Part shown: in pieces, positions 1 to 12,537 of the stretch | How positions within the stretch are numbered: position 1 is the first letter of the stretch | Layout of the letters: the number at the start of each line of letters is the position of its first letter | Source: a virus | UHGV virus genome: UHGV-0172325 | Direction: 5' to 3' (one strand) | Length of the DNA stretch: 12,537 nt | Made by a program: the position numbers and the translations under genes | The notes under the pieces: generated by a model | Databases searched by the model: none | What the model was told of the DNA's origin: nothing | Seen by the model: only the letters and a program-made list of their open reading frames with translations

Positions 1-183
1 TGAACAAAACCACGAGTTCCTGGTGTGCCTTATTCGGCCTGCTAGTTCGAATTTAATTTACGGTTTTTATGTGGTTTTAGGGATAAACACAAGGATGGTG
101 TCCCCTGCAGACATCTACTTGAGGCGGCAGGGGATTGATTGGAATGGTGTTTTTTAGATGTGAAAAATATTTTACCCGCTATT

Positions 184-384
184 TTACCCATTGGCGCGGC
201 TTAAGAGCTTATTTTTGAATTCACAATGGTCACGATATAACCATCTTGCTCGCCCGTGGATAACTTTGGCTTTAGGCAGGTCGCCGGACTTAATCCGGTC
301 ATAAATGAAGGTTTTACCGAAGCCAGTATCGGCCATGATGAATTTCAAATCAACCAGTGAATCAGGTTGTAGTTCGTGTTGCAT
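184..384 (-). CDS. AlpA-family DNA-binding protein / excisionase-like (66 aa)
   Basis: 66-aa ORF. The segment TGFGKTFIYDRIKSGDLPKAKVIHGRARWLYRDHCEF matches the AlpA/Xis pattern (TG..R.TIYDW ... W). It is the last gene of the leftward operon, where xis sits in lambdoid phages. GGAG lies about 9 nt upstream of the ATG. Confidence 0.6.
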   Translation of the reverse strand: MQHELQPDSLVDLKFIMADTGFGKTFIYDRIKSGDLPKAKVIHGRARWLYRDHCEFKNKLLSRANG

Positions 385-426
385 GAGTGCTATCTCCGAA
401 TAGGGAATCGAACCTGCAAATCAGGC

Positions 427-451
427 AATAAAAAACCGCCATCAGGCGGCT
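427..451 (-). terminator. Intrinsic terminator (hairpin CCGCC/GGCGG plus U-run on the minus-strand transcript)
   Basis: Plus strand reads AATAAAAAA-CCGCC-ATCA-GGCGG; on the leftward transcript this gives a GC stem followed by UUUUUUAUU. Lies between the 103-aa ORF and the xis-like gene. Confidence 0.5.
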
Positions 452-492
452 TGGTGTTCTTTCAGTTCTTCAATTCGAATATTGGTTACGTC

Positions 493-804
493 TTATTCGA
501 TGCGCACTCCTGGTATTTCGCCTTTTGATATTGCTAAGTCATAAATTTGCGCGGCACTATACCCATCTCGCATCCATGAATCTAAGGCGCGAATAGCCTC
601 GCTACGCTTTTTATCTTCTCTTTCATTTTTGATATCAACGAGGACATCAACGCAATTAAGGCATATGTGGATTTTGTCCTTACATTCGATCATGGCGGCT
701 TTACCATGATTTCCGCCACACAGTGAGCATAAATCTTCAGGGTCTGGCTGGTATTTCTGTAACGTTAAATGGTTGAATGTTGAACAGGCCATAATCATCT
801 CCAT
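493..804 (-). CDS. Hypothetical Cys-rich protein (103 aa), possible zinc-ribbon
   Basis: ORF with a CSLCGG ... CKDKIHICLNC cysteine cluster (CxxC ... CxxC). Same strand as the operon. Weak ribosome-binding site. Confidence 0.45.
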   Translation of the reverse strand: MEMIMACSTFNHLTLQKYQPDPEDLCSLCGGNHGKAAMIECKDKIHICLNCVDVLVDIKNEREDKKRSEAIRALDSWMRDGYSAAQIYDLAISKGEIPGVRIE

Positions 805-871
805 AAAACAAAACTCGCCGTAGCGAGTTCAGATAAAAGAAATCCATCAATTGGTTAGGGTTTTTGTAATT

Positions 872-1063
872 CTACGAATTATGTTGTTTTTTAGCTTCAG
901 CTTTCCATTCATCAAAGGCAGTGTCTTTGTTCATGGTGCTGATATTGATCTTACGGTCAATATCATATACACGCCACTCACCGTTAGGCCTCTCTTCGCA
1001 TCTAACTAAGTATGAATTGCCATTAATATCTATGCGTCTGTCTATTTGCATGAACATTTTCAA
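872..1063 (-). CDS. Hypothetical protein (63 aa)
   Basis: Protein-like ORF on the operon strand. Start codon uncertain: Met at codons 1, 3 and 5, none with a clear SD. Confidence 0.4.
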   Translation of the reverse strand: MKMFMQIDRRIDINGNSYLVRCEERPNGEWRVYDIDRKINISTMNKDTAFDEWKAEAKKQHNS

Positions 1064-1174
1064 TTTTCGAATCCTCTTTAATATGCATTTTTTGCTATTT
1101 CAGTAGTTTACAATTGATGAGGCGTTATTATACACACTTCATTAATGCAAGCATCTTTATGCTATGCCACTAAT

Positions 1175-1456
1175 TTAGCAATTGATATTCACCTTTATCG
1201 CGTACACTTTTACCGGTTTATCGCCGAAGTGGGGATGTGTGATTGTCTTGATTTCATATCCGTCATACGGGACGTCAATTCTACGGCTGGAATCGTCGCG
1301 CTTCGGATATCCCTTTGTGATAATCAGGCGGTCATACTCCCGGAACATAATTCGCTTATTCCAGTAGTCATTACACAAGCGATACTCTTCCGTTTTCTCT
1401 CCAGACTTCATCTGGTCGAAATATTCACCGTTAACTGCCAGTTGAAGGTTAGCCAC
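1175..1456 (-). CDS. ASCH-domain (PUA-like) protein, 93 aa
   Basis: The N-terminal motif SGEKTEEYR fits the ASCH signature G-x-K-T-x-E-x-R; size is typical for the family. Overlaps the upstream gene's stop by 8 nt, indicating translational coupling. Confidence 0.55.
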   Translation of the reverse strand: MANLQLAVNGEYFDQMKSGEKTEEYRLCNDYWNKRIMFREYDRLIITKGYPKRDDSSRRIDVPYDGYEIKTITHPHFGDKPVKVYAIKVNINC

Positions 1457-2399
1457 GGTTAACCTCCTGCGGCGGTTCTGGTAGCGGCATCCAGTACAAG
1501 GCGTTCCCTAACCACGATAAAGTGCCGTCGCTCAACTCCACGTATTCCCCTTGTACCTGTCCTGCCATATACTCGCCGTGCTTTGAATAAATTAAAATCC
1601 AATCATCTTGAGCGGGCATTCGCTCACTACAGCTTATCCAACCATCCGGAGTTACCGGAGAGTTGCCGGGTTCTTTAATGTGCAAGCGAGGCTCACCATC
1701 TTTTGGCTCAGGCCACTGGCGCTCCATGTTGATCTTCAATTTATCTTCCATAGCAGCGGTAATTTCAGCATCGCTGATGCCAGCACGGCGCTGTGCATCC
1801 CACAACAGAAACTGCATATCAGCCCACTCGCTAAGATCGTCTGGTTCGGCTGCGGCTTCCAGTGCCTCTTTTGAGAGATGTTTCAGCGGGCCAACTGTAC
1901 CAACACAGCCAAACGTCTTATCTGACCATTCAGCATGGCGCTGCCGGATTAAATTGCGCAATTGAAGCGATGATCCGTTCTCCTCTGACAACTCTTCATG
2001 ATTACTTGCAGGTTCGACACCCTGAAGCATGGCGGCGCGGCAGGCATTCCAGCCTCTCACCTCTGCAATAGCGGCAACAGCATCGACCGCGTACATTTTA
2101 AGAGGGTTGGGCATTGGTTTTTCTTCAGGTACTACTGGCACTGGAGGGGCGGCGTATACTTCAATTGTCCCATTATCAATAGGCCATTCCCCATCCTTGA
2201 TGTAGTCACTTGTGCCATCGACCTGCTGTTCTGCAATGTGGAAAGCACCTATTGGTTTTGCTTCCAGTGATGCCAGTGCAATTTTTAATGCGGTAAGCAT
2301 GTTGTTTTGATCTTCATCGAGTCCGAACGGTATTTCATCCCGTGCTGACTCAATGCTGGTAATCGTGTTCTGTAACCATTCTTTGGTAAGAGTATTCAT
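1449..2399 (-). CDS. Prophage early protein, 316 aa; acidic; possible MazG-like dATP/dGTP pyrophosphohydrolase (DUF550-type) plus DUF551-type C-terminus
   Basis: Long ORF whose start sits 3 nt after the upstream stop. The central acidic helical segment (EALEAAAEPDDLSEWADMQFLLWDAQRRAG) and the Trp/Gly-rich C-terminus resemble the DUF550/DUF551 architecture common in enterobacterial prophages. Recalled from memory, not searched. Confidence 0.45.
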   Translation of the reverse strand: MNTLTKEWLQNTITSIESARDEIPFGLDEDQNNMLTALKIALASLEAKPIGAFHIAEQQVDGTSDYIKDGEWPIDNGTIEVYAAPPVPVVPEEKPMPNPLKMYAVDAVAAIAEVRGWNACRAAMLQGVEPASNHEELSEENGSSLQLRNLIRQRHAEWSDKTFGCVGTVGPLKHLSKEALEAAAEPDDLSEWADMQFLLWDAQRRAGISDAEITAAMEDKLKINMERQWPEPKDGEPRLHIKEPGNSPVTPDGWISCSERMPAQDDWILIYSKHGEYMAGQVQGEYVELSDGTLSWLGNALYWMPLPEPPQEVNRG

Positions 2400-2401
2400 A
2401 A

Positions 2402-2593
2402 CTATTTCACTTTAATCTCAATATTTCGCAGCTTTATGTCTACTGGTAGGTCTGACTTTCCTGTTAACGCTAATGCGAGATTTTCAGGAGTAATGAGAGC
2501 AGTTATTGTTTTCCCTATTGCCAGACGAATAATCATTCGTATCTCGCGATCGTCACATGCTCCCGGTCGAACAATTGATATTTGTCCGATCAT
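2402..2593 (-). CDS. Small hypothetical protein (63 aa)
   Basis: Start chosen at the internal Met MIGQISIV..., which has a strong SD (AAGGAGA, 5-nt spacer). The ATG sits 1 nt after the upstream stop (TGA-G-ATG). The 99-aa version in the ORF track lacks an SD. Confidence 0.45.
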   Translation of the reverse strand: MIGQISIVRPGACDDREIRMIIRLAIGKTITALITPENLALALTGKSDLPVDIKLRNIEIKVK

Positions 2594-2594
2594 C

Positions 2595-2786
2595 TCACTC
2601 TCCTTTAGTGCGCAAATGGTTTTTCCAGCGGTTTTGCGCCGCGCTGCCCTTATCTCGGACTCCCTCTCTGGCAATTCCAGAAAATGAAAACAACACCACA
2701 CGACGATTGCTAACTCTCAACCACTGGCTGGGATAGCAAAGTCTGTATACACGGGAAATAAGCATCTTAGCTTTACGGTTTTTCAT
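2595..2786 (-). CDS. Small basic hypothetical protein (63 aa), N-terminus MKNRKAK
   Basis: ORF in ATGA overlap with the upstream ORF stop. Shares an identical first 7 residues with the next ORF. Confidence 0.35.
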   Translation of the reverse strand: MKNRKAKMLISRVYRLCYPSQWLRVSNRRVVLFSFSGIAREGVRDKGSAAQNRWKNHLRTKGE

Positions 2787-2959
2787 CTTACTGCGTACCC
2801 TTTCTTCCGCCTGTTCTGTGACGCGGTGGGTTTATAGTTAAATGCGAATACCACCCTACCAAACATGCCGATCACCGCCCGTTTGTGATTGCTGATTGGT
2901 AGCTTCTCGTACCCCGTCGAACGCGATAAAAGAAGTAATTTTGCTTTACGGTTTTTCAT
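2783..2959 (-). CDS. Small basic hypothetical protein (58 aa), N-terminus MKNRKAK
   Basis: Internal Met of the 72-aa track ORF, with AGGAGA 8 nt upstream. Overlaps the Ea22-like gene's stop by 14 nt. Confidence 0.35.
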   Translation of the reverse strand: MKNRKAKLLLLSRSTGYEKLPISNHKRAVIGMFGRVVFAFNYKPTASQNRRKKGYAVR

Positions 2960-3863
2960 CGTTTTGTTCTCCTGCGTCTCCTTTGATGCGAATGCCAGCA
3001 AGCCAGTTTCTTATGCCGATATATTCAGCGTTCCTGAAACCGCTTTTTACATATATAAATGGCAAGCGAAGATTGTGACCATTGGCTGCCAGGTAGTCTT
3101 TACAACCCTGTTCGGTGAAACAGCAGGTAACGAATTCATCAATATCTTTCACAGCAACGCGCCGCCATTTTTCTGGTGGCTCTCGAAAGTTTTCGTGAAG
3201 TAGTTCGAGACGACGACTTTGGCGTTTATTGGCTTCATTGCCATCTTCATCAACCCAGACAATCCGGTCATAGTCATAATCAGCATCAACAACGATTTCG
3301 CGCTTTTGATACACACAAAACATGGGATCTGACGTTATTCGATTGTCCTGTGTTCGAATATTTTCACCGATGATGCCAAACGAATCTGGTGCAGATTTTG
3401 TCTGCATCTCTTCGATACGTTCAGCCATCGCAGCACACTCTTCAAAGTTGCTTAATGCTTTTCGCTCCCATTCGGCGCATTGTTTTTCCAGTTCTGCTAT
3501 GCGCTTACTTCCATCCGCGATTACTCCCTCGTAATATTCACGCTGTTCGTTGAGTTTTGATTTTGCTGCTTCAAGCTCAACGCGCAGCTTCCCTACCGTT
3601 AGCGCAATATCCTCGTTCTCCTGGTCGCGGAGTTTGATGTATTGCTGGTTCCTTTCCCGTTCATCCAGTAGTGCCAAAGCAACCTTTGGATTAAAGGCAG
3701 CAATAAATTCAGCGTTGTTTTTCAGAACGTGTTGCGCAATGGCCTGACTACTTAGTCGGACCTCATAACCACGTGCGCCACGGTGTGGTTTATATGAGTC
3801 CCAGTCTCCCCACGTTGCTTTCTCTGCCGCCTCACGCAGTGCCTGATAGTCAATCTTGCTCAC
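2946..3863 (-). CDS. Ea22-like coiled-coil prophage protein (about 305 aa from a GTG start)
   Basis: Long ORF with a central coiled-coil ([36 protein letters not shown]...). Start set at the in-frame GTG at 3863, preceded by AAGGAGG with a 6-nt spacer and in GTGA overlap with the upstream stop. The track start at 3884 is also GTG but has no SD. Confidence 0.55.
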
Positions 3864-4027
3864 TGGTTGCCTCCTTTGCGCCACATCGCATTCAGATATT
3901 TGTTTTGATTCACTGACGGAAAAGAATTTCTCTTAAGTAATTCCTCTCTCGATGGCATTGGCTTTACGCGTTGGCGAATAATCATTTCTGCCGGAAGAAT
4001 GCCGGGATTGTATGCAAGTCCTCTCAT
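3860..4027 (-). CDS. Small hypothetical protein (55 aa)
   Basis: Internal Met (MRGLAYNPG...) preceded by GAGGAA with a 6-nt spacer. Its stop overlaps the Ea22-like GTG start. A longer version overlaps the upstream gene in another frame. Confidence 0.4.
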
Positions 4028-4037
4028 GGTAAATTCC

Positions 4038-4331
4038 TCAGTCATTACTGATAGCGCCATAGCGTGAGCGGTAATTACGCAGGCGCGGGTCAATTTCATG
4101 GAAGTGGGTATATGTGGCTTTGCGGAATGGTCGGATTGATGTCTGGTAAATTCGCTCGCGTTCTTCTTTCTCTGCAAGCCATATACAATTGCGAAATTCC
4201 TTTTCCTCTTTCGTTTCCTGTGGTAGCGACATTATCCGGTCGTAGTTTTTCCTGAATTTATCCAGCACCTCCGATACGGAATTGCCGGAACAGCGGCGCG
4301 CGTCGTCCGCACCATACAGAGGCGCTGGCAT
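4038..4331 (-). CDS. Hypothetical protein (97 aa)
   Basis: ORF with a strong SD (AGGAG, 7-nt spacer), starting 13 nt after the ssb stop. Confidence 0.5.
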
Positions 4332-4344
4332 GATTTTCTCCTGA

Positions 4345-4860
4345 TTAAATTGCGTGAATAGCGTGACGAGGGAAGGGGAGAGTTACTGGTGCAAAGGGTA
4401 TATCGTCGTCAAAATCCATAGGTGGTTCGCTGTGATTCCCATGCTGCTTAGATTGCTGTCTTTGTTGCTGACCGTTATTTCGCTGAGGTGAAGACTGTTC
4501 ATTGCCTCCTTGCTTTCCACCAAGCATTTGCATGGTTCCACCAACGCCTACGATAACTTCGGTAGTGAACCGATCCTGTCCGCTTTGATCCTGCCATTTT
4601 CTTGTCCGCAATTTGCCTTCAAGATAAACCTCTGAGCCTTTTCGCAGATATTCGCTGGCAATTTCTGCCAGTTTCCCGCTCATTACCACACGGTGCCACT
4701 CCGTCTGCTCCTTTTGCTCTCCAGTTTGCTTATCACGCCATTGTTCTGACGTAGCAACTGTAAGGTTTGCAAATGCCGTTCCTGATGGTGAATATCTGAT
4801 TTCTGGATCATGACCAAGGCGACCAATAATGATCACCTTATTTACGCCTCTGCTTGCCAT
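4345..4860 (-). CDS. ssb: Single-stranded DNA-binding protein (SSB) with a 15-aa extension beyond the canonical DDDIPF tip
   Basis: N-terminal OB-fold region closely matches E. coli SSB (MASRGVNKV..., [45 protein letters not shown]), followed by a Gly/Gln-rich linker and [11 protein letters not shown]. The ORF then continues [15 protein letters not shown] before the stop. Confidence 0.9.
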
Positions 4861-5568
4861 TTATGCCGCCTGTTTTAGCTCGTTAACTCTGATGTTCATT
4901 ACCTGAACGCATTTAGCCTGCGCCTCCTCGTTTCCAGCCATTAATTGCCAGTCACGCTGATAACGCTCGATGAGTTTTTTCTTGTCAGTTTCTGTTGACG
5001 CATAATCGCTGAAGTCTTTCAGGATTTGTTCGCAGTCAACCGATGGAGATTTCTGGTTGGTATTTTCTGGTGGTGATTTGTTATCTGATACTGGCATTGC
5101 CCAGCCCGGCAGCGATGGGGGGGACCAGTAAAATCCTGTTCCATCCTTCAGTTTTGCCCTGTGCCACCCCTGCTTTTTATCGAGAGATGTTTGTGCGAAA
5201 CCTTCCTCAAGGTTATACAGATACCGACCGATTCCCCACTGAACGGCAGCGCGCTTCATTGCACCGGAACGACCGCCTTTGACGGCTTCTACCTGCGTGT
5301 TTTCAGCAGCATCCCATTTGGTTACCCATTCGGAATCAATCTTTATTGATATGCCGCATTCAACGCCGCCGTTGTTGGGAATATCGCGGTATTCATTGCG
5401 CCATCCTGCTTTGCCGCAAACATCGTCCAGGCGTTTCATGATTGCCCGGTTCGTGACATAAGCCAGCACCATAGCCCACACTTTTCCATCGCGTGTTTTA
5501 CCGCTTTGCTGTATTCGCCATTCGATATCTTCAGGGCTGAATGGCTCATCGAATTTGTTCAAATCCAT
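4861..5568 (-). CDS. Rad52/22-family ssDNA-annealing protein (phage recombinase, Sak-like)
   Basis: 235-aa ORF directly upstream of ssb (its stop TAA abuts the ssb ATG). The N-terminal region with KRAAVQWGIGRYLY resembles Rad52-type annealing proteins. Sits where bet/erf occurs in lambdoid phages. Confidence 0.55.
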   Translation of the reverse strand: MDLNKFDEPFSPEDIEWRIQQSGKTRDGKVWAMVLAYVTNRAIMKRLDDVCGKAGWRNEYRDIPNNGGVECGISIKIDSEWVTKWDAAENTQVEAVKGGRSGAMKRAAVQWGIGRYLYNLEEGFAQTSLDKKQGWHRAKLKDGTGFYWSPPSLPGWAMPVSDNKSPPENTNQKSPSVDCEQILKDFSDYASTETDKKKLIERYQRDWQLMAGNEEAQAKCVQVMNIRVNELKQAA

Positions 5569-5737
5569 AATTCACCTCAGAATGGACATGGCCCAAGGAA
5601 ATAACGCTGATTTAATACTTCAGTCTTTGCCGCATTCAAAAATACGCGAACACCTTCACGATCTCCCTTCTGGCGATACATTAACGCCTGCTGCGTGTAC
5701 ATGCGCCTCTGTAACTTGCTCTCCTTCACTGTGGTTG
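5567..5737 (-). CDS. Small hypothetical protein (56 aa) in the kil/gam position
   Basis: Not in the ORF track (under 60 aa). ATG at 5737 is preceded by GAAGGAGATATTC. Translation: MSLATTVKESKLQRRMYTQQALMYRQKGDREGVRVFLNAAKTEVLNQRYFLGPCPF. Overlaps an alternative ORF (5656..5826) in another frame. Confidence 0.35.
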
Positions 5738-5959
5738 CAAGTGACATGAATATCTCCTTCGTTACCGATTAATTCTTTCATCTGACGAATGAATTCTTCG
5801 TCTGACCAGTTATCTGTAAAACTCATTTCCTGCGATACCACGGAAGGTTGATAGCTGATTTCATCGCTTTATTTGCTTCAAGCCACATTTTTGAATCACC
5901 AATAAATCTGGCTATTACTGCTTTGTTTTGTGCCGCACGAAGCATCTGGTGATTAATGG

Positions 5960-6094
5960 CTATTTCATTGCGCATAACGCCTCCAGTTGTTTCTTTGCTG
6001 CTCTGATTAATTGTTTAACTCGGCGTGATAATTCAGATTCGTGCGGGTAGAAAGCGGACATGACGCCGCTACCCGCGAGCTGAAAGTGCATCAT
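5960..6094 (-). CDS. cIII-like small protein (44 aa), putative FtsH-inhibitor analogue
   Basis: Internal Met pair with AGGAG 6 nt upstream. The segment HESELSRRVKQLIRAAKKQL aligns with the lambda CIII core SESLLERITRKLRDGWKRL as recalled from memory. Position between N and the recombination genes matches lambda cIII. Confidence 0.45.
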   Translation of the reverse strand: MMHFQLAGSGVMSAFYPHESELSRRVKQLIRAAKKQLEALCAMK

Positions 6095-6157
6095 GGGTAA
6101 CTCCTTATATTTGATTGCATAACGAAAACGCCTCGAGTGAAGCGTTATTGGTATGCA

Positions 6158-6184
6158 TATAAAAAAGCCCTCACACTGGAGGGC
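6158..6184 (-). terminator. Intrinsic terminator, tL1-like (GCCCUC stem, 6-nt loop, U-run on the leftward transcript)
   Basis: Plus strand reads AAAAAA-GCCCTC-ACACTG-GAGGGC; on the minus-strand RNA the hairpin is followed by UUUUUUAUAU. Lies upstream of the cIII-like gene. Confidence 0.6.
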
Positions 6185-6320
6185 AAAGAAGATTTCCAAT
6201 AATCAGAACAAGTCGGCTCCTGTTTAGTTAAGAGCGACATTGCTCCGTGTATTCACTCGTTGGAATGAATACACAGTGCAGTGTTTATTCTGTTATTTAT
6301 GCCAAAAATAAAGGCCACCA

Positions 6321-6572
6321 TCAGGCAGCCTTGTTGTAAATGTTGCAGGTATCAAGTAAGTAATTAGATGGAGCGCCATAAATTATGAATTCATCGTTTG
6401 TCGGGTCCATCTCCATCTCTTGGCCTATTGCCATTCTTGCGTCAGTGTCATCAGCGGCGAAGCATAAAACAGCCCACGCACCCATTGTTTTAAAAAGAAC
6501 TGCAATTGGCTGTGGTTTTACTGAATTTGCGTTAGCGCGAAAATCACAAATCGCACTTTCATGAAATTCCAT
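6321..6572 (-). CDS. Hypothetical protein (83 aa)
   Basis: ORF with a good SD (GAGGTG, 4-nt spacer). Located between N-like and cIII-like, the lambda ea10/ral slot. An imperfect hairpin plus T-run overlaps its 3' end (about 6303-6335). Confidence 0.5.
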   Translation of the reverse strand: MEFHESAICDFRANANSVKPQPIAVLFKTMGAWAVLCFAADDTDARMAIGQEMEMDPTNDEFIIYGAPSNYLLDTCNIYNKAA

Positions 6573-6630
6573 ATATCACCTCAAATAAGTGGTTTGCTGC
6601 CTAATTTCATTTTCTGGCGACCAACACAAG

Positions 6631-6903
6631 TCATCTTGCTGTCAGTTGTTTGGATTTACGGTAGCCTGCCGCGTAAAGAGCTACATTTGGAAGACAAGTT
6701 GAGCCTTCATATTTTCTGGTCAACGTTGTCAGTGTTATTACTTCTGCTCTCATTGCTGGTTTGCGTTTGCATTGTAAGACCACTCGTGATGGGGTTGGCC
6801 TGTGTAGTTTGTCGGAGCTAATCGCCTCCTGACTTTGCAGGTTTGCGCGACGAGCTCTACGGCGAGAAGCTGCGGTGCCTTTAAATTCTGTTTTTCTGGA
6901 CAT
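6631..6903 (-). CDS. N-like transcription antiterminator (90 aa)
   Basis: Start at the internal Met (6903) with GGAGG 5 nt upstream. The N-terminal arginine-rich motif GTAASRRRARRANL resembles the lambda/P22 N motif. The C-terminus LPNVALYAAGYRKSKQLTAR resembles P22 gp24 as recalled. Lies just downstream of pL and nutL. Confidence 0.6.
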   Translation of the reverse strand: MSRKTEFKGTAASRRRARRANLQSQEAISSDKLHRPTPSRVVLQCKRKPAMRAEVITLTTLTRKYEGSTCLPNVALYAAGYRKSKQLTAR

Positions 6904-7001
6904 AGATTCCTCCCGAATAAACTTTGGCGATGCAATCTCGAAGCTCCTCCTGAGACGGTTGCTTCGGCATTGCATCCCACAGCTTATGTGGTTGGGTGAT
7001 C

Positions 7002-7047
7002 TGGCTTTTCAGCCACGTAGTCGAGAGTCGACGTTGTTTAAAGAGCC
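7002..7047 (-). promoter_or_regulatory. nutL candidate: boxA (GGCTCTTTAAACAACG) and boxB hairpin (UGGCU-GAAA-AGCCA)
   Basis: On the minus strand, a boxA-like GCTCTTTA is followed about 22 nt later by a 5-bp stem with a GAAA loop. The whole ~50-nt segment is closely similar to the nutR candidate, with compensatory stem changes. Confidence 0.55.
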
Positions 7048-7102
7048 TGCCAGTCTGTTCCATTTGGCTTCCAGCGTCCTGCTGATGGTTAAATAGTACG
7101 AT

Positions 7103-7131
7103 ATGTACTTCACTTGGTCAATACAATTTGT
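7103..7131 (-). promoter_or_regulatory. pL candidate: -35 TTGACC, 17-bp spacer, -10 TACTAT (minus strand)
   Basis: Near-consensus sigma-70 hexamers with a 17-bp spacer, oriented toward nutL and N. The spacer contains the 11-mer GAAGTACATAT also found in the cI-cro operator region. Confidence 0.55.

Positions 7132-12537: not shown

What the first reader, a model, noticed from the sequence alone, without database searches (positions are those of the whole stretch)
1175..2399. ASCH-domain protein coupled to a putative MazG-like/DUF551 protein in the early-left operon
The 93-aa ORF carries the ASCH signature GEKTEEYR; ASCH domains are PUA-like RNA- or nucleotide-binding modules. It overlaps the end of a 316-aa acidic protein whose central region resembles MazG-type nucleotide pyrophosphohydrolase (DUF550) segments and whose C-terminus resembles DUF551, from memory. 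Early-expressed nucleotide- or RNA-directed enzymes in phages are candidates for countering host nucleotide-signalling defences or altering nucleotide pools. That is speculative here.
Basis: inference. Interest (0 to 1): 0.45.

Follow-up and report, generated by a model that had tools for sequence, protein, structure and literature searches.

The report
Phage EaA-type pyrophosphohydrolase plus small ASCH protein
Two ordinary, already-annotated accessory genes of a P22/HK022-like temperate phage, a MazG-like nucleotide pyrophosphohydrolase fused to DUF551 and a tiny ASCH-fold protein, sit side by side because of phage gene shuffling, not because they form a dedicated pair.

Summary
The 316-aa protein (1449-2399, minus strand) matches Pfam DUF550/dATP-dGTP pyrophosphohydrolase (E 4e-43) and DUF551 (E 1.7e-11). 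It is a mosaic relative of P22 EaA. Its DUF550 domain is homologous to the solved S-2L MazZ enzyme and keeps every metal-binding and transition-state residue, so it is probably an active purine (d)NTP pyrophosphohydrolase.

The genes overlap by 8 nt, with a GGAGG site ahead of the GTG start. The pairing is not conserved. Only 11 of 80 ASCH loci have DUF550 upstream, and only 1 of 80 DUF550 loci has ASCH nearby. The junction sequence travels with the ASCH gene onto unrelated upstream genes.

RefSeq already gives homologues these names, and pieces of the region occur in 58% of complete E. coli genomes. The substrates and the biological role remain untested. The anti-defence idea is neither supported nor excluded. 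This is ordinary and of low interest.

The parts
1449..2399 (-). 316-aa EaA-type mosaic protein (acidic, pI 4.49): N-terminal helical hairpin, low-confidence linker modules, DUF550, DUF551
2262..2399 (-). N-terminal two-helix segment (aa 1-46) ending in the near-invariant IALASLEA linker. Function unknown; only PHROG families of unknown function match.
   Evidence: helices 6-22 and 29-46, pLDDT about 70-83
1662..1949 (-). DUF550 / dATP-dGTP pyrophosphohydrolase domain (aa 151-246), MazG/MazZ-like
   Evidence: Pfam PF04447 E 4e-43, 146 bits. Profile hit to PDB 7ody MazZ, E 3e-7. 31% identical to the SH-Ab 15497 DUF550 domain.
1818..1868 (-). Metal-binding motif E178-x2-E181 ... E191-x2-D194. 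These are the equivalents of MazZ E35, E38, E50 and D53.
1713..1742 (-). K220-x3-N224-x2-R227-x-W229 motif. These are the equivalents of MazZ K76, N80, R83 (transition state) and W85.
1467..1643 (-). DUF551 domain (aa 253-311): conserved ends (PVTPDGWISCSERMP ... WMPLPEPP) around a variable beta-rich core
   Evidence: Pfam PF04448 E 1.7e-11. Alignment. Predicted beta strands. Weak Tudor/Sm-like fold hints.
1449..1467 (-). Junction module: GGAGG Shine-Dalgarno site (1463-1467), 6-nt spacer, GTG start (1454-1456), and 8-nt overlap with the TAA stop of the upstream ORF (1449-1451). It encodes the QEVNRG tail.
   Evidence: The same 8-nt overlap occurs in 56 of 80 related loci, and the tail is retained on unrelated upstream ORFs.
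1175..1456 (-). 93-aa stand-alone ASCH/PUA-like protein (basic, pI 8.52), phrog_625
1379..1402 (-). GxKxxExR pocket motif (G19, K21, E24, R26) in the alpha1-beta2 region

Best explanation
These are two independent accessory genes in the non-essential 'ea' stretch (between abc2 and xis) of the leftward early operon of a P22/HK022-like lambdoid phage. The 316-aa protein is a shuffled version of P22 EaA. Its central DUF550 domain is a MazG/MazZ-type all-alpha nucleoside-triphosphate pyrophosphohydrolase with a complete catalytic site. Most likely it cleaves a purine nucleoside triphosphate (dGTP/GTP, possibly dATP) to the monophosphate plus pyrophosphate early in infection. The N-terminal helices and the C-terminal DUF551 beta-domain are portable modules of unknown role, presumably for oligomerisation or targeting. 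The 93-aa protein is a minimal ASCH (PUA-like) domain whose K21/E24/R26 pocket most likely binds, or hydrolytically trims, a free or flipped-out (modified) nucleobase. The two are co-transcribed and translationally coupled. That coupling belongs to the ASCH gene's own start module, which recombines onto many different upstream genes, so the pair is a product of lambdoid mosaicism rather than a two-part system. Shown here: the ORFs, the domains, the conserved catalytic and pocket residues, the fold of the small protein, the junction anatomy, and the lack of conserved pairing. Inferred: enzymatic activity, substrates, timing of expression and biological role.
Against: No biochemical data exist for any lambdoid EaA or for this ASCH family. 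The AlphaFold model of the 316-aa protein is poor (pLDDT 52.5), so the four-helix-bundle fold of the DUF550 domain is not confirmed structurally. The 93-aa protein scores below the Pfam ASCH gathering threshold (13.4 against 21.2 bits). Only 5 of 98 family members reach E<=0.01, and sequence profiles find no ASCH structure in the PDB. The characterised DUF550/MazZ enzymes work in 2-aminoadenine (Z-genome) phages alongside PurZ. That context is absent here, so the physiological substrate could differ. The co-occurrence samples cover only close relatives (76-99% identity) in IMG/VR.
Confidence: 0.6

Rival explanations
1. The DUF550 domain is an anti-defence enzyme that removes a guanine-nucleotide alarmone or signal, for example (p)ppGpp. 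The phage MazG-like protein Atd1 does this, blunting TIR/abortive-infection toxicity and stringent-response shutdown.
For: Atd1 is a phage MazG-like pyrophosphatase that hydrolyses ppGpp and protects against TIR-STING and retron-TIR (bioRxiv 10.1101/2022.06.09.495361). The window domain has an intact catalytic site and keeps D201, the residue equivalent to the guanine-contacting D60 of MazZ. It lies in the early operon next to a known anti-RecBCD gene, abc2.
Against: The closest characterised relatives (MazZ, SH-Ab 15497 DUF550) act on dGTP/GTP/dATP. No similarity to Atd1 was tested here because no sequence was available. No co-occurring defence or anti-defence marker was found, and PADLOC is negative.
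Confidence: 0.15
2. The DUF550 domain is a house-cleaning enzyme that removes non-canonical or damaged purine dNTPs (as cellular MazG and RS21-C6-type enzymes do), protecting phage replication fidelity.
For: It belongs to the all-alpha NTP pyrophosphohydrolase superfamily. Sanitising roles for such enzymes are established knowledge. The domain is widespread in phages with ordinary DNA, including P22, Klebsiella weberviruses and mycobacteriophages.
Against: No specificity information is available. The residues aligned to the MazZ guanine pocket are only partly conserved. The variable fusions to DUF551 and other modules are not typical of housekeeping sanitising enzymes.
Confidence: 0.15
3. The ASCH and MazG-like proteins form a dedicated sensor-effector pair, with a PUA-like base sensor controlling a nucleotide-hydrolysing effector. 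This would parallel bacterial PUA-Calcineurin/MazG-HAD defence modules.
For: The genes have an 8-nt overlap and a shared transcript. PUA-like domains combined with MazG-like phosphoesterases occur in defence systems (bioRxiv 10.64898/2026.01.15.699771).
Against: The adjacency is rare in both directions: 11 of 80 and 1 of 80. The overlap module rides with ASCH onto unrelated genes. P22 eaA has no ASCH neighbour. There are no PADLOC hits. The location in the repressed early operon argues against a lysogen-expressed defence.
Confidence: 0.05
4. The 93-aa protein is an N4-acylcytidine (ac4C) amidohydrolase like E. coli YqfB or human EOLA1, feeding pyrimidine salvage during infection.
Against: The YqfB nucleophile Thr24 is replaced by Glu. 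Position 7 is Ala, whereas the TRIP4/EOLA1 clade is reported to have Ser/Thr there. Murine EOLA1 was reported inactive in another study cited. The equivalent of YqfB Glu74 could not be located.
Confidence: 0.15

Closest known systems
Salmonella phage P22 EaA (P22gp27, 317 aa)
   Same: Same Pfam pair, DUF550 + DUF551. Same position in the ea region between abc2 and xis. The DUF550 segment is 77% identical, and the IALASL and GNSPV.P.GWISCSERMP linkers are shared.
   Different: The domains are spaced differently (DUF550 at aa 83-179 in P22 against 151-246 here). The N-terminal and inter-domain modules are unrelated. In P22, eaA is followed by eaG after a gap, not by an overlapping ASCH gene.
Cyanophage S-2L MazZ (PDB 7ODY), a MazG-like (d)GTP pyrophosphohydrolase
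   Same: Homologous at profile level (E 3e-7). It shares the ExxE...ExxD metal ligands, the K..N..R.W motif and the Asp that contacts guanine N2.
   Different: MazZ is a 105-aa stand-alone enzyme in a purZ/datZ cluster that makes 2-aminoadenine DNA. Here the domain is embedded in a 316-aa mosaic protein of a phage type with ordinary DNA, and no purZ or datZ lies nearby.
Acinetobacter phage SH-Ab 15497 DUF5664-DUF550 protein (dATP/dGTP pyrophosphohydrolase, the source of the Pfam name)
   Same: The DUF550 domain carries the same motifs: 39 bits to the A4 profile and 31% identity over 83 aa. Activity is described in PMC12884076 and PMC8342488.
   Different: It is fused to DUF5664 at the N-terminus, not to DUF551. 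It lies immediately downstream of PurZ and upstream of an HD phosphohydrolase.
Stand-alone ASCH proteins: E. faecalis 3IUW, P. horikoshii PH0355 (2Z0T), E. coli YqfB, human EOLA1
   Different: Sequence similarity is below family thresholds. This protein has Glu24 where YqfB has Thr24, and Ala7 where the TRIP4/EOLA1 clade is reported to have Ser/Thr. It is shorter (93 aa) and has its own conserved ITHPHFG motif.
DUF551 carriers: E. coli CPS-53 YfdS and the Stx-phage Ea22 V2 variant
   Same: The same portable C-terminal DUF551 module, found on mosaic early-region proteins of lambdoid phages.
   Different: The partner domains differ (the Ea22 coiled coil, or none). The only phenotypes reported are indirect: oxidative-stress sensitivity, and multicopy suppression of over-initiation.

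Membership tests
Pfam PF04447 (DUF550 / dATP-dGTP_PPHyd) | HMM score above the gathering threshold (23 bits) | tested here: met
   146 bits, E 4e-43, aa 151-246 covering profile positions 1-96 of 97
MazG-like all-alpha NTP pyrophosphohydrolase superfamily | Detectable homology to a solved member | tested here: met
   A profile of 8 DUF550 domains hits 7ody (S-2L MazZ) at E 3e-7, 33.5 bits
MazG-like all-alpha NTP pyrophosphohydrolase superfamily | Acidic metal-binding motif ExxE ... ExxD, plus the transition-state Arg | tested here: met
   E178, E181, E191, D194 and R227 are invariant in A4 and align to MazZ E35, E38, E50, D53 and R83
MazG-like all-alpha NTP pyrophosphohydrolase superfamily | Four-helix-bundle fold | tested here: inconclusive
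   The AlphaFold model predicts four helices (142-163, 177-182, 189-205, 210-226) but with pLDDT 30-60. Foldseek on the model gives nothing significant.
MazG-like all-alpha NTP pyrophosphohydrolase superfamily | NTP to NMP + PPi activity | not testable with these tools
   Requires an enzyme assay
Z-genome (PurZ) nucleotide-pool module (MazZ/DUF550 with PurZ and DatZ) | Neighbouring purZ and datZ genes | tested here: not met
   No such ORFs occur in the 12.5-kb window; all neighbours are lambdoid early genes. In SH-Ab 15497 the DUF550 gene sits between PurZ and an HD hydrolase.
Pfam PF04448 (DUF551) | HMM score above the gathering threshold (22 bits) | tested here: met
   45.2 bits, E 1.7e-11, aa 253-311
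P22 EaA family | DUF550 + DUF551 in one protein, encoded in the ea region between abc2 and xis | tested here: met
Pfam PF04266 (ASCH) | HMM score above the gathering threshold (21.2 bits) | tested here: not met
   13.4 bits, E 0.13, with only aa 7-28 aligned. 5 of 98 diverse relatives reach E<=0.01, best 1.3e-4.
ASCH superfamily (PUA-like fold) | GxKxxExR motif in the alpha1-beta2 cavity region | tested here: met
   G19-E-K21-T-E-E24-Y-R26. K21 is invariant and G19, E24 and R26 are at least 90% conserved in 98 representatives. The motif lies between helix 10-18 and strand 23-27 of the model. The motif definition is from PMC6803910.
ASCH superfamily (PUA-like fold) | Beta-barrel fold matching solved ASCH domains | tested here: met
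YqfB-clade N4-acetylcytidine amidohydrolases | Catalytic Lys21 / Thr24 / Glu74 (with Arg26) | tested here: not met
   The motif aligns position for position, but residue 24 is Glu, not Thr (residue roles from PMC9599836). No equivalent of Glu74 was identified.
TRIP4/EOLA1-like ASCH clade | K21 / E24 / R26 with a conserved Ser/Thr at position 7 | tested here: inconclusive
   K21, E24 and R26 are present. Position 7 is Ala, but equivalence of position 7 rests on numbering only. The clade description is from a bioRxiv preprint.
Dedicated ASCH + MazG-like two-gene system | Conserved adjacency of the two genes across relatives | tested here: not met
   11 of 80 ASCH loci have DUF550 upstream. 1 of 80 DUF550 loci has ASCH within 3 kb.
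Known anti-phage defence systems (PADLOC-DB) | Match to any PADLOC model | tested here: not met
   No hits at E<=0.01 for either protein or for four neighbours

The most novel reading that the evidence does not exclude
In temperate phages with ordinary DNA, EaA-type DUF550 enzymes would be early-expressed counter-defence or lifestyle enzymes. They would destroy a guanine-nucleotide signal such as (p)ppGpp or a nucleotide-derived immune messenger. The minimal ASCH protein would bind or hydrolyse a modified nucleotide danger signal, for example the methylated dNMP sensed by PUA-type defence modules. DUF551 would act as an exchangeable targeting module.
Probability: 0.1. Interest if true: 0.6.

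Novelty: already known. Interest (0 to 1): 0.2.

Why it matters
As it stands this matters little. Both genes belong to abundant families that carry domain-level names; RefSeq calls the homologues 'ASCH domain-containing protein' and 'dATP/dGTP pyrophosphohydrolase domain-containing protein'. Pieces of the region occur in 3128 of 5426 complete E. coli genomes. What this analysis adds is threefold. The EaA DUF550 domain of lambdoid phages retains every catalytic residue of the characterised MazZ/DUF550 enzymes even though these phages do not make Z-DNA, so it probably has a different, still unknown physiological substrate or purpose. The apparent gene pair is a mosaic accident. The small ASCH family is a distinct, very widespread group of phage proteins with an intact pocket motif. 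Because these genes are so common in E. coli and Salmonella prophages, including Stx phages, a simple biochemical assignment would annotate thousands of genes. No new principle is in view, however.

Tried and rejected
- **AlphaFold on the full 316-aa protein.** A 43-sequence alignment gave pLDDT 52.5. Foldseek on that model gave no significant hit, only weak Tudor/Sm-like matches for the DUF551 part. There is therefore no structural test of DUF550, DUF551 or the N-terminus.
- **Sequence searches of the ASCH family against the PDB.** The A1 and A2 profiles found nothing meaningful: a weak 3iuw match at E 0.3 and spurious eS1 hits.
- **hhalign of the family against E. coli YqfB.** Only the 16-residue motif aligned (E 0.14).
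- **NCBIfam.** No hits for either protein.
- **PADLOC.** No hits.
- **Pfam on ten long family members carrying extra sequence.** No partner domains were found. Several long 'fusions' in the representative set look like read-through gene calls.
- **Single-sequence PDB search with the 316-aa protein.** Only chance hits.
- **The search for related loci with the diverse ASCH alignment.** It failed for lack of a conserved stretch, so the neighbourhood analysis is limited to close relatives.
- **A lysogen-expressed defence role.** Considered and set aside, because the genes lie deep in the leftward early operon with no promoter-like site upstream.
- **A Z-genome role.** Considered and set aside, because no purZ or datZ context is present.

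Full report
**Context.** The 12.5-kb window is the immunity and early region of a P22/HK022-like lambdoid phage or prophage. On the minus strand, in order, lie:
- a CI-type repressor (8666-9367);
- two ORFs of unknown function (7336-8381);
- an N-like antiterminator (6631-6975), cIII (5960-6199) and kil (5823-5975);
- erf (4861-5568), ssb (4345-4860) and abc2 anti-RecBCD (4038-4331);
- an Ead/Ea22-like protein (2946-3884);
- a small ORF, then the two ORFs of the finding, two more small ORFs, and an excisionase-like gene (184-384).

Cro, cII-like, replication and DnaB-like helicase genes run rightward. Megablast finds patchy 88-97% matches to HK022, Sf6, CUS-3, Stx phages and others. No record covers 80% of the left 4.4 kb, which is the usual lambdoid mosaic. 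No sigma-70-like promoter is predicted between 1456 and 4400 on the minus strand.

**Observation.** Both ORFs exist at the stated coordinates.
- The upstream ORF ends ...CAGGAGGTTAACCGTGGCTAA. The GTG at 1454-1456 starts the 93-aa ORF.
- A perfect GGAGG (1463-1467) lies 6 nt upstream of that GTG, and the ORFs overlap by 8 nt.
- The motif GEKTEEYR is residues 19-26 of the 93-aa ORF.
- The 316-aa protein is acidic (pI 4.49) and the small one is basic (pI 8.52).
- The small ORF is under purifying selection: median dN/dS is 0.098 over 65 distinct alleles.
- It has 807 representative relatives at E<=1e-3 in a 1.8-billion-protein library.
- The 316-aa protein has an identical database copy and thousands of relatives.

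**The 316-aa protein.** Pfam gives PF04447 (DUF550, now named dATP/dGTP pyrophosphohydrolase) at aa 151-246 (E 4e-43) and PF04448 (DUF551) at aa 253-311 (E 1.7e-11). P22 EaA has the same domain pair and lies in the same ea region. Its DUF550 segment is 77% identical, so this is an EaA-type protein.

An alignment of 43 relatives shows modular shuffling:
- a variable N-terminal helical segment ending in a near-invariant IALASLEA;
- optional middle modules ending in GWNACRAAML;
- an almost invariant DUF550 block;
- a DUF551 block with conserved ends (PVTPDGWISCSERMP ... WMPLPEPP) and a hypervariable core.

Some relatives lack DUF550 and others lack DUF551.

**Is DUF550 MazG-like and catalytically intact?** I collected eight diverse DUF550 domains: this one, P22, and phages of Klebsiella, Mycobacterium, Rhodococcus, Burkholderia, Pseudomonas and Flavobacterium (29-74% identity). 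The profile built from them hits one solved structure significantly. That structure is 7ody, the MazG-like (d)GTP pyrophosphohydrolase MazZ of cyanophage S-2L (E 3e-7).

The chain numbering of 7ody is offset by +6 from the paper. With that offset, the invariant window residues map onto MazZ as follows:

| Window residue | MazZ residue | Role in MazZ (PMC8342488) |
|---|---|---|
| E178, E181, E191, D194 | E35, E38, E50, D53 | the four conserved Mn/Mg ligands |
| R227 | R83 | transition state |
| K220, N224, W229 | K76, N80, W85 | pocket residues |
| D201 | D60 | contacts the guanine 2-amino group |

The biochemically characterised SH-Ab 15497 protein is the 385-aa ORF between PurZ and an HD hydrolase. 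It matches the same profile (39 bits), shows the same motifs, and is 31% identical to the window domain. Its dATP/dGTP pyrophosphohydrolase activity is reported in the literature.

The fold itself could not be confirmed. The AlphaFold model of the whole protein is poor (pLDDT 52.5), although it predicts four helices across the domain. Nothing in the window resembles purZ or datZ, so the Z-DNA role of the characterised enzymes does not apply here.

**DUF551 and the N-terminus.** DUF551 is a portable module also found on YfdS of prophage CPS-53 and on one Stx-phage Ea22 variant. Its function is unknown. The model predicts five short beta strands (pLDDT 64-79). It gives only weak matches to Tudor and Sm/Hfq-type barrels (probability up to 0.94, E about 0.3), which I treat as a lead only. 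The N-terminal 135 residues match only PHROG families of unknown function.

**The 93-aa protein.**
- *Sequence.* The protein does not reach the Pfam ASCH threshold (13.4 against 21.2 bits, with only residues 7-28 aligned). Of 98 diverse relatives, 5 match ASCH and 4 match the related DUF3850 at E<=0.01. Sequence profiles find no ASCH structure in the PDB.
- *Motif.* G19-x-K21-x-x-E24-x-R26 is the ASCH-specific GxKxxExR cavity motif (PMC6803910). It lies in the expected alpha1-beta2 position and is conserved across the family: K21 is invariant and G19, E24 and R26 are at least 90% conserved.

I conclude that it is an ASCH/PUA-like domain from a distinct, divergent phage family (phrog_625). NCBI already names the homologues 'ASCH domain-containing protein'.

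It is not a YqfB-type amidohydrolase by the published triad, because the nucleophile Thr24 is Glu here. K21/E24/R26 is the pattern of the TRIP4/EOLA1-like clade. One recent preprint reports human EOLA1, a member of that clade, as a free-ac4C deacetylase, and links prokaryotic members to modified-base systems. That clade is said to have Ser/Thr at position 7, where this protein has Ala. A pocket that binds or trims a (modified) base is the most reasonable inference, with modest confidence.

**Are the two genes a functional pair?** No.
- In 80 IMG/VR loci encoding close relatives of the ASCH protein (90-98% identity), 56 keep the 8-nt overlap. The upstream ORF contains DUF551 in 35, DUF550 in only 11, and unrelated sequences in 45.
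- Several unrelated upstream ORFs still end in ...QEVNRG or ...EEGRG. The last few codons, the Shine-Dalgarno site and the overlap therefore belong to the ASCH gene's own start module, and recombination joins it to whatever lies upstream.
- In the reverse direction, among 80 loci with close DUF550 relatives (76-99% identity, 74 of them with at least 1.5 kb of downstream sequence), only one carries an ASCH gene within 3 kb.
- P22 eaA is followed by eaG, not by ASCH.
- In annotated phages the two families have different distributions. DUF550 is found in 552 records, 365 of them Klebsiella phages. ASCH is found in 333 records, mostly Salmonella, E. coli and Stx phages.
- In other phages the ASCH gene precedes a primase, or sits in unrelated early clusters.

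**Comparison with what is known, and novelty.** Pieces of this 1.35-kb region occur in 3128 of 5426 complete E. coli genomes, with a median of two places per genome. RefSeq annotates them as 'dATP/dGTP pyrophosphohydrolase domain-containing protein', 'DUF551 domain-containing protein' and 'ASCH domain-containing protein'. The finding is therefore a correct re-discovery of existing annotation.

No experimental function is known for lambdoid EaA proteins or for this ASCH family. A search of the held open-access library for 'EaA' with 'P22' and 'phage' returned four papers, which I did not read; their titles concern phage or Salmonella genomics, host specificity and the Gifsy-1 RNA-repair operon. 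The anti-defence idea has a literature precedent in Atd1, a phage MazG-like enzyme that degrades (p)ppGpp. PUA-like plus MazG-like combinations also exist in bacterial defence modules. Nothing in this locus specifically points that way, and PADLOC is negative.

**Verdict.** The domain interpretation is largely right. The functional coupling is not supported, and the biological role is untested. The finding is ordinary. Interest is 0.2.

Noticed in passing
window 7336-7986 (-) and 7974-8381 (-): Two ORFs of unknown function lie between the cI repressor and the N-like gene. One is 216 aa (phrog_5820) with a hydrophobic C-terminal stretch; the other is 135 aa (phrog_26809). This is the slot that rexAB or sieB occupy in other lambdoid phages, so they are candidates for lysogen-expressed exclusion or defence genes.
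   Followed up: no
window 1449-1467; loci L009, L018, L021, L053, L054, L056 and others: The short tail QEVNRG (or EEGRG), together with the GGAGG site and the 8-nt overlap, travels with the ASCH gene onto unrelated upstream ORFs. It acts as a conserved module-boundary linker, so the C-terminus of the upstream protein is donated by the downstream gene's start region.
   Followed up: partly
L089:3001-4380 (Acidovorax phage Alfacinha3 gp49): A relative of the 93-aa ASCH protein (47% identity, aa 1-89) is fused to a PAPS-reductase domain (PF01507, E 6.9e-27). The gene lies about 1.5 kb downstream of a cytosine methyltransferase gene. This hints at a link between this ASCH family and nucleic-acid modification chemistry.
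   Followed up: partly
window 1467-1643 (DUF551, aa 253-311): The moderately confident part of the AlphaFold model (five short beta strands) gives weak Foldseek matches to Tudor domains (PHF19, probability 0.94, E 0.29) and to Sm/Hfq folds. DUF551 may be a small SH3-like barrel, but the evidence is weak.
   Followed up: partly
window 1449-2399 and alignment A3: Near-invariant short linkers (IALASLEA, GWNACRAAML, GNSPVTPDGWISCSERMP, WMPLPEPP) separate modules that are swapped, deleted or duplicated among EaA relatives. The DUF551 core is hypervariable between conserved ends.
   Followed up: partly
window 493-804 (-): A 103-aa ORF (phrog_3680, E 3e-69) has a weak ClpX-type C4 zinc-finger match (E 0.015). 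It is followed by a terminator-like hairpin at 433-452 on the minus strand.
   Followed up: no
window 2402-2701 (-): The listed 99-aa GTG ORF is probably a 63-aa protein starting at the ATG at 2590-2592, which is preceded by GGAG. phrog_1222 matches residues 37-99 over its full 63-position length. It ends 2 nt before the start of the 316-aa ORF.
   Followed up: partly
window 2946-3884 (-): An Ead/Ea22-like protein has the Pfam Ead_Ea22 domain at its N-terminus (E 5.5e-37) and a C-terminal part matching phrog_3205. It is another mosaic early protein of the same kind as the EaA relative.
   Followed up: no

Follow-up and report, generated by a model that had tools for sequence, protein, structure and literature searches.

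The DNA analysed here, 12,537 nucleotides of the virus genome UHGV-0172325 (hereafter the window), corresponds by its profile matches to the early region of a lambdoid prophage. Along it lie, in this order, Ead/Ea22, abc2, ssb, the gene for a Rad52-like annealing protein and, to the right of these, genes for an S24 repressor of the cI type, Cro, CII, replication protein O and a DnaB-type helicase. The ssb ORF (4345..4860, minus strand; 171 codons plus stop) encodes a bacterial-type SSB of the lambdoid recombination module (PF00436) and is flanked by two genes on the same strand. The stop codon of the gene for the Rad52/Sak-type annealing protein (4861..5568, minus strand; PF04098, phrog_1097), also called Erf-like, abuts the ssb start in the sequence TAAATG. 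The abc2 gene (4038..4331, minus strand; PF11043, E = 4e-62), coding for anti-RecBCD protein 2, follows 13 nt after the ssb stop and is preceded by an AGGAG ribosome-binding site at 4338-4342. A position of ssb in the early-left operon, between the annealing-protein gene and abc2, is characteristic of lambdoid SSB-1 modules, and the order is the same in phages Sf6, HK75 and ECP1. SSB-1 of Sf6 and ES18 belongs to the same gene family and occupies the same slot, Sf6 gp27 being 97% identical to the window SSB over the body of the protein. According to a 2025 survey of lambdoid recombination modules, the Sf6 and ES18 SSBs that define SSB-1 have not been studied experimentally (Genome Res 2025, PMC12315714).

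The encoded protein comprises an OB-fold ssDNA-binding domain (residues 6-105; 4546..4845, minus strand; Pfam SSB match, E = 2.1e-38), a disordered linker rich in Gln, Gly and Asn (approximately residues 113-145; 4426..4524, minus strand; AF2 pLDDT ~30), an acidic tip ending in DDDIPF (residues 146-156; 4393..4425, minus strand) and 15 further residues (157-171; 4348..4392, minus strand) leading to the stop codon TAA (4345..4347, minus strand). These last 15 residues, which contain PVTLPFPRH and end in ...PRHAIHAI, will be referred to as the tail or cap. The protein scores 183.8 bits against TIGR00621 (cut-off 53.95), as expected of a bacterial-type SSB, and shares with E. coli-type SSB the OB fold, the Gln/Gly-rich linker and the exact sequence of the tip. 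In E. coli-type SSB, however, the tip is terminal, whereas in the window SSB it is followed by 15 conserved residues, so that the tip phenylalanine lacks the free α-carboxylate at the extreme C-terminus. The tip corresponds to the C-terminus of the E. coli SSB chains in the PDB: a PDB sequence search aligned it with the last 13 residues of SSB chains, with the alignment ending at the tip, and among the matches no solved chain carries the tail, the tip alone being matched. NCBIfam SSB profiles likewise stop at residue 156 of 171, which leaves the last 15 residues outside every curated SSB model. An AF2 monomer of the window SSB, built with 55 homologues, has a mean pLDDT of 53 and a tail of low confidence (~35-45) that does not dock.

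An earlier note on this DNA had described 15 residues past the DDDIPF tip, with no stop right after the TTT codon and with no simple frameshift that would restore one there. The sequence bears this out. The TTT codon of Phe156 lies at 4393-4395 on the minus strand and is followed by GCA-CCA and the remainder of 15 sense codons; a one-base shift gives ...CAC CAG TAA (LHQ-stop) instead of a canonical end. The extension had been placed at 4345-4389, which is otherwise right but leaves out its first codon, GCA (4390-4392).

The extension is not peculiar to this prophage. The same tail is present, letter for letter, in phages HK75, ECP1, CP-1639, epsilon34 and mEpX2, the SSB bodies of which are down to ~70-85% identical. 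The ssb/abc2 junction (window 4320-4440) is found with 100% identity in at least 10 complete E. coli chromosomes and was matched in 411 of 5426 complete E. coli genomes, 191 of them contiguously. PGAP annotates the identical gene as ssb, and RefSeq lists its product as that of an intact gene, not a pseudogene (WP_000168264.1). Among the best 120 homologues drawn from a search of 5.8 billion proteins, ~115 carry the tail; they are 74-97% identical, come from E. coli, Klebsiella, Citrobacter, Enterobacter and Salmonella, and have a nearly invariant PVTLPFPRH within the consensus [AS]PVTLPFPRH[AT][IV][HY][AV][IL]. A single cluster among them comprises 1030 sequences. PVTLPFPRH, searched as a degenerate DNA pattern, was matched at no fewer than 120 loci in viral contigs and also in genomes of Escherichia, Enterobacter, Kluyvera, Pseudescherichia, Buttiauxella and Citrobacter; about six matches in genome contigs of unrelated taxa and two viral ones (L093 and L122) were discarded as chance matches. 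Tip and tail are moreover found on a second SSB lineage (MAINVITVSGNVGKDAV...), the OB fold of which is only 25-28% identical. Recurrence in hundreds of independent records means that the extension in the window is not a chance feature.

These data bear directly on the notion that the unusual C-terminus reflects an assembly or sequencing error, or a recent stop-loss in this one prophage. The C-terminus itself is the only thing that speaks for it; the same 45 nt recur in many independently sequenced phages and genomes, the tail has diversified with synonymous variation, and the rare tail-less relatives differ by a clean 45-nt indel and not by read-through into intergenic DNA. We therefore assign this explanation a probability close to nil. 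The suggestion of the earlier note that the extension is encoded and not a trivial error is thus upheld by its identity in independently sequenced phages and by the intact RefSeq entry. Its alternative suggestion of a recent stop-loss is contradicted, as the tail is old, diversified, under purifying selection and delimited as a discrete 45-nt in-frame cassette. The extension is conserved in prophage SSBs, and homologues do not uniformly end at DDDIPF.

The mode of conservation was assessed on 12 tail haplotypes from loci selected by their SSB body, without regard to the tail. Variation in the tail occupies 23 of 37 possible synonymous states versus 17 of 98 non-synonymous states (odds ratio 7.8, p = 1e-6). 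Some haplotypes carry eight synonymous and no non-synonymous changes, and at loci of the second lineage (OB fold 25-28% identical) the tail DNA differs at 2-8 synonymous positions. Judged by these counts, it is the peptide that is conserved and not the DNA, as expected under purifying selection at the peptide level. Nucleotide-level explanations, such as a regulatory element or a boundary sequence, were rejected because the variation in the tail is synonymous.

A second source of information on the tail is the junction between tip and cap (4392..4393, minus strand), which in relatives is the exact insertion point of an Sf6 gp26-type HNH gene. Sf6 SSB ends in ...NFDDSDIPF followed by TAG, the gene for the 159-aa HNH endonuclease gp26 lies directly next to it, and the last 14 residues of gp26 are encoded by the same DNA as the window tail. 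The Sf6 and ES18 SSB-1 genes are thus HNH-invaded alleles ending in ...DIPF, while the window holds the uninvaded, capped allele: it reads TTT-GCA-CCA across the junction without an insert, which makes it an empty site and not an HNH-occupied one. Among the 120 matches listed for viral tail loci, which are redundant and give rough frequencies only, 92 join the tail to an SSB and 24 to an HNH protein. The latter genes comprise three diverged variants, each preceded by an SSB that stops right after the phenylalanine. Of 77 SSB loci ascertained on the body, 44 have the cap; 20 lack it and have a gp26-type HNH gene, three lack it and have an ES18-type HNH gene, and ~9 have neither cap nor HNH gene. 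HNH insertion at exactly this junction can thus part the cap from SSB.

In an alignment of the Sf6 and window ssb genes, 7 of 431 columns differ, whereas the final 40 columns up to the insertion point contain 10 differences (p = 8e-8). The altered flank fits the pattern expected of a target site changed for self-immunity, and the insertion may represent putative homing. The nearest HNH homologue (53% identical), from Vibrio phage D60, is again found immediately 3' to an ssb gene. Precise insertion at highly conserved coding sequences is likewise a trait of free-standing HNH homing endonuclease genes, but these have a stop codon of their own, whereas the Sf6-type HNH ORF reads into the tail codons of the host gene. 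At two further loci (L202 and L210), exactly the 45 tail nt are absent, the downstream intergenic DNA is the same and an ATTT microhomology is found at the junction, which looks like a deletion that regenerated the IPF-stop end. Since capped alleles, alleles uncapped by HNH insertion and alleles uncapped by deletion are all found, three states coexist in nature.

The sharing of DNA between cap and HNH gene raises the question of which of the two the tail belongs to. One could regard it as a functionless scar: what remained, after a deletion, of the 3' end of an HNH gene or of a mosaic boundary, fused in frame to ssb. The same 14 residues do end the HNH ORF in Sf6-type phages, the tip/tail junction is a recurrent breakpoint (as at L086 and L114), and propagation of Sf6 and ES18 proceeds with SSBs that lack the cap. 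HNH homologues outside the module and the PHROG HNH profile end before the tail, however, so that it is not native to the HNH gene: homologues in Vibrio, Klebsiella and Staphylococcus phages align over approximately residues 1-143 only and end ~10 residues past the HNH motif, and the profile stops at residue 143 of 159. On SSBs, furthermore, tails show much greater diversity and a much wider distribution than on HNH proteins; they are under strong purifying selection and also occur on primase-helicases and plasmid SSBs without an HNH history. A neutral scar is, on this evidence, highly improbable.

By its pattern, the window tail belongs to a broad family of add-ons, 9-16 residues long, that follow the tip, and it represents the enterobacterial lambdoid form of that family. 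The family pattern, AP[IV][GT]L.[YF]...[RK]..[IL][HY].[ILF], can be divided into a proximal half, AP[IV][GT]L.[YF], and a distal half, [RK]..[IL][HY].[ILF]-COOH; add-ons of the main AP[IV][GT]L group are 14-16 residues long. The window tail agrees with AP[IV][GT]L-x-[YF]-x-[RK]-x-x-[IL]-[HY]-x-[ILF]-COOH at every defined position. More generally, the add-ons take the form x-x-x-G/T-L-x-[YF]-x-[RK]-x-x-[IL]-[HY]-x-[ILF]-COOH following (D/E)DDIPF. A search of viral contigs with an IPF-APIGL pattern returned at least 120 matches, and 115 of the 120 listed end in ...D[FW]DDDIPF plus 14-15 residues, with tails such as APIGLPYPRHAIYVI, APIGLMYPRHLINVI, APIGLPFPSHSIYAL, APIGLQYPALLMCM and APIGLQEGRMFLHMI. 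The bodies bearing these tails are unrelated and include PF00436 SSBs, DUF669/phrog_743 SSBs, and phrog_2544 and phrog_4477 proteins. The motif also ends phi92 gp156, ORF199 of the rV5-like phage JES2013, a Proteus phage SSB and the DNA primase/helicase of Klebsiella phage K54_rec2 (...DDDTPFAPIGLQYAKHAIYVI), and the SSBs of plasmid Rts1 (...DDIPFAGLGASFGKHTIHAIC) and an IncF plasmid bear related 16-residue add-ons. In every case the position is strictly C-terminal. Attached as it is to unrelated DNA-binding scaffolds, the tail is modular.

Residues after the tip are not restricted to this family. Of 120 viral FDDDIPF sites sampled arbitrarily, the phenylalanine is the last residue at 83, and ~34 (~28%) have short extensions belonging to several families. 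Among 150 SSB representatives of 50% identity clusters, a PF end is seen in 77, and 15 continue past a tip-like IPF; only a few of these 15 resemble the tail family of the window.

We looked for a gene that accompanies the tail. ORF clustering over 116 loci returned no universal neighbour besides SSB itself, and the tail family adjoins annealing proteins of three families, Rad52-like, Erf and Sak4. An Abc2-family gene is present at all 114 PVTLPFPRH loci with enough downstream DNA among the matches listed; Abc2 was nonetheless rejected as a defining association, as the linkage breaks in close variants of the tail. The proposal of the earlier note that the extension supports annealing with the adjacent recombinase finds little to sustain it, given three annealing families, primase-helicases and plasmid SSBs that carry the tail and the lack of a universal neighbour in the clustering. 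In its general form, this proposal makes the tail a handle for the adjacent phage recombination proteins, be it the Erf/Rad52-like protein or Abc2. Apart from the linkage to Abc2, it draws on the observation that the upstream annealing proteins share a P22-Erf-type C-terminal segment (...ELKQAA) despite different N-terminal domains, and on a precedent in phage HK620, where the last six residues of the SSB (HkaK), NDYPPF, are needed for Sak4 loading (PMC5928155). The HK620 SSB resembles the capped SSB in occupying the same module slot and in having an extreme C-terminus with a specific interaction motif. It differs in being a distant SSB homologue, classed as a non-homologue in the 2025 survey (PMC12315714), and in ending at a tip-like PF with no add-on after it. 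Closely related tails are, moreover, found with Sak4 and without Abc2 (L189, L194, L216 and L220), members of the wider family are also present in lytic phages and plasmids that have none of these genes, and P22, with the same Erf C-terminus and Abc2, has no SSB at all. A recombinase handle is thus decidedly unlikely, and the lack of a constant neighbour makes a host-encoded partner or a self-interaction likelier than the adjacent recombinase.

The C-terminal tip of SSB is the textbook hub that recruits more than a dozen genome-maintenance proteins, and it is also under pursuit as an antibiotic target. To our knowledge, the carboxylate of the terminal phenylalanine is central to every solved complex. 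Host partner pockets would accordingly bury the terminal phenylalanine and anchor its free α-carboxylate, as RecO does through Arg132, which anchors the carboxyl end of SSB-Ct and the substitution of which (R132A) leads to loss of binding (PMC3152348). Because the pockets anchor the terminal carboxylate, 15 extra residues should block docking. We slightly favour a reading of the tail as a true short linear motif at the C-terminus, maintained by selection, which caps the tip of SSB, weakens canonical docking and re-routes the protein to another partner. The cap would weaken or abolish the docking of ExoI, RecO, χ, PriA, RecQ and others, and would offer a new hydrophobic C-terminal motif in place of the tip; the SSB of the element itself would in this way be directed to a different partner, probably host-encoded, since no phage neighbour is constant. 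On the sequence comparisons above, the cap probably changes which partners SSB recruits. As Sf6 and ES18 propagate with uncapped SSBs, it is also predicted to be probably dispensable for plaque growth in the laboratory.

Some observations sit less easily with such capping. The tip is strongly conserved under the cap, which would be odd if capping simply inactivated it. In addition, the AF2 tail is of low confidence and undocked, and the 116 loci share no conserved partner gene.

An arrangement of related kind is known from T7, in which the C-terminal tails of gp2.5 and gp4 are acidic, end in Phe and share a binding partner. A capped SSB re-routed to another partner would, we infer, be analogous to these shared tails. 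The likeness lies in the presence of the motif both on SSB-like proteins of the phi92/rV5 type and on the K54_rec2 primase/helicase, albeit in separate phages. The T7 tails end at the aromatic residue, whereas the capped proteins have 14-16 residues more. A tail shared with the helicase, as in T7, is not seen in the window, the DnaB-type helicase of which ends in ...RRYAQGADV and lacks the motif.

The conservation of the tip beneath the cap could also be understood if the tail were a pro-peptide, cleaved after Phe156 in vivo so that the canonical tip is released at the right time. The tip is indeed perfectly conserved under the cap, and most tail families start with Ala-Pro directly after the phenylalanine. 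Yet no candidate protease is known or linked, conservation extends over the length and the entire sequence of the tail, further than a cleavage site calls for, and HNH insertion yields an uncapped SSB directly with no sign of a compensating change. Taken together, we consider proteolytic release very unlikely.

The two halves of the add-on each recall a known peptide motif. The hexamer PVTLPF/PIGLPY/PIGLQY in the proximal half could be a sliding-clamp-binding motif that tethers the host β clamp to the SSB or the primase-helicase. The canonical clamp motif reads Q-φ-x-[LM]-x-[FL], with a glutamine that is important but not essential (PMC11139829). Positions 2-6 of the hexamer fit this motif; in P-V-T-L-P-F of the window, V2, L4 and F6 agree with positions 2, 4 and 6. 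The disordered C-terminal location recalls that in Pol II and Pol IV, and the hexamer is common to SSB and primase-helicase. Position 1, by contrast, is proline and never glutamine, both in the window type and in 115 of 115 tails of the APIGL scan, the pattern of which itself required proline, and position 6 is in many relatives Tyr or His, outside the known set. Plasmid variants (AGLGASFG.., IGHGYGV..) fit poorly, and the conserved distal half of the tail is left without an explanation. As an explanation of the tail, clamp binding is improbable.

The distal half, in turn, might be a degron or remodelling tag: a basic-then-hydrophobic C-terminus read by a cytoplasmic AAA+ machine such as ClpX, which would limit the level of the SSB of the element or strip it from ssDNA. 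This explanation accommodates the strictly C-terminal position of the tail and the fact that the distal [RK]xx[IL][HY]x[ILF]-COOH is its most widely conserved part. It also draws on a loose likeness to the ClpX C-motif-2 degron of MuA, which ends in ...NRRKKAI-COOH (PMC12723719). That likeness is weak, however, and carries no statistical score: in this unscored comparison, window ...PRHAIHAI and MuA ...RRKKAI-COOH both end in AI, but the window has one Arg and two His only. Nor does a degron explain the proximal AP[IV][GT]L.[YF] half, which is equally conserved within phages. We regard a degron or remodelling tag as unlikely. The clamp-like hexamer and the ClpX-like end may nevertheless, if weakly, be put forward as two concrete candidates for the docking of a partner.

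Combined with partner re-routing by the cap, the spread of the motif allows for a broader and more tentative proposal, which we consider possible without favouring it. Mobile elements, namely temperate and lytic phages and conjugative plasmids, might have added a second interaction code to the universal SSB-Ct tip, one that would block the host interactome and dock a single hub. Host nucleases and helicases, and perhaps also defence sensors able to recognise the tip, would thereby be kept off the ssDNA of the element. The hub could be the β clamp, an AAA+ remodeller or a replisome component, approached through the same peptide on SSBs and primase-helicases, and HNH endonucleases would exploit the code by targeting the DNA that encodes the motif.

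A description of residues beyond the SSB tip was not found in the searchable literature, nor was one of the cap in the main text of the 2025 survey (PMC12315714); a paper on the Enc34 SSB has no bearing on the cap. The sole trace is a note in the GenBank entry of Sf6, stating that gp26 shares 14 contiguous residues with 'E. coli SSB'. The protein itself is already in the databases as plain ssb; what the alignments add is that its extended tip is a variant on the SSB-Ct interaction motif, real and widespread.

Nature provides matched pairs for this variant, with capped SSBs in HK75, ECP1 and the present prophage and uncapped ones in Sf6, ES18 and the 45-nt deletion alleles. The cap is relevant to recombineering, in which it is of importance that annealing protein and SSB form a cognate pair, and to those defence systems for which phage SSBs are the trigger. 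If the carboxylate is indeed deliberately buried in a large natural class of SSBs, the tip code would have a second layer, and phages and plasmids may use it to separate their own ssDNA from the host interactome or to recruit a different hub.

The boundary between the SSB phenylalanine codon, which ends the acidic DDDIPF tip, and the codons for the 15-residue tail (window 4392/4393) is the exact site occupied elsewhere by HNH endonuclease genes of the Sf6 gp26 type. Such genes are found at the junction in Sf6 itself (L002, 1825-2304) and, among others, in the comparison loci L012, L028-L030 and L036, and their open reading frames run on into the tail codons. Three HNH variants occur, and two of them have the endonuclease frame in phase with ssb, only a single TAG codon intervening (DIPF*ELNMKICS...).

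Exactly the 45 tail nucleotides are absent from the 3' end of the SSB gene in the viral contigs L202 and L210, with ATTT microhomology at the junction (CCATTT/TAAGGAC); these contigs represent natural uncapped deletion alleles. Truncated remnants, in which just ...IPF/SF and the 15-residue tail are left, were observed in L086 (about 3440-3506) and L114 (about 1300-1371). In both loci, unrelated DNA begins no more than a few bases away from the tip/tail junction, and the junction is a recurrent breakpoint. The viral FDDDIPF sample (L348-L456) also contained further families in which a short extension follows the tip but does not resemble that of the window, namely a 9-residue APLHHLAGA type, xNPYRGxxxLxI and MRHGHRGADVCWRAM.

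Upstream of ssb, the stop codon of the erf-like gene abuts the ssb start codon as TAAATG (window 4858-4863), both reading frames being in the same phase. Such an arrangement suggests that the two genes are translationally coupled. A similar C-terminal end (...IR..ELKQAA) is common to annealing proteins with different N-terminal domains, either Rad52-like (PF04098) or ERF (PF04404), and is present in the window (4861-5568) and in the ORFs upstream of ssb in L138, L019, L016 and L133. This common end corresponds to the swap of Erf domains already noted in epsilon34, and is possibly a shared partner-binding domain. Downstream, an ORF of 94-101 codons begins 9-19 nt past the ssb stop in L137, L138, L144, L016 and L019. 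The encoded proteins (MSAPLTVAGYLRPPKKSGTKAEVL...RGKFGHTRSD) can be aligned with the anti-RecBCD protein Abc2, yet remain under the Pfam threshold; they seem to form a divergent family of Abc2-like proteins encoded 3' of the second SSB lineage.

Further minus-strand ORFs of the window include one of 316 residues (1449-2399) in which a dATP/dGTP pyrophosphohydrolase domain (residues 151-246) is followed by DUF551 (253-311), the domain search returning no match for its N-terminal 150 residues. Two overlapping ORFs of 216 and 135 residues (7336-7986 and 7974-8381) separate the recombination region from the repressor, and neither has a Pfam match; in the former, a run of hydrophobic residues occurs near the C-terminal third.

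A second HNH gene, encoding 155 residues (MSHLDGIIKRF...) and different from the gp26 type, is inserted precisely between the stop codon of erf and the start codon of ssb in L035, L047, L078, L082 and L048. The erf/ssb interval is a second endonuclease insertion site of the same recombination module. In Vibrio phage D60 (L226, 560-700), the ssb tip is broken up (...DFDDD-RS-TAG-DIPF-TAA) and a gp26-type HNH gene (53% identical) lies directly 3' of it; the interrupted tip may reflect a homing site that has been altered, or else an arrangement for read-through. Finally, unrelated endonuclease genes, HNH and 'endonuclease VII', are situated directly 3' of, or overlap, the tip-and-tail coding ends of a primase/helicase and ORF199 in Klebsiella phage K54_rec2 (L458, 2581-3147) and JES2013 (L461, 1562-2185), which suggests that the DNA encoding the tip-and-tail motif is a general homing target.

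What the first reader, a model, noticed from the sequence alone, without database searches (positions are those of the whole stretch)
5567..6094. cIII-like peptide and an ambiguous pair of overlapping small ORFs in the kil/gam slot
A 44-aa ORF (5960..6094, good SD) has a central amphipathic segment resembling the conserved core of lambda CIII, and sits behind a tL1-like terminator. Downstream, two minus-strand ORFs overlap in different frames. One (5567..5737, 56 aa) has an excellent SD (GAAGGAGATATTC-ATG) and a helical, basic sequence. The other (5656..5826, 56 aa from its ATG) has an acidic N-terminus (MSFTDNWSDEEFIRQMKELI) but a poor SD. Only one may be real, or both may be expressed as overlapping genes. 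Neither resembles Gam or Kil as far as I can recall.
Basis: partly seen in the sequence, partly recalled or inferred. Interest (0 to 1): 0.45.

Follow-up and report, generated by a model that had tools for sequence, protein, structure and literature searches.

The report
Known lambdoid cIII–kil–gp42.1–gp42 gene cluster
This stretch is the ordinary, already-annotated early-left gene string of an HK022/HK97-type lambdoid prophage (cIII, kil, then the small overlapping genes called 42.1 and 42 just ahead of the recombinase); both overlapping frames look genuinely coding, but only gene 42 constrains the shared DNA, and what 42 and 42.1 do is still unknown.

Summary
The 44-aa ORF (5960..6094, minus strand) is CIII. 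It matches Pfam cIII at E=2e-30 and is 100% identical to HK022/HK97 CIII.

It is Kil (Pfam Lambda_Kil E=1.7e-20, 100% identical to HK97/HK022/Sf6 Kil). The pair is therefore not in a "kil/gam slot"; the anti-RecBCD gene is an Abc2 homologue at 4038..4331.

Both are annotated in mEp235, HK022 and Sf6.

- **gp42:** under strong purifying selection. It stands alone in distant phages. AlphaFold2 predicts a confident helical hairpin, and the C-terminal FLGxxPF is nearly invariant across the family (final PF invariant). In 151 of 152 loci it lies 1-10 nt upstream of a recombinase of three unrelated families (Erf, Rad52-like, AAA_24/Sak4-like).
- **gp42.1:** its first ~25 codons are frame-specifically conserved (pN/pS 0.36-0.45), start-stop coupled to the upstream gene, and weakly like P22 Arf. 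Its 30-codon tail inside gp42 is unconstrained.

Both frames appear coding. Function is unproven; I infer a role as recombination-module accessories. Novelty: already known.

The parts
6157..6184 (-). Intrinsic-terminator-like hairpin (GCCCTCCAGTGTGAGGGC) plus T-run upstream of cIII. It corresponds to the putative terminator annotated in HK97.
   Evidence: stem 6184..6167 with a T-run. One search places the HK97 terminator 67-90 nt upstream of cIII, which is the same offset.
5960..6094 (-). cIII, 44 aa, HK022-class CIII (inhibitor of the FtsH protease).
   Evidence: Pfam PF08134 E=2e-30, 104.7 bits against a cutoff of 25. phrog_550. 100% identical to HK97, HK022 and mEp235 CIII. The HK022-class CIII is described in PMC1838920.
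5823..5975 (-). kil, 50 aa (lambda Kil family cell-division inhibitor). Overlaps the cIII 3' end by 16 nt.
   Evidence: Pfam PF06301 E=1.7e-20. phrog_2055 E=1.2e-35. 100% identical to HK97/HK022/Sf6 Kil. PGAP names it kil in E. coli genomes.
5656..5826 (-). orf42.1, 56 aa (HK97 gp42.1 / Sf6 gene 30). Its ATG overlaps the kil stop (ATGA). Codons 1-26 (5749..5826) form a conserved acidic, weakly Arf-like peptide. Codons 27-56 overlap gp42 and are unconstrained.
   Evidence: phrog_2123 E=1.1e-39, and phrog_2445 (Arf) E=0.042. Annotated in mEp235, HK022 and Sf6. pN/pS in its own frame is 0.36-0.45, against about 1 in the other two frames. The tail has pN/pS 1.1-6.8.
5577..5747 (-). orf42, 56 aa (HK97/HK022 gp42 / Sf6 gene 29). 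Strong SD (GAAGGAG). Predicted helical hairpin with a nearly invariant C-terminal FLGxxPF (final PF invariant). Its stop lies 8 nt before the recombinase start.
   Evidence: phrog_1723 E=4.5e-34. 19 synonymous against 5 nonsynonymous polymorphisms, p=9e-9. Stand-alone homologues in Erwinia, Salmonella and Kluyvera phages. AF2 pLDDT 90.9. Family alignment.
4861..5568 (-). Rad52/22-family single-strand annealing protein, the first gene of the recombination module that gp42 precedes.
   Evidence: Pfam PF04098 E=4.9e-26. phrog_1097 E=7.6e-129.
4345..4860 (-). Phage SSB (context).
   Evidence: Pfam PF00436 E=2.1e-38.
4038..4331 (-). Abc2 anti-RecBCD protein (context). This is the real Gam-equivalent of this prophage.
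   Evidence: Pfam PF11043 E=4.2e-62.

Best explanation
The window carries the early-left (pL) operon of an HK022/HK97/mEp235-type lambdoid prophage on the minus strand. The gene order is: cI, N, an 83-aa ORF, terminator, cIII, kil, orf42.1, orf42, Rad52-like annealing protein, SSB, Abc2.

**cIII and kil.** The 44-aa ORF is the HK022-class CIII. From the lambda literature, CIII is a competitive inhibitor and substrate of FtsH that stabilises CII. The next ORF is Kil, a cell-division inhibitor according to the Pfam, PHROG and PGAP family names.

**The overlapping pair.** Both ORFs are real genes.
- orf42.1 begins on the kil stop codon (ATGA) and so is translated by coupling rather than from its own SD. 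Its selected product is effectively the first ~25 residues, an acidic, probably helical peptide with a WSDEEFI motif like that of P22 Arf. The ribosome then runs on for ~30 unselected codons until the first stop that gp42's codons happen to create.
- orf42 starts from its own strong SD inside orf42.1. It encodes a 56-aa helical hairpin whose C-terminal FLGxxPF tail ends in an invariant PF.

**Function (inferred, not shown).** gp42, and probably the Arf-like 42.1 peptide, are accessory factors of the phage homologous-recombination module. gp42 is always placed directly ahead of whichever recombinase family the phage carries. I therefore infer that it acts on something common to all of these modules (host SSB-coated ssDNA, a host nuclease or similar, possibly docking through the C-terminal tail) rather than on one particular annealing protein.
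For: **Identity of the genes**
- Near-identical DNA (98%) in mEp235, with cIII, Kil and two overlapping hypothetical proteins annotated there. HK97, HK022 and Sf6 carry equivalent annotations, although HK97's 42.1 and 42 share one frame.
- Pfam hits for cIII and Kil; 100% protein identity to the reference phages.

**gp42 is coding**
- In a sample of loci chosen through kil, the non-overlapping part has 19 synonymous against 5 nonsynonymous polymorphisms (p=9e-9).
- Pairwise pN/pS is 0.13-0.72 (0.13-0.29 in the non-overlapping half).
- Stand-alone 56-aa homologues with no upstream overlapping ORF occur in Erwinia phage 59, Salmonella phage S9-5 and a Kluyvera prophage.
- PGAP calls it in E. coli genomes.
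- AF2 predicts a hairpin at pLDDT 90.9.
- F50, P55 and F56 are invariant and L51/G52 nearly so across 17 diverse homologues.

**orf42.1 N-terminus is coding**
- In its own frame, pN/pS is 0.36-0.45 with synonymous enrichment (p=0.001-0.028) across three diverged lineages. The other two frames give about 1 and contain stops.
- Start-stop overlap is kept behind kil (ATGA), behind a second cIII type (ATGA) and in Pseudocitrobacter (GTGA).
- The same N-terminus heads a 35-aa ORF in HK140/SEN22-type phages.

**The tail of orf42.1 is unselected**
- pN/pS is 1.1-6.8.
- One locus has a premature stop at codon 37 with gp42 intact (L059).
- The openness of that frame is not unusual given gp42's protein sequence (P=0.19-0.45).

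**Link to recombination**
- In 152 of 152 loci the next gene starts 1-10 nt after gp42 (in one locus 13 nt before its end). That gene is Erf (84), Rad52-like (63), AAA_24/Sak4-like (3), a second ERF type (1) or an HNH endonuclease (1).
- Upstream neighbours vary freely.
- P22 arf sits in the equivalent place, between kil and erf.
- Weak Arf similarity: PHROG E=0.042 for the window protein and 8.4e-4 for the Pseudocitrobacter homologue; hhalign P=0.0026.
- One nr source labels the identical protein 'accessory recombination function protein'.
Against: - No experiment on gp42 or gp42.1 was found. A 2025 survey of lambdoid recombination modules does not list them as module genes and says the functions of Arf and Abc1 are unknown.
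- The Arf similarity is sub-threshold. Pfam PF17585 does not hit and hhalign gives a probability of only 11.5%.
- Shallow polymorphism in the orf42.1 N-terminus (13 nonsynonymous including one stop, against 5 synonymous) cannot be distinguished from neutrality (p=0.17). PGAP does not call orf42.1.
- Conserved adjacency could reflect operon architecture and mosaic-junction homology rather than function. All eight combinations of upstream gene, central allele and recombinase occur.
- Fold and sequence searches give no functional lead.
Confidence: 0.7

Rival explanations
1. Only gp42 is a gene. orf42.1 is a spurious ORF, and its conserved first 79 nt are kept for nucleotide-level reasons: they form the translation-initiation region of gp42, or they are a homology 'linker' at which lambdoid modules recombine.
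For: - PGAP omits orf42.1.
- Its shallow polymorphism is not distinguishable from neutral, and two loci carry early truncations.
- The tail is unconstrained.
- The unit lies at a mosaic joint where all module combinations occur.
- GAAGGAG within its last codons is gp42's SD.
Against: - Substitutions between three diverged lineages are synonymous-enriched only in the orf42.1 frame (pN/pS 0.36-0.45, p=0.001-0.028). The other frames contain stops.
- Start-stop coupling is preserved behind two different upstream genes.
- The same N-terminus heads a separate 35-aa ORF where gp42 is absent.
Confidence: 0.2
2. The pair is really one gene. Either it is an ~82-aa protein split by a frameshift mutation in this lineage, or a fusion protein is normally made by programmed +1 ribosomal frameshifting from the 42.1 frame into the gp42 frame.
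For: - HK97 encodes a single 83-aa ORF that joins the two frames.
- At least nine other natural 76-82-aa fusions with different junctions exist. One is found on 36 contigs. P0010 is an exact N-terminus-plus-gp42 fusion caused by a 1-nt deletion.
Against: - The two-ORF arrangement is the overwhelming majority: clusters of 151, 511 and 201 members against mostly singletons, and 52 of about 58 gp42-bearing loci among the 80 chosen through kil.
- gp42 exists alone with its own start in distant phages.
- In most of the fusions (HK97, P0055, P0065, P0066, P0069, P0071, P0013) the conserved N-terminal helix of gp42 is replaced by out-of-frame sequence.
- The 42.1 stop codon differs in type and position between lineages (TGA or TAA at gp42 codons 26-30), and I saw no shared slippery site (reading).
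- Shifts into the third frame and truncations also occur (P0058, P0018, P0024), as expected for random indels.
- AF2 on the P0010 fusion shows no confident packing of the N-terminal peptide on the hairpin.
Confidence: 0.05
3. gp42 is translated but has nothing to do with recombination. It is a small host-takeover or anti-defence protein that simply rides at the boundary between the cIII/kil block and the recombination block.
For: - The early-left operons of lambdoid phages are full of small host-directed proteins such as CIII, Kil and Ral.
- gp42 co-occurs with three unrelated recombinase families, which argues against a specific partner among them.
- There is no fold or sequence similarity to any DNA-metabolism protein.
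Against: - In distant phages the upstream neighbours are completely different, yet a recombinase still follows within 10 nt: Erwinia, Kluyvera, Pseudocitrobacter and Enterobacter.
- In Salmonella phage S9-5 an HNH endonuclease follows instead.
- The linkage is therefore to the recombinase side and not to cIII/kil.
Confidence: 0.3

Closest known systems
HK022-class CIII (HK022, HK97, H-19B), in the lambda CIII family (Pfam PF08134)
   Same: 100% identical 44-aa protein. Same position behind a terminator and ahead of kil. Conserved central region (ES-L-R--L-R) shared with Sf6 and P22 C3.
   Different: Nothing detectable. It is shorter than lambda and P22 CIII at the C-terminus, as is typical of the HK022 class.
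Lambda Kil family (Pfam PF06301), as HK97/HK022/Sf6 Kil
   Same: 100% identical 50-aa protein in the same operon position.
   Different: Nothing.
HK97 gp42 / HK022 gp42 / Sf6 gene 29 (phrog_1723)
   Same: 100% identical to the HK022 and mEp235 proteins. Same strong SD and same position directly upstream of the recombinase.
   Different: HK97 itself carries two extra bases, so that its gp42 C-terminal part is read in the 42.1 frame as an 83-aa ORF. The window has the common two-ORF form. PHROG's label 'recombinase' for this family is unsupported by any evidence found here.
HK97 gp42.1 / HK022 gp42.1 / Sf6 gene 30 (phrog_2123)
   Same: 98% identical to mEp235 and HK022. Same ATGA coupling to kil and same overlap with gp42.
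   Different: The tail varies between alleles in length (56 or 52 aa) and in sequence. In HK140/SEN22-type phages the same N-terminus is joined to a different 19-aa acidic tail, giving a 35-aa ORF.
P22 Arf (accessory recombination function, 47 aa, Pfam PF17585, phrog_2445)
   Same: A small acidic peptide encoded right after kil at the head of the recombination module. It shares the [FW]SDEEFI motif at residues 5-13.
   Different: There is no Pfam hit, and the PHROG and hhalign similarities are sub-threshold. The C-terminal halves are unrelated. In P22, arf abuts erf directly, whereas here gp42 intervenes. gp42 itself shows no significant similarity to Arf.

Membership tests
Lambda CIII family (PF08134) | Profile HMM match above the curated threshold over the whole domain | tested here: met
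   E=2e-30, 104.7 bits against a cutoff of 25; residues 2-38 match model positions 1-37 of 37.
Lambda CIII family (PF08134) | Conserved central amphipathic region (the ~24 residues essential for lambda CIII activity) | tested here: met
   Alignment with Sf6 and P22 C3 keeps A7, G8, M12, E19, S20, L22, R24, L29, R31 and K35. The region is defined in PMC1838920.
Lambda CIII family (PF08134) | Position in the pL operon, downstream of N and a terminator and upstream of kil and the recombination genes | tested here: met
   N at 6631..6975, hairpin at 6184..6167, cIII at 5960..6094, kil at 5823..5975.
Lambda CIII family (PF08134) | Inhibits FtsH and stabilises CII | not testable with these tools
   Needs biochemistry or genetics. 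Shown for lambda CIII in PMC1838920. The same paper lists the HK022-class sequence identical to this one.
Lambda Kil family (PF06301), for ORF 5823..5975 | Profile HMM match above the curated threshold | tested here: met
   E=1.7e-20, 72.6 bits against a cutoff of 27.6. phrog_2055 E=1.2e-35 over the full length.
Lambda Kil or Gam, for the two overlapping ORFs | Sequence similarity to Kil, Gam or another anti-RecBCD family | tested here: not met
   No Pfam hit for either ORF at E<=0.1. Kil and Abc2 are encoded elsewhere in the window.
HK97 gp42 family (phrog_1723) | Full-length profile match; two helices plus the C-terminal FLGxxPF | tested here: met
   E=4.5e-34, residues 1-56 match positions 3-58 of 58. 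F50, P55 and F56 are invariant and L51/G52 are conserved in at least 90% of 17 homologues. Helices at 7-27 and 30-49.
HK97 gp42 family (phrog_1723) | Located immediately upstream of the recombinase or annealing-protein gene | tested here: met
   8-nt gap to the Rad52-like gene in the window. In 152 of 152 loci the next gene begins within 10 nt of the gp42 stop; it is a recombinase in 151 and an HNH endonuclease in one.
HK97 gp42.1 family (phrog_2123) | Profile match, with the start codon overlapping the upstream stop codon | tested here: met
   E=1.1e-39. ATGA overlap with kil read directly from the sequence.
P22 Arf (PF17585 / phrog_2445), for orf42.1 | Profile HMM match at a significant level | tested here: not met
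   No PF17585 hit at E<=0.1. phrog_2445 E=0.042, covering residues 5-26 only. hhalign probability 11.5%.
P22 Arf (PF17585 / phrog_2445), for orf42.1 | Small acidic peptide encoded after kil at the head of the recombination module | tested here: met
   Order kil-arf-erf in P22. Order kil-42.1-42-SSAP in the window.
P22 Arf (PF17585 / phrog_2445), for orf42.1 | Stimulates Erf-dependent recombination | not testable with these tools
   Needs phage genetics.
Programmed +1 frameshift gene (prfB-like) | A conserved slippery site with a stimulator at the 0-frame stop, shared by homologues | tested here: not met
   The 42.1-frame stops differ between lineages (TCG TGA, CCA TAA, GGG TGA) and follow from gp42 codon choice.

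The most novel reading that the evidence does not exclude
gp42, a 56-aa helical hairpin whose tail ends in an invariant PF, together with the Arf-like 42.1 peptide, could be a recombinase-independent accessory pair. It would prepare a common substrate or disarm a common host factor for any phage annealing protein. One possibility is that it docks through the PF-COOH tail in the way the SSB C-terminal tip docks on its partners. The recurrent natural 42.1-gp42 fusions would then be 'Rosetta-stone' evidence that the two peptides work together.
Probability: 0.12. Interest if true: 0.5.

Novelty: already known. Interest (0 to 1): 0.18.

Why it matters
As a finding it matters little. cIII and kil are textbook genes, and the overlapping pair is already annotated as gp42.1/gp42 in the deposited HK97 and HK022 genome records.

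Three residual points have some value:
- Both frames pass a frame-specific selection test, but only gp42 constrains the shared DNA.
- Current RefSeq annotation (PGAP) drops orf42.1.
- gp42 is a tightly conserved protein of unknown function that is always placed directly ahead of whichever recombinase a phage carries. That makes it a cheap and well-defined candidate for anyone studying accessory factors of phage recombination or improving recombineering systems.

Tried and rejected
- **Fold searches.** Foldseek with the gp42 model against PDB and BFVD gave only generic helical hairpins, none with E<=0.001.
- **Sequence against PDB.** The profile search returned only a de novo designed repeat protein.
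- **NCBIfam.** No hit for any of the small proteins.
- **Exhaustive HMMER search.** The gp42 profile against 1.84 billion representatives found only 21 hits. Those above noise are all short proteins of the same family, so there is no link to a known domain.
- **gp42 against the Arf profile.** Not significant, E=0.47.
- **Rfam.** No hit on the whole window.
- **RNA folding around the gp42 start.** z=-1.75, unremarkable.
- **AF2 on the natural fusion P0010.** The N-terminal peptide has low confidence and no confident contact with the hairpin.
- **Test for selection keeping the 42.1 frame open across gp42.** Synonymous-codon resampling gives P=0.19-0.45 per lineage, so no evidence of selection.
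- **Programmed frameshifting.** Rejected because there is no shared slippery site and the stops vary.
- **Literature searches** for gp42, gp42.1, the RefSeq protein accession and SSB-tail mimicry found nothing relevant.
- **Sampling bias noted.** My first set of 80 IMG/VR loci was selected for 100% gp42 identity and was therefore useless for testing gp42 selection. I replaced it with loci selected through kil.
Full report
**1. What is in the sequence**

On the minus strand, 5300..6500 contains the following features:
- A G+C hairpin with a T-run at 6184..6167.
- A 44-aa ORF at 5960..6094, with AAGGAG 6 nt upstream of its ATG.
- A 50-aa ORF at 5823..5975 that overlaps the previous ORF by 16 nt.
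- An ORF at 5656..5826, 56 aa from its ATG, whose ATG overlaps the previous stop codon (AAATGAGT).
- A 56-aa ORF at 5577..5747, preceded by GAAGGAGATATTC.
- Eight bases later, a 235-aa ORF at 4861..5568.

They are 10 nt too low for the strong-SD ORF. The 50-aa ORF was not listed at all.

**2. Identity of the locus**

- Megablast of 5400..6350 finds 392 phage records. The best is mEp235 at 98% identity over 96% of the query; HK75, HK022, H-19B, HK97 and Sf6 also match.
- The same 551 bases match in 1115 of 5426 complete E. coli genomes.
- Depositors annotate CIII, Kil and two overlapping hypothetical proteins in mEp235 and HK022, and genes 32, 31, 30 and 29 in Sf6.
- HK97 annotates CIII, Kil and gp42.1/gp42, but there the two share one reading frame and one stop codon.
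- Pfam gives cIII (E=2e-30) for the 44-aa ORF, Lambda_Kil (E=1.7e-20) for the 50-aa ORF, Rad52_Rad22 for the 235-aa ORF, and nothing for the overlapping pair.
- PHROGs places the pair in phrog_2123 and phrog_1723 with full-length matches.
- CIII is 100% identical to the HK97, HK022 and mEp235 proteins. Kil is 100% identical to the HK97, HK022 and Sf6 proteins.
- Kobiler et al. 2007 (PMC1838920) describe this 'HK022 class' of CIII, with identical sequences in HK022, HK97 and H-19B, and show that lambda CIII is a competitive inhibitor of FtsH.
- The rest of the window fits a lambdoid early region: cI-type repressor at 8666..9367, N at 6631..6975, SSB at 4345..4860, Abc2 anti-RecBCD at 4038..4331, and an Ea22-like protein.

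There is therefore no empty 'kil/gam slot'. kil is present, and Abc2 supplies the anti-RecBCD function.

**3. Is gp42 (5577..5747) a real gene? Yes.**

- 56-aa homologues stand alone, with no overlapping upstream ORF, in Erwinia phage vB_EhrS_59, Salmonella phage S9-5 and a Kluyvera prophage.
- I used 80 IMG/VR loci selected through kil, so that sampling was unbiased with respect to the pair. In that set the non-overlapping half of gp42 shows 19 synonymous and 5 nonsynonymous polymorphisms (binomial p=9e-9).
- Pairwise pN/pS between diverged lineages is 0.13-0.72 across the two halves, and 0.13-0.29 in the non-overlapping half.
- PGAP calls it in RefSeq E. coli genomes.
- The family is small. 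An exhaustive profile search of 1.84 billion representatives finds 21 hits, and those above noise are all short proteins of the same family.
- Seventeen diverse members share invariant S10, A21, E43, F50, P55 and F56, and nearly invariant L51 and G52. Every member ends in PF.
- AlphaFold2 gives a confident helical hairpin (helices 7-27 and 30-49, pLDDT 90.9) with a less ordered C-terminal tail.

**4. Is orf42.1 (5656..5826) a real gene? Its first ~25 codons, yes. Its tail is a passenger.**

- *N-terminus.* I compared the window with Enterobacter phage MII_001 and a Pseudocitrobacter prophage (64-71% nucleotide identity). The 75-nt non-overlapping part gives pN/pS 0.36-0.45 in the 42.1 frame, with synonymous changes significantly enriched (one-sided Fisher p=0.028, 0.001 and 0.009). 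The other two frames give 0.74-1.35 and contain stop codons.
- *Coupling.* The start codon overlaps the stop of whatever gene lies upstream. That is kil (ATGA), a second cIII type ending ...QQGRP (ATGA), or, in Pseudocitrobacter, a cIII-like gene (GTGA). This explains the 'poor SD'.
- *A second context.* The same N-terminus (MSFTDNWSDEEFIRQM) heads a 35-aa ORF with a different acidic tail in HK140/SEN22-type phages. There gp42 is absent and a RecT or exonuclease VIII module follows.
- *Tail.* Inside the overlap the 42.1 frame has pN/pS 1.1-6.8, and 15 of 16 polymorphisms change its amino acid.
- One locus (L059) has a stop at 42.1 codon 37 with gp42 unchanged.
- The tail differs completely in sequence between lineages.
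- Resampling gp42's synonymous codons shows that an open 26-30-codon run in that frame is not unusual (P=0.19-0.45 per lineage).
- The stop position follows from gp42's G-D-R-E codons.
- *Caveats.* Shallow polymorphism in the N-terminus (13 nonsynonymous including one stop, against 5 synonymous) is not distinguishable from neutral (p=0.17). PGAP does not call the ORF.

**5. Natural fusions**

- HK97 has two extra bases that join the 42.1 frame to the C-terminal two-thirds of gp42, giving an 83-aa ORF.
- The large protein database holds at least nine more fusions of 76-82 aa with different junctions: P0010, P0011, P0013, P0016, P0055, P0065, P0066, P0069 (on 36 contigs) and P0071.
- The P0010 DNA shows a single-base deletion, ATTCATG to ATCATG.
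- Shifts into the third frame, truncations and rearrangements also occur (P0018, P0024, P0058, P0061).
- The fusions are small clusters beside normal clusters of 151-511 members.
- I read them as sporadic indels in prophages, not as evidence for one gene or for programmed frameshifting. No slippery site is shared.
- AF2 on P0010 shows no confident contact between the two parts.

**6. What might the pair do?**

- In every one of 152 loci with sequence downstream, the next gene begins within 10 nt of the gp42 stop; in one locus it begins 13 nt before it.
- That gene is ERF-family (84), Rad52/22-family (63), an AAA_24 (Sak4-like) ATPase (3), a second ERF type (1) or, in Salmonella phage S9-5, an HNH endonuclease (1).
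- Upstream neighbours are kil, cIII or unrelated genes.
- Among E. coli prophages all eight combinations occur: upstream gene (kil or cIII-2) by central gp42 allele (A or B) by recombinase (Erf or Rad52-like).
- P22 has arf in the equivalent place, in the order kil-arf-erf.
- P22 Arf shares only the [FW]SDEEFI motif with the 42.1 N-terminus.
- PHROG Arf scores are E=0.042 for the window protein and 8.4e-4 for the Pseudocitrobacter homologue. hhalign gives P=0.0026 at 11.5% probability. Pfam PF17585 does not hit.
- gp42 itself is not similar to Arf.
- One nr source names the identical 42.1 protein 'accessory recombination function protein'.
- A 2025 survey of lambdoid recombination modules states that the molecular functions of Arf and Abc1 are unknown, and it does not mention gp42.

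My inference is that both are accessory factors of the recombination module, acting on something common to all the recombinase types. The invariant C-terminal PF suggests a docking tail. Its resemblance to the ...IPF tip of SSB is only a lead recalled from general knowledge and was not tested. No experiment supports any of this.

**7. Verdict**

- The cIII call is correct, but that gene is already known. A kil gene was missed.
- The overlapping pair is the long-annotated gp42.1/gp42. Both frames appear coding, with gp42 owning the overlap. Function remains unknown.
- Ordinary locus, low interest.

Noticed in passing
window 5823..5975 (-): A complete kil gene (50 aa, Pfam Lambda_Kil E=1.7e-20) lies between cIII and the overlapping pair. 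It was not listed in the finding.
   Followed up: yes
L002 (HK97) 1954..2205; proteins P0010, P0011, P0013, P0016, P0055, P0065, P0066, P0069, P0071: There are recurrent natural frameshift variants that fuse the 42.1 frame to gp42 as 76-83-aa ORFs with at least ten different junctions. HK97 itself is one, and another is found on 36 contigs. They are probably sporadic indels. Whether they are tolerated or selected is unknown.
   Followed up: partly
window 5577..5826 and loci L012-L179: The 42.1/42 unit is a mosaic joint. The first ~135 nt and last ~45 nt are nearly identical across phages, while the centre of gp42 comes in two alleles (…QQALMYRQKGDREGVRVFLNAAKTE… and …QKALWYRHNGDREGMRVCLNLSRVE…). 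All eight combinations of upstream gene, allele and downstream recombinase (Erf or Rad52-like) occur. The recombinase junction falls just after the gp42 stop.
   Followed up: partly
proteins P0044 and P0053 (homologues of window 5775..5795): There are in-frame tandem duplications of a 21-nt unit (EFIRQMK) in the orf42.1 N-terminus. One extra copy occurs in an E. coli protein and two in a Salmonella Chester protein. The unit is flanked by the short direct repeat AAGAATT.
   Followed up: no
window 4345..4860 (-): The phage SSB carries the canonical acidic tip DFDDDIPF internally, followed by 17 more residues ([15 protein letters not shown]). The same extension is seen in the Kluyvera prophage L099, whereas the Pseudocitrobacter SSB (L098) ends at ...DDEIPF. 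An SSB tip that is not at the C-terminus is unusual.
   Followed up: no
window 6321..6572 (-) and 6311..6332: An 83-aa ORF of unknown function (phrog_2471, E=1.4e-61, no Pfam hit) lies between N and cIII. It is followed by its own terminator-like hairpin, so two or three terminator-like sites lie between N and cIII.
   Followed up: no
RefSeq E. coli NZ_CP091044.1 (L181): PGAP annotates CIII there only as 'hypothetical protein' and does not call orf42.1 at all. Some other genomes label the same CIII 'protease FtsH-inhibitory lysogeny factor CIII'. Annotation of these small genes is inconsistent.
   Followed up: partly
window 5645..5660 (-): A terminator-like hairpin plus T-run (CGTGAAGGTGTTCGCG TATTTTTGAA) lies inside gp42, exactly where the 42.1 frame stops. 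It is probably a chance match within coding sequence.
   Followed up: no
L005/L006 (SEN22, HK140) 901..1008: The 35-aa ORF MSFTDNWSDEEFIRQM…DDDSDSE, which shares the 42.1 N-terminus, is unannotated in both deposited genomes. It overlaps the start of the next gene (103 aa, unknown function) by 23 nt.
   Followed up: partly

What the first reader, a model, noticed from the sequence alone, without database searches (positions are those of the whole stretch)
4861..5568. Recombination module is a Rad52-family annealing protein plus SSB, with no recognisable exonuclease or Gam
The operon places a Rad52/Sak-like annealing protein directly upstream of ssb (stop and start abut). No ORF in the window resembles lambda Exo, RecE-type exonucleases or Gam. 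The neighbouring small ORFs (4038..4331, 3860..4027, 5567..5737) have no recognisable nuclease features. This is an Erf/Sak-plus-SSB style module rather than lambda Red.
Basis: partly seen in the sequence, partly recalled or inferred. Interest (0 to 1): 0.35.

Follow-up and report, generated by a model that had tools for sequence, protein, structure and literature searches.

The report
Known phage recombination module, Abc2 overlooked

Summary
The ORF at 4861..5568 (- strand) is a Rad52/Rad22-family annealing protein (Pfam E 4.9e-26; the AF2 model matches Mgm101 and human RAD52). Its stop codon abuts the ATG of a bacterial-type ssb gene (4345..4860). No lambda Exo, RecE/YqaJ, Bet or Gam homologue is found in any frame of the window.

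Abc2 is the functional counterpart of Gam. In the published model it turns host RecBCD into the end-resecting nuclease for the phage recombinase. The cluster is therefore a P22-style hijack module, not a bare SSAP+SSB pair.

This gene combination is the "HK75" Rec-module type of Zheng et al. 2025, seen in 27 of 325 lambdoid phages. The three genes lie together in 382 of 5,426 complete E. coli genomes, and RefSeq already names all three.

The annealing protein is a chimera: a Rad52-type N-domain joined to the C-terminal three-helix domain of P22 Erf (63% identity). This "Erf domain swap" was also described before.

One minor extra finding: the SSB carries 15 residues after its canonical DIPF tip, and this junction is a recurrent HNH-endonuclease insertion site.

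Verdict: already known, low interest.

The parts
4861..5568 (-). Strand-annealing protein (SAP), 235 aa: Rad52-type N-domain, linker, then an Erf-type C-terminal domain
   Evidence: Pfam PF04098 E 4.9e-26. PHROG 1097 E 8e-129. AF2 model pLDDT 82.5. The top 14 Foldseek PDB hits are Mgm101 or human RAD52, probability 0.98-1.0.
5161..5559 (-). Rad52/Rad22 annealing domain (residues 4-136), including the invariant motif KGGxSxAMKRAAVQWGIGRYLY
   Evidence: Pfam match range. Invariant columns in a 32-sequence alignment. The same domain is 55-61% identical in Gemmatimonadota, Deltaproteobacteria and Bacillus.
5092..5169 (-). Conserved WW-like beta element (residues 134-159, GW..FYW..LPxWAxP)
   Evidence: Invariant W148, P151, L153, P154, W156, A157 and P159. 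Weak phmmer hit to the PRP40 WW domain, E 0.32. Strands 136-139 and 145-149 in the model.
5044..5085 (-). Variable, disordered linker (residues 162-175)
   Evidence: pLDDT below 50. Variable in length and sequence in the alignment.
4864..5034 (-). C-terminal three-helix domain shared with P22 Erf (residues 179-235)
   Evidence: BLASTP 63% identity to P22 Erf residues 133-205, E 2e-30. DNA homology to P22 erf covers only 5031..4861. AF2 of this domain alone gives pLDDT 90.7 with three helices. No PDB fold match below E 1.
4345..4860 (-). Phage SSB, bacterial type, 171 aa; its start abuts the SAP stop
   Evidence: Pfam PF00436 E 2e-38. PHROG 44. Sequence.
4348..4392 (-). 15-residue extension [15 protein letters not shown] after the canonical acidic tip [11 protein letters not shown] of the SSB
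   Evidence: Alignment A2. The last 48 nt are 100% identical in mEp235 and epsilon34, whose first 330 nt of ssb are only about 71% identical. The same tail ends an HNH-like ORF inserted after the DIPF codon in E. coli loci L131 and L132.
4038..4331 (-). abc2, the P22-type anti-RecBCD protein, 97 aa
   Evidence: Pfam PF11043 E 4.2e-62 and PHROG 656. 92% identity to P22 Abc2 with Pro68 conserved. tblastn E 2e-59.
3860..4027 (-). DUF2737 small protein (P22 orf56 homologue), which always follows abc2
   Evidence: Pfam PF10930 E 9e-32. Follows Abc2 in essentially all related contigs and in P22.
5577..5747 (-). Small ORF (56 aa), Sf6 gene 29 / epsilon34 gp37 homologue, immediately upstream of the SAP; function unknown; occupies the position of arf in P22
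   Evidence: PHROG 1723 E 4.5e-34. Annotated in mEp235, HK544 and mEp234 upstream of both Rad52-type and ERF-type SAPs. No similarity to P22 Arf.
5656..5826 (-). Small ORF (HK022p38-like, 56 aa from the ATG at 5826), overlapping kil's stop and 92 nt of the next ORF
   Evidence: PHROG 2123 E 1.5e-39. Annotated in mEp235 and HK544. Only a 7-residue SDEEFI match to P22 Arf.
5823..5975 (-). kil (context; upstream boundary of the module)
   Evidence: Pfam PF06301 E 1.7e-20.
5960..6094 (-). cIII (context)
   Evidence: Pfam PF08134 E 7.8e-30.

Best explanation
This is an intact Rec module in the early-left (PL) operon of a lambdoid phage or prophage of E. coli. It is the SAP + SSB + Abc2, nuclease-free type, called the 'HK75 type'. 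All steps below are inferred by homology; none was tested for this locus.

Proposed mechanism:
1. N-antiterminated PL transcription expresses the genes in the order cIII, kil, two small ORFs, SAP, ssb, abc2, DUF2737.
2. Abc2 binds the RecC subunit of host RecBCD, makes the enzyme blind to Chi, and keeps its helicase and 5'-strand nuclease active. The host enzyme therefore supplies the end resection that lambda obtains from its own Exo.
3. The phage SSB coats the resulting ssDNA.
4. The Rad52-type ring protein anneals complementary strands. This serves end-joining or circularisation, recombination-dependent replication, and mosaic exchange.
5. The Erf-type C-terminal three-helix domain is a portable partner-docking domain. 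It most likely recognises the conserved enterobacterial SSB acidic tail, or alternatively the Abc2-RecBCD complex, and so loads the SAP onto SSB-coated ssDNA.
For: Gene order and tight packing are shown directly: stop and start abut for SAP/ssb, a 13-nt gap separates ssb from abc2, and there is no terminator-like site on the - strand between 5568 and 4038.

The same order kil>orf>orf>Rad52N>CTD>SSB>(DEDD exo)>Abc2>DUF2737 occurs in every one of 120 IMG/VR contigs wherever the contig reaches far enough. It also occurs in cultured phages ECP1, HK75, mEp235, Sf6, N7 and epsilon34.

Zheng et al. 2025 (PMC12315714) list this functional type: anti-RecBCD +, SSB +, nuclease -, SAP +, prototype HK75, 27 phages.

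Abc2 mechanism: Wilkinson et al. 2022 (PMC9836394) report a cryo-EM structure with Abc2 bound to RecC. [quoted passage not shown] Hutinet et al. 2018 summarise Murphy 2000 in the same sense.

SSB stimulation of a neighbouring SAP through the SSB C-tail is shown for HK620 Sak4-SSB and for Red-beta/RecT with SSB tails.

The window has no Chi site on either strand, as reported for most phages that carry an anti-RecBCD gene.

The C-terminal domain occurs on two unrelated annealing folds, PF04098 here and PF04404 in P22, HK544, GZ7, S9-5 and IME1369_01. It is confined to Enterobacterales.
Against: Nothing was tested experimentally for this SAP family. Its annealing activity, ring formation and stimulation by SSB are inferred from homology.

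In HK620, abc2 did not stimulate oligonucleotide recombineering. The Abc2 contribution should therefore show only with dsDNA ends.

Loading of the recombinase by Abc2-RecBCD 'remains to be tested experimentally' even in P22.

The partner of the C-terminal domain is unknown. Its predicted fold did not match the Red-beta C-terminal domain or anything else in the PDB. It occurs both without a phage SSB (P22) and without Abc2 (mEp234).

The SSB acidic tip here is not at the C-terminus, which may change how partners bind it.
Confidence: 0.8

Rival explanations
1. One reading: a self-sufficient SSAP+SSB pair with no end-processing or anti-RecBCD partner. It would act only on ssDNA that arises at replication forks, as in oligonucleotide recombineering.
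For: No phage-encoded 5'-3' exonuclease or Gam is present. In HK620, SAP+SSB alone gave the full oligonucleotide recombineering activity of the module.
Against: Abc2 (92% identical to P22 Abc2) lies 13 nt downstream in the same operon. It is linked to the SAP-SSB pair in essentially every related contig.
Confidence: 0.08
2. The nuclease-free arrangement is a degraded derivative of the ES18/epsilon34-type module. It would have lost a DEDD 3'-5' exonuclease gene between ssb and abc2 and would be partly defective in this prophage.
For: mEp235, mEpX2, epsilon34 and g341c carry a 182-aa Rv2179c-like DEDD exonuclease (PF16473, E 1e-73). It sits exactly between the ssb stop and the abc2 ribosome-binding site, while the flanks are collinear with the window.
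Against: The nuclease-free form is at least as common as the form with the nuclease: about 55 against 34 complete modules among the IMG/VR contigs. It occurs in plaque-forming phages ECP1, HK75 and N7. Zheng et al. treat it as a separate functional type of 27 phages. All ORFs here are intact.
Confidence: 0.07
3. The SAP and SSB serve mainly phage DNA replication (fork restart, or the switch to rolling-circle replication) rather than genetic recombination as such.
For: Rec modules are implicated in the theta-to-sigma replication switch. A paper title states that Sak and Sak4 are required for phage replication in S. aureus (listed, PMC5499656; the paper was not read).
Against: This does not exclude the best explanation, because the biochemical activity would be the same. 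No evidence specific to this locus exists.
Confidence: 0.05

Closest known systems
HK75-type lambdoid Rec module (Zheng, Casjens, Davidson, Amundsen & Smith 2025, Genome Res; PMC12315714)
   Same: It has the same four-way functional signature: anti-RecBCD Abc2 present, SSB-1 present, no nuclease, SAP present. It sits at the same place in the early-left operon. HK75 DNA is 91.8% identical over 93% of window 3800-6300, and ECP1 is 95.5% identical.
   Different: There is no functional difference. This locus is simply another allele, in a different immunity and replication background (the cI, O and DnaB-type genes of the window).
Phage P22 recombination system (arf-erf-abc1-abc2)
   Same: Abc2 is 92% identical and DUF2737 follows it. 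The last 73 residues of the SAP are 63% identical to the P22 Erf C-terminus. The flanking kil/cIII genes and the operon position are the same.
   Different: The annealing domain is Rad52/Sak-type (PF04098), not ERF (PF04404). abc1 is replaced by ssb. arf is replaced by unrelated small ORFs.
ES18 / epsilon34 / mEp235-type module (SAP-SSB-nuclease-Abc2)
   Same: The SAP, SSB (including the 15-residue tail), Abc2 and DUF2737 are orthologous.
   Different: Those phages carry an extra DEDD 3'-5' exonuclease between ssb and abc2, or an HNH gene. The window has only 13 nt at that position.
Phage HK620 Sak4-SSB-Abc2 module (Hutinet et al. 2018)
   Same: The architecture is the same: small ORF, SAP, SSB, Abc2. 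This is the only system of this architecture tested experimentally. In it, SSB stimulates the SAP through its last six residues, and abc2 is dispensable for oligonucleotide recombineering.
   Different: Sak4 is a RecA/Rad51-like ATPase and its SSB is a distant non-canonical one. Here the SAP is an ATP-independent Rad52-type protein and the SSB is bacterial-type.
Lambda Red (Gam-Bet-Exo)
   Same: It occupies the same operon position after kil and presumably has the same overall task.
   Different: There are no homologues of Exo, Bet or Gam. RecBCD is hijacked rather than blocked.

Membership tests
Rad52/Rad22 (Sak-type) single-strand annealing proteins | Sequence match to the family profile above the curated threshold | tested here: met
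   PF04098: 91.9 bits against a cut-off of 20.3, E 4.9e-26, profile positions 7-153 of 153.
Rad52/Rad22 (Sak-type) single-strand annealing proteins | Rad52 N-terminal fold | tested here: met
   AF2 model with pLDDT 82.5. The top 14 Foldseek PDB hits are all Mgm101 or human RAD52, E 4e-4 to 8e-3, probability 0.98-1.0. TM-scores are modest (0.3-0.5), and sequence-only searches of the PDB found nothing.
Rad52/Rad22 (Sak-type) single-strand annealing proteins | Oligomeric ring; ATP-independent ssDNA annealing | not testable with these tools
   This needs biochemistry or EM.
ERF family (P22 Erf type) | ERF N-terminal annealing domain (PF04404) | tested here: not met
   No PF04404 hit at E <= 0.01, whereas P22, HK544, GZ7, S9-5 and IME1369_01 proteins hit it at 1e-18 to 1e-46. 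BLASTP against P22 Erf aligns only the C-terminus.
ERF family (P22 Erf type) | Erf C-terminal domain | tested here: met
   63% identity over 73 residues, E 2e-30.
Lambda Red / RecET two-component recombinase | Cognate 5'-3' exonuclease (YqaJ/Exo or RecE) next to the SAP | tested here: not met
   No Pfam or PHROG hit in 30 ORFs. tblastn with lambda Exo gives E >= 0.85.
Lambda Red / RecET two-component recombinase | Gam-type RecBCD inhibitor | tested here: not met
   tblastn with lambda Gam gives E >= 0.2. No Gam or Mu-Gam Pfam hit. GamL was tested only indirectly, through the profile libraries.
Abc2-based RecBCD-hijack Rec module (P22 / HK620 / HK75 types) | abc2 homologue in the same operon as the SAP | tested here: met
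   PF11043 E 4.2e-62. 92% identical to P22 Abc2, including Pro68. Lies 13 nt downstream of ssb.
Abc2-based RecBCD-hijack Rec module (P22 / HK620 / HK75 types) | Abc2 binds RecC and alters the Chi response; recombination depends on recBCD | not testable with these tools
   Known for P22 Abc2. Inferred here from 92% identity.
HK75 functional type (anti-RecBCD+, SSB+, nuclease-, SAP+) | All four presence/absence states | tested here: met
   compared with Table 1 of PMC12315714.
Bacterial-type SSB | OB-fold SSB domain | tested here: met
   PF00436 E 2e-38, residues 6-105.
Bacterial-type SSB | Acidic ...DDDIPF motif at the extreme C-terminus | tested here: not met
   The motif is present (residues 149-156) but is followed by 15 more residues.

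The most novel reading that the evidence does not exclude
The 15-residue extension after the DIPF tip may make this phage SSB a 'private' partner. It would mask the free C-terminal Phe that host SSB-interacting proteins need, while still being read by the phage SAP through its Erf-type C-terminal domain or its WW-like proline-binding element. This would insulate phage ssDNA from host nucleases and mediators. The same junction is a recurrent homing site for HNH endonuclease genes. Their insertion converts the SSB back to a canonical tail, so natural 'masked' and 'unmasked' alleles coexist.
Probability: 0.12. Interest if true: 0.45.

Novelty: already known. Interest (0 to 1): 0.15.

Why it matters
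It matters little beyond correct annotation. The locus is one more copy of a catalogued lambdoid Rec module, found in about 7% of complete E. coli genomes and already named correctly by RefSeq.

It does illustrate two general points. First, absence of an exonuclease or Gam next to a phage annealing protein should prompt a search for Abc2-type RecBCD hijackers. Second, phage annealing proteins are built from exchangeable annealing and partner-docking domains.

The Rad52-type SAP + SSB + Abc2 trio has not been characterised biochemically, as far as the literature searched here shows. It could be a compact recombineering cassette for enterobacteria.

Tried and rejected
1. Homology of the C-terminal domain to the Red-beta C-terminal domain or lambda Orf. 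The AF2 model of residues 172-235 was confident (pLDDT 90.7), but Foldseek against the PDB gave no hit below E 1.2 and Red-beta was not listed. A profile search of PDB sequences gave only weak colicin coiled-coil hits at E 0.01. This was rejected as unsupported.

2. The small ORFs upstream of the SAP as Arf homologues. There was no alignment for 5577..5747 and only a 7-residue SDEEFI match for 5656..5841. This was not accepted.

3. The SSB extension as an obligate partner feature of the Rad52-type SAP. This was rejected, because many enterobacterial Rad52-type SAPs are followed by SSBs ending in canonical DIPF.

4. The extension as the remnant of a deleted HNH gene. This is unlikely. HNH homologues elsewhere lack the tail, and two HNH variants only about 47% identical to each other both read into it. 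The tail therefore belongs to the ssb locus.

5. A word-indexed search with the 73-residue C-terminal domain returned only fragments. The exhaustive representative search returned only 17 hits. tblastn against phage genomes was more informative.

6. Sequence-only searches of the PDB with the protein or its family profile did not find RAD52. The Pfam profile and the fold search did.

Full report
**What is in the window**

The window is the immunity and early region of a lambdoid phage or prophage of E. coli.
- On the - strand, in the order of transcription: N (6631..6975), cIII (5960..6094), kil (5823..5975), two small overlapping ORFs (5656..5826 and 5577..5747), the 235-aa ORF of the finding (4861..5568), ssb (4345..4860), a 97-aa ORF (4038..4331), DUF2737 (3860..4027), an Ead/Ea22 protein, and further 'ea' genes down to an excisionase-like ORF.
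- To the right: a LexA-type cI repressor (8666..9367, - strand), then cro, cII, an O-type replication protein and a DnaB-type helicase on the + strand.
- Parts of the window match about 88% of complete E. coli genomes, as expected for mosaic prophage DNA.

**Checking the observation**

The 235-aa ORF matches Pfam Rad52_Rad22 at E 4.9e-26 over residues 4-136. The next ORF matches the SSB family at E 2e-38. The TAA of the first ORF is followed directly by the ATG of the second.

An AlphaFold2 model built on 32 homologues (mean pLDDT 82.5) finds only Rad52-family structures at the top of a PDB fold search. These are yeast Mgm101 and human RAD52, 14 of the top 14, with probability 0.98-1.0.

No lambda Exo/YqaJ, RecE, RecT/Bet, Gam or Mu-Gam family is hit by any of 30 ORFs in Pfam or PHROGs. 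Six-frame tblastn with lambda Exo, Bet and Gam gives nothing better than E 0.2. So the literal observation holds.

One coordinate is wrong. 5567..5737 is not an ORF. The real ORF is 5577..5747.

ORF 4038..4331, listed as a featureless neighbour, is Abc2, the 'anti-RecBCD protein 2' of Salmonella phage P22.
- Pfam PF11043 at E 4.2e-62 and PHROG 656.
- 92% identity over all 97 residues, including Pro68, the residue that engages host PpiB.
- Its start lies 13 bases after the ssb stop.

Abc2 binds RecC at the Chi-recognition domains and leaves unwinding (helicase) activity essentially unchanged and nuclease activity largely intact. It is proposed to hijack RecBCD, so that the host enzyme produces the ssDNA for the phage recombinase. 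Wilkinson et al. 2022 note explicitly that phages with Abc2-like proteins lack an exonuclease of their own (citing Murphy 2000).

The absence of Exo and Gam is therefore the expected signature of the P22 strategy, not a gap in the module.

**It is a catalogued module type**

Zheng, Casjens et al. 2025 classified the Rec modules of 325 lambdoid phages into 13 functional types. The combination anti-RecBCD +, SSB +, nuclease -, SAP + is their 'HK75' type, with 27 phages. The same combination plus a nuclease is the 'ES18' type, with 25 phages.
- HK75 itself matches window 3800-6300 at 91.8% identity, ECP1 at 95.5%, and N7 and Sf6 at 96-97%.
- The SAP-ssb-abc2 block is contiguous in 382 of 5,426 complete E. 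coli genomes. RefSeq annotates it as 'Rad52/Rad22 family DNA repair protein | ssb | phage anti-RecBCD protein'.
- I found 120 IMG/VR contigs through the ssb tail. Every one that extends far enough has the order kil > orf > orf > Rad52-N > C-domain > SSB > (DEDD exonuclease) > Abc2 > DUF2737. A minority have an HNH gene between the SAP and ssb.

**Mosaic anatomy**

DNA comparisons show cassette boundaries at gene or domain borders.
- Against mEp235 and epsilon34, the window is collinear except for a ~560-bp gene inserted exactly between the ssb stop and the abc2 ribosome-binding site. That gene encodes a 182-aa DEDD 3'-5' exonuclease (PF16473, E 1e-73).
- Against HK544, homology stops at the SAP start and resumes at the abc2 start. 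In between, HK544 has an ERF-type SAP and a divergent SSB-like gene.
- Against P22, homology covers only abc2-DUF2737 and the last 171 nt of the SAP gene.

**The SAP is a chimera**

Residues 163-235 are 63% identical to the C-terminus of P22 Erf. The N-terminal annealing domains are unrelated: PF04098 here and PF04404 in P22. This explains why many records call the protein 'Erf'.

The C-terminal domain is a confidently predicted three-helix bundle (pLDDT 90.7). It has no significant match to any solved structure, and Red-beta's C-terminal domain was not retrieved.

In phage genomes the domain is attached to Rad52-type or ERF-type annealing domains. In genomes, the full-length form is confined to Enterobacterales. 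The Rad52-type N-domain alone is 55-61% identical in Gemmatimonadota, Deltaproteobacteria, Bacillus and others. There it lacks both this C-domain and, as far as my tblastn could see, an adjacent SSB.

This 'Erf domain swap' is not new. Villafane et al. 2008 describe it for epsilon34 gene 36, citing earlier Sf6 and ES18 papers and Poteete's two-domain model of Erf. It is noted again for phage L. Zheng et al. mention 'shuffling of partner interaction domains' as likely but left it unanalysed.

**How it most likely works**

All steps below are inferred by homology. None was tested for this protein family, as far as the literature searched here shows.
1. PL transcription expresses the genes as one unit. 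There is no terminator-like site on the - strand inside 5568..4038.
2. Abc2 retargets RecBCD.
3. The phage SSB coats the ssDNA.
4. The Rad52-type ring anneals complementary strands.

SSB stimulation of the adjacent SAP through the SSB C-tail is established for the architecturally parallel HK620 Sak4-SSB-Abc2 module. There, abc2 had no effect on oligonucleotide recombineering. It is also established for Red-beta/RecT with SSB tails.

The C-terminal domain occurs without a phage SSB (P22) and without Abc2 (mEp234). Its most economical partner is therefore a host constant, such as the enterobacterial SSB tail. This is inference only.

The window contains no Chi site. This fits the reported scarcity of Chi in phages that encode an anti-RecBCD protein.

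**A side observation followed part of the way**

The SSB here does not end at the canonical tip. [11 protein letters not shown] is followed by [15 protein letters not shown].

The last 48 nt of ssb are 100% identical in mEp235 and epsilon34, although the first 330 nt are only about 71% identical. ECP1 differs by two synonymous changes, and a Lelliottia prophage has APITLPFPRHSIHAI.

In two E. coli loci the ssb ends at ...DSDIPF-stop. A 159-aa Cys/His-rich HNH-like ORF is inserted right there, and it reads in frame into the very same tail ...[18 protein letters not shown]. Homologues of that ORF elsewhere end differently. Two variants only about 47% identical to each other both carry the tail.

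So the tail belongs to the ssb locus, and the junction after DIPF is a recurrent endonuclease-gene insertion site. Many other enterobacterial SSBs next to Rad52-type SAPs have plain DIPF ends, so the extension is not obligatory. Whether it alters partner binding is unknown.

**Verdict**

The module, its nuclease-free variant and the chimeric nature of its annealing protein are all already described. Interest is low.

Noticed in passing
window 4348-4392 (- strand); L131 4576-5055; L132 about 2760-3245: The phage SSB has 15 residues ([15 protein letters not shown]) after the canonical DFDDDIPF tip. In other E. coli prophages an HNH-like 159-aa ORF is inserted exactly after the DIPF codon and reads in frame into the same tail. 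The junction is therefore a recurrent homing-endonuclease insertion site, and SSB alleles with and without the extension coexist.
   Followed up: partly
window 5092-5169 (- strand), SAP residues 134-159: A conserved element GW..(x)..FYW.PP.LP.WA.P with two Trp 21 residues apart and a trailing Pro. It resembles a WW domain (weak phmmer hit to PRP40 WW, E 0.32) and is predicted as a small beta sheet. It could bind proline-rich peptides such as SSB linkers or tails.
   Followed up: no
L153-L210 (genome-contig loci): The Rad52-type N-domain (residues 1-160) is 55-61% identical in very distant phyla (Gemmatimonadota/Longimicrobium, Deltaproteobacteria, Bacillus/Shouchella, Sulfurimonas). This is unusually high conservation for a phage protein and suggests wide horizontal spread. 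These copies lack the Erf-type C-domain.
   Followed up: partly
window 5577-5747 and 5656-5841 (- strand): Two small ORFs overlap by 92 nt in different frames. Both are annotated as genes in mEp235 and HK544, and both have strong PHROG families labelled 'recombinase' without evident basis. The upstream one shares only an SDEEFI heptapeptide with P22 Arf. It is unclear whether both are expressed.
   Followed up: partly
L001 2021-2569 (mEp235); L003 1975-2523 (epsilon34): Close relatives carry a DEDD 3'-5' exonuclease (Rv2179c-like, PF16473) inserted precisely between ssb and abc2. A 3'-5' polarity is unexpected for a recombination exonuclease, and its role is unknown.
   Followed up: partly
window 1-12537: There is no Chi site (GCTGGTGG) on either strand of the 12.5-kb window.
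   Followed up: yes
window 2595-2786 and 2783-3001 (- strand): Two adjacent small ORFs both match PHROG 1380, so they look like a tandem duplication of a gene of unknown function.
   Followed up: no
window 1449-2399 (- strand): A 316-aa protein combines a dATP/dGTP pyrophosphohydrolase domain (PF04447) with a C-terminal DUF551. It may be a nucleotide-pool or anti-defence function in the 'ea' region.
   Followed up: no
L132 (record titled Actinomycetes MAG) and L135 (record titled Chryseobacterium sp.): Records titled as non-enteric genomes carry this enterobacterial phage module at 98% and 78% protein identity. This probably reflects contamination or mis-binning of those assemblies.
   Followed up: no

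What the first reader, a model, noticed from the sequence alone, without database searches (positions are those of the whole stretch)
7002..7131. pL with near-consensus hexamers and a nutL-containing leader of about 190 nt
On the minus strand, TTGACC (7131..7126), a 17-bp spacer and TACTAT (7108..7103) form a strong sigma-70 promoter aimed at N. The nutL boxA/boxB lie about 50-95 nt downstream of the predicted start, and the N-like gene begins at 6903 with a GGAGG SD. Two ORF-track entries overlap this leader (6881..7063 and 6750..6980) and are probably not genes.
Basis: seen in the sequence. Interest (0 to 1): 0.35.

Follow-up and report, generated by a model that had tools for sequence, protein, structure and literature searches.

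The report
Prophage pL promoter and nutL leader

Summary
The hexamers alone (9/12) are no better than chance. The support is context. Two 17-bp sites matching this prophage's own OR operators overlap the -10 and the -35, at the same positions as lambda OL1 and OL2. The transcript would start at A7086 with ATCAGCAGGACGC, the sequence found at the matching position downstream of the lambda, H-19B and HK97 pL hexamers. In 78 related viral contigs, at least five unrelated operator sets sit upstream of this same leader, each with hexamers in the same register. The 183-nt leader carries boxA (7047..7034), a spacer hairpin (7032..7020), boxB with a GAAA loop (7015..7002), and a long hairpin (6987..6917) whose base reaches the N Shine-Dalgarno. 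N (90 aa, Pfam N_peptide) starts at 6903. The 60-codon leader ORF, which PGAP annotates, is intact in only 37 of 78 relatives. VT2-Sakai (97-98% identical) already has pL, three operators, nutL and N annotated. Already known; low interest.

The parts
7310..7333 (-). Intrinsic terminator ending the leftward cI-gp49-gp48 transcription unit, upstream of OL/pL
   Evidence: Terminator scan: 9-bp stem with 6 GC pairs, reported on the + strand. On the minus strand the same palindromic stem is followed by TTTTCTTTG. The equivalent site in VT2-Sakai is annotated 'putative rho independent terminator for pRM transcript'.
7152..7168 (.). OL3, putative weak operator (AAATACAAAGCGTTGTA), -82..-66
   Evidence: Annotated as a putative operator in VT2-Sakai. 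The OR-derived PWM gives only 9.6 bits, below the mean shuffle maximum of 10.9, so it is not significant on its own.
7119..7135 (.). OL2 operator (TAGAACAAATTGTATTG), overlaps the -35, -49..-33
   Evidence: The PWM built only from the three OR sites scores it 12.8 bits, the second-best non-OR hit. Its position relative to +1 is the same as lambda OL2.
7116..7121 (-). pL -35 hexamer TTGACC (5/6)
   Evidence: Relatives of the same immunity type have TTGACC, TTGATC, TTGACT, TTGATA or TTGACA here.
7094..7110 (.). OL1 operator (AAGTACATATCGTACTA), overlaps the spacer and the -10, -24..-8
   Evidence: OR-derived PWM 15.9 bits, above the maximum of 200 shuffles (15.4) and the best non-OR hit in the window. 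Lambda OL1 lies at -25..-9.
7093..7098 (-). pL -10 hexamer TACTAT (4/6)
   Evidence: Invariant in all relatives of this immunity type.
7074..7086 (-). Inferred transcription start (A7086) and conserved initial transcribed sequence ATCAGCAGGACGC; mosaic joint between the immunity module and the N module
   Evidence: The same 13-mer lies 6 nt downstream of the pL -10 hexamer in lambda (at 35582), H-19B and HK97, the position it has here; 933W has GTCAGCAGGACGC. In alignment A1, sequences upstream of it are unrelated between immunity types while everything downstream is conserved. That lambda pL starts at 35582 is my own knowledge.
7034..7047 (-). nutL boxA GGCTCTTTAAACAA (+40..+53)
   Evidence: Exact GCTCTTTAA core, the only exact copy in the window. 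Inside the annotated nutL of VT2-Sakai.
7020..7032 (-). Spacer hairpin GTCGA-CTC-TCGAC between boxA and boxB
   Evidence: Predicted in the single-sequence and consensus folds. The stem is invariant while the loop varies in sequence and length (CTC, ACTC, ACAC, AATC, GCAC). nutR has GGAC/GUCC and H-19B nutL has GAUUC/GAAUC at the same place. PMC3526286 reports two hairpins in H-19B nutR.
7002..7015 (-). nutL boxB UGGCU-GAAA-AGCCA (+72..+85): 5-bp stem, U-A closing pair, GNRA tetraloop
   Evidence: Folds at -6.3 kcal/mol. It is in the RNAalifold consensus and invariant in 28 distinct leaders. nutR has UCGCU-GAAA-AGCGA, a G-C to C-G compensatory change.
6917..6987 (-). Long leader hairpin between nutL and the N ribosome-binding site; outer pairs (6995/6994 with 6910/6909, 6991/6990 with 6914/6913) reach the SD. 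Candidate RNase III / translational-control structure as in the lambda N leader
   Evidence: Energy -39.3 kcal/mol, z -5.19, 0 of 200 shuffles fold as well. Consensus fold: no pair broken in more than 1 of 28 sequences, and substitutions fall in loops and bulges or give G-U. The lambda leader folds into a comparable long stem at the same place. No compensatory double changes were seen.
6909..6914 (-). Shine-Dalgarno GGGAGG, 5 nt before the N ATG
   Evidence: invariant in relatives.
6631..6903 (-). N antiterminator gene, 90 aa, arginine-rich motif SRRRARRANLQSQ
   Evidence: Pfam PF25694 N_peptide, E 3.4e-32, residues 1-90. 41% identical to H-19B N, with matching N- and C-termini. The arginine-rich motif aligns with that of lambda N.
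9663..9708 (+). nutR, the partner site downstream of cro
   Evidence: Second and only other match of the composite nut pattern.
9334..9408 (.). OR1-OR3 operators between cI and cro, used as the reference for the operator PWM
6311..6332 (-). First of three intrinsic-terminator-like hairpins on the leftward strand downstream of N (also 6167..6184 and 6127..6146): candidate targets of N antitermination
   Evidence: Terminator scan; their role is inferred.

Best explanation
This is the OL/pL-nutL-N control region of a lambdoid E. coli prophage with VT2-Sakai-type immunity. In the lysogen the CI repressor (HTH plus S24 self-cleaving domain, 8666..9319) would bind OL1 and OL2, which cover the -10 and -35 of pL, and block RNA polymerase. 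After repressor inactivation, sigma-70 polymerase would start at about A7086 and transcribe leftward. The 183-nt leader RNA presents boxA, a spacer hairpin and boxB. N, translated from 6903, would bind the boxB GAAA hairpin through its lambda-like arginine-rich motif. Together with host Nus factors at boxA and the spacer, it would make the polymerase resistant to the terminators downstream of N. A long hairpin between nutL and the N ribosome-binding site probably limits N translation or serves as an RNase III site, as in lambda. Shown here: the sequence elements, their match to OR, their conservation, register and fold. Inferred by homology: repressor binding, the start point, N/Nus action and the role of the hairpin.
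For: (1) The hexamers with a 17-nt spacer are on the correct strand upstream of N.
(2) A PWM from the OR sites alone finds its best non-OR hits at OL1 (15.9 bits, above all 200 shuffles) and OL2 (12.8 bits). These lie at -24..-8 and -49..-33, against -25..-9 and -49..-33 for lambda OL1 and OL2.
(3) ATCAGCAGGACGC at 7086 is the same 13-mer that lies 6 nt downstream of the pL -10 hexamer in lambda, H-19B and HK97.
(4) In 78 IMG/VR loci with N at least 98% identical, at least five unrelated operator sets precede the same leader, each with -35/17/-10 in the same register within 1 nt. The mosaic joint lies at +1.
(5) nutL and nutR are the only two matches of the composite nut pattern, and each lies downstream of its promoter. 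The boxB stems differ by a compensatory G-C/C-G change.
(6) N has a Pfam N_peptide hit at 3e-32 and a lambda-like arginine-rich motif.
(7) VT2-Sakai (AP000422) is 97.9% identical over OL-pL-nutL-N and 98.8% over cI-OR-cro. Its annotation carries three operators, pL, nutL and N at the equivalent positions.
(8) The leader hairpin folds with z -5.2, and substitutions in relatives avoid or preserve its pairs.
Against: No experimental data for this sequence were found; the VT2-Sakai features are labelled 'putative'. The hexamers alone are not above chance, and the -10 matches only 4/6. OL3 is not significant by PWM. The relatives are too similar for compensatory double changes in the leader hairpin (0 of 50 pairs). 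The thermodynamic MFE of nutL pairs boxA with the 3' half of boxB (-14.1 kcal/mol) rather than forming the boxB hairpin (-12.0 kcal/mol). The start point is inferred, not mapped.
Confidence: 0.9

Rival explanations
1. The 'leader' is partly coding: the 60-codon ORF 7063..6881, annotated by PGAP as hypothetical protein WP_000438343.1, is a real small gene or leader peptide. Its translation across nutL and the hairpin would couple to or modulate N expression.
For: It is annotated in the 100%-identical E. coli chromosome NZ_OY754364 and in several phage records. It has an ATG start with a weak GGAAG 4 nt upstream. It ends 23 nt inside N, so translation could melt the hairpin that covers the N SD.
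Against: Of 78 loci with the same N and nutL, only 37 keep the ATG and 60 codons. Forty have ACG at that position and a stop after 26 codons, and one has the ATG but a 1-nt loop insertion that cuts the ORF to 26 codons. There is no Pfam match. From established lambda work (my own knowledge), ribosomes crossing a nut site interfere with N use.
Confidence: 0.06
2. N starts at the upstream in-frame ATG 6975 (114 aa), as annotated in the Stx1-converting phage AP005153, so the untranslated leader is only about 111 nt.
For: The ORF is open from 6975, and AP005153 annotates the 345-nt form.
Against: There is no SD before 6975, and that ATG lies inside the conserved hairpin stem. The 90-aa form aligns from residue 1 with H-19B N (MSRKTEFKG / MTRRTQFKG) and with the Pfam model. 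GGGAGG sits 5 nt before 6903. Two relatives carry a 1-nt deletion between the two ATGs that breaks the long form but leaves N intact.
Confidence: 0.04
3. The hexamer pair is a chance match and leftward early transcription starts elsewhere, for example further upstream in the AT-rich 7130..7300 segment.
For: Hexamer matches of this quality are commoner in shuffled sequence than in the window. No transcription start data are available.
Against: The operators overlap exactly these hexamers, as in lambda. Five unrelated immunity types keep a promoter in this register next to the conserved +1 sequence. The upstream segment is preceded by a terminator and holds no better minus-strand match.
Confidence: 0.03

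Closest known systems
OL/pL-nutL-N region of Enterobacteria phage VT2-Sakai (AP000422) and Stx1/Stx2 converting phages (AP005153/AP005154)
   Same: 97.9% nucleotide identity over terminator-OL-pL-nutL-N and 98.8% over cI-OR-cro-cII. The operator, hexamer, boxA and boxB sequences are identical. The same elements are annotated there as putative operators, the major leftward promoter, nutL and N.
   Different: The genes between cI and the terminator differ: HK97 gp48/gp49 homologues here, H0093/H0092 in Sakai. The window's spacer-hairpin loop is CTC, whereas many other relatives have a 4-nt loop. The replication genes are P22/HK97-like rather than HK022-like.
Phage lambda OL/pL, nutL and N leader
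   Same: The architecture matches: OL1 over the -10 and OL2 over the -35 at the same distances from +1, and a 17-nt spacer. The 13-mer that follows the pL hexamers is identical. The order boxA, then boxB with a U-A closing pair and a GNRA-type loop, is the same. The N arginine-rich motifs are similar. A long hairpin precedes the N SD in both, followed by CCAAAG.
   Different: The operator sequences are unrelated. boxB has a true 4-nt GAAA loop rather than lambda's 5-nt GAAGA/GAAAA. A hairpin occupies the boxA-boxB spacer. N is 90 aa, lacks the Trp18 equivalent (Glu in the alignment) and has a P22/H-19B-type C-terminus. The leader is 183 nt, against 222 nt in lambda by the same count (35582 down to 35361).
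H-19B / 933W / HK97 N-nut system (Neely & Friedman 2000, Mol Microbiol 38:1074, cited in PMC3526286; paper not held)
   Same: Both have a spacer hairpin followed by CUACG before boxB. nutR is almost identical apart from boxA and one loop base. The N-terminal and C-terminal parts of N are shared, as is the 13-mer that follows the pL hexamers.
   Different: H-19B N is 127 aa and its boxB loop is GACAA, the P22 type; here N is 90 aa, 41% identical, and the loop is GAAA. H-19B nutL has no recognisable boxA, whereas here boxA has the full GCTCTTTAA core. The reduced Nus requirement reported for H-19B therefore cannot be assumed here.

Membership tests
Lambdoid OL/pL early leftward promoter-operator | Sigma-70 -35/-10 pair with 17 +/- 1 nt spacing, on the strand of N and upstream of it | tested here: met
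   TTGACC, 17 nt, TACTAT at 7121..7093 on the minus strand.
Lambdoid OL/pL early leftward promoter-operator | Promoter overlapped by operators of the same sequence family as OR | tested here: met
   The PWM from OR alone gives OL1 15.9 bits (above all shuffles) and OL2 12.8 bits; OL3 is weak at 9.6 bits.
Lambdoid OL/pL early leftward promoter-operator | Repressor gene of the cI type (HTH plus S24) nearby, with a divergent cro and OR | tested here: met
   Pfam HTH_3 plus Peptidase_S24 for 8666..9367; cro has HTH_3; cII matches Phage_CII.
Lambdoid OL/pL early leftward promoter-operator | Mapped transcription start and repressor-dependent activity | not testable with these tools
   The only support is inference from the 13-mer shared with lambda at the matching position and from the preserved promoter register.
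N-utilisation (nut) site | boxA matching CGCTCTTTAA upstream of boxB on the transcript | tested here: met
   GGCTCTTTAAACAA at 7047..7034; it contains the only exact GCTCTTTAA in the window.
N-utilisation (nut) site | boxB hairpin with a GNRA-like loop and a cognate N carrying an arginine-rich motif | tested here: met
   UGGCU-GAAA-AGCCA folds at -6.3 kcal/mol and is in the consensus fold. N matches Pfam N_peptide at 3e-32, and its arginine-rich motif aligns with lambda's.
N-utilisation (nut) site | A second copy (nutR) downstream of cro on the rightward transcript | tested here: met
   9663..9708 on the + strand; exactly 2 matches against 0 expected.
N-utilisation (nut) site | N- and Nus-dependent read-through of downstream terminators | not testable with these tools
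   Terminator-like hairpins lie downstream of N, but function was not tested.
H-19B-type nut/N | Hairpin in the boxA-boxB spacer | tested here: met
   GTCGA/TCGAC in nutL, GGAC/GTCC in nutR and GATTC/GAATC in H-19B nutL.
H-19B-type nut/N | boxB loop GACAA with the 127-aa N protein | tested here: not met
   The loop is GAAA and N is 90 aa, 41% identical. It is a related but distinct N/boxB allele, the VT2-Sakai type.
Lambda-type N-leader RNase III / translational control hairpin | Long, stable hairpin between nutL and the N SD | tested here: met
   z -5.19; pairs kept in 28 leaders; lambda has a comparable stem.
Lambda-type N-leader RNase III / translational control hairpin | RNase III cleavage and an effect on N translation | not testable with these tools
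   Analogy only.

The most novel reading that the evidence does not exclude
The VT2-Sakai-type N/nut pair may be a functionally distinct fourth N-boxB specificity class. It combines a lambda-like arginine-rich motif that lacks the stacking Trp with a true GAAA tetraloop boxB. Its NUT RNA can switch between the two-hairpin form and a more stable form in which boxA pairs with the loop and 3' arm of boxB, which would make N and Nus loading kinetically controlled. The first base of boxA covaries with the boxB stem between nutL and nutR.
Probability: 0.1. Interest if true: 0.4.

Novelty: already known. Interest (0 to 1): 0.1.

Why it matters
It matters little beyond correct annotation. It fixes the coordinates of pL, OL1-3, nutL and the N start for this prophage. 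It shows that the PGAP-annotated 60-aa 'hypothetical protein' over nutL is probably not a gene, and that the 114-aa form of N is unlikely. It also illustrates that the mosaic joint between the immunity and N modules lies at the inferred pL transcription start. Because the same N/nut module drives early gene expression in many Stx phages, the element is relevant to models of Shiga-toxin phage induction, but nothing here is unexpected.

Tried and rejected
- Rfam at gathering thresholds over the whole window gave no match.
- A PDB sequence search with N gave no hit even at E = 10.
- The IHF consensus WATCAANNNNTTR has no hit in 7130..7320 and is not enriched in the window, so I make no claim of an IHF site upstream of pL.
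- The genome-contig scan with N returned only 4 loci and added little.
- Neely & Friedman 2000 is not held. Literature searches for 933W/Sakai nut sites and for tetraloop boxB found nothing specific.
- MAFFT did not align the spacer hairpins of nutL and nutR structurally, so I compared them by individual folding instead of formal pair counting.
- Three-way covariation between boxA and boxB as evidence for an alternative structure is weakened: 3 of 28 distinct leaders have U instead of G at the first boxA base with no compensating change.
- The idea that the lambda/21-like C-terminal peptide after the N stop is a -1 frameshift extension is unlikely. There is no slippery heptamer, and one relative (L009) with the same N C-terminus lacks it.

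Full report
**What is in the sequence**

Read on the minus strand, the window has TTGACC at 7121..7116, a 17-nt spacer (AAGTGAAGTACATATCG) and TACTAT at 7098..7093. Its promoter coordinates and predicted start (about 7096) are therefore exactly 10 too high. Its other coordinates are correct:
- boxA GGCTCTTTAAACAA at 7047..7034
- boxB TGGCTGAAAAGCCA at 7015..7002
- GGGAGG at 6914..6909
- N ATG at 6903

The hexamers match consensus at 5/6 and 4/6. The simple scan finds 8 sites of this quality in the window against 18.6 expected in shuffles. The hexamers alone therefore prove nothing; the case for a promoter rests on context.

**Genomic context**

The window is a lambdoid E. coli prophage. A 2.1-kb stretch (6600..8700) around the finding is 100% identical to the E. 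coli F404 chromosome NZ_OY754364. The gene order is:
- N: 6903..6631, Pfam N_peptide, E 3e-32
- two HK97 gp48/gp49-like genes
- cI (HTH_3 plus Peptidase_S24)
- cro
- cII
- P22-type replication genes

The block terminator-OL-pL-nutL-N is 97.9% identical to phage VT2-Sakai, and the block cI-OR-cro-cII is 98.8% identical. The VT2-Sakai record AP000422 annotates, at the equivalent positions, a terminator for the pRM transcript, three putative operators, the 'putative major leftward promoter', 'putative N-utilization leftward' and N. The feature is thus already described in near-identical phages.

**Operators**

I built a weight matrix from the three OR sites only (9334-9350, 9360-9376, 9392-9408) and scanned the whole window.
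- The best non-OR hit is 7094..7110 (AAGTACATATCGTACTA, 15.9 bits), above the maximum of 200 shuffles (15.4).
- The next is 7119..7135 (TAGAACAAATTGTATTG, 12.8 bits).
- The first covers the spacer and the -10; the second covers the -35.
- Relative to A7086 they lie at -24..-8 and -49..-33. Lambda OL1 and OL2 lie at -25..-9 and -49..-33.
- The third annotated site (7152..7168) scores only 9.6 bits and is not significant on its own.

**Start point and modular structure**

Six nucleotides after TACTAT the sequence reads ATCAGCAGGACGC. The same 13-mer lies 6 nt downstream of the pL -10 hexamer in lambda (at 35582, the known pL start by my own knowledge), H-19B and HK97. 933W has GTCAGCAGGACGC.

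I fetched 80 IMG/VR loci whose N is at least 98% identical; 78 of them could be analysed. Everything from this 13-mer downstream is conserved. Upstream of it at least five unrelated operator/promoter sets occur: the window type, an H-19B type, a 933W type, a lambda-like type and one more. Each has a -35/17-nt/-10 arrangement in the same register, within 1 nt. The joint between the immunity module and the N module therefore lies at the inferred +1. This is strong comparative support for pL and for a start at about 7086, giving a 183-nt leader.

**nutL**

The composite pattern boxA core, 15-35 nt, CTACGT-S-GCTGAAAAGC-S-AG occurs exactly twice. One copy is at 7046..7001 on the minus strand (nutL); the other is at 9663..9708 on the plus strand, just after cro (nutR). 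None is expected by chance.

*boxB.* It is a 5-bp stem with a U-A closing pair and a 4-nt GAAA loop. nutL and nutR differ by a compensatory G-C/C-G change in the stem.

*Spacer hairpin.* Between boxA and boxB lies a hairpin (GTCGA-CTC-TCGAC). In 28 distinct leaders its stem is invariant while its loop varies in sequence and length. nutR has GGAC/GTCC and H-19B nutL has GATTC/GAATC at the same position. A two-hairpin nutR is reported for H-19B in PMC3526286.

*Relation to the H-19B type.* The N/boxB pair here is not the H-19B/933W/HK97 allele. Those have a 127-aa N and a GACAA loop, and the window's N is only 41% identical to them. The window's arginine-rich motif (SRRRARRANLQSQ) aligns with lambda's (TRRRERRAEKQAQ). 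PMC12027372 summarises that lambda N recognises a GNRA fold with a U-A closing pair through its arginine patch. I therefore infer lambda-like recognition.

**Rest of the leader**

A long hairpin spans 6987..6917 (-39.3 kcal/mol, z -5.19, 0 of 200 shuffles fold as well). Its outer pairs join CC..CC at 6995..6990 to the GG..GG of the N Shine-Dalgarno. Across the 28 leaders no pair is broken in more than one sequence, and substitutions fall in loops and bulges or give G-U pairs. There are no double compensatory changes, because the sequences are too similar. The lambda leader folds into a comparable long stem at the same place, followed by the same CCAAAG motif before the SD. In lambda this stem is the RNase III site that modulates N translation (my own knowledge). 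The same role here is an analogy only.

**The overlapping ORFs**

*ORF 7063..6881 (60 codons).* It is annotated by PGAP as WP_000438343.1. Among 78 loci with the same N and nutL:
- 37 keep the ATG and all 60 codons
- 40 have ACG at that position and a stop after 26 codons
- 1 has the ATG but a loop insertion that truncates the ORF to 26 codons

It has no Pfam match. It is probably not a gene, though weak translation in this subclade is not excluded.

*ORF 6980..6750.* It starts with GTG inside the hairpin, has no SD, overlaps N out of frame, has no Pfam match, and is truncated in two relatives by a 1-nt loop deletion that leaves N intact.

*In-frame ATG at 6975.* Some records use it for a 114-aa N. 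It has no SD, lies in the hairpin stem, and is broken by the same deletion. The 90-aa form aligns from its first residue with H-19B N.

**Mechanism, rivals and verdict**

The best explanation (confidence about 0.9) is the standard lambdoid circuit:
1. CI at OL1 and OL2 occludes pL.
2. After SOS-induced CI cleavage, transcription starts at about 7086.
3. N binds boxB on the nascent RNA.
4. With Nus factors, N renders RNA polymerase resistant to the terminator-like hairpins at 6332..6311, 6184..6167 and 6146..6127.

The rivals are a coding leader, a longer N, and a chance promoter; each is rated at or below 0.06.

The most unusual observation is that the computed MFE of both nut sites pairs boxA with the loop and 3' arm of boxB. 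The energies are -14.1 against -12.0 kcal/mol for nutL and -16.8 against -11.7 kcal/mol for nutR. The first boxA base covaries with the boxB stem. However, 3 of 28 leaders break this without compensation, and the title of the Neely & Friedman 2000 paper on H-19B already names 'alternative NUT RNA structures' (reference list).

Overall the finding is an already known, already annotated element. Its interest is low.

Noticed in passing
window 6582..6635 (minus strand): Immediately after the N stop codon, in the -1 frame, the sequence reads M-TCVGRQKMKLGSKPLI*. This matches the C-terminal 17 aa of lambda N (ITCSGRQKIKGKSIPLI*). The same remnant follows N in H-19B, HK97, 933W and an E. albertii prophage, but not in locus L009. 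It is probably a fossil of a lambda/21-type N C-terminus cut off by a frameshift. A paper title cited in PMC3526286 says the last 14 aa of lambda N are dispensable.
   Followed up: partly
window 7002..7047 and 9660..9710: In both nutL and nutR the predicted MFE pairs boxA with the loop and 3' arm of boxB around the spacer hairpin, instead of forming boxB. This form is 2-5 kcal/mol more stable than the two-hairpin form. The first boxA base (G in nutL, C in nutR) covaries with the boxB stem pair, but 3 of 28 related leaders break the pairing.
   Followed up: partly
window 6881..7063 (minus strand): RefSeq/PGAP annotates this ORF over nutL as hypothetical protein WP_000438343.1, and names N itself only 'hypothetical protein' in NZ_OY754364. 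The ORF is intact in only 37 of 78 related loci. This is probably an over-annotation.
   Followed up: yes
window 6542..6558 and 7266..7282: Two further matches to the OR-derived operator matrix: AAGTGCGATTTGTGATT (12.1 bits), at the start of ORF 6572..6321, and CATAACCAATTGTATTT (10.0 bits). The second lies in a segment between the terminator and OL3 that is also conserved in HK97, 933W and H-19B, which have other immunities, so it is unlikely to be a specific operator.
   Followed up: no
window 7336..8240 (minus strand): The cargo between cI and the terminator upstream of pL consists of homologues of HK97 gp48 (216 aa) and gp49 (88 aa), with no Pfam match. VT2-Sakai carries different genes at this position, which corresponds to the rexAB slot of lambda.
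   Followed up: partly
loci L010-L089 (IMG/VR), 36 nt upstream of the conserved ATCAGCAGGACGC: The same N/nutL leader is joined to at least five unrelated operator/promoter sets, with the recombination joint at the inferred transcription start. It is a clear example of lambdoid module exchange at a short conserved linker.
   Followed up: yes
window 8666..9367: The cI start is ambiguous between annotations: ATG 9319 (217 aa, AP000422), ATG 9361 (231 aa, PGAP and AP005153) and TTG 9367 (the longest ORF). The two longer forms would overlap OR3 and OR2; 9319 has AAGGA upstream and leaves the operators intergenic.
   Followed up: partly
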